The position numbers and the translations under genes are program-made. From positions 1 to 64,000 of the forward strand of contig CDMY01000308.1 in NCBI GenBank assembly GCA_001179505.1: a DNA stretch of 64,000 nucleotides, written 5' to 3'. Source of the stretch: Vitrella brassicaformis CCMP3155. Taxonomy: Eukaryota > Protista > Chromerida. The notes under the pieces are model-generated. The model did no database searches, was not told the origin of the DNA, and worked only from the letters and a program-made list of their open reading frames with translations. Below are positions 1 through 64,000 of this stretch, one piece after another; the stretch's first letter is position 1; each line of letters begins with the position of its first letter.

Positions 1-314
1 AGAGAGGAGAAGAGAAGGAAAGACAAGGAAAGCATTCTGAGGAGACACGATCTTATCAGCCATCACCGAAGTGAGATCTGTGTTGACCACCCTTCATGAT
101 GCCATACATGGACAGAAACAACTTTGACTGACTGGCCAGTCCATCGGTCTTATTAAAGTAAAAGCACTCTTACTCTGGGACTTACCGCCCAGCAGATCCT
201 CTATTCAGCTAACTGCAGGAAAGGTCCTCACCGGCCTTTTTCGCACACTACCCCCTCTTGGGGGCTTCCCGGGGAAAAAGTGCGAGCTTGTAAGAGATCA
301 GTGAAAGCACTTGT

Positions 315-3300
315 ATGCGACGGCTCCGCTTGCTGTGCACGGTGCTGCTGGTGAGCTGTCCGTGTATCCTCCTGTTGTGGATCTCCACTCACGGCGGACT
401 CAGAAGCTACATCATCCGCCCCATCGACACAGGAGATCATAAGGAGCCAGACAGACCAGGTAAGGTACTCGCACAAACAGGGACAAACAAACAACGCACC
501 GCCATGGTACCCACTGCTTTTATGTGTTCTTGTGTTGCAGATCTGCTCGCGCAAGATGCCCTTCACTTCAGAGGAATGGAGGCTGCCGCTGGCGGCCTCT
601 GTCGCATCAAGCTTCGCTTCCGATTTCAGCACGTGCAAGGCTATGTACTGGTGTCCATCATCGATCCCAACACGACGCACATCGAGTTCGGCAAGGGCAG
701 CTCTGGGCCGTCGGTCGAGGCGCCAATCGAAGCCAGCCCGATGCTATTCGAGCGCAACTTCACTGCCTCACTCATTCACAAGAACGACTGCGCCGTCAGC
801 AGCACGGACAGGTCCATACAGGGAGGGGGCATCAGAGTGCGGGAGAGCGGTGGATGTCTGGAGGTCCATCGATTTGGCAAGAGGGTCACCGAGCTATGTG
901 CAGACGGCTGGGCAGCAGCAGCGACGGAGAAGGGCGGGCTCACAGGTGTCAGGGTGGATGCCGGCGCCTTCAGCCACGCGTATGGTGTGGGGCAGCAGCT
1001 TATGCGAGCAGGGAAGGCTGACGGCGACTGGGTCAAATGGGGCCGATTCGGGTCTGCCGATGAGTTTGGCAATGAGATGAGGAACAACCCTGGCACAGAC
1101 GGAGATACCACGCGAGAGACGACTGGTGAGTGAGGGGATGATTGAGGGGAGGGAAGAGTGTGCTGTGGGTGCATTGAGGCTGTGTTATGTTGTGTGGTGG
1201 TTGAGGTGTGTAGGCAAAGGGGGAATGCTGCAATTCCCATTCCTCTTGGCTCTGCCCAAACCCGGGCACAAGTCTTTCCTCGGCCTTCTACTCGACAACA
1301 CTTACAAACAGTAAGCACATGCACAACGCGCCGGCACACGGTCCAACTCGTGTGTTGATCAATCAGATCATGGGATTTCTCATCGCCAGATTGGTGGACA
1401 ATCGCCACCCCCAACACGCCAGTGCACGTGCCGCATCGTTTGTTCGTCATAGTGGCTGAGCAACCCCTGGATGTGCGGTCGCGCTTCATGCGGCTGGTCG
1501 GCACACCGCCCGTCCCGCCCAGGAAGGCATTTGGACTGGTGAGTGAACATGAGATAGACGAGGGATCTCAAGTATGCACATGTGTGTGTGTGTTGTGTCG
1601 TGTGTCAGTGGATGAGTGAGTATGGATTTGAGTCGTGGGAAGAGGCCGATGCGGTGGTCAAGAGCGTCCGCGACGCTCACATGCCCATCGACGGCATCGT
1701 TCTCGGTAGGCCGGCAGCCCACACGACCGGCACACACGAGGCCGTCCGCATATGTGTCTGTCCACGTGTATCAATCAGATCTTTCTTGGTTCGGGGGCAT
1801 CCGCTCGGGGAGCCCCCAATCGTCCATCGGCGCACTCGACTGGGACACACAGCGATTCCCGGAGCCTCGAGAACACATCGAGGCATATCGCCGAGACGAT
1901 TTGGGTGTCATTGCGATTGAGGAGTCTTACGTGTCTGCGGGCACCCTCACCTACCGGCAGATGAGGGAACAGGGGTACCTTGCTGTCAACTGCAGCGACC
2001 GACACACGCCGATCTCACTGAGCGAGTGAGCAATCATGGATATGCATGGGGGAAATCCATAAGTGTTTGGACGTTCCTGTCTCTCTGTGTGTGTGTGTGT
2101 GTGTGTAAGGTGGTGGGGTGAGGGCTCGATGATAGATTGGACAAACGAGAAAGCGGCGAGGTGGGTGCATGACAACAGGCGATTCCCCAACATCATCAGA
2201 AACGGCGTTCTTGGCCACTGGACGGACCTCGGCGAGCCCTCCAACTACGACAGAATCGCCTGCTACCACGGGGGAAAGCGACACGCAGACGTTCACAACC
2301 TGTAAGCACTCCGACAACCATCCATCCCTCTCTCTCTCTCTATTGTGTCTCTGTCTTTGTGTGTGTGCATCACATAGGTACAACTTCCTATGGCTGCAGA
2401 GTATCTATGAAGGCTATGTGCGCGACCACCGTGACAACAGGACCAGAACCGTCCAGCGGCCCTTCATGCTCTCCCGTGCAGGCACCCTCGGCATCCACCG
2501 GTTCGGTGCGGCCATGTGGAGCGGCGACATCGCCAGCAGGCTCGACGCGCTCGCCATGCACATGCAGGCACAAGCAAACATGGTACGGATGAATGGATGG
2601 ATGGATGGATGGTAGACCGCATGGCAAACACACCCGCCGTTTTTCGGCCATTTTCTGTGTGTGCAGGTGACAGTGGGTATCGACTATTACGGCACTGACA
2701 CAGGCGGCTTCAAGCGATGGTTTCTCCCGAACGACACGGCAACCGTTAAAGACGCCCGGCCGTCTGAGGATGAGATGTTTTCCAAGTGGCTGGCGGCGAG
2801 TGTGTGGTTTGACATCCCCCTGCGTGTGCACACGAGCAACATACGGCAGAACAAGTGTCCCAGTGGCCACAGCAGAAGGGGCTGCACGTACCGGATTTCG
2901 CCTGCAGAGATTGGATGGATCGACAGCAACAGGTAACAATGAGATGGACACATGTCTGTCTGTCTGTCTGTCTGTTCGTGCATTTGTGTGTGTGTGTGGT
3001 TAGGTTCAACATCCGCCAGAGGTATGAGCTGGTACCGTACTTCTACGCCCTTGCTCACCGGGCCTTTCAGCACGGCCTGCCCGTCATCGCGCCACTCTGG
3101 TAACTGGATGCGTTGGTTGACTGAATGACCTCCATGCGTGTGTGTTGGTGCACAGGTATTACTTCCCAGCTGACATGACGGTGCGCCTCATGGCTGGCAG
3201 CCAAAAGATGGTCGGCCCCGACATCATGGTGGCCTTCGCCGCCCGGCACGGCCAGACACACACCGACGTCTACCTCCCTGACCTCCCTCAAGCCGACTCG

Positions 3301-4063
3301 CACTGGCACAGCTACCACCACCCACACACGCCCTTTGCCGGCGGCCAGTGGCTGCGAAACGTCTCCCTGTTCCGTGCTGGAGATGGCGTGTACACCCTCC
3401 CTGCCTACGTGAGGAGCGGGGCGATTCTTCCCATGACGCTGGACCAACAGCAGGGAGGTGTGGGTGAGGGTGGGAGTGTGTCGCTGAGGGTGTTCGCCAG
3501 TCGAGAGGGATCGGAATTCGAGATGGTGGTGGCGGATGATGGGCGCTCTGTGGACCATTACGACACGGACACCAACCGCCCTGTCTATCGCACGTTCGCC
3601 ACACACAAAGAGCAGACGACCGACCTTTCATGTGTGTGTGTATGGCGCGTGTGGCGCGTGTCCATTGCATTGCAGGTTGCGTGCAGTGGTGTCGCAGCGT
3701 TTCGACGGCCCAACAGGAGGAGACGGCACTGTCGGCCAGATCACCATCACACCCGCCACAGCTGACCGACACGCAGCACAAGACGCCACCACCACCCCAA
3801 TGCACATTGAGGTAGTGATTGCGGGCCTCAACAGCACGGCCGCCGGAGCTCGTGTCACTGGTGTGCACCTGATGGGACAAGACAGCAGGTTTGATGCGCT
3901 TGGCGAGCGGACAACAGACAGGCAGCACAGTGCAGAAGAGCTAGGGGGGTGGTGGGAATGGGACGCCGGGAGGGGCGTGCTGACCATTGTCAGTCCGCCT
4001 GTCAGTTTTCGGATGCGCAAGGTGTTCCGTGTGCTGGGGGATGATGGTGTGGGCGGTGGGTGA
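315..4063 (+). CDS. Glycoside hydrolase family 31 (alpha-glucosidase/alpha-transglucosylase), multi-exon, with N-terminal signal anchor
   Basis: Spliced exons give the GH31 nucleophile motif HWTDLGEP (~2216-2239), the acid/base motif MWSGDIAS (~2514-2537), and typical GH31 segments (RPFMLSRAG, GIDYYGTDTGGF, RQRYELVPYFY, DVYLP). First intron 460-540 is in frame (phase 1). The N-terminus MRRLRLLCTVLLVSCPCILLLW is hydrophobic. Stop TGA at 4061-4063. Confidence 0.9.
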
Positions 4064-4215
4064 GGGGGGGAGGGATTGTGTGTGGGGGTGTAGAGCATGT
4101 GATGTGTGTCGGACGGACTCTTTGGTTTGTCCGTCTAAGTACCTTAAGGCCTTAAGGCCTTCCATGTCAGTACGAAAACTGAAAAGGCCGCCGGCCGGTC
4201 GATCGGTCTCTCTGT
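4037..4215 (+). repeat. Direct repeat copy 1 (~160-180 bp), partner at 6270-6425
   Basis: Shares GGGCGGTGGGTGAGGGGGG...GGGGGTGTA(G/A)AGCATG...TGTGTCGGAC...TTGGTTTGTCC...GTACCTTAAGGCCTTCCATGT...AAGGCCGCC...TCGGTCTC with the second copy. This copy has an extra TTAAGGCCT unit and includes the GH31 stop codon. Confidence 0.85.
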
Positions 4216-4720
4216 TTGTTTCTTTGTTGCCTCCACTCGATAGACACACACACACACACGCATTCACACACTGCACACGCAGGCCCTCCCTGTTCGTTGA
4301 CACGAGCACACGGTGTGAGAGTGTCTGTCTGTCTGCCACGCACTGCTGCACACCAACCGCATTCACCAAATTCGCAAGCGCTACGCATTAAGTAGGGTTT
4401 AGATCAGCACGTTAGCCGCCGCCCGGCCCCCGTGCAATGGGAAAAGGCCTTCGGAGGCGATCGGTAAAATGCGAGCTTAGAAGTGAGGAGGGGAAAGGCC
4501 AACAGCACCAAACGGATAGATCAGCAGCAGAGAGGCCCGCAGGAAGGCCACACAGGCAGCCAGGAGCAGCCAGAAGGTCAGAAGGTGCCACAGTGGTGAT
4601 TTCTGCTTTCAGAATCGATTTCCGGTGAGTGAGGAGCGTACGTGGAATTTTGAGGTGTCTGCTTGTCTGTCTGTCAGGTCCTTGAGCCACTCACGGCGGC
4701 AAAGCGAGATCCATCCTGAG

Positions 4721-5488
4721 ATGGCCACTCAGGGCGAGGGCGTTCGCGTGATGCTTGGCAACAAGCATCTCTTCATCAACTCCGAATGGCTCGAGGCCAC
4801 GTGCACCATTGAGCGCAAGGGCAAGGGCGAGACTGAGCTGGAGAAGATCTTCAACAGCGGTGCGAGGGACTTGAGAGGGAGAACCTGGTACGTGAGGACA
4901 CGCAGACAGACAGACAGGCAGGCAGACACGCAGGCGAGCAGATGTCCGTCGGTCAGCCAATGGCGTTTGTGTCCTGTTCGCTCATTCAGGGAATCTGTCA
5001 GGAATGACCCCGATTCATTTCTGGAGCTTAGCTGGACTGGCGAAGATAAAGAGACCACCTACTTCCGCCAATACTACAGGTACGCCAGAAGGGAGAGCGG
5101 GAGGGAAGGGGATGAACAGGAAGGCGAACAGGTGCACGCCGTGGGCCAGCCAGTGTGGGAACGACACACACATGCTGTCTCTCCTTGTCTGTCCCACAGC
5201 AAGGGCACCCCAGTGAGAATCACGGCCGGGACCGGCAAGTACTACATGAAATCGGTGTTTGACGCCGCCGGCATCAAGCTCGACGAGTGGGATTTCGTCA
5301 CCTATGATGGAGTGGACCCAGAGTACGTTCAACGGTGGCTGTCACCCCATGCATCAATGGCTTACTCCTGTGTGTGTTGCTTGAATCGTTTGTGTCTTCC
5401 TTCCAGCCCCTCACCGATTTTATTCTTCATGAGGTCGAAGGAGCGGCTGCAGCAGTGGTGGAGATCTCGTCCAGCGAGCTCGGCATGA
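4721..5488 (+). CDS. Hypothetical protein (~155 aa, 4 exons)
   Basis: ATG at 4721. Three GT-AG introns (4888-4989, 5080-5199, 5323-5406) all keep frame: MATQGEGVRVMLGNKHLF...W|ESVRNDPDSF...YY|SKGTPVRITAG...D|PSPILFF...SA*. No family recognised. Confidence 0.6.
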   Translation: MATQGEGVRVMLGNKHLFINSEWLEATCTIERKGKGETELEKIFNSGARDLRGRTWYVRTRRQTDRQADTQASRCPSVSQWRLCPVRSFRESVRNDPDSFLELSWTGEDKETTYFRQYYRYARRESGREGDEQEGEQVHAVGQPVWERHTHAVSPCLSHSKGTPVRITAGTGKYYMKSVFDAAGIKLDEWDFVTYDGVDPEYVQRWLSPHASMAYSCVCCLNRLCLPSSPSPILFFMRSKERLQQWWRSRPASSA

Positions 5489-5870
5489 CGCCTCCTGATG
5501 GGGACCCCAACAATCAGCGGATGGACATCCGCTCCGCCTGGCGACTCTACCGTCCCACCGGCGGATCCGCGACTGTATGGATTGACGGTGCGAGCGGTGC
5601 CGGGCTCCGTCTTTGTCCCTCTCGCTGTCGAGACCTGTGGCCGATGGGGACACAAGTTGGCTCGCTGCCCGCTTCCCGTGGTGAGGAGGATCGGGCGTCG
5701 TTTTATGCGTCCTGTGTGAGCGCCTGTTTGTCGCCCTCGCCCAGTGGAACGCATCTCAGCTCTCCTATCGGGTCCACTATGCGGCGGGGGCGCAGGTCCA
5801 GCAGCGGCAAGTGCCTGTCCTGAGGATGTCATCTCTCGCGGCCCCCTATTGCCCGCATTCCCTATTGCCA
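5410..5870 (+). mobile_element. Degenerate 3' fragment of a non-LTR retrotransposon with a restriction-like endonuclease (RLE; CRE-like clade)
   Basis: RLE C-terminal motifs occur in the expected order across three frames: QRMDI...VWID (5515-5586), VFVPLAVETCGRWG (5609-5650) and ERLFVALAQWNA (5718-5753, cf. QRxSVALQRGNA). Frameshifts and an internal deletion indicate decay. Confidence 0.65.
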
Positions 5871-6269
5871 TAGGTCTCAGCGGCTGCAGCTTTCGTGGTG
5901 AAGATCTCGTCCAGCAAGCGACACGACATCGGCTTGAGGGTCACCGGCAGGCACCCACAATACTGGGTCTTCTCTTGTCTCCCCCGGGATGGCGTCAGAT
6001 GGCTCACCCGCAGTGCGCGTCGCTGTCAACGGACAGCCGGAGACGGAGCTGCAGCGGCCTCTCCTACCGCAGCGGGACACGCAAGGCTAGGAATGAGAGA
6101 GGGAGAGGGGAGGTGTAGGATATGCAAGGGAAGATGTAGAATACAGTCGGTGGTGTTCTTGATGTATATATATGCATTTTTGTTTTATTTGTACAGCCGA
6201 TTTATTTGTACCGACGGTATCGTCAGAAAGTAGCTGACGGTCAACGCATTCACCGTTAACGATTGGATT

Positions 6270-6425
6270 GGGGGATGGTGCGGGCGGTGGGTGAGGGGGG
6301 GAGGGAGGGACTGTGCGTGGGGGTGTAAAGCATGTGTGTCGGACTGACTCGTTGGTTTGTCCAGGTACCTTAAGGCCTTCCATGTATTTACAAAAAATGA
6401 GAAGGCCGCCTGTCGGTCTCTTCGC
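6270..6425 (+). repeat. Direct repeat copy 2, partner at 4037-4215
   Basis: Visual alignment with 4037-4215, same orientation. Confidence 0.85.
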
Positions 6426-7605
6426 TTGTGGCATCGGTAGACACATACACACACGCACACACACGCGCATTCACATACACACACATACACGTGCAATCAT
6501 GCAGGCAAGCAGGCAGGCAGGCAGGCAGCACCAGTGTCTGTCTGTCATCGCTGTGCAGACCTTCTTCCATGCACACACACGCCCATCCATCCAGACTAGC
6601 TGGCAGACCGCCATGAGTCCCTGGGAGAGAGGGAGGGGGGGAGGGAGGGGCATGCACGACACGCGCTTTGGTGCTCTGCTCTTCCTGTCTGTCTGTCTCT
6701 GGTTTATTCTACGCATAACACCACATAGCTTACAGTACATAAAGGGCTGGTGTAATTGCTATCGACACGCACAGAGAGAGAGAGAGAGAGGATGAGAACA
6801 TTCTCAAAAAGCAGGCAGGGCGTCATCGATTCCAGCCAATCCCACCCCACCCCAGCAGCCGTCCGTCCCTTCCTGTCTGTCCTTTCGATCTGTACATGCC
6901 AGCTGGCTGGCCACTATATGCGTGTGTGACGTGTTGTTTGTGCTGCCTGCAGCGCCGCGCACACCGGTAGGTTGGTATTGCCGCTGAGTGAGTGAGATTA
7001 CAAATACCAACATATGGCACGCACAAGTACATTTGTACACTACACGCAGTCGATGAGACGCTATCGACATTACCCCACCTCTAGGCCCCTCTCCCTGCTG
7101 TTCAAAACCTCCCGGAACCCGCGCGCGACCGAACAAATGAATGGAACGTTAGCGAGCATCATGCAAGCAAGCCACACACACGCGCACACACAATCACTCA
7201 CTCACTCATTCACTGTGTCAACAGCTACCAGGCACCCATTAAGACGAGACAGCCACCCCCCATGTGCATGTGCATCTGTGGATGTTCGTGTGGACATATC
7301 CAGGGGAAGAAGAAGACACGTGTGTCAACAGGAGAGAGACACACAAACACTTGGGTGGGCAAGGGGGGTGGACAGAAAGGTGCGGCGAGAGGGGTGGGTG
7401 CAATCAATCCATCCATCCATCCGTCCATGGACACATCAGCCAGCCTTTCAGGCAGGCCCTCAGGCAGACACTCAGGCAGACTACACTCATCTCACTCACG
7501 CACCCACTTCCAAGCTAATCGACCGGCCAATAAGCGTGTGTGCTGTGTGATGTGGAATGTGGTGTTGGTGGCGGGGCGTTCGTGCGATTGCAGCCGCTTC
7601 TTTCT

Positions 7606-9857
7606 TCACACATTCAGAAAATTAAACTTCAGCAGATCGACCACATCACTCAGTGGCACACAGCACACGGGCATCCACAGATGTCGGGGAGAGGCGGCAG
7701 GAGGCAATAAAGCATCAGACAGACATAGCAGCAGCCAGCAGTCACAAGCAGCAGCAGCAGCAGCAGCATCCATCAATACACCATCCAAGCAAAACACGCA
7801 CACAGAGACAGAGAAGAGAGTGTCCCTCCCCATCCGCCATCCATATCGACACATGCCCCCACCCCCACCCCCTATTGACGTGTGGTCTCGCCATTGGTCG
7901 CCGCCTGCGCATATCCCTCCACCATTTCGGCGGCAATGTCAGCGGCAGATGCGCCCTTGCCGGTCTTGCCGGGCTTCCCAGGCAGCTTCGTCTTCTTGGG
8001 GCCTTTCTTCTTCTTGGATGGGCCGCCCTTGCCCGGACCTGATGCACACACAACACACGCGCAGAAAGAGACGGAGAGAAGAATGGTGCAAATGGGTGGG
8101 TGCATGGCTGTGTGTGGGTGCTTGTGTACGTGTCTTATCGTCCTCATCGGTGGGTATCTCCACTGCACACACACAGACACACACACAGACACACACATGG
8201 ATGGATGAGGGAGGACACACACCGTTGTCTTGTCCCTCCTCCCTGCCGAAGGTACCGATCTCGTCGGGCAGTTTCTTCTCGACAGCCTTCTTGGGTTTGT
8301 GTGTGTCGCCTCGCTCGGAGAGGACGAGAGCCAGGTGTCCCGGCTCGGTGATGAACACATTGGACGCGTTGAACTGGGCGTGGTTTAGCGAGTAGGTGTG
8401 CTTGGCCACCTCCCACCGCTTCCGATTCACACCCGGGCCGTCAAAGTCCTCTTGCCAATGGAACACAAACGAGCCTGCACCAGACGCCACCACACACACA
8501 CAGATGTCCGTCCCTCGTTTCTCTCCTCCCTTCGTCAAGGCGTACTCGTCTCGTTGTCGTAGGTGTAGGTGCGTATCCAGTCATAGTAAGGCCCCGCTGG
8601 CAATGCGGCCTTGCTCGTGTCGTCGAAGATGCCTGCCCAGTATTCTGCCCACGGCGAGACGGCCGGGTGCGGCTCAAGCGGCCAGTGGGACGCCCGCAGG
8701 TTCATCGGCTCATTGAGGGCGTTGACCTGCGGATTGCACTTGGAGTTGGGCGGCTTCCCCCAGGCAGGACACGCCGTCTCACGTCGGATCTGGAAGCCGT
8801 CGATGAACCTGACTCAACAAACCACACACACACACACACGACGGTGAGGAAAAGGCCGCTTGTGCATTGGTCCATCTATCCATCAATCTACTCACTCACC
8901 AGGCAATGTAGGCAGGCGTCCACTCGATGGTGAAGATGTGGAAGCGCCCCCTCACATAAGTGCCCTGCACGGCCTTGGGGATCTCTGGTGCAGGGAAGAA
9001 CTCCTCAGCCAGCATGCGCTCCTCAGGTGTGCCCGTGATGAGGTTTGTCTGGATCGGCGCGAAGGGGTGCGCCCCGCCCCCGTGGACCTCGAAGTCGATC
9101 TCCGCCCAGTTCTCGCCAGCGATCTTGTCGCTCTCATTCTTGTAGAGGAAGAACGTGGCCAGCGTGCCGTTGTGGTAGATGTTGGGGTACATCCGCGTCT
9201 CGAACCGGCCGTAAAGGAAGAGCTCGTGCGAGGCCACCTCGCCGGACGCATAGTCCCTTCCGCACTCGCCAGTGCAGGTGCCCTCACCCCCAGGCAATGT
9301 GCAGTGGCAGGTCGGCAGCAGTGGGGGAGGGGCAGGCGGGCCGTTCGCGGCCTGGGTGTCCTGCGCGGGCTCTTTTTCTTCTTCTTCTGCTGCTGCTGGC
9401 GGCTGCTCTGCCTCTGCCTCATTGGCCAGTACAACATCGTCATCCTGGACGACCTCATTGATGTCTTCAATGTCGCCGGGGATAGGGTTGATCTGCTCGG
9501 TGTTGACTTCGGTGCTGTCTTGTTTTTGCTGCTGCTGCTGCTTCTGCTCGTCATCAGCCACACTCCCATGGGCCTCCTGTTTGCTGGCTGCACCGCCCGA
9601 GGGCTTGAAGTCGATTTCTGCCTTTGGGTTCTTCAGAAGCGCCTCAAACAGCTCCTTCTTGCTCGTCACCGTGGCCACTGGAGCACGCAACTGACGCTCA
9701 CGCCCACCTGCTGCGGACCTGAACACACACACACACACACGGAGAGAGGCTCAAAACCACCGCGACCCACTGGTGCGATTGGTGACCTGCTGAGGTGGTC
9801 TGCAGCCTGTGCGAGCCCCCCCAGGGCGAGGAGTGCGATCACAGCGACGGTCTTCAT
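7606..9857 (-). CDS. Secreted GH16 beta-glucanase (lichenase-like), circularly permuted Fibrobacter-type domain order
   Basis: Signal peptide MKTVAVIALLALGGLAQA (ATG 9857). Core reads DYASGEV...YGRFETRM...TFFLY...WAEIDFEVHG (catalytic ExDxE)...FHIFTIEWTPAYIAW|FIDG...W...YYDWIRTY, followed by FVFHWQEDFDG...RW...NV...GHLALVL, which normally lies at the N-terminus of GH16. Lys-rich tail. The 3'-most exon is less certain. Confidence 0.85.
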
Positions 9858-10443
9858 CGCTGCCACCTCCCGCCGAAACGAAAAATGCCCTGTCCTTCTC
9901 CCTTTGTCTGCGCCTCGACCTGCCTCGTTGCCAGCTGCCGCTCTCGTCGTCGGGCTGACTGACTTTTGCAGCCGCGCCCTGCCTGCCTCGACAGCTGACA
10001 AACTTTGCTGGTGGGATCTCTTCCGGCGGTTGCAACCGAAGCTTCCAACGGCTGCTGAAATAGTGGGCTGGAGCGTGCTGTTATCTTTTCTCCGAGCGAC
10101 AGCACAACCAGCCATCCATGCGGACAGCACAGACATCACACGCAGAGAGACAGGGACGGGACGTCTCGATAGCTGTCAACGTCGGGGGTGTTCGTTTTCA
10201 AGCGTCTTCGTTCATTCTCTCGATATGCGATATGAGTCTGTCCCACCCCACCCCCAGCCAGCCAACACCATTATCGCTTCATGCACCCATGCATCCATCA
10301 ACCAAGAGATTCTCCTCTCGAGCATCATCCCGCAAGACAGACAGACAGCCACAGAGACAGCCTGACAACTGACCCCACTCTCACAAGTAACCCGCCCCAC
10401 CCATCCGTTTCTCTCTGCTCCGCCCACCCACCCATCCAGTGAG

Positions 10444-12302
10444 TCAGTTAATGCCAAGCGACACCCACTGGCCCCCCTCGTCGATGCGGCCCAGCTGCTG
10501 CCACCCACCAAACTCACAGTCGTCATTGCCCAGATGAGTGTTGAAGCCCTTGTCGATGGCCCCCTCCTCTATGCCGTGTCGGGCCGCCTCGTCCAGCTGG
10601 GCCCTGTGGACCACCTCACGCAGCCCCAGCCGCCTGTGGCCACCATAATGCCCTCCGTTGACAGCGAAGCACTGCAGCGGCACCCGCACCATCTGGCCGC
10701 CCATATTGGCCATGCCGCCCACCACCTCCCTGTTGCTGCTGGCCTCGAACACAGCCGACTTGACAAAGTGCTCCGCTGCTGCCGTTACGCGACGGGCGAG
10801 TGTGCTGTTGCGGATGCCAATGCTGCCGCTGATGGCCTCACTGGCAGCGTCTTGGTCGAAGCACATGGCGGCGATCTTCCAGCCGATGGCCTCTGCCTCG
10901 TGTGGGCCATAGCCAGGGGGGGCGGGGAGGAGGGGGGCGGCGGGCGGATTGGCAGGAGTGGTGCCAGTGTGAGGGGGCTGCAGCAGGTGGGGCAGGAGGG
11001 CGGGCAGGGACTTCATGAGGAACGCCGCGAGGCCACGTTGAGGCCGCATGGCGGCATTCACCGCTGCAATCGTCGTAGTGGGCAGCTCGTTGAGCACTGT
11101 TGTGTACTGGGGCAGCACCAGCTGACGGCATTGACGCTCCTTGTCGGTGGCTGTGGGCATGCGGTCGATGTCCGCCCCGCTTCTCAGGAGTGTGCGGATG
11201 ACCGCCTCGTAGAGGGGAATCTCGCTGGTGGCTGTGTCCCTGGTGAGCTGAGGCATGGTGTCATCTTGGGAGGCCTGAACCGCCCAATCGAGCCCTGAGC
11301 CGGCGAAGACGAGCGGCGTCTTATTGGGGTCAAGCGGCATTCCTTTGTTGATCTCCGCTGGTGGCGCGTGGCGGCACAGGAAGTCGGCAACGCAGGGAGA
11401 GGGGACCCGTGCCGCCAGGTGCAGGGGCGTCCATCCGTGGCGGCCTTGTGCGGTTAGGCTGGCGCCATTGGCCACCAGCAGGTCCAGGTAGGCATCAACG
11501 AAGGCCTGGGAATATTGCCCCATCTCGCGGCAGGCCGCGTCGTGCACCAGATTGCAGCCGAGGCCGTCACCTCCTTGTTCCGTTGCGAGTGTGGCGTCGT
11601 TCTGGATGAGCCGCCGATAGATCGATAACAGCCGCCGCTCGTAGTCGAGGGGCACCCGACGGCCAATTCGGGCGGCAATGGCATCGGGCAGCGACATGAC
11701 GAAGCTATCGAAGTCGTCGACTTCTTGGCGGACAGCAGCGCCGCGCGCCAACAGGACACTGACGGCCTCATCATTGCCTCCACAGATCGCCACCCTCATC
11801 GGCCTTGAGGCAGCGTCGACCGCCAAGCCGATGTCGGCGCCGCCATCGATCTGTGACATCACAGACACAGACAACACTGGATGGGCGTCTGTAAGGTCGT
11901 GAGTCTCTGGTATCTGCTGACCAGGGCGTTGATGATGGCCGCTTCCAACTGGCGGGACGGCCATTGGGGAAGACTGATTGGATGAGCACGCCATTCGTTG
12001 TCAATCGCCCAGCGGGACGTCATGGCGATGCCGCTTAAATCATCGATAGCCAGCGACAGCAGCCGATACGCCATCCCACGTGAACAGCCCCGCGCCCGCA
12101 GCCCTGGAAGACTTTTCGCGTCGGCCCCATCGTGCTGAATCAGCTGTTTCACTTCCTGCTCGTCAGCGAAGGCCCGACAGATGATGCCGCCGCCCAGCCT
12201 TCTCGTGGCCTCGCTGGTGCCCGGGGCGTACATGACGTCAACGTCCTCCAGACGGTACCCGGTGGCATCAGGCCGCCGCTGGCCTTGTGCACCGGCAGCC
12301 AT
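10444..12302 (-). CDS. Ankyrin-repeat protein of a lineage-expanded family (paralogue 1)
   Basis: ATG 12302 (MAAGAQGQ). One intron at ~11852-11924 joins NAL|IDGGADI. Ankyrin repeats include GWTPLHLAA, TPLVFAG and LLRSGADID. The conserved C-terminus RLGLREVVHRAQLDEAA...WQQLGRIDEGGQWVSLGIN* is shared with the paralogue at 52689. Confidence 0.85.
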
Positions 12303-12589
12303 CAGCACGGCGCTCTACATGCATCGCCACACGTGGCACAGGGAGTATGGGATTTCTGGCCTCTCATTCTCTCGTGTCCGCTGCCCACCTCAAGGCTGGC
12401 CTCAAGGTTGCCTCAAGGAGTGATGCAAGTCACGCAAAGCCCGCTTTGCTGTCCACCATCGCCATAACTCGTGACTGTATTGCACGCAGTGGCCATTGTG
12501 TGGAGCAATGCATCGTTTCGCAAATCTTAGCTCGCGTCGGGCGAGTGACGGTTTCACGCAATGCCCTAAGCATCCTAATTCGCGGAGCC

Positions 12590-14919
12590 ATGTGGACGAG
12601 CAGCCTTGAGGGCCTGACCTTCTTCCAGCCTCCCATCGTCCCTCCCTCGTCTCCCAACCAACACACAGACACTATTGGCACAGACACCACCCAGCCAGAT
12701 CCGCCCACCCCCTCCTCGCCGATCACCCTCAGCCACGCACGGCAGGCGCCAGCTTACGGTGGCAGTGCTCTCTCATCGGCTCCGTCCCACAATGACGCCT
12801 ACGGCTACGGCTACGGAGATCCATCGTCGTATGTGTACCGAGACGTGTCTGCGGCTTACGCGCCCACGTCGCTCGCCTCATCTGAAGTGGGCTCGCCCCG
12901 GTTCAGAGCTGCCAATGGGCAGCACACGAGAAGAGTCGTCTTTGAGGTGAGCACGAGAGGCTGGGAGGGGAAGATCTTGGGGCGGCACAGGCACGTCTCG
13001 ATGCATCTGTGTGTGCGCAGGTGGTGTGCGAGTCGACGTGGAAGGAGGGCGTCAAGGTGGTGGGGTCCATCCCTGCGTTGGGGGACTGGCAGGTCAGGGA
13101 CGGGCTGAGCCTCAAGACCGACACCGACCTCTACCCCCTGTGGGTGTCAGCACCAGTGGAGGTCAGACAACACCAGTCGCCAATCGCCGGCCAGACGAGC
13201 ACTGAGTCCATGTGCCTGCCGTCTTTCTGTGTGTGTTGATGCATCATGGGTGCTTCCAGATCCCCGTCGGCGAGAAAGTGGTGAGGGGAAAGAACCCNNN
13301 NNNNNNNNNNNNNNNNNNNNNNNNNNNNNNNNNNNNNNNNNNNNNNNNNNNNNNNNNNNNNNNNNNNNNNNNNNNNNNNNNNNNNNNNNNNNNNNNNNNN
13401 NNNNNNNNNNNNNNNNNNNNNNNNNNNNNNNNNNNNNNNNNNNNNNNNNNNNNNNNNNNNNNNNNNNNNNNNNNNNNNNNNNNNNNNNNNNNNNNNNNNN
13501 NNNNNNNNNNNNNNNNNNNNNNNNNNNNNNNNNNNNNNNNNNNNNNNNNNNNNNNNNNNNNNNNNNNNNNNNNNNNNNNNNNNNNNNNNNNNNNNNNGGG
13601 GAAAAAACCCCCCCCCCCCCCCCCCGCTGATACACACGAACATGTGATCTTCTCTGTATTCAATATGCAGGAGTACAAGTACGTCAAGTGTGCCGGCCCG
13701 ACCAGCGACCTGACCATCACGTGGGAGCGCGAGAAAGAGGGTGAGGGCAACAGGTGCATCACGCTCCCGGCGGACCAGGACGACTGCCAAAAGGAGCGGC
13801 TGCGTCGCTTCACCAAGCTGGAGCCTCTCCACGAGATGTGGGACAGCGACCAATGGCATGGCGAGATGGAGGTCGACGTCAGGGAGGACGACCGGGCGGC
13901 CGACTATGTCACCATCCACGACTCGGCCTTCAACACCAATGGGTGCGCCAGTGACTGTCTGCATGAATGACTGTCTGCATGAATTCATCAGTTGACGCCT
14001 TTCCGGATGTATGTGTGTGTGCAGTTGGGGAGAGAATGCGACGACTGAGGACATTGCTCTGGGTGTGAGCGCCAGGCTGAAGGGTGTGTGTCGCCGCTGG
14101 GCGGCGAGGCTGAGGCTCTCCGGGCTCAAAGCGCTCGATCCTGTGTCGGAGGCCATGGGACTCGACTGGTCAGCTGAGCCAACACACAACAGCACACATG
14201 GATGGATGGATGCACTTGCTCATGGACACACGTGGGGGTGGTTGGTTGTGCGTGTGTGTGGTGCTGCTCTGCAGGTTCGTTCGTCAGTTTATCATGAACC
14301 CGGCGCGTGTGGAGCCAACCATGGACCGACTCGGACAGGCACTGTAAGCCGCGCACACAAAACACAACAGAGAGAAAGCGACACCTGCCCACCCAAACAC
14401 GTCCTGTTCATCCATCTGTGTCTCCTGGCAGCACCATCTCCCACACCACGGTGCCAGACCACGCTGAGTGCGACGACGAGCAGGACGAGAAGGTCTCGCT
14501 CCTCTCCACACACGACCACTCGTCATCCTCAGCTGCCACCGACTGCCCCCCCTCCCGCCAGCCGTCACTCCTGGCCGACACCGGCCGTCAGAGACGCGAC
14601 AGGGGCAGCATCGTGTGGTGCGGCCTCGTCAGCGCGTTGGCGTCCACGAGTGAGCCGCTGCCTCTGTCCATCGCCCCTGAGGTGCTGGAGGGGAGGGCGG
14701 TGAGCGTCCCGGTGGAGCCACCACACGACTCGTATCTCGACTGCGTCGCGTGCCAGACCAAGATCGCCAAGAAACGTATGGGAAAGGAAACACAGCAACA
14801 ATGGCGTGTGCGCTATGTTGATGCGATGCGTTCGTTGTGTTGGTGTTCGTTGTCGTCGGTTGGTTGGTGCAGGTGAGGCGTTTCTTGCCCTGGAGGAGAA
14901 GGAAGGCTTCCTGCTCTAG
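12590..14919 (+). CDS. CBM20 (starch-binding domain) protein with uncharacterised C-terminal region
   Basis: Spliced CBM20: VVFE|VVCESTWKEGVKVVGSIPALGDWQVRDGLSLKTDTDLYPLW...IPVGEKV|EYKYVK...WEREKEGEGNRCITLP. The N-gap lies inside an intron. The last exon ends EAFLALEEKEGFLL* (TAG 14917-14919). Confidence 0.75.
13298..13597. other. Assembly gap (300 N)
   Basis: Run of N flanked by homopolymer tracts, within a CBM20 intron. Confidence 1.
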
Positions 14920-16813
14920 ATGTGGGTTGCGGTGCACATGGTGTCTGTCTCATGCGGCGTTTTGCCGATGTGCTTTTCTTTCGTTTCGTTTTCATGGTCA
15001 TTTTCCCTTGTTTGTTTCCACTCATCTGCATGTCAGGCCACTTGTCCATGCGACTCTCACTCACCATCACACGCATTCTGTGACGCCGTCCACCTGCTGG
15101 TTGCTTTCACCTTGGTCGCTGCACGGTAGATGTCTGTCTCTCTCTCTGTGTGTGTGTGTGTGTGCGTGTATGTGCGAATGCATGTGGACGATTGGCTGCA
15201 CATTGAGAGTGCCCCTCCATTGCCCAGCCCCCCTCCTGCCAATTTTTCTGGTGCGATGGAAACGTGGCGGCTCTCGTGTGTACGGTGTGTACGCATCGCG
15301 TGTTGTGTGTTTCATTCACTTACTGCTGCCCTTTTCTGTGCTTTGCTGAATGAACTCATGCTGTTCCTGCTGCTGTTGCTGGTGCTGCTGTTGTCTGTGA
15401 TTTGCCTTGTGTGTGTGTGTGTGTGTGTCGTCACTGTATGCGTCAAGTTTTGCCCGTCGAGTACACGCACGGACGCGGTTGACCACGGGATGGATTGGAC
15501 ACGCTCCATGAATCCGCGTGCGTGTCTGGGTGTGGGTGTGCATAATGCTCATGTGGGTAGGGTCATGAGGCTGGTGAAAGAGAGAGAGCGCACTTTTCGA
15601 TGGCACATGTAGAGGGCGAAAGGGCATAAAACATGTTGTGGTGGCTTATTGTTCCTAGCCCTTCGGTCTGTCACGGCCAGAATGTCGAGCGCCTCGGCTT
15701 GACACTCTGAACGTGACGCATCGCAGAGACAAAGGATGATGAAACCAACACCACCTACCCAAGACAGATCAACACACGTACGTGTCTAGCGTGTGTGTGT
15801 CGATGCGTGTGCATGTGTGTGTGTGTGTGTGTGGTTTCAAGCGTCTTTCTGCCGCGCATTTTTCGCGATCATCACTCAATGGCGTGATTGGTATGTGTGT
15901 GTACGTGTAGGCGTATGGTGCGATTACAGGGAAGAAGGGACGATGCAAAACGTACGGGATGGCTGCATGCACGGCGAGGGAGGGAGTTGTTGGGTCCTTT
16001 TTGTAACTAACAGACAAGAAACATAAGAGACACGCAGATGCTGAGAGCACCTACGATTGCAATGAGGACACGTCATGAGATGAAAGAGCGAGATCTGTTG
16101 ACGCCATCTGGTACAGTAGCTTGCCGGTGTGGCACCATGCACTGGCATGCACGCAATTCGCTTTCTTGGCAAAGGGACTTTTTCTCAGCATGAAACGGAC
16201 TTCGGTGTGGGCTGGATGAATGTCATCAGATGCCTCAGATGACTCAGCGGACCCTCCTATGAGACACCAATGGGCCTTTGCTGCCTCGCGTGAGAGCGTG
16301 ACTCAACCTCGGCAAGCAAACTCGCCTATTCGGTCGCAAATCGCCGTCGAGAATGGTTCATTTTCTGACAATCAGAATGCCTCTATTTCTCCATGGAGTC
16401 ACTCTTTCATCGGTCCGCTCTTTCATGTGTCTTGCGGTCATTTCGAGCCATGAGTGGTCGGCCCGAATGGCTGATTTGAGTCTGTTTGTGAGTTGCTTGG
16501 CTTATGCGGTCCATTTTGCTTGTGATCAGAGTGATCACAGTCACCAATGGGCTGATTGCTTGACAGAAATGATTGCTTTATGTGGTGATTGCTTTGTCAC
16601 ATGAATGAGACACGCGATAAGCAACCGAGACACGATGAGAATGGGCGATGGTGGTGTGCTGTGCTCCTCTCTGATGCGGCTCTGTACTCCTCGATCACTC
16701 ACTCATACATAAACATGCGTATACGGGTGACTGCTTCACTCACTAAGGGAGGGTCGACCCACCTGCTTGCCGGGCCGGAGAATGCCACACAGGTCATTTG
16801 TTGATCGCCGCTT

Positions 16814-17056
16814 ATGTGTTTGTGTGTGCAATGCCCTCGATCAGCGTCCAATGCGTTGGCCCACCCATGGTTCGCCGCCGGAGCCGCCCAGACACACAGC
16901 GCCGCCCCGCCGCCATCCGACCACCCGGAGCACTCGTCGATCGTCCGACAGCTCACACGGGAGCGACGGCGAATGAATGAGACACCGCACCGACCAACGA
17001 TGCCGCCAGCCATCGCACCGAGGCCATCGAGTGACGGAGGGGTGGATTGGCGGTGA
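16814..17056 (+). pseudogene. Possible orphan protein-kinase C-terminal fragment
   Basis: The frame reads ...CPRSASNALAHPWF..., resembling kinase subdomain XI (RxSAxxALxHPWF). No upstream kinase exons were recognised. Confidence 0.25.
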
Positions 17057-18054
17057 GTGACGGAGGCAGTGTGTGGAGCGGTAGACGGTGGCTGGGCGTG
17101 CTGGGCGCCATTGGTTCATCGATGGTGCGTGTTGTGTTGCGCGTCCATGTGTTTTGTGTCTGTGTGCATACAGACTTTTCCTGATCCATGTGATATATCG
17201 TCTTCTATGGATTGACCGCCATACTCAGACACAGTGAGTCAGTCGGTCAGTACGCCCTCGACGCGTCCACAAGCCGTGTCCGTCGAATGCCGCCAAATAC
17301 AAAACTGAGACACATGCTGACGAATCGGTCACCATATCGATGTGGTCGCGCGCGGCATCAGGACAATGGGCGATTGGATTGGATTGACAATCGAAGCGCG
17401 TCATTTACTTGATCCATGTAATATGCATGTCTCCCCCCCCCCCCCACACACACTCGATTGCTCCCCACCCAGCACGGAAGTGTCTGAACCGAACTACGCC
17501 CCCATCGACTCAGAAGAAAGAAAAGCTGCCTGCCGTCAGAAGCCCCGACAAAACAAAAACAAGACAGTGCAGGTAGGTGGTGAGTCGCATCTTGAGGCGT
17601 ATGGATGCGTTGCCGCCCACACACCTCCACGCACACATGGCATGCAGGTCCACAGAATAGAACCCCCCTGTCCCTGTCTGTTTCCGCATCTGTCTGTCTG
17701 TCTGTCTGTCGTCGTTCCCCCCGAGAAGTCTCTTGCTTACTCGGTCCCCACTGTATGTGTGTGTATGCACCGGATGCCGACGACGTCCGTCCCCTGCCCG
17801 AGCGGGGGGAGTGAAAAAATACAGCAAATAGAAAGTGGGGAGGGGGTGTAAGCAGCATTCAGTCAGTCTGTCTGTCTGTCTGTCTTGGCCTTTATCCCTC
17901 GCCCTCTTGGGTCTTCCCTATGAACGTATGAATGTATGCAAACCCGTCGCCTTCCCATACACACAGGTCAGTCTGTCAGCACAAATACACATCGCACGAT
18001 ATCCCCTCCCGCTTCACTCACTCACGAGCTGCAGGACTTGTGCTTCAATCACAA

Positions 18055-18979
18055 TCACGGAGCCCTCAGTCCCCTGCTCCTCGTCGCAGCTTCTTCCAGC
18101 GCTTCGACCTTCTTGATGAGCTCCTGGATCACGCTGAGCTGCGTGTAGAGGAGCTGCGTCATGTCCACAGCCGGCCGCTCATCCGGCTCGCCCTCGCTCT
18201 CTGCCTCCCCTGAAGCGACCTCGATGGAGCTGACCATGTTGGGTGCCACCTGCCCGTTCGCACACACACACAGACACACACAGACATATGTCGCGCGCAC
18301 ATAAGCTCCATCGACATGTGCTGAACGACACACACATCCGTCGAAGCACCTGCTTCACATCCGCGGCCGACAGACCCAAGACCCGCCCGGCGCTCTTGAT
18401 CTCCAGCCTCTTGATCAACTCAATGGCTGCCGACCGCTGGCCGGCGTCCTGCGCTGACATGTCCGCAGATTCGCTCGTCTCGATGTGGTACGTCCCCGCG
18501 ACCATGGATCTGCTGTGAGTGGTATCGCCGCAAGTGCACCTTTTTTCCGCAAAAACATGACCAGCGTACAGGCCATTTTCTACGAGACAATTGTCAGCCG
18601 CCATCAGGTCATCTGCACACATCACACAACATTCAGTGGACAGACGCAGACAGCAACAGACGACGGCAACGCCCGCCGCGCAGCATGGCTATTGATGATA
18701 GGATCAGGGCCCACTCACTCACCCCTGGCACAGATGTCGCCGCTTTTGATCGAATGCCCCGAATGGCAATATTCGCCGATGGAATCGGCCTTCAAGGACT
18801 GTAAGTAAGGCCAAGGAAACAAACGCACTGCCGCTGAATGAGCGAGAACAGCACAGCGATCTCACCTGGATGGACCCCTCGACTTGGAGGTCTTTGTCAA
18901 TAATTTGAGCTGGAGCTGAGTGAACGCCCGAGAAGGTGATAGCAAGGACGGCGACGAACACTCCCAAAGAAAGCGTCAT
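18055..18979 (-). CDS. Secreted protein with short beta-repeat-like N-terminal part and a peptidase-S74/intramolecular-chaperone-like C-terminal domain
   Basis: Four exons (18979-18866, 18798-18723, ~18612-18350, 18249-18055) splice in frame. Signal peptide MTLSLGVFVAVLAITFSGVHSA. C-terminus reads AIELIKRLEIK...GLSAADVKQ|VAPNMV...VDMTQLLYTQLSVIQELIKKVEALEE. Confidence 0.6.
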
Positions 18980-19365
18980 GGTGGAGTGGAAGGCGACGGC
19001 GACAAGAAAGCTGTTGGCGCAGCGAGTGAGAATGGGGGGCAAGTGGAGGGGAGGGGAGGATGGAGGGGGAGGATGGACGGATGGATCTGTGGTTGGATCT
19101 GGGCGGCTCCGCCGCTGAAGCCTTTTAGCGCTAACGCTAAAGAGTGTACGCGGTGGGAGGTTCGTAAATTAACGCTAAGAGAACGAGGAGAGAGGTTAGT
19201 GGAGAGAGAGGTTAGTGGCCACTCACTGCATGATACGCAAATGCATGCATGGCTGGTGGTGGTGGGTTTTGACGCCGTCCATTAGCAGTAGCTGAAGCAT
19301 GCACACACAGACCCCCCGGTTTGTGAGCCACACACCACAGGCTCACTCATCGGTCGTCTGTGCAG

Positions 19366-19535
19366 CTCTTTGGCTGCCAGCCGTCGCCCGCATCGACACG
19401 TCGGAGCGTCCCGTGGGCGGCGAGGAGGGTGCGGCGAGATTCCCCGAGACAGTGAGGGTGGTGGAGCAGGTGATGGGGGACGACGCACAGGTGGTGTTCG
19501 GCGATGAGTTGGAGCTGTAGACTGACTGATCGGCT
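19366..19535 (+). pseudogene. Orphan 3'-terminal fragment of F-box-like family B
   Basis: Encodes TSERPVGGEEGAARFPETVRVVEQVMGDDAQVVFGDELEL*, closely matching the C-termini at 26.2-26.35 kb and 29.66-29.79 kb. It also shares the downstream GTAGACTGACTGATC with the 29.78-kb copy. Confidence 0.8.
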
Positions 19536-19590
19536 GGCTGGTGCATGTGTGCCCGAGTCTCTGTGTTTCTGTGTAAGCTCACCTGGTCTC

Positions 19591-19730
19591 TCTGCGCCAA
19601 CAGCTTTCTTGTCGCCGTCGCGTTCCACTCCACCATGACGCTTTCTTTGGGAGTGTTTGTCGCCGTCCTTGCCATCGCCTTCTCGGGCGTCCACTCAGCT
19701 CATATTATCAACGACAAGCTCCACACAGGC
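19591..19730 (+). pseudogene. Inverted duplicate of the 5' leader and exon 1 of the gene at 18055-18979
   Basis: CTGCGCCAACAGCTTTCTTGTCGCCGTCGC...ATGACGCTTTCTTTGGGAGTG... is nearly identical to the reverse complement of 18915-19024 and encodes MTLSLGVFVAVLAIAFSGVHSAHII. No downstream exons recognised. Confidence 0.8.
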
Positions 19731-20253
19731 CGATTCAGTGTAGTTAGTTTGTCTGTGTGTGTGTTGATTTGCGAACGGGATGTCGTGACGACTGACTGTC
19801 TTCATCTCGAGCTCACACACACGATGTGTGTGCATTCATTCGCGCATACAAGCTGCTATCATTATGAACACCCCCGTCCCCCATCCCTACCCTGCACAGA
19901 CAGACAGACAGACAGACAGCTTAGAGTGGAAGGTCATAAACCGAGTAGAGAGACGCCCGCCTATTGCACATGTATGTATACACACAGCCATTCGGAGAGA
20001 AAAAGGGCGAGGTAATCTGCCCACACGCCACGCGCCCTTTGTTGTCTGTCTGTATATACACACCCAGCCAGCCGCACTCGATGGCCGCTCACTGGCAGCA
20101 GAAGAGGTGCACAGACGACTGATGAATGAGCCGGCTGTGTGTGGCTCACTCATCTGTCGTGAGTGCGCGACTCATTGCCAGCAGACCACCAACGTATGTA
20201 TATGCATCGATGAATAATAAGATAGTCATACCCGCCCTCCCTCCCTCCCACCC

Positions 20254-20577
20254 TTACTCCCAAGCTACTGGCCGCCTTTCATGGCGTTCTTGATGGCACT
20301 GTCGACGAGTGACGAGTGTGCGTGCCTCGTCAACATCCATCGTGCCACCCAGCTGGGCCATGAGTGATCCCCGTATCTCGCCCTCGTCCTTGCCCTCAGC
20401 CCACATCTCTGAGGCCTGGTAGTAGATGTGCTGGCGGCGGCGGATGTTGGTGTTGGTGATCCTCTGGCCTCTTGCGCCCGCCACCTCCTCCTCCTGCTGC
20501 TGCTGCTGCTGCTTGTAGAGGCGGTAGGCTTGTATGAACTGGAGGCGGGTGTACTGGGGGCCTGTGTTGGGTGCCAT
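20254..20577 (-). CDS. Small hypothetical protein with poly-Gln/Glu stretch
   Basis: Single 107-aa ORF with coding-like codon usage, flanked by microsatellite-type non-coding sequence. Confidence 0.4.
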   Translation of the reverse strand: MAPNTGPQYTRLQFIQAYRLYKQQQQQQEEEVAGARGQRITNTNIRRRQHIYYQASEMWAEGKDEGEIRGSLMAQLGGTMDVDEARTLVTRRQCHQERHERRPVAWE

Positions 20578-21169
20578 TGGGCCATCGATGAGGCCTCGAT
20601 GGCCATGTGTGTGTGTCTGTGTACTGTATGTACATAGAGACTCATATATATCGATGCCAACGAATCCAATACGATGGCGTTTTCATTGCCATGGAGTCAC
20701 CGTCCATCCATCCAGTGCCATGTCCAACCATCCATCCATCCCCCCGCAGTCACTCACTGCCCACATCTCAGTGAGTGAGTGAGTGAGTCAGCCAGCCTGC
20801 CTCGTGGACATACACTTCATCCATCCATGGATGCCATGTGCTGTTGTCGCGTCCAAGCTTGCCTTCTGCCCGCCCTCACTCGACCGACGACCACCGACAC
20901 ACCAGTGAGTGTATGGATGGACTCTGTGGCTGGTCGGTCGGGTGAGGGGAAAGGCAGCGGCAGGTAGCAGCAGACAGAGGGGAGGCAGGTATGTAACGCC
21001 ATAGGTATGGCCGTGAGAAAACAGACGATAGATACGTGAGGCTGCAGATAGCTAGGAAAGACACGCACATCAGCCGGACGGACGAGCATTCATCCATCCG
21101 CCAAGACGACCATGTATAAAAATTGCAGATGCTGTGTGCCTGCTGCCCCTCATCCCCTGATCTCGGCCG

Positions 21170-24100
21170 TCATGTGTGCTTAATCCCAAGGCAATATTTC
21201 TTCCACCCCACCAGCTCACACTCACTCTTTTCAACAGTGTAGTGTGGTGTGACCCGCATGGCGCACTCATCCGCAAACGAGCGGAGGTCGGCCAGCTTTG
21301 TGGCCTTCCTCTTTCCCTCCAGCTCACTCTCATCCAACACAGCAACCAACTCGACACTCACTGGTCGCACAGCCAAAGCTAGCTTGATGAACTCTGCCAC
21401 GCCTGCCTTGCTGCGTAGGTGTGAAGAGGTCAGGCGATGGATGCGAGGGCACCGGTCACCCAATGTGCCAGAAGCATCCGCCGGCCTCTCGCACACCACA
21501 CACCCAATCGGCTCACAACACTCGACCTCATCTAGCTCCCCCACAGCGAAATAGGAGAGAGGCTCACTCGCGGCAGCGAAGCTAGACACACCATCGAGAT
21601 CGACACGCTTGAGTGTCGTCAGCCGGCCCAGAAACGGCCTCAGCTTGCTGCTGGCGGCACGCAGCTCAGCCAAGAACAGCGAAGAAGACCGCACCGTCAA
21701 TTGCTCGACAGCGGGGAAGCATCGGCTGGTCGCCCCCTGCCCATCTCCCTTCCTCTCGCTCAGCCATGTGGGGATGCTGTCGACCACCTCTGATGCGCTT
21801 GCGCCACGCTTGATGTCGATCTCGAGTGTCGTGGCGTTGTGGCAGATGAGCTTGTGACGCCACGACTCGTGGAGCGGGGCGCCGCCCAGATCCAAGACAA
21901 CCTGAGCGAATGCAGACACAGACATTTGGCCCTGTCTGATGCACTCCCTCCCTCCCTGCTTTGTCTGTGCGCTCCTTACAATGGTCGCATTGGCTGCCAG
22001 TCGCGTGGCGATATCTCCGTAGAGGCCGCCTGGTGCAGGGAGGACAGTGGCAGCGCCGCTGCTGCAGTCGAGGGTCACCCAGCCGTATCCGCCCAGCTCC
22101 CACTCGAGCTCACAGCCGACGTCCACGGCCCACTTTCTGAAGGCCTCCACGTCCGCCATGCGTATCCTCCGCTGGCGGTAGTCCACACCGATCGACAGAT
22201 GCGGAGTGACGAACTCCAGCTTCTTGCGGACACCTGCAGTGAGCAGGGACACAGAGGAGATGAGTGCTGTGCTAGAGATAGTACTGCTGTGGATGCTCGT
22301 GCTTTGCGTACCCCTTTTCTCTGGTGTGCTGCTCCAGTGCGTTCTGAGGGCGTCTTTGAGCCTATTGAGGCGGCCAAACTGGCTGGGGATGTCAATCTCC
22401 AGGCCGGTGATGGTGGTGAGGTATGGGCAGCGACCCAGGGCGGCGGTGAAGTCGGCCCACTGGCGATAGTCGAGTCCGATGCGGTCGCCCTCCAGACGCT
22501 CGATCTTGGGTGATTCGTGGAGCAGACGAACCAAGGAGGCGGCATCCTCGTCGCTGTAGATGCGGCCGACCCGGAGTGTGGTCAGGGCCGGGAAGATCCA
22601 CCGACGTCTCCTGCAGATGAACACATGAGCACATGTCAATCATAGGCAGCAGTGGATGCCGCCCCCCCGTCAGCCCCACTTGCCTTTGGACATACACACC
22701 TGATGTGTCTGATGGTGTCACTGTTGTGGGGGTGGAGAAAAGTCAACTTGAGGAATGCGACGTCGCAGTCAGACGCGTCAACCTCCTTTGCACAGCCGCG
22801 GACGTCCAGCGTGAGGCTCTCGAGTGTCGTCCTGCATGACTCCAGGTACTCCGACAACACGACACGCGATTCCACGTCAGACGCCCACACAGACGCAGTC
22901 TTCATCTTGTCCTGCACACACACACACACACAGACGAGGTCGCATCTCACCATCTGTGTGTGTGTGTGTGTGTCAAACATGTGCCCACCCCAGCCCTCCC
23001 TCTCACCATGTGCTGCATCTCCTTGTTCACGTCCTCTACCTTGCTGTAGCTGTCCTCCTCGTCTTCAGTCACAGTGAATTCGCGGAAGAGGCCGGAAGTC
23101 TCGTCGATGGCCATCGTGCGGATGTCCTTGTTGACCTTGGCCAGACAAGCTGACATCTTGGTGGTCATGAGGGAGCCCATGTGGCTGAAGACGTCCTCAG
23201 GCAGACCACACAGACTCGGACGGCCGTATCTCTGATGCACACATGCACAGACAGATACACACTGAGGAAAGCAGTGATGGTGGCTGTCATTTCTCTGTGT
23301 CACCTTTGGCTTGTTCATCGGCTTTCGTGTCGCTGCTGCAGCACCGCACACAGCCATCGACCCACCTGAAGGCACCACACAACACAGCCACACACGCGCA
23401 TTGTCAAGCGTCTGCAGCCCATCAGTGCGTGTGGGAGGGGGGTACCTCCAACCGCAGCAGCAGCAGCAGCAGCAGCCAGACTGTCCACCTGTTCACGCTT
23501 CGCATCACCGACAGCCACCTGAACACATGACGTCACGCTTGTCCACCACCTCATGCGTGTGCGTCGGCCTGTTTGTGAGTTTGTGCGTACCGCCTTGCTG
23601 TGCTGTGCGACCTCATCGGCACGAGCCAGCCCCTCAGACACGAACGCCCTAAAGTCAGCCACATTGGGCTGACATGGATAGACAGACAGACAGACACACA
23701 GACAGACTGGGAATGATCGGCGTGTGAGCCGATCCCAATCGTACAGGTGTCTTGTGGGTTTTGTGGTCAGTCGACGTCTCTGACAGCTCCTTGGTCAAGG
23801 CCGAGTGAGCGTCGGTGAGAGCATCCAAAACGATCGACAGACGGCCAGGCAGCGATGCACTATCCTGCAGGCACAGACAGAACAGTGGGTAACAAGTGAG
23901 TGCCGCTGTTCGGCTGGCTGTGTGGTCTGCATGTGGACCTGTGCGTTGTCGGCAAGTGTGGCTATGATGTGCTCTGCCCGCTCAAGGTCAGACACAAACT
24001 GAGGCACAACCTGCAAGCCACAACCAAGACACCAAATGTGACTCCTGCCAGCAGTGCGTATGGCGCCCTCTCCGCCCCTCACCGAGCGCATCGAACGTAT

Positions 24101-24757
24101 CTTCTGCAGAAGATCACGAGGGCTGCCACCGCCGCTCGCCAGACCGCCCTGCCCAACTGCAGCAGCACCAGCAACATTTCACAAAGATCAGGATGGCCAA
24201 CCACATCAGGCATGGGTGTGATGGTGGTGTGGTGACCTGCAGAGGCAGCCGCGTCGTCACCGCTGTCTACCTCCACTAGACCTACTGCACCGGCAGCGCT
24301 TCTCAGCTGCTTCCACATCTGAGCATCCTCTAACTCATCCCTCAGGGCTCCCAGTCGTCAAAGTGAAAGACACCACACAGTGGCAGACACCTGCCCACCA
24401 CACATGACAGAGAAAAAAGTAGATGAATGAGAATTGCATCCGTGAGTCAAGACCAGATCTCTGCACTCATGCGTCATCCACCTGGCCTGTCTGTGTGCGG
24501 CGCTGCTCGACGGACTCGGAAGACTCCTCGGCACACGTATCTGCCAAACCAGCACACACATTCACCGCATCCACAGGCGAGGTTTGCAAGCGCCCGTTGT
24601 GAAGATCTGTGGACCTTCTTCCTAGCTGATCCAGATCCCAACACTTGGGAAACCAAATACGCCATAACCCATTTGTTTTTTGTCCTTCTGGGGTTTGGGA
24701 TTTGGGTATTGCGAGCTCAGCGAATCGGCTCCAACAGCAGTTTCGTCTCTCCACCAT
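21170..24757 (-). CDS. Lineage-specific F-box-like/LRR-like protein (family A)
   Basis: An internal exon encodes the F-box-like LCGLPEDVFSHMGSLMTTKMSACLAKVNKDIR. It is followed by degenerate LRR-like segments (LESLTLD, FPALTTLRV, CPYLTTITGL, FPAVEQLTV, LTTLKRVDL) ending at 21170. The 5' exons and start codon are uncertain. Confidence 0.65.
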
Positions 24758-24994
24758 CTTTGGCGCACAATGTTCACTGGGCGCCAGAGCAGGTGGCAGA
24801 CCCGCCTGCATCGATTGAAAGCCTCAGGTGAGAGGCCACACTGCCATCCATTGGTGAGCAGTGAGATGAGAAGAATGGCTGGATGGAGGTCAGGAGTGAA
24901 GTGGACGACTGATGCCTCTGTCTGCATCTGGTCTTGTTGTCTTCAGGCGTTCTAATTCGACCAAGCCACGGCGGCTGCTGGTGATGTAGCCGAC

Positions 24995-26897
24995 TTGCCG
25001 CAGCCACTGGTGAATGAAGGACACACACACACACATACACATAGATCATGTGCCACGCATGACGGCGGCTCTCTCGCTCTCTTGTCGGTTCGGTTCATCC
25101 GTCAGGCAATGCTGGCATCCTTGGGCCACGGCCGCCCCGCCACCCCTCCACGACTGCGACTGCGGTCCCTGGTGATCAGCAAAGCCGCCCACTCGGTGCA
25201 CACCAGACAAGCACTCCTCACACAGATTAACAACGGCCCGAACCGAGAAGACATCACCAGCGCTGTGCTCCAGAAGGTCAAGGAGCATATCGACGCCCAG
25301 TTCGTCGCCAAGGGCCTCAAAGGGATCATCGCCCTCTCCCCTGATCTGACGTCCATCGACCTGCTGCTGCAGCTGGCGTACTTCATCGACCACAGCGGCG
25401 AGTGGGCGGCGACGGTGCCCATCATCAGGGTGGCCAAGCATCAGCGGCAGGTGGAACAGTTGCCGATAGAGCTTAGCAGTGCTGATGTGGAGGGGGTGGG
25501 CAGCCGGGCACTCTTCGACAACCAGTGTGAGGCGCTGCGCCAGCTCTCACTCATCCAGCGCCACCTCGGCGTGACGCTCGAGCGCCACAACAATGGCGTG
25601 GAGCTGTTGAACGGAGAGCCGCTGACGATCCGCACACTGCAGACGCTGCCGGCCGACAGCCCCTTCCGCGATGGATTCGACCCGAACAACCCCGTGTGTG
25701 AGTATGACGGTGAGGGAGGGAGGGGAGGGAGGCGCGGGAGGGGGATGAGGGATCATCATTTGGTTGCGTATATGTGTGTGTGCAGATTGGGAGTTTGCTT
25801 CAGTCCGCGATGCCGTGTGGTTGGATAAGTAACAAAAGGAGGAGAATGCACACACATCGCCACGTTGGCTGCACCGCTCTGCCATGGTGTGTCTGATCAG
25901 GATGCAGTATGGAGGGCGGCGGGTCGTGGAGCAGTATGCGCCCCGGCACATTAATCCCCCACGGTGCGACCGACTCGTCAGTCATCCCCCTGCGCACACC
26001 CGATTGCCTCACCAGCTGTCCCACTCACTCCTTGTCATCTCCTTTTCTCTTCAGCGGATCCTCGCCACTCAGCCGCCGCCCCTATGGGACCGCCACATCA
26101 TCAGCACCAAGCACATTGCAGCAGGAGGAGCCTTCGGACGCATGATAGTGCTGCATGGCGACCAGCGGGGGGACGCCTTCGAGGCCCACCTCTACATCCA
26201 CAGCTTTGCCAGCATTGCCAGCGCCCACCTCTACACGACGGAGCGTCCCGTGGCGGGCGAGAAGGGTGCCGCGAGGTTTCCGCTGACAGTGAGGGTGGTG
26301 CGGCAGGTGATGGGGGCTGACGCAGAGAGGGTGTTCGGCAACAAGCTGGCCATAGCTCTCCCCCCTGCTGCTGCTGGTGGCGGTCAGGGAGCCGGGCAGA
26401 CCGCAGGCAAGCGCAAGCAGGGGCGACGGCACACACACAAGCAATGAATCCAATTGGATGTGTGGCTGTGTGTAGGTCCTGCTGCTGCTGCTGCTGCGAC
26501 CGCCTCGTCATCGGCTGCTGCAGGTGAGGCGATAGCCTCCCCTTCGCAACAGAATGGTACACACACACGCCAGCCAGACGCACACGGACATCACAATGGT
26601 CGTTGAGTCCTCTGTCCGTCACTGTGTGGTGTGCTGCGTGCAGCTGACTTGGTTGGGGCCCCTTCGGTCAACGTTGGCGTGGCGTCACCCCATGTGGCCG
26701 CCCCAGCAGCTGGTGGTGATGGCAGTTGTGGTGGCAATCGTGGCGAGAAGCGCAAGGCGGTCGCACTATCGGCATCAATTGGCGACAATGGCGAAGAGGG
26801 CGATACGGCGGCCGACGGTGGACGGGCGCAGAGGCGACGTCGCGAGCAGACGGCCAGGGGCGCAGAGGACAGCAGCATGACGATGGGGGACGAGTAG
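24995..26897 (+). CDS. Lineage-specific protein (family B, paralogue 1)
   Basis: Exons encode AKGLKGIIALSPDL...LLLQLAYFIDHSGEW...RQLSLIQRHLG...NPVCEY|DWEFASVRD...VLHGDQRGDAFEAH...YTTERPVAGEKGAARFPLTVRVVRQVMG, colinear with 28530-29792. Probable low-complexity tail exons run to 26897. Start uncertain. Confidence 0.7.
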
Positions 26898-27425
26898 CCG
26901 ACATCAGATACTGACCGACTTACTGTGAATAGGGGAGGGAGGGAGGGAGGGAGGGGCTGACTGACTCATGGTGGCTGGCTGGCTGGTTGGATGGATGGAT
27001 GGATGGATGAGTAGACAGACAGCTGACAGGACAAGCAGAGGGGAGGCAGGGAGGGGACGGCCTGTGGTGCTGGACCCACGGGGCCCACTTGGTGCTGCAT
27101 GATGTGTATGGTATGGACGGATGTCGTATGCGTGGCGCTCGACGTGTCTGTGAGATGCAAAGGATGATCCGCAGTGCTGCCCGCCTCACCATTCTCACAT
27201 GTAAACCACAAAGGCCATTGATTCAATCCTCTTCTTCCCCTGCTCTGCGAGCTTGTGAGCGAGCCCACGTCAAATGGCAAATAGCGTCGCTGTAGATCTT
27301 CTTTGGCGCTCACTGCTTCACTGTGAGTGCTGTGCGACCATGAGAAGCCTCCACTGAGGGGCCGCGTACTGACATCCAAGTCGGTGAGCATGATGGAGAA
27401 GGATGGCTAGAGGGATGGCATTGTG

Positions 27426-29753
27426 ATGGCACTGTGCGCCTCTGCACTCTTGTCTGCAGGCGTGTTTGGCCGGCGCGGCGCCATGGCAGCTGCAGCGTCA
27501 CCATCATCCGCTGCCGACCTCCCGCAGCCACAGGTACGGTACGTGTACCTCAGTCGCCCATTCATTTGTTTGATTTGTTTGTCCGTTTCATCCATCCATC
27601 CATCAGGTGGTGCCGTCGTCCCGCGACCGCTGCCAGACCGGCACTCGTGTGTGGATGGTGACGGACGGGCGCGAGAAGGGCAGGCAGGAATGGGTCAAGG
27701 CCGACGTCTATCGCACTGAGGAGTCCATCAAGGGGCTGAGAGTGTCTGTGAGGGAGGTGGGCGGCCGGAATGAGGAGTTCACTGTGATGGTGCCGCACCA
27801 GACCAGAGCATCAAATGCAGTAAGTAGAACCGCATCCACCGCACCCACAGATCCACTGATTGAATGATCCCGTGTGTGATATGCTTGATGTGCCTGCAGG
27901 TGCACAAGGGCTTCAGGCTCGTTGAGAAGGCGCCTCTGGAGCAGCCTGTAGGAAAGCATGATGGCAGCACCACGGTAAGTCCTCAAGCAGCCACGGACAC
28001 ACGGATAAATCGTCTCCCTTGGTTGCCTTTGTTCCAGGAGGTCGTGTTCGAGTGTCACTGTGAGCGGACCAGGCCGGGCGACGAGCTGTCCGTCGTCGGT
28101 GTCGTCGACGAGCTCGGCAAATGGGACGTCACCAAGGCCCTGCCGCTGGACGGCAGCGCCTACCCCATCTGGCGCAGCGCACTTGTCTGTCTGCCCGCCC
28201 CTGTGCATAGCGTCGAGTTTAAGTTTGTGCTGCGGCTGGGCGATGGAGGGTGGGAGTGGGAGCGCTTCAGAGGTGAGCGACATGAGAGTCTGTCACGGGG
28301 ATCAGGGTGAATGGATGGATGGATCTCCTGGTGTGGATGCGTGTGTGTGCGTGTGTGTGCGTGTGTGTGTGTGATGAACAGGCAATCGTGAGGCGACTCT
28401 TCTCTCCAGTGATGGCCGCGTCACATTTGTCAAGTGTGCATTCGGTGAGAACAAAACGCACACAGACATAATGGCGACGACAACACGGGGATGCGTCGAT
28501 GTGTGTGGGCATGTTCCTTCTTTTGTCAGACGACAAGGGTCAACAGTCCGTGCTTGACATTGACCAGCCTCGACTGTTCCAGCTGCCTCAGGAGGTCGAG
28601 CTGGAACTGTACCAGCTCCTCGGCAACGACCTGGCCATCGGCCTTGCCCGCTTCCGTCGCACATGCCGCATGGGCAACCTGCGTGTGTCAGATCCCGCGT
28701 CTGGTGCCTACCTGAGGACACAAATCAACCAGCAGCTCGCCGCCAAGGGCCTCGAGGGCATCATCGCCCTCTCTCCTGACCTGACGTCCATCGCCCTGCT
28801 GCTGCAGCTGTCGTACTTCATCGACCACAGCGGCGAGTGGGCGGGGTGGGAGCCGATCATCCGAGTGGCGGTGCATCAGCGGCGGGGAGAGGGGCGGTTG
28901 CCGATAGAGCTGACCAGTGCTGACGTGGAGGGGGTCGGCAGCCGGCCGGTCTACGACAGCCGGTGCGAGGCGATGCGGCAGCTCTCACTCATCCAGCGCC
29001 ACCTCGGCATGACGCTGGAGCGCATCAATGACGAGGAGCGGCTGAATGGGTATCGGCTGACCATCCACAGACTGCAGACGCTGCCGCCCAACAGCCCCTT
29101 CCGTGATGATAGATTCGACGAGGCCAACCCCGTGTGTGAGATGCCAGCAAGTGAGGGAGGGGGGAGAAGCGGGAAAGAGCTGCGGGAAAGAGCACGTGTG
29201 TGTCTGTATGTGTGCAGTTCACTACTACGCTTCAGTTCGCGACCTTGTATTGTATGAGTACAAAGACAAACAGAAAACGCTCACACGCATACACAGTGGC
29301 TGAACTGCTCTGCCGTGATGTGTCTGTCTGGTCAGGATGCAGCTGGGAGCGTCAGAGGTCGCGTACGAGATTCCGAACGCGTACCTCCGACTGGTCAGTC
29401 AGCCGAACGCACCCACACAAGAGCCTCACAGGCTGCCGCACTCAGTCATTGTCATCTCTCTCTCGCTTCAGCGGCAGCTCGCCAGGCAGCAGCCCCCGGC
29501 GTGGAACTGCCGCACCATTAGCACCAGCCACAGGAGCGACGGGCCGGCAGCAGGAAACATCGGCCGCGTGATAGTGCTGCATGGCGACCAGCGTGGGCAC
29601 ACCTTCGAAGCCCACATCTTCATCGGCAGCTACGCCACTCTTGCCAGCGCCCACCTCTACACGACAGAGCGCCCGGTGGCCGGCAGGGTGGGTGCCGCCA
29701 GGTTCCCCCAGACAGTGAGGGTGGTGCGGCAGGTGATGGGGGCCGACGCATAG
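27426..29753 (+). CDS. Chimeric protein: N-terminal SH3/Tudor-like segment + CBM20 + F-box-like motif + family B domain
   Basis: Consecutive GT-AG introns (27534-27606, 27820-27899, 27975-28037, 28273-28381, 28445-28529) keep one frame. They join CBM20 (EVVFECHCERTRPGDELSVVGVVDELGKWD...YPIW...VEFKFV...WERFR|GNR) to F|DDKGQQSVLDIDQPRLFQLPQEVELELYQLLG...TCR and the family B domain. TAG at 29751 truncates 13 conserved codons. Confidence 0.75.
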
Positions 29754-30479
29754 GTGGTGTTCGGCAACAAGCTAGCCGTAGCCGTAGACTGACTGATCCG
29801 TTCATCTGTCTACTCTCGGCTGCACATGTACCTTGTCTGCCTGCCTCTTAAGTGGCCACGGCAGCAGATGGCAGGCCGGGATGGCCGAGAGGCTGACAGA
29901 TATGTTGATGGACGGACGGACGGACGGATGGATGGATGGATGCATCTTTGGTGTGGCTGTCTTTGTGATGAATTCTTTCTCGCCGCACACACATTCACCG
30001 ACAGCCATCTCAGAAGTGTCTCAGCACCATCCCGCAGTCTCACTGACTCACGTGACACCACATAAATAAGGTCCCAGTGCTCACACCTAGACCAGTATGC
30101 TCACACCTTCTCGAAACACTCCCACACAAAAGAGCTGAGGCCCTCGGCTGCACAAAGCCTCACTGACGACACCACACACATCTTCAGCAAACACGCACTC
30201 CATCCATTTCCTTGTCCCCTTCTCCCACTAAGTCGCTTTCTCGTCGGGACGTCAGTCGAGGGAAGACGCAAGAGGGCGAGGGATAAAGGCCGAGACAGAC
30301 AGACCGACAGACAGACAGGCAGGCAGGCAGACAGACAGACGGCAGAACGAAGCCGTCGAGACAAACAGACGAGCACAGAGCAGCACCAGTCGATTGTGGA
30401 GGCACGAAACGCGGACACGCTGTACGTACAACCTGCCAACCTCTCACTCACCCATTCACTGCCTCACTGACAGTACTCG

Positions 30480-31860
30480 TGCCACCCGCTTGCAGAGGGG
30501 ATACGCTGCCGTACTCCCCTCCCGTCATAGCACTGCCACGCGAACAAGCGAATGTCCAACATCGACATAGCGGGCGAGGCGTCAGACCCAAATCGAGGCG
30601 TCAGGTACGACGAACCCCAGCTTCTTGGGCACATCTGCACCATTCACACGAGGGAGGGAGGGCACTGGCATTTCATCCACTTCACGGATACGTCATTTGT
30701 CCGCTCGGATACCTTTGTTTCGCGGTCTGTTCCAGTTGGCATTGACGGCCCTCGTGACCTCCTTCTCACAGCCGAATCTGTGGCTGGAGTCATAGTCGTC
30801 CATGTGGGATTGCAGGCCGGTAACAGTGGTGGAGGTGAGGGCGGCCCCCGAGAAGGGCGATGTCGTCGTCGGTCAACTAGAAGGCGTCCTCGAGCCGCTC
30901 GATTATCGGCATCGCGTCGAGCAGCTCCGTCTTGGGGTAGGCCGACTCGTCGATGCTGCCCACTTGCAGAGCCCTCATGTAAGGAAAACTCCATCGACAA
31001 TACCTGAATGCATTCACATAGCAAGAAAAAGCGACGGTGTTCCGAAAGACCCACACACACACGCCTGATACGCACCTGATGTGGCTGAGGCACGCAACGG
31101 ACTGGATGGTCATGTGTGCGATGTGTGGGAAGTGTGTGGGCAGGGCAGGCCGGCGCATATCGATGGGGGCCGGCGGGGCAGAGCGCGGACGGTCAGGGGC
31201 TATCACGGTCAGCCGGGTGAGTGTCAGCCTCGACGCCTCCAGGCACCTCGACACACACGCGGGCACACAGGAGCTCTCGATGTGGGCGGTCTGAATCTTC
31301 CCCTGCACCGACACACAGGCAAGAAAGCTTCCCGTCCCTGCGTATATGTCCCTCCCACCCCAGGCTTCTCACCATGTGCTGCATCTTCCTGACGCCCTTG
31401 ACCTTTCTGTAGGTCTCTTCCTCGTCGCTCGTCATGGTGAAGTGTCGGGACATGCCGAGAGTCTGGTGGGGTGGCCTTCTGGCGGGTATCCTTGTTGACC
31501 TTGGCCAGACAAATAGCCGTCTTGGTAGTGACGAAGGAGGCCATGTGGCTGAAGACGTCCTCTGGCAGACCAACAGACTCGGACGGCCGTATCTCTGATG
31601 CACACAGACACGTGCACACAGGGAAGATCAGTCATGGTGGTGGCTGTCATTTCTCTGTGTCACCTTTGGCGTCTTCATCGGCCTTCGTGTCGCTGCTGCA
31701 CCACCGCACACATCAACCGACCCACCTGAGGGCACTACACAACACAGTCACAAACGCGCATTGTCAAGTGTCTGCACCCCACAGCACAGCATGGGACTCT
31801 CAGCACTTTCACCCATATGTGGTTGATGTACCTTTGCTACGGGCTGATAGCTAGACACAC
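30480..31860 (-). pseudogene. Pseudogene of F-box-like family A
   Basis: Colinear with ~22.6-23.7 kb (GLPEDVFSHMASFVTTKTAICLAKVNKD). It has a 1-nt insertion in the G-run at ~31468-31471, a premature TAG at ~30877 and further stops in the VPKKLGFVVPDASIWV* segment. Confidence 0.8.
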
Positions 31861-32195
31861 GCGCTTGCTCCTGCCGCCAGCATCAACAGGCACCTGGATA
31901 GACACCTAAAACAAGCACGACAAATAGATGCAGCGAATCTATCTCAATTTCCATTGCGCGCCCTCGTCCGCTCACATCCAAACGCAATATTTCAATTCAT
32001 GCATCCTACATCCAGGCACAAGTCAGGTGTTTACACACCAACGGTCTATACAACTCTCTTCTTCATCCATGAATCTCTCTGCAAAAAGAGCCGTCTCCTC
32101 ATCGTGTCGACTTTTCTTAGCAGCGCGATCACGAGTTCTCTCAGCCCGCGCCACATCTTCCTCTCTATCCATCTCTCTCGACAAGCTCCATTCGC

Positions 32196-33196
32196 TCAAA
32201 GAGCCAACAAGAAATTCGCAAGATCAGTCACAGTCAGTGACTGGCTCCCATCTATACCTAAGTCTGTCTTCTCATAGCCGGCAAAGAACTCGTACACGAA
32301 GGCCTCCGTGCCATTGCACAAAACACCAACTGCATCACCAATTTCCTCCAGCTCCTGTTCTGAGTGCCGCTTCCATGTTCTAACAAGGACCATCTCGCCA
32401 TGGAGCTGCTTTGCAAATGCTGACAGCGATACCCCAGTATACTTCCCTGCCTTCGCCTCACAAACCACTGCCTGGCTCGTGGCGAATGCCTCGTGGTGCT
32501 GGTCTTTGGCGCTGATGGGCACAATCGCCAAATCTCCTGGGCTCCCCTTCAGATACCGCCAGCCGTCCTTCCGTGTTGGGACCGATGAGGCCGACTCAAA
32601 GTATCTTGTCTTACACTCGACGACCACCAATTTGTCCTCTCGAACCTTGTTGACCTCGTCGACGACTCGCTGGAGAATCCTCTTCACATAATCGCTGGCC
32701 TCCTCCACGATTTCGGTGTTGCCGTCGAAGGGCTGGACATGTTGGATAGGGCCGGGGATGGGAGTGTTCTTGGGCTGAAACCGTGGGTTCACGTCGACCC
32801 CACCGACGACAGATAATCTTGAGACGGCCACTGGTGTCGTGTCGTCATCGTCGAGAGTACGCTTTCGACCTACATAAATACACAACAAAGCATGACAAGA
32901 ATACAATCGCATGCTTTGCTGAGCTTTTGCTCACCTCTTCGCCATGGCATCGGTTCCTTGATGTCCTTGCCACGCTGGCCGAAGACACTCTCCACTTTAT
33001 CTGACTCGAGAACCCCGCCGATTCCCTGCTGGTCGATCAGCAAGACCTCCGTGCGCTCGCCGATTTGGAACTCCTCGCGAATCTCTTCCCGCAACCCAGC
33101 GATGTCCTCCTGGCGCTTGATCTTCCGCGGGACGTGAAGATCTCTTCTCTCGTCTGCCTCCTGCACCCACAGAGTGCGAGACCAAAAAGACCCCAT
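32196..33196 (-). CDS. Crinkler/CR-effector-like protein with C-terminal PD-(D/E)xK restriction-endonuclease-like domain
   Basis: ATG 33196 begins MGSFWS (MGxxxS). The header LWVQ...DIAGLREEIREEF resembles ubiquitin-like CRN headers. A phase-1 intron joins RR|GRKR. The C-terminus has GDLAIV...VVCEAK...QLHGEM...VGVLCNGTEAFVY. The 3' end may extend to ~32045 through another intron. Confidence 0.55.
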
Positions 33197-33440
33197 ATGC
33201 GGTGCTGTGCGGCCACAGGAATACAATCTATGCAGCGATTCCCGATCTCTCCCGTGCGCGCTACGAGCTCGCAGGTGAGGCAAAACTGGAAGAGAACGAA
33301 AGTGCGAAGCAGCAAAACAGGCGCCTGAAAACAGCAGTGCATCGTCTGGGGTCTGCGTCAAGGCTCCAAATTCCCTTTTTCTCAACAGATCACAGCTTCC
33401 TTCCTGCAGTCAGCATCAGGCCATCCATCTGTCGCATCGC

Positions 33441-34717
33441 ATGGCAGTGAGTAAGTGGCGCCCGACACAGCACAGACACGCTCACTCACCTGAATGTGCA
33501 TCTCTCTGTCTGTCTGTCTGTCTGTCTGTCCATCTCTCAATCACAGGAGCGGCGTTCGAGAACAGCAGTGAGGTCGGCGTGTACGCCAAGCTGACCAACG
33601 CGTACGCCTTGGTGGCCATCGGCGGGTCGGAGAACTTCTACTCTGTCTTCGAGGCCGAACTCGCCGACCACATCCCCGTCATCCACGCCAGCATCGGCGG
33701 CACGCGGATCATTGGCAGAGTCTCTGTCGGTCAGTCAGTCAAACAAAAAAGGAGGCGAAACACCCACACACCCACACACACACGACGGCCATCCGTGTGT
33801 GTGGTGTGTGGTTGTGACCCAACTACGTAGGCAACAGGAAGGGCTTGTTGGTGCCGACGATAACGACTGACCAGGAGCTGCAGCATCTGCGCAACGCTCT
33901 GCCAGACAGCGTCAAGATCCAGAGGGTGGAGGAGAGGCTGTCGGCCCTCGGCAACTGCATCGCCTGCAACGACTACGTCGCACTCGTACACACCGACCTC
34001 GACAGGCAGGTCGGCAGCAAGTCGACAGACGCGAGATGGTCTGCATGGAATTTGTCGATCTGATCTGCCTGTGTGCGTGTGACCAGACGGAGGAGATTTT
34101 GCAGGACACGCTTGACGTGGAGGTGTTCCGGGCCACGATAGCGGGCAACGTTCTGGTCGGCAGCTACTGCGCCATCACCAACCTCGGCGGACTGGTAAGA
34201 CAACACCGACGAATGACACCAGCACATTCATGTGTGGATGGATGTGTGTGTGTGTGTGTGTAGGTGCATGCTCGTACGTCGGTCGAGGACATGGAGGAGT
34301 TGTCTCAGCTGCTGCAGATACCCCTCACCGCAGGCACCATCAACAGAGGATCTGACGTCATCGGCGCTGGTGCGACAGACAGACAGACAGACAGAGAGAA
34401 AGACAGAGAGAAACGTGCATATAGTGGAGTGACTGAGTGAGTGCTCTCTCGTGTGTGTGCAGGTGTGGTGGCCAACGATTGGGCAGCTTTCTGTGGAATG
34501 GACACGACCGCAACGGAGCTGGGGGTGGTCGAACGGATCTTCAAACTCTCAGGTCAGCAGAGCAATGCGCTCATCCGCCCGGCTACCCACACGCACACAC
34601 ACTGATGCTGTGCTGTGCTGTCTGTCCTTTTATGTGTGTGCAGGTGCGACCCAGGAGCCGTCGAAGGTGATGGGCGACCTGACACTGAGGAGTTCCCTCA
34701 TCGACACACTCACATGA
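33441..34717 (+). CDS. EIF6: Eukaryotic translation initiation factor 6
   Basis: Spliced MAV|[58 protein letters not shown]...[23 protein letters not shown]...NVLVGSYC...[14 protein letters not shown]|[19 protein letters not shown]...SSLIDTLT*, the canonical eIF6 sequence. Confidence 0.98.
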
Positions 34718-34924
34718 CGGGTGGCCGTCATGGCCTGTGAGGATGTGGCTGGGCGGGCGGGGTCGGTCTGGATGCTATCAGTGTGTTTGGGGTGTACGTG
34801 TGTGTGGGTATGCACCGCTTTGCTGGTGCATTCATCGATGCGATTGAGTGATTGACCGAGTGAATGGGTGAGTGGGTCATTGTCTGTCTGGTGGGCGTCT
34901 TGTTCTTTGTGGCAAGGTGTCATG

Positions 34925-35045
34925 CACAGTGTGGCTGGCTGGCTGGAGTGCGTCGACTAGACGGATGGATGGATGGATGGGCGGGACAAGACAAAAAAGC
35001 AGGACATTGTTTTTTCAGTGAAGCAACGAAGTGCAATGAAATGAA
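34925..35045 (+). repeat. Direct repeat copy 1 (~120 bp), partner at 36663-36770
   Basis: Shared CACAGTGTGGCTGGCTGG...GTCGACTA...GGATGGGCGGGACAAGACAAAA...GCAGGAC...TTCAGTGAAGC(A/G)ACGAA. Confidence 0.85.
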
Positions 35046-35282
35046 ATCAGCAGGCAGGGATCCTCAGCAATTTGGGTTAGGGTTTAAAAGGCAGGGCCAA
35101 GCAAAAGGCGGTCCACAGCAACAGTCATGGGCACACACATCACTGACGCAGGCAGCTGTAGGAGCATATAGAACTTCCTCTGACCTATGCATTACTTGGG
35201 AGGGGCAGCGAATAGAGACACAGAGCAAGACATAGGCACACCACACACGCACGCACCGGACCACATCGCCTGCCGCACGACC

Positions 35283-35520
35283 AGTGACCCCATCCAGCGC
35301 CCCGTCAGGATGGTGGCTCACACATACACAGAGAGGGAGAGAGAGCGAGTGACCCCATCCAGCGCCCCGTCAGGATGGTGGCTCACACATACACAGAGAG
35401 GTAGAGAGAGCGAGTGACCCCATCCAGCGCCCCGTCAGGATGGTGGCTCACACATACACAGAGAGGTAGACAGAGAGAGTGTCCCCATCCAGCGCCCCGT
35501 CAGGATGGCGGCTCACACAT
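35283..35520 (+). repeat. Tandem minisatellite, 65-bp unit x ~3.7
   Basis: Units start at 35283, 35348, 35413 and 35478: AGTGACCCCATCCAGCGCCCCGTCAGGATGGTGGCTCACACATACACAGAGAG plus a GA-rich linker. Confidence 0.95.
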
Positions 35521-35565
35521 AATGAGCCGCAGGTCATCTCATGCACCCTGCAACAAACCCCCGAT

Positions 35566-36400
35566 TCACTCTCGCCACTCCACATGACTTTGCATCTCTC
35601 GCTTTCGACGCTTCTTCCCAGTTGCTTCCTCCAAACACTTGGCGACGATGAAGAAGCCAAAGCACTTGTCCTCCGGCTGCATCTCAAGAAACTGTGCCAT
35701 CTCGGGGGAATCCCGAAACGAAGAAAACCACGAGCTCCAATAACAACCCAAATCACGCTCGGTTGAAGCCTGCAAATACATATCATTCATTCATTCATTC
35801 GTTCATTCGGCGTCCTCATGAACACACCTGCAAATGCATGTTCTGCACCGCACAGGCGGTCGCAGCCGCTTCCTCCCATTCGGGCATCCTCTTCGAGCCA
35901 GCTTGCCGGCGCATCACAATCGCCACCATGAAGGAAACCGATCCCCAGCGACCGTCGACCTCCCGCTCCCTGACCTGCCGCCATTGCCCATACTGCTCCT
36001 CCGTCTCAGCAATCCCAACGCCGCGCCAATGCTGGTCGTAGTAGGCCAGGGTGAGGTGCTGCAGCTCCAGCATGCCCTTGCGGCCGAGCACCACGAAGCG
36101 CCAGGGAGGCACAGGCCCATGGAACGGCGCACACATGGCTGCCTCCAGCAAACGCTCCATCTGCTGTGCAGACACCGCCTCGTTGACGTAATGCCGAGGG
36201 AATACCGAGCGACGGTTCTGGATGCAGGCGAGTACCGGTTGGACATCATCGCCGCTGTTGCTGCTGCGCGTCTCGTCTGCCGGCTGATGCTGCTGCTTGC
36301 GCCTCAGTTGCAGGAACACCACGCTGAGACAGCAGACTGCCACCAAAGTGACCAAACTTGTGCCGACCGTCAAAATGCTGCCCTCGGCGACCGACTCCAT
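35566..36400 (-). CDS. Nitroreductase family protein (YdjA-like) with N-terminal membrane anchor
   Basis: IQNRRSV, LLEAAMCAPFHG...PWRFVV, EEAAATACAVQNMHLQ|A...GCYWSS, FLEM...FGFFIV. One intron (35770-35827). Hydrophobic N-terminal segment. Confidence 0.9.
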
Positions 36401-36662
36401 GTCGCTAACGAGTCGAAAGGGGAGAAAGCCTCCGAGGCGAAAGCATTAGGGTTCAGACAGGCTTTCGAGCCACTTAGGACATTTCGTGAAACCGCTCCCC
36501 ATTAGGGTTTAGGGTGTAGGGTTTGTGAGTGCCTGAGAGCACAAGCGAGAACCAACCAGAAGCTCCCCAGCTGACATCTCTCTCTGTCTGTGTGTGCCTG
36601 TTTTGAGGAAGATGCTGCCCATTCTCCACGACCAGGCCGGCACCCGACTCTAAACCCTAATA

Positions 36663-36770
36663 CACAGTGTGGCTGGCTGGCCGGCTGGAGGGGTCGACTA
36701 CTGATGGATGGGCGGGACAAGACAAAAGCAGGACCCTGGTTCATTCAGTGAAGCGACGAAATGACACGAA
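36663..36770 (+). repeat. Direct repeat copy 2, partner at 34925-35045
   Basis: Visual alignment; telomere-like motifs lie on both sides. Confidence 0.85.
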
Positions 36771-36861
36771 ACGAGCCCCGCTGCAGGGTTCAGGGTACCA
36801 AACCCTCAACCCTAAACTCTGAAGATCTCGCCACCTCGGCCGCGCGAAGAGGACCACAAGG

Positions 36862-39800
36862 ATGGCTGACGCGTGCACGTGTGCGATAGCCGGCTCTGGC
36901 TGCGAGGACCAGTTCACACAATGCGGTTAGTGAGTCAGTGAGTCAGTGACTGACTGCGTGAGAGTGACCTGAGAAGCGGCGGCAGATGCTGGACGGATCC
37001 ATCCATGTGTGTCTGTGTGTGTGTGGTGTTGTGCAGGCATCCCCTGCCCACAGGCGTTCCCCACATCAGCCTACGGTCAGTCAGTGACAGAGAGAAAGGC
37101 AATTGATAGATCCACGATGCCCATGAATGCGTGTGTGTTGTGCCGTGTGCAGATCTGGCAGTGACTTATGGCGTGCCCGTCGTGTGCTTCATGGCGCTCT
37201 TCCTCATCATTGGGCTGCTCACCATTCTGCGCGTCAGGGGAGGTTAGACAGACACACACACACAGATGGGTGCAGGGGCAGACGCCACGCCCAGAGAGAG
37301 ATGCCATCCCACAACGTCATCTGCTTCTTCGATTATTGTTTGGCAGACCCGGAGAACTTCTTCGTCTGCGGCCGATCTCTCCCTCTGTGAGTCACACACA
37401 CACACACGCGACGCATGGGTCCTGATGTGTGTGTCCATCTGGCTGGCTGTGTCTGTATGTGTGTGTGTCTGTGTGTCAGGTTCGTGGTCACCATGACGCT
37501 GGCCTCGCAGTCACTGGACTCTTCTGGGGCCCTCGGCAATGTCATACTGGTACGCGCCGCGCCACACACGCGGCCGGCATCTGTGGGATGGGACGGCCGA
37601 CCAATGGGTTCGCCTGACGCCTGTATGATGTGTGTGTCTGTGGTTGGTCAGTCGTATAAGTTCCACTTCTGGGACGGGGCTGTGCTGCCAATCGGACTGG
37701 TTCGTGTGGATGTCATGACACCCACACAGACACGGGCAAGGGTGTAGGAACGTTTGTGTGTGTGTGTCCTCTTGTGTTTGCAGGCGTGTTGTCTCTTCAT
37801 GAACGGGTTCTTCCTGGCCAAGCCCCTCCACCAGATGAACCTCCTCACTCTCCCCGACTTCTTCAAGAGAAAAGTAAAACAAATTCGTGTGCTAGCTAGG
37901 TGTGTGTCCATGCGATTCGCACCGTTGTCTGGGTGTCAGTATGGCGATGACCACCTGTGTGTGTGTGTCTGTGTGTGTGGTCAGTATGGCTATATTGCTG
38001 AGGTGTGCGCGTGCATTCTGTGCATGGTCAGCTTCATCTTCCTCCTGGCCGGCAACTTCGTGGGTAAGCCAGGCGGCGCGTACCAGCCCGCCACCCCGCC
38101 AGCTCTCGGCATGTGTGTGTGTGTGTGTGCAGGTACGTCGACCTTGTTGGGTTTTCTGTTCAACATCGACCAGGACAGCGCCACCTGGATCACCGCCATA
38201 GCCATCTGGGCCTACACTGCTGCAGGCGGTCTCTTCAGCGTCGCCTACACGGATGTGCTCCAAGCCGGCCTTGGGTGGACGGGCATCCTTGTGGGCTCCA
38301 TCTATGCCTTCGTCCACTTCGGCGCAAGTAAGCAGACAGACACCTGCACACACAACCAACAGGCCGATTCATACCCCTCTCTCTCTCTGTGTGTGTGCCC
38401 ATGTAGGCCCTGACAAGGGCCCCGCGTATCCTTACGGCGACACCCCCATCGTGTGGGGCGGAATGAGAGACGGAGACGCTTACGCGCCCTTCCCCAACGC
38501 CATCATGTTCAACTGGAGCACCATCTTCGTGCTGGCCTTCGGCAACCTCATGGCCCTCGACTTCCAGGTACACACACCAGAATGATGCACGCGCTATGTG
38601 CCCCTGTTTGTGTGTGTGGTTGTGTGTGTGTGTGTGGTTGTGGTTGCAGGCCCGCACATTTGCCTCAAGGTCCTGGCAAGTCGCGAAATGGTACGTGTGT
38701 GAAGAGACCGTCTGTCTGAATCTGTCAGCTAGACTAGGAGCGATCCATCTGACCATCTCTCTCTCTCTCTCTCTGTGTGTGGTTGTGTTATGTGTGTGTG
38801 CGTCTCTGCAGGGGCAACATTCTTGCCGGCATCGCGACGATCGTGTTGGGACTGTTCTGGTCGTTCGTCGGCGGCACAGCGCGGAAACTCTATGGACCAC
38901 AGTCGCCCTATGCTGGTGCGCGAGTGCACTGAGCGAGTATGCCCACACACACGCGGGATGATGAGCAATGCCTGTGTGTGGTGTGTGCAGAGTTCCGTGT
39001 GGACTCGTGCTCCACTGACCTGGAGCTGCTGAACCCTGACGGCACCATCACGGTAAAAACACTGACCTGTCTCTGAATGCAATGCACACGCAGGTGGCGC
39101 ACAACAAATCTGTGTGTGTGTGTGTGGATGGATGGTGTGCAGAAAGGGGCTGCTTCCTGCGCCGAGTGGGTGTTTGATCCGGTAAATGCGATCCATCTTT
39201 GCGCGTGTGTGGCATGTGTGTGAGCGTGCCTTTGTGTGCAGAATGGCCCGCTGAAGATGTTCACCAATGAGTTCCCGCCTTTCCTCGGTCAGCACACACA
39301 CACACACACACAAACCATCCACACACTCATCCATCCATCCATTCATGTGTGTGTGTGTCAACAGGAGCCTGGATGATGATCTCCATCGTCGCTGCATCCA
39401 TGTCCACTGCGGACGGCGCCATCCTCGCCCTCTCCACTGTCGCATCGCACAATCTCGCTAGGCAACCATACACACACAGAGAGAGAGAGGCACAAGGCAC
39501 ACACACGTATGTTATGTGTATCGGGATGCAGGAAGCTCGGTGGGTGGTTCGGTGACTCCAAGAACCTGCTGACGCTGACGCGAGTGACCACCATCATCTG
39601 GACGGTCGTCGCTGCCCTGGTGGCCACATTCAATGCCGACCCAGGGTGACTGGACGGGACCCCTTCAGTCCTCCCACCCACCCACACACACGTCTCCATG
39701 GCTGTATGTGTGTTGTGTTGTTCTTGTGTTTGCTGTGTGTGGGGATCAGTGCCCTGCTGATCGTGGCTTTTGACTGCGTGTTTGCGGGCACGGTGGTGCC

Positions 39801-40766
39801 GCTGTTCGCCGGCGTCTACTGGAAGAAGACTACGCCTAACGCTGCGGTACGTGCAATGCCTGGGGGTCTTGGATGCCTTCACATACAACATGTGTCCATG
39901 TGGACGGATGGATGGATGGATGGCAGATCGCCTCAATCGTCGGCGGCAGTGTGCTGCGCGGCATCCTGCAGTTCGCACTGCCCAAGGTAAGCACTGAGAC
40001 AGAGAGAGGCACAGAGACATAAGGACACCTGCATCTGTGTGTGTGTGTGTGTGTGTGTGGTGTCTCAGGACGGGTCACTGGTGCTGCTGGGCCCGACCAC
40101 GGCCAAAGCATACGGTGAGATGTCTTCAGGAAAGAATCCAATCCACCTGCACACATACCTATCTGATCTGTGTGTGTGTGTGTCTGCGTGTGTGTGAGCA
40201 GGCCCATCAGTTGAAGACGTTGCCCAGTGCGTGCAGCCGAGACTCCAAGATTGGAGCGGTATCACAAAGACACACACACCCCAACCACACAGACACACAT
40301 CCATAGGTGTCTCGCTGCTGCATCACTCGATCGGTCAGGTGTGGACAGCCTGATAGCCCCCGCCTTCTCGCTCTTCCTGATCGTCACCATCTCGCTGTTT
40401 GAGCGCTCTTGCGCCAAGGGCGACTGCCTGGGCGGTTTCCTCAAGCGATGGAGGACACCCACCGTAAGCACAGCTCCGCGGTCACGTGTGTGTGTGTGTG
40501 TGGCATTCTGTGTGTGTTGGCTGACAGGATGAGATGAAGCCGCCCGGCGAAGAGAAGGAGCTGGCGGGCGGCATGTCGGTGAGTATGAAGCCCACTCGCA
40601 CACAGACACAGACACAGACACACATGTGTTCTCTCTCTGGGTGTCTGGTCTGGTGTGGTGTGGTGTGTGGTGTGTGATGCAGCCGTCTACTTTTGCGGGC
40701 GACTCACCGCCTCTTCCCGGCTCGCCCACCAAGTCGGGCAAGTACTCGGACGACACCGACGTGTGA
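36862..40766 (+). CDS. Sodium:solute symporter (SSS/SLC5), choline-transporter-like subgroup
   Basis: Many hydrophobic exons with SSS motifs: FFVCGRSLPL, MTLASQSLDS, FFLAKPL...LTLPDFF, YTAAGGLFSVAYTDVLQ, FGNLMALDFQ|ART, SMSTADGAILALSTVASHN, VVPLFAGVYWKKTTPNAA. Stop TGA at 40764-40766. Start approximate. Confidence 0.88.
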
Positions 40767-41946
40767 CTGATTGACGACAAATCGACCACAGACAGAGAGA
40801 GGGACAGAGAGAGGGATGGTCCGTCTCCACTGCTCTGCTGCTGCTGCCTGGTGCGTGTTGGTGAATACATGGATGTGTGGATGTGTGTGATGCATGTGGG
40901 TGTGTGCATGTGCGTCTTCATTATTATTATGTGGATCGTGGCGATTTTGCCCACTTTCATTCATTCATGATGTCCGTGGTGCATGTTGAGATGAGATGAG
41001 ATGAGATGGGGTGAGATGAGATGAGAACAAAGGTGGCGCAGCCAAGGGCTCGTATGCACTTTTTCGCCTGCGTCCCCTGGCTGCCTGCCGCATGCATGCC
41101 TGCTGCTGACTGCACTGAGTTCCACTCATTGTAGCGTACGCAGTGTCCAATTGCCTGTCTGTCTGTCTGTCTGGTTGTGTTGCTCGTTCGCTCGTTCATC
41201 TGTCTGTCTGTTTGTCGATCGGTCGATGGCGTCATTGTCGTAATTACACGAATGTGGCAGGAAGACGTGTTGTTGCCCTTTTATTCATCATCGCCCAATG
41301 CTTGTCTTGTCCATATACACAATCACACACACAGAGCGAGTGTCGCATGGAAGATATACGCCCATTTTTGGTGCGTATCATCATGTGTGCCCACTCGCAG
41401 TCGTCAGTGATGTTTCAACAATGCCTTCAGTCGGTTATGTACAGTTGTGTCTGTGTTGTGTTGGTTGTCGTGTCCCTACCTGGTCTTGTCGATGTCGCTG
41501 GTTCATCTGTCTGTCTGTGTGTCGATCGATAGCCGTGTTCTGTTCTTCCTTTCACACCGGACAAAAAATGACAGCCTGCAAGCGGCTGACCGTTGCTGGG
41601 GGAGAGGGAGAGAGGGGGATGTCGGGGGGTATCGTCGATGGGCCCGGGTTGCATGTACCTGTTCATGCTGCGTGTGCACCATAGACACACGTATACAGAT
41701 GGTCGTTCGTTCGTTGGTTCGTTTTAAGTCATGTATTATTCACGTGGACATTCCTGTAGTTGGTCGTCTCCATGATGTCTCGTGCGTGTCTGTCGTCTGC
41801 GTGTGTGTGTGTGTGTGCCATGGCCGCATACACAGGACACACCCAGACAGACGGACATTACATACCATCCATCCAGCAGTAGCTGTGGGTGGGCGGGTGG
41901 GGCGGGTGGGCGGGTCGGGCTACAACGAGTGTCGCATGTCCATGTG

Positions 41947-42246
41947 NNNNNNNNNNNNNNNNNNNNNNNNNNNNNNNNNNNNNNNNNNNNNNNNNNNNNN
42001 NNNNNNNNNNNNNNNNNNNNNNNNNNNNNNNNNNNNNNNNNNNNNNNNNNNNNNNNNNNNNNNNNNNNNNNNNNNNNNNNNNNNNNNNNNNNNNNNNNNN
42101 NNNNNNNNNNNNNNNNNNNNNNNNNNNNNNNNNNNNNNNNNNNNNNNNNNNNNNNNNNNNNNNNNNNNNNNNNNNNNNNNNNNNNNNNNNNNNNNNNNNN
42201 NNNNNNNNNNNNNNNNNNNNNNNNNNNNNNNNNNNNNNNNNNNNNN
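41947..42246. other. Assembly gap (300 N)
   Basis: Run of N. The same 34-mer GGTCGGGCTACAACGAGTGTCGCATGTCCATGTG precedes and follows it. Confidence 1.
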
Positions 42247-42284
42247 GGTCGGGCTACAACGAGTGTCGCATGTCCATGTGTGTG

Positions 42285-42450
42285 GATGATGAGTGGGGAT
42301 ATGTCTGCTTTTTATCAGCAATAGCTAATTGCATGACGGCGTGAAGGTGTTGTGCGTGAGTGCATCGGTATGGTGGCTGGCCGAACCGTGTCTATGCATG
42401 TGTCACGCAGACCAGTGGACAGATGGGCGGACGGTGAATGGATTGACAGA
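42285..42450 (+). repeat. Diverged direct repeat copy 1, partner at ~52200-52370
   Basis: Shared blocks GATGAGTGGG, TGCTTTT(T)ATCA...TAGCT(A/G)ATTG, TCACGCAGACCAGTG, GACAGATGG and GGACGGTGAATGGATT, in the same order. Confidence 0.6.
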
Positions 42451-43124
42451 TGGGTGGGTGTCAACACAGCATCTGAAATCAGTCAGCCAAGGATCCATGC
42501 ACTCAGCTGGACTCATCTGACTCTTTGAGCTCGAGCTATCGTCATATGGTTGACGTGTGTAAAAGGGGAGGATCGGCACTGCACCTTTACATACACACAC
42601 ACACACAGAGGCAGTCAGTCTGTCTGTCCATTATACACGCAAAGAGAACACACCTCTCATTGATAAAGGTCACCAAACTGTCATCTCTGCGCAGCCGCCT
42701 ATCGCAGCTGGAGACCAAGTCTTTTCTTCTTCACGTTACCATAATAGGAACAGATGGATGTGTGTATGCGCCTAAGGCCTTCAGGTGACCGAGTCAGTCA
42801 CAAAAGGCGGCCGAAGTGGCGCATGTACTTGGTATACCACGCTACACTACGCTACACTGCACTACGTACTACATGCCGCGCAACACGACACCACACAGCA
42901 CACGGACGCGTCCATTACACATCGCGTCTACGGCTAGATTCACGCGCATAGCCTCTCCCTCACTCACTCACTCACTCACAGCACGAAAGAGGACAGTGCA
43001 AACCGCCACACAAACAATACTCTCGACTGCGGCACTTCTGGCTGATTAGATGAGACCCCATCGTCAATCAGTTGCCGAATGTGACTGCCACTCGATGAGA
43101 CCGCTTCTGGCCAATAGATCACCA

Positions 43125-46100
43125 TCAATCATCATTCTCGGCAGCCATGGCGACCAAGGCGTCATAGACGGCCTCGGCCGACACCGACAATGCCACGCTG
43201 TCGTTGCCCTCATGGTCCGTGCTGAGCCGATGCCAATCGACTCGCGTGAGGTGGCTGGGGGGCGTCAGGGCGGCCGTGTGGGAGTCGACCGGCTGTAATT
43301 GGGTCGAGCCAACGGGCGACGCAGCGCCACCCATCGGCATGTCCTCTGCTGCATGGCCAGATGGCGTCTCGACCACGGTGGGCGCGAGGCTCGCGAGGAC
43401 CTCCGGGATGTCCTCCTGCATCCAACGAACAACACAGAAGAGCATAGCACACTCACACATACACTGGCCTATATCGCTCTCACCGACCGGTGGGCTGCCC
43501 TTCTCGATGAGTGTTCGTTTGGCCTTGCGGAACGCCTCATAGAGCCCCCGCCAGCCGCCGGTGTGCTGCCGATGGTGTGTCGACGCCTCGATGTCGGCCT
43601 TCTCTAAATCACTGCCGTCGGCCGTGTGGCTGAGGGCCACCTGGTGCGTCTGCTCTCTGCTGACAAGCTCGTCCACCACATAGCACAAGTTTGCCTGCAG
43701 GTCCTGCAATGTGATGCCCTCAGACACGTCCGAGAGCTCCGACTGCCCATTCGACGTCTTGTCGGCCTCCAATCGAGTCGACACTGCAAACATCACCATC
43801 TCGTGTGTGCGTGTGTCATACATATCGTGATCAAGACAGTCAGCTGACCCTTGTCGGAGTGCTGGTTGTGGAATACATTGGAGAGGTCGGCAGTCCGCAT
43901 GTCCCGCAATTTCTGCCCAGCCAAACAAAGACACATGCAGAAAAGGATACATACGCACCGCGGACAGGAGCACTTGGATCCTCCCTTGTTGTGTTGCTTA
44001 CGGTGGCGCTGCTGTCGTCGGGTTTGGGCAGATGGACGACCACCTCGCCTTGTCGACGGCTGCGCGCCCCTACTCGGCTTTGCCGCAGGCTCTGCACCAG
44101 GAAGGCATGGCTCCACAGAAACTCGTTGCTGACCAACCAAACCACGCGACACACACAAACACAGGAGGTATTGATGTCTGTGTGTCCTTTGTGTGTGTGC
44201 TTACAAGTCGCCGGGCACGTGTGTGACTTTGAGTCTCTCAATGGCGTCCTTCACGGCGGCTGACGTCAGGTCCATGGCCGCCACAACACGATTCACCGGC
44301 CGCCCGACAAAGGGACGGCACCGCACTGATGTAGCAGCGGGGGGCCCATCGCCAGAGAGGGCGGCGCTGGACCAGTCATAGAAGACCTTTGGCGAGACGC
44401 GCCGTTTCTCCTCCTCTCTGTGGATCAGCCACGACACTAACAGCCCCATCCCACAACCGGACATCACACGAGCTGAATCAAACGACACACGACAACATAA
44501 GCAGACAGATGGGACCAAAGATGCTGATTCTGTGCCGTCCATACTGCCCACCGAAAGCCTTGTTGCGGTCGGTGAGTGCCGTGTATCGGTAGCCCACTTG
44601 CAGCAGACCATACCGACATATCTGCGCCGCCAGCACGACATAGTGCACCAAGTTGGCCACAATGACTACCACCACGAGGACGATCGTCAGCTCCGGAGAG
44701 GTCCCCTTGGGCAGCATGACCACAAATGACATAACGAACAGCGACATTAGCCACACCAGCAGCCCACGCGTCTCCGTCCGATTCAATATGTCCATACTGC
44801 CTCGGTCGAACGGCCACACGGTCAGCTGCAGCGCCAGACACACAGCGGCTACCACCGTCCAGCCCAGCAGCTGTTGGCGGGGCTGAGCCGTTGCCTGCTG
44901 TGCGATTAACAACACCAAAACACGCCTCATGGCAAGGACAGCGTCCCAGTGGTAGAAGCTGTTGCGATAGCCGGCATACAGAAAGCCGACCCTTCTTCGC
45001 ATGCGATACTTCTGCAGGCCCTCTCTATGCCGCCACAGAAACGCCACGCCACACACCACTGGGGCGAATGTCCACAGCAGTAGACCAGCCACGGCAATCC
45101 ACAGAGAAGGGGCGTGCTCGGCCGATCGACAGATGACATGAGAGTCGAGGTCCATCCGGGGCCGCATGTCATCCATCGGGTCAGTAGGCAGCAGACTGAC
45201 ACTCTCTCCCGTCGCGATATGTATGACGTCGTCCACATAGGGATACCATCGGCACCGCAGGAGGGCCAGCATGCTCTTGGTGACGGTGGGATGGATGAAA
45301 GTAAGAATGACGACCATCATCGTGCCTCGGTTGTCAAGCCACTGCCGCCATCGGCCGTTCTTGTGGGGCTCCGCTAGGGAAGACTGGCAGGAGGGCGGCG
45401 TCACTGGCTCGGTTCGTGAGTCCTTCTGGAAGGTGACCGATCGCTGGTGCGGCCCGTGTGCGGCAGGCGTGTCTGTCTTGCCATTGGTCACGGATGGGGG
45501 CGCCGACAGGGCTCGGAGGTAGGTGTCGGTGTCCAATGAGGTCGACTCGTCGCTGGCAATGTGCCGTTTCGACTTCAACGCATTACGAACTCGGTCAAAT
45601 CCACTCGCTGCAAACACGTAACGATCAAGCCAGTAACGATTACAATTCATTGCTTTCTGGAGAACGTGTGTGTATGTGCTCACCGATGAGGGGCGCAATG
45701 GTTACCCAGACGATGGGTAGCGCCAGCCAGATGGCATGCCGATACAGCACGCATTTGTCGCCCACATATGGCCTCAGCAGACATTCCCATATCTGGTAGC
45801 TCTGAGGGACGCCGCCACTCCATGCGAAGAATGAGCCGACCAGTGAGGATATCTCATCGCCCCAGAGGGACTCGTCGAACACGAGAAAGGCCAAACCACA
45901 CACATGCACTCACATACGGCAACAACATACAGACGATGGAAGGAGAGTGCACACGTCTGTCTTTCCTCTTACTGCGGTGATGTGTGAGAGTCCGATTTTG
46001 ATCAGCTGCGAGGGCACCTCAGCGCGCAGGGACGCCGCCGCCCTGAACACAGACACACAGACAGAACGGACACAGATGTCCATTGAATGTATGAGAGACA

Positions 46101-49100
46101 CACGGCTACTTGCTGACCTTTCCGCAAGTGCGGTGAGTACGAAGATGGCCATCAGAGTGGAGAGAACGAGCAGGACGTTGACAACAACGATCTGCCACAG
46201 CGAGGCACATTGGGTGCACGGCTGCTGGGGGGTTTGGCGTGAGAATCCTTCTTTGCACCGGTTGCACACGAAACCCTCATGCCCATCCTGTGACAAGTGG
46301 ACAAAACGGATATACATGAAACGCGGATGCAAAGTCAGGCTCTCACCGAGCATATGTTCAGTCCATTCCTCTTGCTGGTGCCTTTGCAGGACGACGGCAA
46401 CGGGCAGCGCATCACTATAGGCAGCAAAGTCATACCGCCACCATATCTGTAAAACACAAGCACCACACCAAAATCCCGCTCACTTCCCTTTTCTTCGGCA
46501 CTCTCATTTCATTCTTACGTTGTCACTTCTTGAGTGGCGTTGTCGGATGAGCCATATGATCGCAGCTTGACAGTGAGCTGGAAGAAGCCCGGCAGTACAC
46601 TCGCATTGTAGTTGACAGGCACCGTACAATCAACACCCGACAAACAGTCCTGACAAATCCACCTGCCGCGACTGTCGCCACTGCCGCTCTTGCGCACTCC
46701 AGCAGACCCCGCTGTGCACGGCTCGCATGGCTCGTTGCCTCGCTTCTCGTAGCCAAGGCGGCAGTAACAGGCAGTTGAGCCCTCATCAGAACCTGCCGAC
46801 AGACACATATAGTTGGAAGGCGTGTTAATGCAGTGTTCGTTTTCCTGCTGACCTGCATCATCGGGGCATGGTTTGCACGATTGTGTGCCAACTTGTCTGT
46901 TGCTGTATGTGCCAGGGGGGCACTTAGTGCAGTTGATGCCGGTGCCCTCGTAGCCGGGCAGGCAGCGACACAGCGCATCTGAGTCGAAGCTGTAGTCGAC
47001 CTATATGTAGGCGAAGAGCAGAGTAAATGCATCGGCCTGCGTCTTTAGCTTGGTTGATCCTGACCTCTAGTTGGCCGAGTACAGCGCATATCTCCGTGCA
47101 CTCAAAACGCTGCTCACCGTCCAAAGTACGTGGCGAATATCCTGCACCAGCCAGACAGAGGGCCCACGCGTGAATGTGAATGTATCTTTGTGATTTTATC
47201 TGTTTACCCTGAGGATCGGGCACGAGTGACGCGACAAAGCCAAAGATAGGGCTTAGCGGGTCGTTGTCAAACACACGGCACCGATCAGATCCTGTTGTTT
47301 GACCTATATACCTGTTTCGACGTATATCCTGACATTTCTGAAAATGTAAGCACACATTCAAAGACACACGCCAAAAGACAAACAGGAGAATACATAGATC
47401 ACAACGGCCGCCATATGTGCGCTTCACTTGTACCTCGATCGGTGTGAGGCTGATGCATGCTGGAATCTGCCCACTTTTTAGGTCCGGGTTCTGTGTCAAT
47501 CTTATAAAGAAAGACCAGAAGAACTGACGTAAGCTCTGTATTCTCTTCAACGAGTTGTTGCCGAAGTCGACAGAAACTAGCGCCCTGTCCCCGAGGCGCC
47601 TCATGTCAATGGTGGTGATATTGTTGTGCTGGAAGCGCATTTGTTCCAGTATCGGCATTGCCTGTATAGGCGAGAACACTGGCAGGTCTGGCATCTGTAT
47701 AGTATAGACAATGAGGGTGTGCTTATAAGTATTTCTACGTTTGAGCGGCTGTGTGTGTGTACCAGGAAGGATTGGACTGCCATGAACTGCTCCAAAACCT
47801 CACGGTTGAATACAAAGAATGCCTCACAGCGTATCTCGCCGTAGAGGTCACAATTCGATGCATCCAGCGTCGTCAAACTGTCATACACGTGAGAGGCAGG
47901 GCAGAAACACATCCTGCAATCAATGATGCTCACTTACTTGCTCTGCCATTTGAGGCGCATAAAAAACTCGGTCGCGTCGACATTGATAGGATTGTTGGAC
48001 ACATTCAGCTCGCGCAGGCTGCCCCAGTCGGGCGGGGGCAGGGAGAGGCTTGAATTAAGCATATCGATCACCAGACCCGACACATTTGAGATGAGAAAGC
48101 CGCTCAACGCTGTCCTCAGCCCTATCAGTTCATCACATACACATACAAGGAACACATCCATGCGAATGTGTAGTGTCCCACCTTCATTTATGAAGTCCAC
48201 AGAGCAGAGGCCTTGCCGTGTGAAGCCCGATTTAGGCCACCGACTAATGTGGTTGTTGGCGAGATTGAGATACGCTAAGTTGGGCATGAAGTGGAAAATC
48301 TTCGGTATGGCCTCTAGCAGGTTGTCTTGCAAATGCAACCAACGCAACCTTACACCCAAATGCACTCTTTGATTTGTCAGTCTACGGCACATATGTAAAC
48401 ATCTCACTAACCAATGGGGAATATCACCGGTGAATCTCGTAATGAGGTTGTTGCTGAGCGAGGCGTTCGTCAGGTTGGGGAAGAAAGACAGATCGATGGA
48501 CTCTTTCACACGATTAAATGACAGATCCAACAACTCAATGCTCTCATACTCTGCATTGTCCATCCAACCGATCAGTCTGACGAGTGACAAGCGCAGTCAT
48601 TAGTTGCACAGCATATGTGAAGGATACAGTGCTCCTCACCGGTTGTGAGATGCATAGAGTTCGATGAGATTCTGCCAAGTTGAGGGGCCAGTGGGTAAAG
48701 CACCGTTAAACTGTAACGTAAGAATATGTATAAATTCCGATTCACATTATACATCATCGTAGTCACCAAATTGTCATCAACTGATAGTCGTCGGAGCGAT
48801 GTGAGCTTACTTAGCAGCTCCAGAGTGCCGCGAAAACTGTTGCCTCTCAAACTGAGTTCCTCAATCGAGTGCCACCCCTTCAGCGTATCCGGGAGGAGGC
48901 CAGAAAGCTATGCATACCAGCATGGACGGACAGAATAATACGTAAGATATAATATCAAGTGTCTACATCGGCACATACCTGATTGCCAGTAAGATTCAGC
49001 ATGCGCAGTTTGACCAGCTGCCCCAGTTCTAATGGGAGGGAGCCGGTGAGGCCTGAGAATTCTGCAATCAATCGCGTCAAGTTGCCCGCATTTCCAAGGG

Positions 49101-50426
49101 AGGGCGGCAATGGACCGGAAAACTGAGAAAAAATACGCACAGCCACATAGCAGTAGTGGGTATGTGTTCCATTATTTTCTCTTGCATTTCTCTTGGTAAT
49201 GTTGTTGTAAGAGATATTAAGGCTATCCAAGCCGTCCATCTCGGTGCCGAGTCCGTGTGGCAACGGGCCACTGAACGCATTGTCACTCACATCTAGCATC
49301 CGCAGCCGCCTCAGCTGTGCCAATGATTTAGGCAGCTCCCCATGCAGCTCATTTCTTCTCACATCCAGTTCGCTCAATCGAGAGAGGGCGTCCAAATCGT
49401 CAGGCAGAGAACCCGTCAGGCCGATTCCGTTGAGCTTCAGTCGGGTCAGATTGCGGCAAGACGTCAAAGTCGCCGGAAACGGCCCTTCCATTTGCTTGTT
49501 ATTCTGGATGTCTAAAATGCGAAGGCGCTGAAGGCTGCCGATGTCTTCAGGTATGGCCCCTGATAGGTCTGTTTGGCTGAGTGATAGAGCCTCGAGGCGT
49601 GATAGGTTGGTTAGGAAGGGAGGAATGGGACCCCTTAGTGAATTCGCGCCCGAAATGTATAGGCCCTTCAGATAAGGCAGGTCGCCAATTGTACTTGGAA
49701 TCGTGCTGGATTCCTGAAAGAAATATACAGATGAGCATGTGTGTGTGTGTGTGTGTGTGTGTGTCAATGATGAATCAATTCTAAAAATCAGCTTACCATT
49801 ACTGCCCATATGGATATGCGCAGAGAGGTCATTTTGGCGATATCATCATGTAAGCCCCCCTCCACGGGCCCAATGAAACCCGCTGCATGACGCAGCCGAT
49901 AAAACGATTCCGAAAAAGAAAAGACCGGAGGCCTGCGGGGGCCGGAACTGAGGGGGATGAGACTGTGACTGATAAAGATGATGTAGCCCTCGCTCAGCCG
50001 CACACATGTGATGAAGGGCACGATGCACAGGTTGTCATCGAAGATGGACTTGGTCTCATTGTCCGCCAATCCAGACTCGTAATACCAATCGAACAGAGCC
50101 GCCGCATCCTCCTGACATGCATCGCACCGCTCCAGCTCCTCCATCTCGGTGTATGGAAGGACGTTGTCGCCTCGCAGCACTACTCCGCCTCCGCCATTTG
50201 GAACCTCCACGTCAGCCGAGGCGAAGGGGGGTAAGATTGAGAGCCCCCCTTCTATCCCGGGGCCTTCTATGCGGAAGCCAAACGTCTGATTGAAGCCAAA
50301 CGTCTGATTGGCTCGCTGAAGGCTTCGCTGGAAGGGCGAGGACGCAACCAGCGACGATGAGAGGCAGATAAAGACGAAGGACGGAAGAGTCGCTATGTGA
50401 TGAAAGGCACTCATCGACTCAAGCAT
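43125..50426 (-). CDS. Large receptor-like membrane protein: signal peptide, many LRRs, EGF/Cys-rich (GCC2-GCC3-like) repeats, multi-pass TM domain, cytoplasmic tail
   Basis: Plant-type LRRs (LSRLEALSLSQTDLSGAIP, LRMLDVSDNAFSGPLP, LDLSFNRV, LNLANNHI). Cys-rich units (CRCLPGYEGTGINCTKCPPGTYS, CYCRLGYEK...CEPC, FVCNRCKEG). TM block with FLYAGYR...WDAV...RR and WPF...LNR. Exon boundaries only partly resolved. Confidence 0.8.
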
Positions 50427-50606
50427 AGCTGCAATCACATTTGAGAGGGAATCTGCGAGCTCAGCAGCGATCTTCCACTTGTTTCATCGACGCCGGAGGT
50501 CCCCCCATCTGCTTCGGTTTGTTTGCTTTGCATCTCTGCAGCGATCTCTCATCTATCTCTGTTGGTGGTCTGCTTGATTTGAGGCGCTCGTCGTTCCATC
50601 GAGCAG

Positions 50607-51445
50607 ATGACGGTGTCGGCTCTATTCGCCAGGCTGGTCTCTCTTGGTGTCGTCCTCTTCCCTTCCGCTCTCGCCCAGGTCAGCCAATCGTAGAGCCAAT
50701 CGAAGAGGCACACATCCTGCGTAGCCACCCGGACGTGCATGTGCCTGCATCTCCTTCTCTGGCCTGGCAACAGGTGTCCTCAGAGCTGCCAACGCTTTTG
50801 GTGATTGGTAACGCAGGCAAGTCCAAATGCCGTGTTAGCGTGGGGAACTTGGGGCCAGGCAGCGTGAACATCAGCGCCATCGACAGCCTGAATGAGACGC
50901 TCTCAACGGCGGTCCCCATCATGGCAGGCGACACATTGACAAGAGTTCTGGAGGTGTCCCTCTCCTCGGGGGAGGTGACATTCATCTTCACAGCCGAGAA
51001 TGGGACGGAGCTGCTCCGCCAGACACTCACGAGCGACTTCAGCCCTGAAAGTCCAACTGAGCTGGAGCTCGTTGTCGGCGCCCAAATGCTGGAGGCTACG
51101 TTTGATGACGACGTGATGCGGCTGGGTGTGCGACGAAACTACGGGCCGTTTGACCTCCTGCTGAACATGAAGTACGAGGGAAACACCGACGGGAGGGAGC
51201 TGGGGGGCAATGGGACAGTCATTCGGAGGTACTCTATGTCGGATTGGCTCGGCATTACCTTCACGAAGCATTTGTGGGAAGGGGACAGCTTCTACGCGTC
51301 GCTCGCGCCAAAGGACAAGGAGGAGGGCACTGGACCGTTGGTGTTTGTGGCCATGACGAATTGGCGCACTCAGTCTGAGGCACGGCGGGGGCTGAGGGCT
51401 GAGAAGAAAGCGGCCATCGACCGCATGTTTGGATTCCGCGGATGA
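50607..51445 (+). CDS. Secreted hypothetical protein (~250 aa), divergent from the LRR receptor-like gene
   Basis: Exon 1 (50607-50678) is a signal peptide, MTVSALFARLVSLGVVLFPSALAQ. A phase-0 intron (50679-50773) joins an open exon to TGA 51445. Several NxS/T sequons. Confidence 0.65.
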
Positions 51446-52199
51446 CAAGACAGACGGAACAAGGTGCGGATAGAATGAAGAAGAGGAACACAGACTGCCG
51501 ATGCGCTGTAAACAGTGTTTTGTCTTGCTAATGCTCTTGGCTGCAGAATCTCCGCACCATTCGGTTGTCCATACAAGCGTGAGTGTCACGACACTCATAG
51601 TCGAGCAGTGGTAGTCGGGCATGGAATGAGACGAAATGATCGTCTCGTGCTGCTGTTTTGTTATTGTGGTGTTGTGTTTCGTTGGGTCAGTGCGTAATGC
51701 ATTCACTTGTCGGCTGTCTGTGCAGTGCTTGTAAGGGAGCGACTTTATCTGACTCACTGCTTGGTCCCTGCCCCCTTTTTGTGCAGGGCGGCCAGGTCGT
51801 TCCGATAAATGCAACTCACCTTTAAGGAAACGCGAGTTAGCTCAGCGGGCGAATGGGCGAAGCTAGGAATGAGTGAGGTGGAAAGCTAGCTTGATAGGCA
51901 GAGAGGCAGGGGGAAGGGCTGGCTGACTGAGTCCATCCATGTCTGCATACCTACCTGTGCGCGGATGTGACGAGTGGATCTGTGGATGGATTGATGAATG
52001 ACTCATCATGGGAACTGAATGCTGCACACACAGCTTTCGCACACGTCGTATATGTCGTTCATGGTCGTGTGGATGGACGGATGGATGGATGGCTGCGGTA
52101 TTTTGTAGTTGGTGCTCAGCTCACTCACTTGCCGTCGTTACATGAATGCCACATACACACTGGGAGACGCGCGGCTAAGGCGTATTGCTGTGTATATGT

Positions 52200-52370
52200 C
52201 GATGAGTGGGTGGGTGGGTGGATGGATGGATGCTTTTTATCAATGCTAGCTGATTGTGTGTACGGGACGCTTTGTGAAAATGTCAGTGTGGCGGGCGGAA
52301 TTGCGTCTACGTCTCACGCAGACCAGTGCATAAAGAGATGGACAGATGGACGGTGAATGGATTCAACGAG
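52200..52370 (+). repeat. Diverged direct repeat copy 2, partner at ~42285-42450
   Basis: See copy 1. Confidence 0.6.
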
Positions 52371-52688
52371 TGGGTCATATGCATATCCACACTAGGCTTG
52401 CCAGAGGAACACACCGAAACTGTCAGCAATCACCCAACAGACCACCAAACAGTCCACATGACCACCCGCATCCACTGATGCCTCTCTCCGTCCCATACTC
52501 GGTGGGTGTCTCTCATTCGCAGCTTACATGCACCCCAACCACTACACAGGCCCCCCTGCATCCCTTTCTCCTCTCTCCACCGCTGAATGATACCCAACAC
52601 ACCAACAGCTTAAAATGCCCCCAATGCACCACGCGATTCCCCCTTTCCGCCTCTCCCTCCCTCCCTCCCTCTCTACTGCAGCAGCCGC

Positions 52689-54499
52689 TCAGTCGATGCC
52701 AAGCGACACCCACTGCCCCCGCTCGTCGATGCGTCCCAGCTGCTGCCACGACAGCTGGCAGTCGTCAATGCCCAAATGCTGATTGAAGCCCTTGACTACG
52801 CCCACCAGGTCGTACCGAGCCGCCTCGTCCAGCCGGGCCCTGTGCACCACCTCACGCAGCCCCAGACGGCCACGTGTGTGCACCACCTCATTTGGGCGGC
52901 TGTCGACCCTGATGGTGAAGCACGGCAGCGGCACCCGCACCATCTCGCCGCCGACATCGGCCATGAGGCCCGCCACCTCCCTGTTGCTGCTGGCCGCAAA
53001 CACAGCTGACTCGACGAAGTGCTGCGCTGCAGCCGTCACGCGACGGGCCAGTGTGCTGTTGCGGATGCCGATGCTGCCGCTGATGGCCTCATTGTCTGCG
53101 TCTCGGTCGAAGCACATGGCGGCGATGCGCCAGCCGATGGCCTCTGCCTCGTGTGGGCCATAGCCAGCGGGGGCGGGGGGCGGACTGGCAGGAGGCGTGC
53201 CAGGGGGCTGCAGCAGGTGGGCGAGGAGGGTGGGGAGGGATTTCATGAGGAAGGCCGCGAGGCGCGTTGAGGCCGCAGGGCCGCATTGACAGCCGCCATG
53301 GCTGCTGTGGGCACCTCATTGAGCACTGCCGTGGATTCGGGCAGCACGAGCGCACGCTCCTCTGGGGTGTCTGTGAGCATGAGGTCGATGTCAGCTCCGG
53401 CTCTCAGCAATGCACGGATGGTGGGCGGGTAGAAGGGAATCTCCTTCGCGTGGAAGTCCGTCCACTCGTTGTTCTGCAAGGCGGTGCGGTGCCTCTTGAA
53501 GGCTTTGGCGGCCAAAGCCAGGGGCGTCTCGTCGGGGTCGTCCTCGGTCCCTATGTCGACGCCCTCGTCGGTGAGATGGCGACACAGGGAAGTGACGATG
53601 TGGTGCGAGCCCATCAATGCTGCCCGATGCAGAGACGTCATGGTGCTCTGACTGTACTCGTCCACTTCCGCGACGTCGGCCCCGTTGGCCACCAGCAGGT
53701 CGATGTACTTGTTGAAAAAGGCCTGGGAGAAGGGGCTGTGCCGGTAGGCCGCAGAGTGCACTCTGCTGCCGCCGTCCTGAGCTGCGACTGTGTTGTCATG
53801 GTCGATGAGCCGCTGGTAGGTTGACAGCAGCCAGGCCTCGTGAGCCTCAGTCGGCCGGTCGGTCGGCAGCGTGCGGGGCACACCCAGCGCACTTCTCAGC
53901 TGCAGCCCGTCCTGACCCATCAGCAGGTTGACGGCCCTGTCGTTGCCCGATGCGATGGCGACCTCCATGGGCGTGGTGGGTATGCTGTGCCGGGGCGACT
54001 CCTCATCGTCATCCTCGCCCTCGTCATCTCCTCTGCCGTTGACGTTCGCACCTCCTTCGATGAGGGCACGCATGACAGCGTCTTGGAGGCCGCGGGTGGG
54101 CCACATCGGCATGGCGACGGGAGATTCGTCGACTAAGTTGCCCAACCCATTATCTGGCCCCTGTGCCAAGATGGACGGCACACCGTGGTCAGTCATGTTG
54201 TCGACGGCGAGGGCGAGAATGGAATAGACATGTTCCACCCCCAGGTCGGAGCCCCGCACCCGTGGATTCGCTAGCCAATTGGGGTCGGCTCCCCGCTGCC
54301 GGATCATCGTCGTCACCTGGCCTCCACTCGTGATGGTGCGATGGAAGACGGCCTTAGCGAGCCGCTTGGTCGCCCTGTTGGACTCAATGAAGACGCCACG
54401 GTCAACGAAGCGCTCGAGCATGTGCAGGCTGACGTCAGCTGGTCGGACCCAATCACGGGGAAGCCCTGTGCCACGCGAAGCTGATGAGCCCTCGGCCAT
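52689..54499 (-). pseudogene. Ankyrin-repeat protein paralogue 2, intronless, with a 1-nt deletion frameshift
   Basis: Colinear with 10444-12302. Paralogue 1 reads CAA CGT GGC CTC GCG (QRGLA); this copy reads CAACGCGCCTCGCG, one base shorter (~53261-53266). That splits it into the 426-aa and 185-aa ORFs. A sequencing error cannot be excluded. Confidence 0.75.
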
Positions 54500-54694
54500 G
54501 GTGCTGGGCGGCTTGCGTGTCACTCACTGCATGATACATACGGACACAGCGGCAAATCGGATCAATGAATGCCTTCTCTCCTTGCTTTCCTCTTCCCACC
54601 TGCACTACGATAACGCTACTCGTGCCGGTCCTCATCAGCCATCATGCCAGCTACCGCGACGACCGCAACGCCACTATCGTCTGGTACACAGCAC

Positions 54695-56824
54695 AATGAA
54701 TGCATCCAACGTGAGGGACAACGCGTTGCGTGCGAGGTGCATGGCATGGTCTCTCGTGAGTGTGCTCACCCGCCACAGGCAGATGGATCTGGACGGACCA
54801 AGAGCTACCGATCCCCAGGCAAACGCAACAGACGCGGCGCTTCTCTGCCGCTGCCGGCATTTGCCGCCGGAGGACCGTGGCCGACGGTGGGCTTTTCAAG
54901 GATGTGGCCTCTGCGTGGCCTCCACTACTGGTTCCCCTTCCCTGCCATGAGGTCAGCCTCACTCACGCGCAGAGGTGGTTTTTGTGCAACATGCCATGCC
55001 ATCCCCTGTCCATCCGTTACACGAAACCCTCGCAACCCTGAGCCCGAAAGCCAAACCTGAATCCGTCAGCGAGGAGGTTGTGGAGGCCTGGTGGTGGAGG
55101 TCGGGTGAGTCCTGAAGCCTTTCGCTGCGAGGTGTGGCGCGAGAGGAGGGCACAGGAGGCTCAACTACTCACCCGTATCTTCTGGTACGCTCTGGGGAAG
55201 CGTGTGGGGATGGAACTGTCCCAGATCTCGGCGTCTGTATGTTCTGTGCCTGATGTCATGACATTGTGTGGCTGGCAGGGATGGACAACACCATTGGCTG
55301 CCTGCCCTACTTCGGTCACTCAGGCTCCTCAGGTCAGTCAACTCGTCAACAACACCTCCCGCCCCGCCAATGAACACACACAGATCTCTCTCCCCCTCTC
55401 TCTCTGTGGTCGCTGTCCGTGCGGTTGTGTGTGTTCAGGACTCTCCGAGTACGACCCCCTCTTGCCGCTCGAGGCCGGCCGGCCGCTGGATGAGGAAAGG
55501 GACACCATGGACGGCGGCGCGTGGCACCACATCAACACCACTACCACCAGCGCAGCCACGCCAGCGTCAGAGCAGCTGAGCCACCTGCTGCAGACCATCC
55601 AGGAGTGCAAGTGCACCACTGGCGGCGGCGCTGAGCTGCACCGCTTCGCTCACTGCTGTCTTCCCCAACAACAGCAGCCTGCAGAGTCAGGCTACGTGAC
55701 TACGCGGAGCAGCGCGTCATCGGGAAGCGGCAGCAGCGATGAGGACCAGCTGAGGGACCTTCTCATGGTGGGCCAACACACAAACACTCACACACACACA
55801 CTCACACTCGGACGATCTGTCTTGGTGCTGTTTGTTGTCGGATTCCCAGATGGGTTCGTCATTTCGTCACTGCGCCAAGGATGTGATGCTGAGCCTGCCG
55901 AGAGGGTGGGGCGAGGCCAGCTCGACGAGACGATCGGCCAGGTCTAGGGGGCGGCCCGCCAAGGTGGGACTGCGCAACAAGATCGGCACACCCATGGCCA
56001 GGGAGGACAAAGTGAAAGAGGTCAAGAGGGAGAAGCCTGCAAGTCGCTCGGAGGGACAGACACTAGCAGACGCCGCCGATGCAGCAGCTGCAGGTATGTC
56101 GGTCGGTGTGCACCGACCGACACTGATGTATTGTATCCATCTACACCTACACGCGATCCTTGTGTCCCTCCCTGTGTGTGTGGCTGTCAGTCCCTCCTCC
56201 GGCGCCCTGCACCCATCCCTGCGTGACCTTCACCACACGCGACCGGTCTCTCTACGGGCGGCCTCTCCGGCCCCCAAAAAGGTCCTACACACAAGGGCTT
56301 CCAGACGCAGATGAGACGCCGATGATCAAGCGCGCCAAGAGCGAGGAGTTCACCAGTCGTGAGCATCTGGGTTGGCTGCCGGAGCCGGATATGCCGCACC
56401 TGCCGATCCTGCGGCCTTGCATGACGCCCGAGACGACGCCCATGTTCGACGCGCTGCATATTGATGACAGCAGCTCGGTGGACCCCTATGAGCTGCAGAG
56501 CTCCATCGGCACCCCCGGGCCCATGCAGGTGGGCAGACCATCCACACAGTCTTGAAGAGATAATCCGGGGGAAAGGTGTCTCATCTGCGCGTGTGTGTCC
56601 GTGTGGATCTGCAGGGAGTTTTCCAGGAAGATGATGGCATGACGACATATGCCGCTGCTCCTCATGCTGCTGACTGTGCTGCGTCAGGGTGGCCAGGGTG
56701 GCCCCAGTATAATGACAGCTTCTGCGCCCACATGCCCGCCGTGTATGAGCACCCCTTCCCACTGCCGCTGCCAGTGCAGCAGCCAGCGATCGCCATAGGA
56801 TCGCCATGCGAGCCCTTTCTATAA
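54695..56824 (+). CDS. Hypothetical low-complexity protein with AT-hook-like motif
   Basis: A chain of GT-AG exons can be spliced in frame (…FPAM|SEEVVEAWWW|…|GMDNTIG…|GLSEYDPLL…|MGSSFRH…SRGRPAK…|…PCEPFL*). One RGRP core and basic NLS-like stretches. Confidence 0.5.
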
Positions 56825-57387
56825 GTAGTGTCCGTCTGTCTGTCTGTCTGTCTCCCTGCCTGTCCGTCTCTCTGTCTGCTCGTGTGTGTGTGTGAGTTGG
56901 GGGGATGAGTGACGTGTGTTTCTGTCTGTGTGTGAACCGCCATCTCGCATCATCGATCGGGCTTTCCACGTGTGTGTGTGTGTGTCCGTCTCTCTCTCTC
57001 TCTCTCTCTCTGGCCTGTGTGCACCTTCTTCATGGCTGGCTTTTTTAGTCTGGGGAATGCAGTAAGGCTAGAGCCACTGAATCCAATGAAGAAATGGAAC
57101 GAATGCGATGAATATACAGTACACTCTGTCTGTTTGCCTGTCCGTCTGTCTGTCTGTCTGTCTGCGTTTATGTCGGGGGAGGATTGTTATCTGAGTCTGA
57201 GATTCTGATAGACACACATACAAGACACATCCGTCACACTTTATATATTATATATGGGGTTAATCGAACAACCAAACAAGCGAACGCACAACGGTCCTCT
57301 TTTGGTCCTTTATTTCCGGTCCATGTGGGAGGGGAGGGATCCTTGTGTGTGTGTGTGTGTTGGGCTCGGGGCTGGGGGGTGGTGCTG

Positions 57388-57420
<33 letters not shown>

Positions 57421-57881
57421 CCTCCACACACACAACATGACGCTCACCGGCTCTCTCAAGCAGTAGTTCGCTAATTGAGACGGACGGAGTAAGGACGACA
57501 AACACGCCGTCGGCCTATCTGTCGGCCTCTCTGGGCTGAGCTAAGCTGAGCTGAGCTATCCTGCGCTTTGTGCGAGAGAGTCTGAGAGTGACTATACCAT
57601 TCCGCTTGGGGTGTTGCGGGCTGGCGGGTGAAATCGCTGTGTGTGTGCCGGGGATGGACTGAGTGCACGGTTTAATCGGACTGACACCTGACCTGGATAC
57701 ACTTTTGGATGGCAGCATAGCACAGAAGGGTCACACAAGACACCCAACAGAAAAATCAATCCGCCCACCGTTGCGGGCCGACAAACACGCACACACGCAG
57801 CGTGTTACAATCGAATCACACCTCTCTCTCGCTCTCTCGCGAGCCCACACACACACACATACACACAGACAGACAGGCTGT

Positions 57882-60800
57882 TTAGTCGATTGGGTGGTGC
57901 TGCTTGAGGCCTTCGAAGTCATAGAGGGACTGCAGGTCGAGGCCATTGCACCCCTGCACGCACACACACACACACACCACATCAATATGCGTGTGCGTCA
58001 CCCACCGCCTGGCGCCCAGCCACCTGTATGTCTTCGAGTTTCTTCATGAAGGCCTGGCACACGTCGGGCGCCATGGCGATCTCACCCAGCATCAGAAACT
58101 GACACAGACACGCAACCGGCAGGTGTGTGTGTCTGTGTGGATGCGCCGCTCTCTCTCTCTCTCTGTGTATGTGTGTGTGTGTGTGTTGGCCTGCCTTGTG
58201 CTGGAGAATTCTGCTGAGGTCCGCCGAGCTATTTCGCGCGTGGCCGCTCGGAAACATCACCAAACCTGCACACAGACGCAGCCGCAGACAAGAGTGTGTC
58301 GACGTCTGTGTGTGTGCGTCAGGGTGCATACCGCTTGAGAGTTTGTCGTCTTGGTGGTGGATGTCGATTGACGTGGGTATGCCCTCGGGGTACTTGCTGT
58401 CGTACTCAGCGCCGCCGTGCTCGAAGACGATCTTGCTCATCAGCGACCTGCAGGCATCGCGCACAAATGCAGCTATTGGTTTTCTCTCTGTTTGTCTGTG
58501 AGTGTGTTGTGTGCGCCGTGCCCTGCCTGGTTTTGTTATGTGTGATGGCGTCTTTGCCGTAGTCATAAGGGCTCAGCATCAGAGAGCACCACGCCTGGAC
58601 TCACACACATGACAGAAGGACACACACGTGCATCCCAACACGCATCGCATGGGCTGGCGCGGCGCACCTCGTCCATGCTGGTCGGCAGGCTGCCTTTCTC
58701 GATGGCCTTGCGCAGCATCGTCGACACGATGTACACCTGCACACACACACATGTGGCGGCCTGTGCGTCTAATTGCAACACCCACCCCCCCCCACCCCCC
58801 CCACACACACAGACCATTGAGTGGTCGGCCGACTGCCTTGTGCGGGGGTCTCGCTTGGCGGGGTCGCCTATGATGCCGAAGGCGGGCTCGTAGCTAAACC
58901 ACAGCCACGCCCATACACACCCCCACCCACACACACAGATACACGCAGCCATGTGTGTGCCTTGCATGTTTGAGCTCCTCACGCGACGATTTTGATCTGT
59001 TTGATGGCCTCTGGGTTCTTGAGGATGGCGGGGTTGCTCACAAGCGACCGAATGAGACCCTACACACACGCATGGCACACAACAGACGTGTGTATGTGTA
59101 TGCGTATGCGCGTGTGTGCGTTAGTGCCTCTAGTGCGCCGGCCGATTGGTGCTCGTAAAGGCCGAGCTTGAAGTGCATCCCCATGACGGCAAAGTCATCA
59201 CCTGAACCCACCAGCACAACAAACGCGTACCTGTGTGTGTCTCTCTCTGTGGGTCGTTTCTCATAGACGGACCGCTGTGCGAGAGAATGAGGTTGAACGG
59301 CGAGTGGCCGTCGGGCTGCGGCTCAAACTACACACACGTCACACACACAAACACACATACAGGGGATGGGCTGAGCTCATGTGTGTGGACATCGGTACCC
59401 GCCACTCCCACCCATCTGAAGATGGCCTCAGGGTTGCGGAAGATGTCCTTGGGGCCGATGAAACCCTTCATCGCTGCACCCACACACACGCGAATGGTAT
59501 CCCCATGCCGCTGCAGAGTGTGTGTGCACCGACCTCTCTTCATTGAGAGGACTGCCGCCTCAGTCGAGATGGCGGCACTCGCGCCCTTAGAGTCGCTGAG
59601 ACACGGGGAGGTCTCTCTCAGAATCGCTGTCTCTGTCTGTGTCTGCGTGTGTGTGTGTGTGTACCTGAGCTGTTTGCCCGCCCGTATGGCGCGCCAGGGG
59701 ATGTAGTGCGCCACAGTCATGCCGATGGCCGACTCGATCTGCTCGGCCGACGCACCTGCACACACTCGCACACACACAGGCAGAGTGAGAGAGACACCGC
59801 TCACAGAATCGTGTTGTGTGTACCGACCGAGCATTGCGCCGTAGACGGCTGCCGACGCAATGGCGCCGTGGACGACGTGGTCAATCTTGTAGGTCTTGAG
59901 GCTGAACACCTGAACACACACACACACACATATGCACACACACAATGTGCCAGCCACAGGCGTCCACCCCGCACCCACCCGACGCCACGCCGCTTGCATA
60001 CCTCTGCAAGTCTGCCGCGTATCTCATCGAGGCATATCATGGCACGCAGCGCCTGCCTGCACACACCAACATAAACACGTGGACATGTCTGTGTGTGTGG
60101 ATGGATGGATGGATGGATGGATGGTCTGCTCACTTGCCGTCGATCTGGGGGTTCATCTGCGCCGCGGCAATCACCACGGGGTAGAAGTCGTTGTGGCCGA
60201 ACTCGCCCGCCTGACACACACGCACAACTATCTGCCCATGTCATGTTGCTATCGTGTCTGTCAGTCCACCTGGTGGCCTTTGATCTTCTCGTTATAGCCG
60301 AAGACGGTGCCATTGGAGTCCCACTCGCGAACCGCAGAGCTGTTGGCCGCTATTGCCTGACGGAAATGATGCAGGAAGGAGTGGAATAGAACGGAATCAC
60401 TCACCACATGGACACACACACGCACCTTTTCTGGCGCGCATCGGACAGAGCTGCCGAACACACACGCCCCCTTGCTGATCGACCAGACACAGACACATCA
60501 GTCGCACCGATAGACAGACCCACATAGGGAATGGTGGATGCCCCAGAGCTCGGGCAGGGGGGGATTTCGCACCTGCTTCTGTACTCGTTGAGGGCCTCTT
60601 CCCTCAGCAATGTCGGCGCGTTGGTCTTCAGCGCCAAAGCCGACACTGCACACACACACACCACACACCACACACACTCTCCCTCTCTGTGGATGTGGTG
60701 TGTGTTTGTCTAAGTGTGGATGGGCTGAGTGCACACCGCACCTCCGCACATAACGCTGTCTGTGTGGAAGAGCTTCACGCGGTCGTACACCGACGGCGAT

Positions 60801-61203
60801 ATGTGATCGCCATACCTCAACAAACCACACCACCACACACACAGACAGACACGCTCTCAAATCAGAACACACATGCATCCGGCTCTTACTTGCCGCCGAT
60901 GACGTCAATGGCGTACTGCCCAATGCCCAAGGCCTGGTTGCTGTCCCGCGGCAGAAACACCGACGTCGCATTGCCGCCGCCTGGAGATGAAGTCGACATC
61001 AGCCGCACCTGTGCAGACACCAGGGAATCATCTGCGCGCATTCTGCCTTTCTTTGCTGCCTGTGCTGCTGCTGCTACTGCTGCTACTGCTTGCAGATAGA
61101 CCAGATCTGATGATCAGACGTTGCTTACACTGACGTAACAGCCTCTCTGCAGCAGCCCGGCGCTCCTCACAAACGAAGATCTCACAAGCAGCAACCGGCT
61201 CAT
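57882..61203 (-). CDS. prpD: 2-methylcitrate dehydratase (MmgE/PrpD family) with mitochondrial presequence
   Basis: Many small exons: MSRLLLVRSSFVRSAGLLQRGCYVS|VRLMSTSS (Arg/Ser/Leu-rich, no acidic residues), NSSAVREWDSNGTVFG, AGEFGHNDFYP, FSLKTYKIDHVVHGAI, WRAIRAGKQL|SDSKGAS, HFKLGLYEHQSAGA, DPRTRQSADHSM, YPEGIPTS, FPSGHARN. Stop TAA at 57882-57884. Confidence 0.88.
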
Positions 61204-61554
61204 CGAGCACAAGACGCTCACTCGCCCACCTGAAAAAGGCTCAGACTAGTCGTCGATCTGCACATCTGCGAGCTAATCTCGCAGCTCGCAAAGGAAACGA
61301 ATGAAGCAGGCGGTCGTCTGGTGTGCTGGCGAGCGTCTGAGTGAGTGAATCTTCTCACAAGAAGCAGCGGCGAGCACATCTGCCTCTGCTCGCGACAGAG
61401 TCCGCCCAGCAGTCCCTCGCGTCACAAGCAGCCGAGCAGCGGCAAGCAGGCGGCGGGGAGCGACAAGCAACCAAGCAACACAGCCGGCGAGAGGTGTCGG
61501 CAGGACGATCGGCTGGTGTGAGTCAGTGGCTGAGTGATTGAGTGAGTGGTGATC
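61204..61554. promoter_or_regulatory. Probable bidirectional promoter between prpD and ATXN2
   Basis: Divergent start codons 350 bp apart. No specific cis-element identified. Confidence 0.4.
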
Positions 61555-64000
61555 ATGCCGAAGGCTCAGAGCGAGGCCAAGGTGCCTCCCACGCGGAGAT
61601 CGGAGGACCTCAACAAGGAGAGATTCACGTTCGTCATGTGCAGCCTTGTGGTGGGATGCCGCACACACCGCTGGCAGGGCGAGACAGACTCTTACCCCTC
61701 CCTCTCTCTCTCTCTGTCTGTGTGTGTGTGTGTTTGTGTGCTTGTGTGATCCATCAGGGTCACCGTGTGCAGGTGCAGATGAAGAGCAACACGGTGATTG
61801 AGGGCATCTTTGTGTCCTGCAACCCCCAAAGCGCCAGCGAGAAGGTGGGAGGGAGGCAGCCCTGGTTGGTGCACACTGTGGGAGTGTAGGACTTCACCCT
61901 TCACCCATGCTCGCCGTGTGTCCGCGTGTGTGGGGGCTGTGGTTGGCTCGCAGGAGTTTGGGATCCACCTTGAGCAGGCGCGGGAGCTGCCCTCTGCTGT
62001 AAGCCAACAGGACCACGCGTGATCAGACATATGAGCAAATGGTCAACCCCCCCTCTCTCCCTCTGTGTGTGTCTGTGCACAGCACCGTCCCAGCAGCGAC
62101 ATATTTCCCGAGGTCATGATTCCGGGAAAGGACTTCGTCGCGCTCACGGGTACCCATCCACGCCCACGCGCACAGATGTGTGTCTGTGGTTGTGACGCCT
62201 GGCACAAACAATCAACGTGTGTGGTGTGGTGCATGCAGCCCATGACGTCCCGACGACCTTCAGCGACCACGAGGCCAAGAAGAAAAAGATCGAGGGGTTC
62301 CTGACCGACACCGAAATCAGAGAGAGAAAGGGCAAACCGGGCGTCCACCGAGAGCTGGTCCCCTGGACAGCAGGTGCGAATCGGCCGGACTCGCACACAC
62401 CTGTTGTGTCTTCTGTTCTGTGATGTCGTGTCCATGAGAGTGTGTGTGGGGTATGGTGATGGAATGGGTGCAGACGGGGACCATGCGCCGCCGCACGCCA
62501 AGCATGGCGTCTCCCTCACTCTTGAGGACGTGTAGGCATCCACCCACACATCCACAATGCTGGTATCTGGTGTGTACGAGTGTGGCATATGTGTGTGTGT
62601 GTGTGTGTGTGTGGCGGCGGGGGCTGCAGGAACCCCGTGCGCGCGGGCGAGCGGTGGGACCAGTTCACCGCCAACGAGAGGCTCTATGGCGTAAAGACCA
62701 GTTTCAAAGAAGAGTACGGAAGCAGTAGTGAGAGGGCAAGACCCTCTCTCACACACACGCACGCACACTCGTGTGTGCGTCGTTCGTATGTGTAGGCTCT
62801 ACACCACCAAGCTGGACCTCCGGGAGGTGCCCGAGGAGGTGCAGAAGAAAGCCGAACTCCTCGCCAGAGAAATCGAAACCGTACGCTCTCTCCCTCTCTC
62901 TCTCTCTCCCGACTCACGCACCCTCACACACACACATCCACACGCACGTGTGCCTGCAATCGACTCCATGCTTGCATGCAGGGCGGCAACACCACGGCCG
63001 ACCCCGAGCGCGCCGTCGAGGGTATTGACGACGAAGAACTCCAATTCTCTGCCGTCGCCGGTCAGTTGTGTGAACCACACGAACCACACAACACCCTCCC
63101 CCCCTCTCCACACGCACACACACACTGACACTGACACATCCATCCCTTCACACACAGGTACGGGTGGCTACGCGACGGATGCGTCTGGCAATCCCCGCGG
63201 CCCGCGTGGCCGCGGCCAGCCGCCTGGCGAGAGGGGGGCGCTGGGCATGGGGCGGGGCGAGCCGAGGGGAAGGGGCAAGGTGAGTTGAGTGGATGGATGG
63301 ATGGATGTGGTGTGTGTGGTGTGTGTGGCTGGATCCATCCGTCCGTCAGGCTGGTGCGAAGGCCAACGGGCCAGCAAGGGGAATGTCGGGGCCTGCAGGT
63401 GATCACAACACACGCCGCTGTCACTGTGTACGTGTACGCCTTACCTGTGTGTGTGTGTGTGTGTGTGTGTAGATGCGGCGGCGCTTGAGCGTGCTGCCAG
63501 GGAGGAGGAAGAGCGCGCAGCCGCTGCCAGACGGGGTACTAAGATACCAACACCACTACCCACACAAGCAATCACACCGTGTTTTGTGCTTTGGCCTGTG
63601 TCTTCCTGTGTGTGCAGGGGAGTCTGAGGCTTTGCAGGGCGGGGTGCAGCCTGATTTCACTGGTATGCGCGACGACACCCATCCATCCATTCATTCGTCC
63701 ACAGAATCCTTTTGTGGACCTGTGTGTGGCTGTGCGTGTGTCCATGTGTGTGTGTGTGTGTCATCAGGGAGCTACCGCAAGGCCCGCGGTATGCTGGTGG
63801 CCAGCCCCAACAGAGCACCCATCGGCACCGGAGAGATGAAGGTACCCACCCACACATAGCAGAGAGACATGTGTGTGTGAGTGTCTGTGTGTGTCGGTGG
63901 CGCAGGGCATCAACGCGTTGAATTTGGAGCCCGCGCTGCCCAAGCTGGATGACATCACACGGAACGAGTGGATTCAGTTCAAGCAGAACCAGACCAGGGT
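61555..64000 (+). CDS. ATXN2: Ataxin-2/Pbp1 family protein (SM-ATX + LsmAD), 3'-truncated by the window edge
   Basis: Lsm-like domain ERFTFVMCSLV|GHRVQVQMKSNTVIEGIF, GFLTDTEI...RELVPW, and LsmAD WDQFTANERLYGVKTSFKEE|YTTKLD...AELLAREIE...DEELQFSAV. Confidence 0.9.

What the first reader, a model, noticed from the sequence alone, without database searches (positions are those of the whole stretch)
18055..18979. Secreted eukaryotic protein resembling a phage tail-fibre tip with a peptidase-S74-type chaperone domain
Seen: signal peptide, then short Gly/Cys/Asp-rich beta-like repeats (DLQVEGSIQ, IKSGDICARDDLMAADNCLVENGLYAG). The C-terminus fits the S74 pattern ALxxIxxL...GxxAQEVxxVxPxxV...VDYxxL...IQEL...LE (here AIELIKRL...GLSAADVKQVAPNMV...VDMTQLL...VIQELIKKVEALEE). 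The SDxRxK cleavage motif is not evident. Established: S74/ICA domains trimerise tailspikes and fibres and occur in MYRF. Inference: a domesticated, possibly non-cleaving trimeric fibre used as a surface, scale or adhesion protein.
Basis: partly seen in the sequence, partly recalled or inferred. Interest (0 to 1): 0.7.

Follow-up and report, generated by a model that had tools for sequence, protein, structure and literature searches.

The report
Algal secreted protein, dead phage-fibre cap
The alga Vitrella brassicaformis expresses a small spliced gene for a probably secreted protein whose tail is a distant relative of the three-chain "chaperone" cap of phage tail fibres that can probably no longer cut itself off; it is one of about 18 unstudied paralogues, so it is real but not unique.

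Summary
Window 18055-18979 (minus strand) is a four-exon gene of Vitrella brassicaformis. Spliced transcript contigs from four runs confirm all three introns. It encodes about 215 residues: a signal-peptide-like start, about 70 residues of Cys/Asp/Gly-rich short beta-type repeats, a CxC motif, and a C-terminal domain ending in a short coiled coil.

Pfam PF13884 does not detect that domain. It is nevertheless a divergent S74/ICA domain:
- A family profile searched against 1.84 billion proteins recovers Pfam-verified S74 proteins (13 of its 18 non-family hits).
- hhalign against verified S74 domains gives 99% probability.
- A model of the 75-84% identical paralogue P0013 has the four solved ICA domains as its top four matches among 48,161 PDB chains.

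The catalytic Ser is kept, but the Lys five residues later is Met. Self-cleavage is therefore probably lost, and the cap probably stays on as a permanent trimer clamp. That step is inferred, not shown.

The gene belongs to a family of about 18 loci. This subfamily evolves at dN/dS of about 1.1-1.3. UniRef already labels the closest paralogue "Peptidase S74 domain-containing". This scan has found the same family before on other DNA of this genome. Trimer formation, location and function are untested. The joined spliced protein was not searched; the exons were searched separately.

The parts
18980..19093 (-). 5' untranslated region (minimum extent)
   Evidence: Transcript contigs reach 19091-19093 (table 8).
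18866..18979 (-). Exon 1 coding part, 38 codons: signal-peptide-like start and the first short repeat
   Evidence: Translation. The splice joint 18798>18866 is seen in four runs.
18799..18865 (-). Intron 1 (67 nt, GT..AG)
   Evidence: Sequence. The joint skipping 67 nt appears in X1, X2, X6 and X7.
18723..18798 (-). Exon 2 (25 codons plus 1 nt): Cys-containing short repeats
   Evidence: Translation; splice joints.
18613..18722 (-). Intron 2 (110 nt, GT..AG)
   Evidence: The joint 18612>18723 skipping 110 nt appears in four runs.
18350..18612 (-). Exon 3: last repeats, CxC motif, and the first half of the ICA-like domain
   Evidence: Translation. It aligns to family A in alignment A1. The A1 profile scores it at 59.6 bits.
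18530..18538 (-). C-T-C motif just before the ICA-like domain (about residues 89-91)
   Evidence: A CxC motif stands at this column in 11 of 14 family members (alignment printed).
18458..18475 (-). Relic of the cleavage motif, S-E-S-A-D-M: Ser kept, Lys position is Met
   Evidence: MAFFT and hhalign put this stretch in the SD...K columns of verified S74 domains. The ranges of the structural matches agree.
18250..18349 (-). Intron 3 (100 nt, GT..AG), which splits the ICA-like domain
   Evidence: One transcript contig lies on 18161-18246 and continues at 18347-18449. This gives the same mRNA as the canonical GT..AG cut.
18058..18249 (-). Exon 4 coding part (64 codons): acidic linker, second half of the ICA-like domain, short coiled coil, and the C-terminal G-L-R-A-P
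   Evidence: Translation. It is the only hit of the verified-S74 profile in the window, at 34.8 bits. The A1 profile scores it at 69.9 bits.
18055..18057 (-). Stop codon TGA
17892..18054 (-). 3' untranslated region (minimum extent; contigs continue to at least 17700 across a skipped repeat)
   Evidence: Contig 17892-18107 is present in all four runs.
19588..19701 (+). Inverted 114-nt copy (95%) of the gene's 5' UTR and signal-peptide codons. No further exons follow it, so it is probably a dead fragment.
   Evidence: the repeat finder pair I1. tblastn finds only exon 1 duplicated. The segment occurs three times in the genome.

Best explanation
This is an ordinary nuclear gene of Vitrella brassicaformis. 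It encodes a small protein (about 215 residues) that enters the secretory pathway.

Its layout is:
- a signal peptide;
- about ten degenerate six-residue beta-type repeats containing five cysteines;
- a CxC motif;
- a divergent intramolecular-chaperone (ICA / Peptidase S74-type) domain;
- a short amphipathic helix and a C-terminal G-L-R-A-P.

Shown: the gene is spliced and expressed. The C-terminal domain is homologous to S74/ICA domains and, in a close paralogue, models with that fold. The catalytic lysine is missing.

Inferred: as in phage fibres and MYRF, three copies of the ICA-like domain and its terminal helix associate and bring the upstream repeats together. Because the Ser-Lys dyad is broken, the cap is not cut off and stays on as a permanent trimer clamp. 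The CxC cysteines may lock this further. The result would be a short extracellular fibre or adhesin. The subfamily's high rate of amino-acid change fits a surface or recognition protein, or relaxed constraint after a recent duplication.
For: - Gene model and expression.
- Organism.
- Family of about 18 loci sharing the domain.
- The A1 family profile gives 34 hits at E<1e-3 among 1.84 billion proteins. Of the 18 hits ranked below the clear family members, 13 carry Pfam PF13884 (best E 9.4e-26).
- The same profile hits the S74 site in nearly all nine Pfam-positive loci of this genome (best 23.7 bits). Its best non-self score in the 64-kb window is 10 bits.
- hhalign of family A against nine verified S74 domains gives probability 99.2-99.4%.
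- The verified-S74 profile hits only the window's exon 4.
- The AlphaFold model of paralogue P0013 has pLDDT 62-93 over its C-terminal 90 residues.
- An exhaustive structural search puts MyRF ICA 7dc3 (Z 5.8), endoNF ICA 3gw6 (5.2), T5 fibre ICA 4uw8 (4.5) and phi29 gp12 ICA 3gud (4.0) at ranks 1-4 of 48,161 chains.
- Foldseek's top three PDB matches are 7dc3 chains. The viral library returns tail-fibre and ICA proteins. All four rows of the ESM Atlas search carry PF13884.
- The Lys is absent at the aligned position.
- In MyRF, S587A or K592A abolishes cleavage, and the C-terminal coiled coil is the main driver of trimerisation (PMC8326128).
Against: - Pfam PF13884 itself is negative, and a profile search of PDB sequences found nothing.
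- Structural Z-scores are modest (4-6) and Foldseek E-values are weak.
- The model is of a paralogue, not of the window protein, because the joined exons were not submitted.
- No trimer prediction was possible.
- The N-terminal 90 residues of the model have pLDDT below 50.
- Eight of the nine 'verified S74' sequences used were themselves picked by the family profile, so those tests are partly circular.
- dN/dS of about 1.1-1.3 is also what a gene drifting without function would show.
- Secretion rests on inspection of the N-terminus only.
Confidence: 0.6

Rival explanations
1. The gene is a young duplicate losing its function. It is still transcribed and spliced, but the protein no longer matters to the cell.
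For: - dN/dS is 1.31 against the C91 paralogue (42 non-synonymous, 10 synonymous changes) and 1.07 against the environmental contig L036. Intron divergence (0-10%) is similar to dS.
- Other family pairs have dN/dS of 0.3-0.6.
- A dead inverted fragment of exon 1 lies 561 nt upstream.
Against: - All three copies keep open frames and GT..AG introns.
- All three indels against C91 are multiples of three, and none of 52 substitutions creates a stop. By my rough estimate the joint chance of this is about 0.003.
- The family's core motifs are kept.
- Spliced transcripts are found in four runs.
Confidence: 0.15
2. The cap is still self-cleaving, using the retained serine with another base. It would then be released after folding, as in phage fibres.
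For: - The Ser aligned with the S74 nucleophile is kept in the window gene, in C91 and in L036.
- A His lies four residues upstream in these three copies.
Against: - The Lys position is Met.
- Across family A the Ser is kept in only about 5 of 13 members and the Lys in none.
- K592A alone abolishes MyRF cleavage (PMC8326128).
- The family-specific motif at the very C-terminus (G-L-M-A-P, found 8 times and only in this family) suggests that the C-terminal part has a role in the mature protein.
Confidence: 0.1
3. It is a fibre gene of an endogenous virus (a polinton-like virus or giant-virus insert), not a host gene.
For: - S74-capped fibre proteins are reported as ubiquitous in polinton-like viruses integrated in protist genomes (PMC12220804).
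- The structural matches are mostly viral.
Against: - The gene has three spliceosomal introns, a signal peptide and stable expression.
- About 18 copies are dispersed over 16 contigs.
- Long open frames within 10 kb give only an ankyrin repeat and no viral hallmark.
- Other parts of the window were noted as ordinary spliced algal genes.
Confidence: 0.05
4. The resemblance to S74 is chance similarity of a helix-rich, coiled-coil C-terminus.
For: - Pfam is negative.
- Z-scores under 8 can arise from common helical arrangements (note).
Against: - Four independent ICA structures take ranks 1-4 of 48,161 chains, each over 78-98 residues. The coiled-coil-only matches below them cover 35-60 residues.
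- 13 of 18 profile hits are Pfam S74.
- The hhalign alignment covers helix 1, the G-L..A.EV..FP..V strand-helix unit and the ID..QL strand, not only the coiled coil.
Confidence: 0.03

Closest known systems
C-terminal intramolecular chaperone domain of phage endosialidase endoNF (PDB 3gw6) and of phage T5 L-shaped tail fibre pb1 (4uw8) and phi29 gp12 (3gud); Pfam PF13884 / MEROPS S74
   Same: - It sits at the C-terminus after a beta-rich repeat region.
- It has the same order of elements: helix, beta-hairpin, G-L..AxEV..xP..V unit, ID..QL strand, long terminal helix.
- These structures are ranks 2-4 of the exhaustive structural search.
   Different: - The catalytic Lys is missing, so release of the cap is unlikely.
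- An acidic linker is inserted inside the domain.
- The host is a eukaryotic nuclear gene with introns and a signal peptide.
- There is no enzymatic or receptor-binding head.
- It scores below the Pfam threshold.
MyRF / MYRF ICA domain (PDB 7dc3)
   Same: - It is the best structural match (Z 5.8, 98 residues).
- It is a eukaryotic cellular protein.
- A terminal coiled coil follows the domain; in MyRF this coiled coil drives trimerisation (PMC8326128).
   Different: - MYRF has an Ndt80-type DNA-binding domain before the ICA domain and a transmembrane segment after it. It also has an intact Ser-Lys dyad that releases a transcription factor.
- None of these is present here (sequence).
Canonical S74 proteins of Vitrella itself (for example P0019 = CEM34855.1; loci C484, C185, C55, C592)
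   Same: - They are in the same genome and contain introns, and P0019 has a signal-peptide-like start.
- They are the nearest non-family hits of the family profile.
   Different: They pass Pfam PF13884 (P0019: 57.5 bits) and keep SD...K. The window's family does neither.
S74-capped fibre proteins of polinton-like viruses in protist genomes (PMC12220804)
   Same: The S74 cap sits at the C-terminus of repeat-built fibres, encoded in protist DNA.
   Different: Those proteins are large and modular (up to 3.9 k residues), sit inside viral elements, and are presumed to self-cleave. This one has 215 residues, is spliced, and lies among host genes.

Membership tests
Peptidase S74 / ICA domain (Pfam PF13884, MEROPS S74) | Match to the Pfam PF13884 profile above its gathering score | tested here: not met
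   No hit at E<=10 for the four exons, at E<=10 for four unspliced paralogues, or at E<=1 for P0013. The positive control P0019 scores 57.5 bits.
Peptidase S74 / ICA domain (Pfam PF13884, MEROPS S74) | Detectable sequence homology to verified S74 domains | tested here: met
   13 of the 18 non-family hits of the family profile carry PF13884. hhalign gives 99.2-99.4%. The verified-S74 profile hits the window's exon 4 at 34.8 bits, against a next-best of 4.5.
Peptidase S74 / ICA domain (Pfam PF13884, MEROPS S74) | ICA fold | tested here: met
   Tested on the model of paralogue P0013, not on the window protein. 7dc3, 3gw6, 4uw8 and 3gud are ranks 1-4 of 48,161 chains, with Z 5.8-4.0. All Atlas rows carry PF13884. 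The Z-scores are modest.
Peptidase S74 / ICA domain (Pfam PF13884, MEROPS S74) | Catalytic Ser-Lys dyad (S-D-x-x-x-K) | tested here: not met
   The aligned stretch is S-E-S-A-D-M. The Ser is present and the Lys is replaced by Met. No family-A member has the Lys.
Peptidase S74 / ICA domain (Pfam PF13884, MEROPS S74) | Self-cleavage of the cap after trimer assembly | not testable with these tools
   This needs protein expression and mass spectrometry. It is predicted absent from the missing Lys (PMC8326128: K592A is not cleaved).
Peptidase S74 / ICA domain (Pfam PF13884, MEROPS S74) | Homotrimer | not testable with these tools
   Only monomer prediction is offered.
MYRF-type membrane-bound transcription factor | Ndt80-type DNA-binding domain upstream of the ICA domain and a transmembrane segment downstream of it | tested here: not met
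   No Pfam domain is found on any exon. The protein ends about 30 residues after the ID..QL strand with a polar tail.
Viral (phage or polinton-like virus) structural fibre gene | Location inside a viral element, with no spliceosomal introns | tested here: not met
   Three confirmed introns. The neighbouring open frames lack viral hallmarks.
Single-chain hexapeptide beta-solenoid (left-handed beta-helix or bactofilin-like) for the N-terminal repeats | Regular six-residue repeats that fold as a one-chain triangular beta-helix | tested here: inconclusive
   The long paralogue P0003 models as a solenoid with pLDDT 81-94 and strands every six residues. Foldseek matches to left-handed beta-helix proteins are weak (E 0.09-1). 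The window-type short N-terminus has pLDDT below 50.

The most novel reading that the evidence does not exclude
A virus-derived fibre cap has been turned into a catalytically dead, permanent trimer clamp in a family of secreted mini-fibres found so far only in the Vitrella lineage. The smallest subfamily (this gene, C91 and an environmental relative) would be under diversifying selection because it takes part in recognition at the cell surface. Examples would be binding or blocking of viruses or bacteria, or attachment within the coral habitat.
Probability: 0.12. Interest if true: 0.7.

Novelty: new variant of a known kind. Interest (0 to 1): 0.38.

Why it matters
Outside MYRF, cellular eukaryotic uses of the phage fibre cap are hardly studied. 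A family that keeps the fold but has lost the cutting lysine would show that the domain can serve as a stable trimerisation module rather than a disposable chaperone. It would also provide a natural set of non-cleaving variants for studying how cleavage is coupled to assembly.

For chromerid biology, these could be candidate extracellular or cell-wall proteins in a close photosynthetic relative of apicomplexan parasites.

The gene itself is one member among many, and its closest paralogue already carries an automatic database label. The value therefore lies in the family, not in this locus.

Tried and rejected
- Pfam on the four exons, on four unspliced paralogues and on ten family proteins gave no PF13884 hit.
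- A family-profile search of PDB sequences gave only a chance hit at E 1.5.
- Foldseek of the whole P0013 model against the PDB ranked the right family first but at a non-significant E of 1.5. The exhaustive aligner and the viral and Atlas libraries were needed.
- A second gene copy behind the inverted exon-1 duplicate was sought with tblastn and not found.
- Viral hallmark genes were sought in ten long neighbouring open frames; only an ankyrin repeat was found.
- Literature searches for Vitrella plus S74, for S74 plus chromerids or alveolates, and for PF13884 found no paper on these proteins.
- The second structure job (P0003 with 13 sequences) gave a poor model of the cap (pLDDT 30-44), so it says nothing about that domain.
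- The spliced protein was never joined. The exons were searched one by one by reference, and the stored paralogue P0013 served as a proxy.

Full report
**Organism and locus**

The window is contig C308 of a 72.7-Mb, 1064-contig assembly. Database names for identical paralogues identify it as Vitrella brassicaformis CCMP3155, a coral-associated chromerid alga. The finding's coordinates match a coding sequence on the minus strand, from the ATG at 18979 to the TGA at 18057-18055.

**Gene model**

Reading the minus strand gives four exons, all with GT..AG introns:
- Exon 1: 18979-18866.
- Exon 2: 18798-18723.
- Exon 3: 18612-18350.
- Exon 4: 18249-18058.

Contigs from four public runs (three studies) were laid on 17700-19400. 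They show joints 18798>18866 and 18612>18723. One contig runs 18161-18246 and continues at 18347-18449, which gives the same mRNA as the canonical intron 18250-18349. The untranslated regions reach at least 19093 and 17892. The gene is therefore real, spliced as read, and expressed.

The annotated protein of the closest paralogue on contig C91 (P0013, CEL92567.1, 201 residues) has the same four-exon layout. Exon by exon it is 75-84% identical to the window gene.

Each exon was searched by reference, and P0013 served as a stored proxy for folding.

**Anatomy**

By arithmetic the product has about 215 residues. It contains, in order:
- a hydrophobic N-terminus ending V-H-S|A, which looks like a signal peptide (by inspection only);
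- about 70 residues with 5 Cys, 8 Asp and 7 Gly, which can be read as about ten degenerate six-residue units;
- a C-T-C motif;
- the domain in question, split by intron 3;
- an acidic linker;
- an amphipathic helix and a C-terminal G-L-R-A-P.

**A gene family**

Six-frame searches of the genome found about 18 loci on 16 contigs with the same C-terminal domain. Full-length members (P0001-P0004, P0008, P0011) share this layout:
- a signal peptide;
- a cysteine loop;
- a variable run of six-residue repeats;
- a CxC motif;
- the domain, with an acidic insert;
- a coiled coil of variable length (up to about 200 residues);
- usually the very C-terminal motif G-L-M-A-P.

That motif followed by a stop codon occurs eight times in the genome, always in this family, and never in the reversed control.

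The search of 1.84 billion proteins found family members only in Vitrella and in a few metagenome contigs. One of these, L036, is 85.5% identical to the window locus in DNA, introns included.

**Is the domain S74/ICA?**

A canonical Vitrella protein, P0019, scores 57.5 bits as a positive control. A family-profile search of PDB sequences also found nothing.

1. The genome holds at least eight Pfam-positive S74 loci elsewhere. The family profile A1 hits nearly all of them at the S74 site (best 23.7 and 23.1 bits). Its best non-self score in the whole 64-kb window is 10 bits.
2. Against 1.84 billion proteins, A1 gives 34 hits at E<1e-3. Of the 18 that rank below the clear family members, 13 carry PF13884, with a best E of 9.4e-26.
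3. hhalign of 14 family members against nine verified S74 domains gives 99.2% (local) and 99.4% (global) probability. The alignment covers helix 1, the G-L..A.EV..FP..V unit, the ID..QL strand and the terminal helix.
4. A profile of those nine verified domains hits only the window's exon 4 among 1532 open frames (34.8 bits against 4.5). Eight of the nine were themselves found with A1, so tests 3 and 4 are partly circular. All nine contain the S-D-x-x-x-K cleavage motif; only P0019 was confirmed Pfam-positive one by one.
5. Structure:
   - The AlphaFold model of P0013 is confident only in its C-terminal 90 residues (pLDDT 62-93; helix, hairpin, helix, long helix).
   - An exhaustive alignment to 48,161 PDB representatives ranks MyRF ICA (7dc3, Z 5.8, 98 residues), endoNF ICA (3gw6, 5.2), T5 fibre ICA (4uw8, 4.5) and phi29 gp12 ICA (3gud, 4.0) first to fourth. 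Short coiled-coil matches follow.
   - Foldseek's top three PDB rows are 7dc3 chains, though at E 1.5.
   - The viral library returns tail-fibre, ICA and endosialidase-chaperone proteins with probabilities up to 0.99.
   - All four rows of the Atlas search carry PF13884.

Each score is modest, but together they are not chance. UniRef already names P0013, P0003 and P0004 'Peptidase S74 domain-containing protein'.

**The cleavage site**

In MAFFT and hhalign alignments, the S-D of the S74 motif falls on an x-D column of the family. In the window gene this column reads T-S-E. The ranges of the structural matches agree with this placement.

The window gene, C91 and L036 keep the Ser. Five residues later, where S74 has the Lys, they have Met. 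No family member has the Lys, and only about 5 of 13 keep the Ser.

In MyRF, S587A or K592A abolishes cleavage. These residues correspond to S911 and K916 of endoNF. The C-terminal triple coiled coil is the main driver of trimerisation (PMC8326128).

I therefore infer that the cap is not released and acts as a permanent trimerisation module. That is an inference. Neither the trimer nor the lack of cleavage could be tested here.

**The N-terminal repeats**

In the long paralogue P0003 the repeats model as a single-chain beta-solenoid, with strands every six residues and pLDDT 81-94. Foldseek matches to left-handed beta-helix proteins are weak, and there are sub-threshold Pfam hints to beta-solenoid families. 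This differs from the three-chain beta-helix of phage stalks.

The window-type N-terminus is too short and too poorly modelled (pLDDT below 50) to decide. There is no separate 'tip' domain.

**Rate of change**

| Comparison | Non-synonymous / synonymous changes | dN | dS | dN/dS |
|---|---|---|---|---|
| Window vs C91 | 42 / 10 | 0.098 | 0.075 | 1.31 |
| Window vs L036 | 26.5 / 7.5 | 0.060 | 0.056 | 1.07 |

Intron divergence (0-10%) is close to dS. Other family pairs give dN/dS of 0.3-0.6 over the domain.

The open frame, the splice sites and three in-frame indels are kept. The subfamily is therefore either under diversifying selection or only weakly constrained. The data cannot separate the two.

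**Host gene or virus?**

S74-capped fibres are reported as ubiquitous in polinton-like viruses integrated in protist genomes (PMC12220804). Several points argue against a viral element at this locus:
- three confirmed introns;
- a signal peptide;
- dispersed paralogues;
- neighbours without viral hallmarks;
- ordinary spliced algal genes elsewhere in the window.

An ancient viral or bacterial origin of the domain remains likely. The nearest canonical relatives of the family profile are Vitrella's own S74 proteins.

**Earlier notes of this scan**

After my own analysis I looked up earlier notes. Several paralogues on other contigs of this genome had already been followed up, with the same reading: a secreted fibre with a dead phage-type cap and a lost lysine. 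My results agree with them. I count more loci (about 18).

**Verdict**

The gene is a new member of an unpublished family, found so far only in the Vitrella lineage, that is a non-cleaving variant of a known domain type. Function, location and oligomeric state remain to be shown.

Noticed in passing
window 18913-19026 and 19588-19701: This is a 114-nt inverted repeat (95% complementary, arms 561 nt apart). It duplicates the gene's 5' UTR and first 22 codons. The second arm continues as a decayed exon-1 reading frame, but no further exons follow. The segment occurs three times in the genome; the third copy is the start of the C91 paralogue.
   Followed up: partly
genome-wide: C91, C219, C220, C347 (two loci), C477, C637, C1000: The C-terminal motif G-L-M-A-P followed by a stop codon occurs eight times, only in this family, and never in the reversed control. 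The window gene has G-L-R-A-P. It may be a sorting, processing or binding signal.
   Followed up: partly
G000:C1000:94740-94757: A G-L-M-A-P-stop lies downstream of the annotated end of P0003. The database model of that paralogue may therefore lack a last exon.
   Followed up: no
L036 (ENA assembly ERZ893784, contig k147_1637048, 2215 nt): This metagenome contig is 85.5% identical to the window locus, introns included. It points to a second Vitrella-like strain or species in an environmental sample. Its gene caller read through intron 3 (P0014).
   Followed up: partly
P0003 residues 60-160 (paralogue on C1000): The six-residue repeats model with high confidence (pLDDT 81-94) as a one-chain beta-solenoid. 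This would be unusual upstream of a trimerising phage-type cap.
   Followed up: partly
window 18127, 18128, 18139: Three linked base differences (G>C, A>G, C>G) appear in a 113-nt transcript contig of runs X6 and X7, but not in X1 or X2. This could be an allele, a strain difference or a paralogue's transcript.
   Followed up: no
G000: C484, C185, C332, C429, C55, C592, C436, C204: At least eight further loci pass Pfam PF13884, and several keep the SD...K motif. The genome thus holds both live and dead versions of the cap.
   Followed up: partly
window 10444-11994 (minus): A long open frame with an ankyrin repeat is the only Pfam hit among ten long frames within about 10 kb of the gene.
   Followed up: no

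What the first reader, a model, noticed from the sequence alone, without database searches (positions are those of the whole stretch)
27426..29792. Spliced in-frame fusion of a starch-binding CBM20 to an F-box-like adaptor
Seen: five consecutive canonical introns keep the frame from the N-terminus through a complete CBM20 into LFQLPQEVELELYQLLGNDLAIGLARFRRTCR and the family B domain. The paralogue at 25 kb has no visible CBM20. A segment GTRVWMVTD...EWVKADV resembling an SH3/Tudor-like fold precedes the CBM20. Established: the F-box consensus is L..LP.E....I...L......L..V.K/R.W, and the laforin (CBM20)-malin complex links glycogen to ubiquitination in animals. Inference: a single-polypeptide route for bringing an SCF ligase to amylopectin granules. 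I know of no description of this architecture.
Basis: partly seen in the sequence, partly recalled or inferred. Interest (0 to 1): 0.72.

Follow-up and report, generated by a model that had tools for sequence, protein, structure and literature searches.

The report
Starch-binding module in F-box-like gene
The alga Vitrella brassicaformis really makes one spliced mRNA that joins a starch-binding module to a member of an alga-only gene family carrying a worn F-box-like motif, but whether it brings a ubiquitin ligase to starch is unproven.

Summary
A public transcript contig (L001) matches the window exon for exon.

Corrections:
The start is 27483.
- Three more introns follow downstream.

The CBM20 is solid: Pfam E 1e-13, with the site-1 binding residues kept. 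The gene is already public (CEM01697.1 / A0A0G4ESS3, auto-named "CBM20 domain-containing protein").

It belongs to a family found only in Vitrella: 49 cluster representatives among 1.84 billion. Its closest paralogues have the same N-terminal beta domain, linker, F-box-like motif and C-terminal "B" domain, but no CBM20. The CBM20 is therefore a two-exon insertion. An environmental orthologue (L002, 89% nucleotide identity) keeps the architecture.

The F-box reading is only partly supported:
- This protein hits no F-box profile.
- 6 of 36 family segments give sub-threshold Pfam F-box hits.
- UniProt names three paralogues F-box proteins.
- AlphaFold models do not show an F-box fold.

Earlier notes of this scan report the same architecture on other DNA of this genome.

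The parts
27276..27383 (+). 5'UTR exon of the transcript
   Evidence: L001 nt 1-108 match at 100%
27384..27459 (+).
   Evidence: absent from L001 (boundary read)
27460..27533 (+). exon with the start codon ATG 27483 (MAAAAS..., Ala/Ser-rich, no hydrophobic signal peptide)
   Evidence: paralogues start the same way
27607..27819 (+). exon for the N-terminal beta domain (GTRVWMVTD...EWVKADV...), possibly a chromo-barrel/Tudor-like barrel
   Evidence: shared with paralogues; modelled as 4-5 strands, pLDDT 68-82; weak matches to Tip60, RBBP1 and SAWADEE barrels, Z 4.2-4.5
27900..27974 (+). linker exon (VHKGFRLVEKAP...)
28038..28272 (+). CBM20 exon 1
   Evidence: Pfam PF00686 E 1.3e-13; aligned to A. 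niger glucoamylase SBD 1AC0
28382..28444 (+). CBM20 exon 2 (last strands)
   Evidence: Pfam match on P0002 runs 113-202 across this junction
28445..28529 (+). the intron whose removal fuses the CBM20 to the F-box-like exon
   Evidence: absent from L001, GT-AG
28530..29150 (+). large exon: F-box-like motif followed by the first two thirds of the family-B domain
28574..28669 (+). F-box-like motif LFQLPQEV...RFRRTCR (residues 228-259 of the 545-aa product)
   Evidence: no Pfam hit for this copy; hhalign to the motif of UniProt-named F-box paralogues, probability 96.6%
29218..29257 (+). B-domain exon
29336..29393 (+). B-domain exon
29472..29753 (+). last coding exon, ending at TAG 29751-29753
   Evidence: orthologue L002 has CAG at this codon
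29754..29792 (+). cut-off relic of the family's usual C-terminal tail, still in frame after the TAG
   Evidence: tails of paralogues
29793..29942 (+). rest of the 3'UTR covered by the transcript contig
   Evidence: L001 nt 1435-1906 match 29471-29942 at 100%
25169..26447 (+). neighbouring paralogue with the B domain only (no beta domain, no CBM20, no F-box-like motif)
   Evidence: same subtype as P0003-P0006

Best explanation
This is one real, transcribed, ten-exon gene of Vitrella brassicaformis (public protein CEM01697.1 / A0A0G4ESS3). The transcript-supported product has 545 residues. In order it carries a short Ala/Ser-rich start without a signal peptide, a small beta-barrel domain, a linker, a CBM20 starch-binding domain, a degenerate F-box-like helical motif, and a roughly 270-residue alpha/beta 'B' domain. 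The B domain defines a gene family seen only in Vitrella. The closest paralogues have the same layout without the CBM20, so the CBM20 arrived as a two-exon insertion between the linker exon and the F-box-like exon. Shown: the splicing, the CBM20 identity, the family membership, and conservation of the architecture in an environmental orthologue. Inferred: the CBM20 keeps its glucan-binding residues and most likely tethers the protein to the alga's cytosolic starch (about 0.7). The LFxLPxEV motif descends from an F-box (about 0.65). If it still docks on Skp1 (about 0.35), the protein would be a starch-anchored SCF substrate receptor, with the B domain as the family's common binding or effector module.
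For: - Transcript: L001 is colinear with the window and lacks all nine introns. Its products P0002 and P0070, and the public model P0069, agree with the exons.
- CBM20: Pfam 51-53 bits against a cut-off of 23.3. The alignment to glucoamylase SBD 1AC0 keeps the equivalents of W543, K578, W590, E591, N595, Y556 and W563 (residue roles from the CBM20 literature).
- Family: an exhaustive phmmer search gave 49 hits at E<=1e-3 in 1.84 billion representatives. Every hit that carries an organism name is V. brassicaformis.
- Insertion: P0015, P0016, P0059-P0062 and P0020 run from beta domain and linker straight into the motif.
- Orthologue: L002 (ENA metagenome) is colinear at 88.6% nucleotide identity, with open frames and splice sites conserved at nearly every exon boundary. 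dN/dS is 0.34 for the CBM20 and 0.38 for the motif part.
- F-box: 6 of 36 motif segments hit Pfam F-box-like (best E 2.6e-4) and 3 hit F-box. P0014 matches positions 2-44 of the 47-position model. The orthologue's segment scores E 0.031. UniProt names P0014, P0058 and P0068 F-box proteins. hhalign of the close subfamily's motif against that of the named members gives 96.6%, E 6e-10. Feature and structure neighbours of residues 256-315 of P0069 are F-box families.
- Cell biology: Vitrella starch is cytosolic (preprint 10.64898/2026.09.25.754361), and Vitrella has the Skp1 pathway genes (PMC11570480).
Against: - This protein's own motif hits no F-box model even at E<=10. No family member reaches Pfam's cut-off.
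- Family profiles find no F-box chain in the PDB.
- AlphaFold2 draws the motif as one long helix plus a hairpin, at pLDDT 60-78. No F-box appears among structural matches.
- The canonical Trp of the F-box is missing.
- The layout is inverted relative to classical F-box proteins: the variable module is N-terminal and the constant domain C-terminal.
- dN/dS of the beta domain and the B domain against L002 is high (0.6-0.9, on small counts).
- This genome's copy carries a nonsense codon 13 codons early. This could mean relaxed constraint.
- Only one assembled transcript contig was available, and it has a 52-nt gap that shifts the frame. Read-level RNA evidence could not be obtained.
Confidence: 0.6

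Rival explanations
1. The motif is a relic, or was never an F-box. The protein does not bind Skp1 and works outside the ubiquitin system. On this view the CBM20 simply places the family-B domain, of unknown activity or binding, on starch.
For: There is no profile hit for this copy and no PDB F-box hit from family profiles. The AlphaFold2 models are not F-box-shaped. The B domain is modelled with high confidence (pLDDT above 90) and is the conserved part of the family. A whole subfamily, including the 25-kb neighbour, has replaced the motif with another sequence and kept B.
Against: F-box and F-box-like are the only recurrent Pfam signal in the family. Three paralogues carry UniProt F-box names. 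ESM neighbours are F-box families. The motif part has dN/dS 0.38 against the orthologue.
Confidence: 0.35
2. The fusion is a recent, nearly neutral exon-shuffling product in a fast-turnover multigene family that is partly decaying, with no dedicated role at starch.
For: The copy carries a premature TAG. dN/dS is 0.6-0.9 in the beta and B domains. Uneven dS suggests gene conversion. Broken family pieces lie nearby, for example at 19299-19520. The word search found no close copy of this CBM20.
Against: The gene is transcribed and correctly spliced. The architecture is kept, with open frames, in a lineage about 11% diverged in DNA. The CBM20 has the lowest dN/dS (0.34) and keeps its binding residues. 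The 298-nt cassette cannot be skipped in frame.
Confidence: 0.15
3. Two separate genes: a CBM20 protein ending near 28558 and a family-B protein starting downstream.
For: Gene callers on genomic contigs split the locus into ORFs (L002). L001 was also called as two genes, but only because of its 52-nt gap.
Against: L001 removes 28445-28529 exactly and reads through the junction. The public model P0069 does the same.
Confidence: 0.02

Closest known systems
Laforin-malin system of animals (CBM20 phosphatase plus RING-NHL E3)
   Same: A CBM20 brings a ubiquitin-system component to an alpha-glucan store.
   Different: It uses two polypeptides. The ligase is a RING protein, not an SCF adaptor. Laforin is a phosphatase. 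Here there is one chain with a CBM20 and an unproven F-box-like motif. (From general knowledge; not tested here.)
Glycan-binding F-box proteins: FBXO2/Fbs1 (F-box + FBA sugar-binding domain) and plant F-box-Nictaba (PMC5050601)
   Same: A carbohydrate-binding module and an F-box sit in one polypeptide.
   Different: In those proteins the lectin domain is C-terminal and is itself the substrate-recognition domain, for glycans on glycoproteins. Here the CBM20 is N-terminal to the motif, targets a storage polysaccharide, and a separate C-terminal B domain is present.
Lineage-specific expanded F-box families (C. elegans F-box-FTH/FBA2, plant F-box families)
   Same: A large, fast-evolving, clustered family restricted to one lineage, with the motif N-terminal to a lineage-specific domain.
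   Different: In Vitrella the motif is below profile thresholds in every member, and some members carry extra N-terminal modules (CBM20 here; HMG-box, SAP and BTB in annotated models).
Toxoplasma gondii F-box proteins found through the Skp1 interactome (PMC11570480)
   Same: They are alveolate F-box proteins. The authors stress how hard F-box proteins are to detect from sequence alone, and Vitrella has the Skp1 pathway genes.
   Different: None of those proteins is reported with a starch-binding domain: the paper does not contain 'starch', 'amylopectin' or 'CBM'. Homology of the Vitrella family to them was not tested.
Other CBM20/ubiquitin-system fusions noted by this scan in the same genome (CBM20 + F-box-like at other loci; CBM20-DUB; CBM20-like-RING)
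   Same: They share the theme of a starch-binding module joined to a ubiquitin-pathway module in Vitrella.
   Different: They lie at different loci and have different partners. I did not re-examine them. The word search found no close copy of this gene's CBM20.

Membership tests
CBM20 (Pfam PF00686) | Profile match above the curated cut-off | tested here: met
   50.9-52.6 bits against a cut-off of 23.3; E 1e-13 to 4e-14; covers positions 2-91 of the 97-position model.
CBM20 (Pfam PF00686) | Binding-site 1 residues (A. niger glucoamylase W543, K578, W590, E591, N595) | tested here: met
   All are aligned to identical residues in the phmmer alignment to 1AC0. Residue roles come from the literature, not from a tool.
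CBM20 (Pfam PF00686) | Binding-site 2 aromatics (Y527, Y556, W563) | tested here: inconclusive
   The equivalents of Y556 and W563 are kept; Y527 aligns to Pro.
CBM20 (Pfam PF00686) | Binding to starch or amylopectin | not testable with these tools
   Needs a pull-down with the recombinant domain.
F-box (Pfam PF00646 / PF12937) | Profile match for this protein | tested here: not met
   No hit at E<=10 for exon 7, P0002, P0069 or the excised motif.
F-box (Pfam PF00646 / PF12937) | Profile match in homologous segments of relatives | tested here: inconclusive
   6 of 36 segments hit F-box-like (best E 2.6e-4) and 3 hit F-box (best 1.3e-3); all are below the cut-offs. P0014 scores 19.6 bits over positions 2-44 of 47, and orthologue P0001 E 0.031. 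UniProt names three paralogues F-box. hhalign links the subfamilies at 96.6%.
F-box (Pfam PF00646 / PF12937) | Consensus residues: L-P, acidic residue, spaced hydrophobics, [VT]-[SC]-[KR]-x-W | tested here: inconclusive
   By eye, the L-P, E, the hydrophobic spacing and R-R-T-C-R are present, and a Gly/Asp-rich stretch (GND here; GPDG in some paralogues) sits at the expected H1-H2 loop. The Trp is absent, and a 3-residue insert is present in this subtype.
F-box (Pfam PF00646 / PF12937) | Three-helix F-box fold | tested here: inconclusive
   The AlphaFold2 fragment model has pLDDT 70.8, with one long helix plus two shorter ones. There is no F-box among Foldseek or VIA matches. ESM Atlas neighbours of the same segment are mostly F-box proteins, TM 0.43-0.55 over about 50 residues.
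F-box (Pfam PF00646 / PF12937) | Binding to Skp1 | not testable with these tools
   No multimer prediction or experiment was available.
Vitrella 'family B' (unnamed, no Pfam model) | Homology of the C-terminal domain across its length | tested here: met
   E 1e-39 to 1e-96 to named Vitrella proteins. The last exon is also shared. No Pfam family matches. No structural match above Z 5.4 was found, though the whole 423-residue model was searched, not the domain alone.
Tudor / chromo-barrel (SH3-like 'Royal' domains) | Profile or structural match of the N-terminal beta domain | tested here: inconclusive
   No Pfam hit for this protein's own segment; paralogue P0015's segment gives only DUF4819 at E 0.018. 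No PDB profile hit. Structural matches are Tip60 4qqg Z 4.5, RBBP1 6bph Z 4.2 and SHH1 SAWADEE 4iup Z 4.2, on a model of paralogue P0015.

The most novel reading that the evidence does not exclude
The protein is a genuine SCF substrate receptor anchored on the cytosolic starch granule. That would give an alveolate alga a one-chain route for ubiquitin control of granule-surface proteins. More broadly, the Vitrella family would use interchangeable N-terminal 'address' modules (CBM20, HMG-box, SAP, chromo-barrel-like) to place a common F-box plus B-domain unit at different cell sites.
Probability: 0.25. Interest if true: 0.7.

Novelty: new variant of a known kind. Interest (0 to 1): 0.45.

Why it matters
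How storage-glucan granules are policed by the ubiquitin system is known mainly from the animal laforin-malin pair. Nothing comparable is described for alveolates, which include apicomplexan parasites that store amylopectin. A starch-tethered SCF adaptor would give a directly testable entry point: pull-downs on purified granules, and Skp1 binding. It would also show how a lineage-specific F-box-like family gains new cell addresses by exon insertion. If the motif turns out to be dead, the gene is still a clean, transcript-verified example of domain insertion into a young multigene family, but of local interest only.

Tried and rejected
No read-level splice counts or isoform ratios exist.
- Pfam at E<=10 on the exon, the transcript product, the public protein and the excised motif gave no F-box.
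- Family motif profiles against PDB sequences gave only chance hits, a ribosomal protein and a dioxygenase.
- A profile of the beta domain against the PDB gave nothing.
- The AlphaFold2 model of paralogue P0015 gave no Foldseek match at E<=0.001 in the PDB, a best VIA Z of 5.4, and ESM Atlas TM <=0.31.
- The AlphaFold2 model of this gene's motif fragment gave no F-box among matches.
- The word search with the CBM20 region found no relative other than the gene itself.
- The metagenome scan with the CBM20 found nothing.
- The idea that the 52-nt gap in L001 is a real intron was rejected. No GT-AG placement is possible, it breaks the frame, and both the orthologue and the public model keep the segment.
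- The two-gene reading was rejected.
- I did not build or search a joined spliced model of my own. Searches used single exons by reference or the database proteins P0002, P0069 and P0070.
Full report
**What is there.** The window is nuclear DNA of the chromerid alga Vitrella brassicaformis. Most relatives of the gene that carry a name are labelled V. brassicaformis CCMP3155. Earlier notes of this scan say the same.

**Transcript evidence.** The region 27276-29942 (+) is one gene. A word search with the large exon returned P0002, a 320-residue protein with a precomputed CBM20 hit. P0002 comes from a 1906-nt JGI contig, L001. BLAST of L001 on the window gives ten colinear blocks at about 99-100% identity. 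The nine gaps between them are GT-AG introns of 63-109 nt (the first boundary was corrected by one base from the sequence). L001 is therefore a spliced transcript.

P0002 reads straight from the N-terminus through the CBM20 into the LFQLPQEV segment.

**Corrections to the model.**
- The ATG at 27426 lies inside a 5'UTR intron (27384-27459). The first ATG of the mRNA is 27483, giving MAAAAS as in the paralogues.
- Downstream of 29150 there are three more introns and three more exons.
- The CDS ends at an in-frame TAG (29751-29753). From ATG 27483 it is 1638 nt with the stop, or 545 residues.
- L001 lacks 52 nt (28839-28890) at a junction that cannot be written as GT-AG and lies between GGGCGG repeats. 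The gap breaks the frame, which is why two genes were called on L001. The genome, the public protein and an orthologue are all open there. I take the gap as an assembly or RT artefact.

**Public status.** The 90% cluster of P0002 also holds P0069, which is CEM01697.1 / UniRef100_A0A0G4ESS3. It has 580 residues and UniProt names it "CBM20 domain-containing protein". It is identical to the transcript-based product except for 35 extra N-terminal residues, taken from an exon at 27155 that L001 does not support. The gene model, including the fusion, has therefore been public for some time, but only with an automatic CBM20 label.

I found no paper that discusses it. Six papers hold both "CBM20" and "F-box", none of them about such a fusion. 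The one paper with "Vitrella" and "CBM20" is a 2026 preprint on starch pathways, and it mentions neither F-box nor ubiquitin.

**The CBM20.** Pfam PF00686 scores 51-53 bits against a cut-off of 23.3. The closest solved structures are the starch-binding domains of maltotetraohydrolase, glucoamylase and CGTases. In the alignment to A. niger glucoamylase SBD (1AC0):
- the equivalents of the site-1 residues W543, K578, W590, E591 and N595 are identical;
- the site-2 residues Y556 and W563 are identical;
- Y527 is Pro (residue roles from the CBM20 literature).

Glucan binding is therefore likely but untested. The protein has no hydrophobic N-terminal signal. The preprint describes Vitrella starch as cytosolic and packed around the pyrenoid, so a cytosolic CBM20 protein could reach it.

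**The family.** An exhaustive phmmer search with the large exon found only 49 proteins at E<=1e-3 among 1.84 billion cluster representatives. All those looked up are Vitrella proteins or unnamed assemblies. There are three family pieces in the window: this gene, a B-only paralogue at about 25.2-26.4 kb, and an orphan last-exon piece at 19299-19520.

The closest paralogues (P0015, P0016, P0059-P0062, P0020) share three things with this gene:
- the MAAAAS start;
- the beta-domain exon and the linker exon;
- the motif followed by the B domain.

In them the linker runs directly into the LFxLPxEV motif. The CBM20 of this gene is therefore a two-exon insertion (28038-28272 and 28382-28444). Its 298 nt are not a multiple of three, so it cannot be skipped in frame. 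No close copy of this CBM20 turned up in the word search or in the metagenome scan. Other family members carry other extra modules in their annotated models: HMG-box, SAP, BTB, TLDc and ubiquitin. Some of those models may be fused genes; P0013 clearly holds two family units.

**An orthologue.** P0001 comes from an ENA metagenome contig, L002 (2870 nt). L002 is colinear with window 27270-30000 at 88.6% nucleotide identity. Every exon frame is open in L002, splice sites are kept at nearly every exon boundary, and the CBM20 exons have no indels.

Exon-by-exon dN/dS, all on small counts:

| Region | dN/dS |
|---|---|
| CBM20 | 0.34 |
| Motif part of exon 7 | 0.38 |
| Linker | 0.47 |
| B part of exon 7 | 0.64 |
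| Exons 8-10 (rest of B) | 0.83 |
| Beta domain | 0.92 |

dS is uneven along the gene (0.06 to 0.23), which suggests gene conversion among paralogues. L002 has CAG where the window has TAG at 29751, and it keeps the usual 13-residue tail. The truncation is thus specific to this genome's copy. The transcript carries the TAG too.

**Is the motif an F-box?**

Evidence against:
- No Pfam F-box or F-box-like hit for this protein at E<=10, whether whole or excised.
- Family motif profiles find no F-box chain among PDB sequences.
- AlphaFold2 models the region with low to middling confidence, as one long helix through the expected H1-loop-H2, in paralogue P0015 (pLDDT 60-73) and in this gene's fragment (pLDDT 70.8).
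- Neither Foldseek nor VIA-align lists an F-box.
- The consensus Trp is missing.

Evidence for:
- By eye the L-P, the acidic residue, the spaced hydrophobics, a Gly/Asp-rich stretch (GND here, GPDG in some paralogues) at the loop position and an R-x-T-C-[RK] stretch line up with the consensus.
- 6 of 36 family segments hit F-box-like (best E 2.6e-4) and 3 hit F-box. These are the only recurrent Pfam families.
- The close paralogue P0014 matches model positions 2-44 of 47 at 19.6 bits, and the orthologue's segment scores E 0.031.
- UniProt names P0014, P0058 and P0068 "F-box domain-containing protein".
- hhalign joins the close subfamily's motif to that of the named distant members at 96.6%. 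In the full alignment, both sit at the same distance from the B domain.
- The ESM Atlas feature neighbours of residues 256-315 of P0069 are all F-box clusters (scores 0.75-0.80, leads only). Most structure neighbours of the Atlas's own low-confidence model are F-box proteins.

The Toxoplasma Skp1-interactome paper stresses that F-box proteins are hard to detect from sequence alone, and notes that Vitrella has the Skp1 pathway genes.

My reading: descent from an F-box is more likely than not (about 0.65). Present-day Skp1 binding is open (about 0.35).

**The other domains.**
- N-terminal segment: it is modelled in paralogue P0015 as a small beta-barrel (pLDDT 68-82). It has weak matches to chromo-barrel/Tudor-type domains: Tip60 Z 4.5, RBBP1 Z 4.2, SAWADEE Z 4.2. 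There is no profile support.
- B domain: it is modelled with pLDDT above 90 but has no Pfam family and no convincing structural match (best Z 5.4; Foldseek E>0.1; Atlas TM <=0.31). This was tested only on the whole 423-residue model, so I do not claim a new fold.

**How it most likely works.**
- Shown: one mRNA, one reading frame, a bona fide CBM20 inside a family protein, and the architecture kept in a diverged relative.
- Inferred: the CBM20 tethers the protein to cytosolic starch; the motif may dock on Skp1; the B domain is the constant module that binds the family's common partner or does its common job.
- Difference from classical F-box proteins: there the variable domain is C-terminal. 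Here the variable "address" is N-terminal and the C-terminal domain is constant.

Rivals, in order of weight:
- a motif that no longer binds Skp1, or never did (0.35);
- a nearly neutral shuffling product in a decaying family (0.15);
- two separate genes (0.02).

**Novelty and score.** Carbohydrate-binding F-box proteins (Fbs1/FBXO2; F-box-Nictaba, PMC5050601) and the CBM20-plus-E3 pairing of laforin and malin are known kinds. A CBM20 in one chain with an F-box-like motif is a new variant, if the motif holds. This scan has already reported the same architecture at other loci of this genome (s1-205674, s1-221736, s1-205730), so it is a further member and not a first sighting. Interest is 0.45.

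Noticed in passing
window 29751-29792: An in-frame TAG cuts the last 13 codons of the family's usual C-terminus. The tail is still intact in frame behind it. The environmental orthologue L002 has CAG at that codon, and the transcript carries the TAG. This is either a recent nonsense change or a tolerated truncation.
   Followed up: partly
window 19299-19520 (+): An orphan piece resembling only the last exon of a family-B gene (about 55% amino-acid and 81% nucleotide identity to this gene's last exon), with no upstream family exons detected. It is probably a relic.
   Followed up: partly
window 27155-27383: The public model CEM01697.1 starts at ATG 27155 and adds 35 residues through an upstream exon. 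Transcript L001 is continuous over 27276-27383 and does not support that splice, so the annotated N-terminus is probably wrong.
   Followed up: partly
L001 nt about 1078 / window 28839-28890: The transcript contig lacks 52 nt between GGGCGG direct repeats at a non-GT-AG junction, which shifts the frame. It is likely an assembly or template-switch artefact.
   Followed up: yes
window 27607-29750 versus L002: Synonymous divergence from the environmental orthologue is uneven: about 0.22 in the beta-domain and motif parts, and 0.06 in the B part of the large exon. L002's beta-domain exon looks more like other paralogues. Gene conversion within the family is likely.
   Followed up: partly
family members P0034, P0035, P0044, P0027 (other Vitrella loci): Annotated family members carry HMG-box, BTB or ubiquitin domains next to the motif-plus-B unit. 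This suggests modular heads, although some models may be fused neighbouring genes (P0013 holds two family units).
   Followed up: no
model of P0015, residues about 140-423 (equivalent to window 28690-29750): The family-B domain is predicted with pLDDT above 90 but has no Pfam family and no structural match above Z 5.4. It should be folded and searched alone.
   Followed up: partly
window 28330-28375 and 27580-27606, 29925-29945: A (TG)n tract lies inside the intron between the two CBM20 exons, and (GGAT)n/(CCAT)n microsatellites lie in introns and the flanks. These are a common feature of this genome, according to another note of the scan.
   Followed up: no
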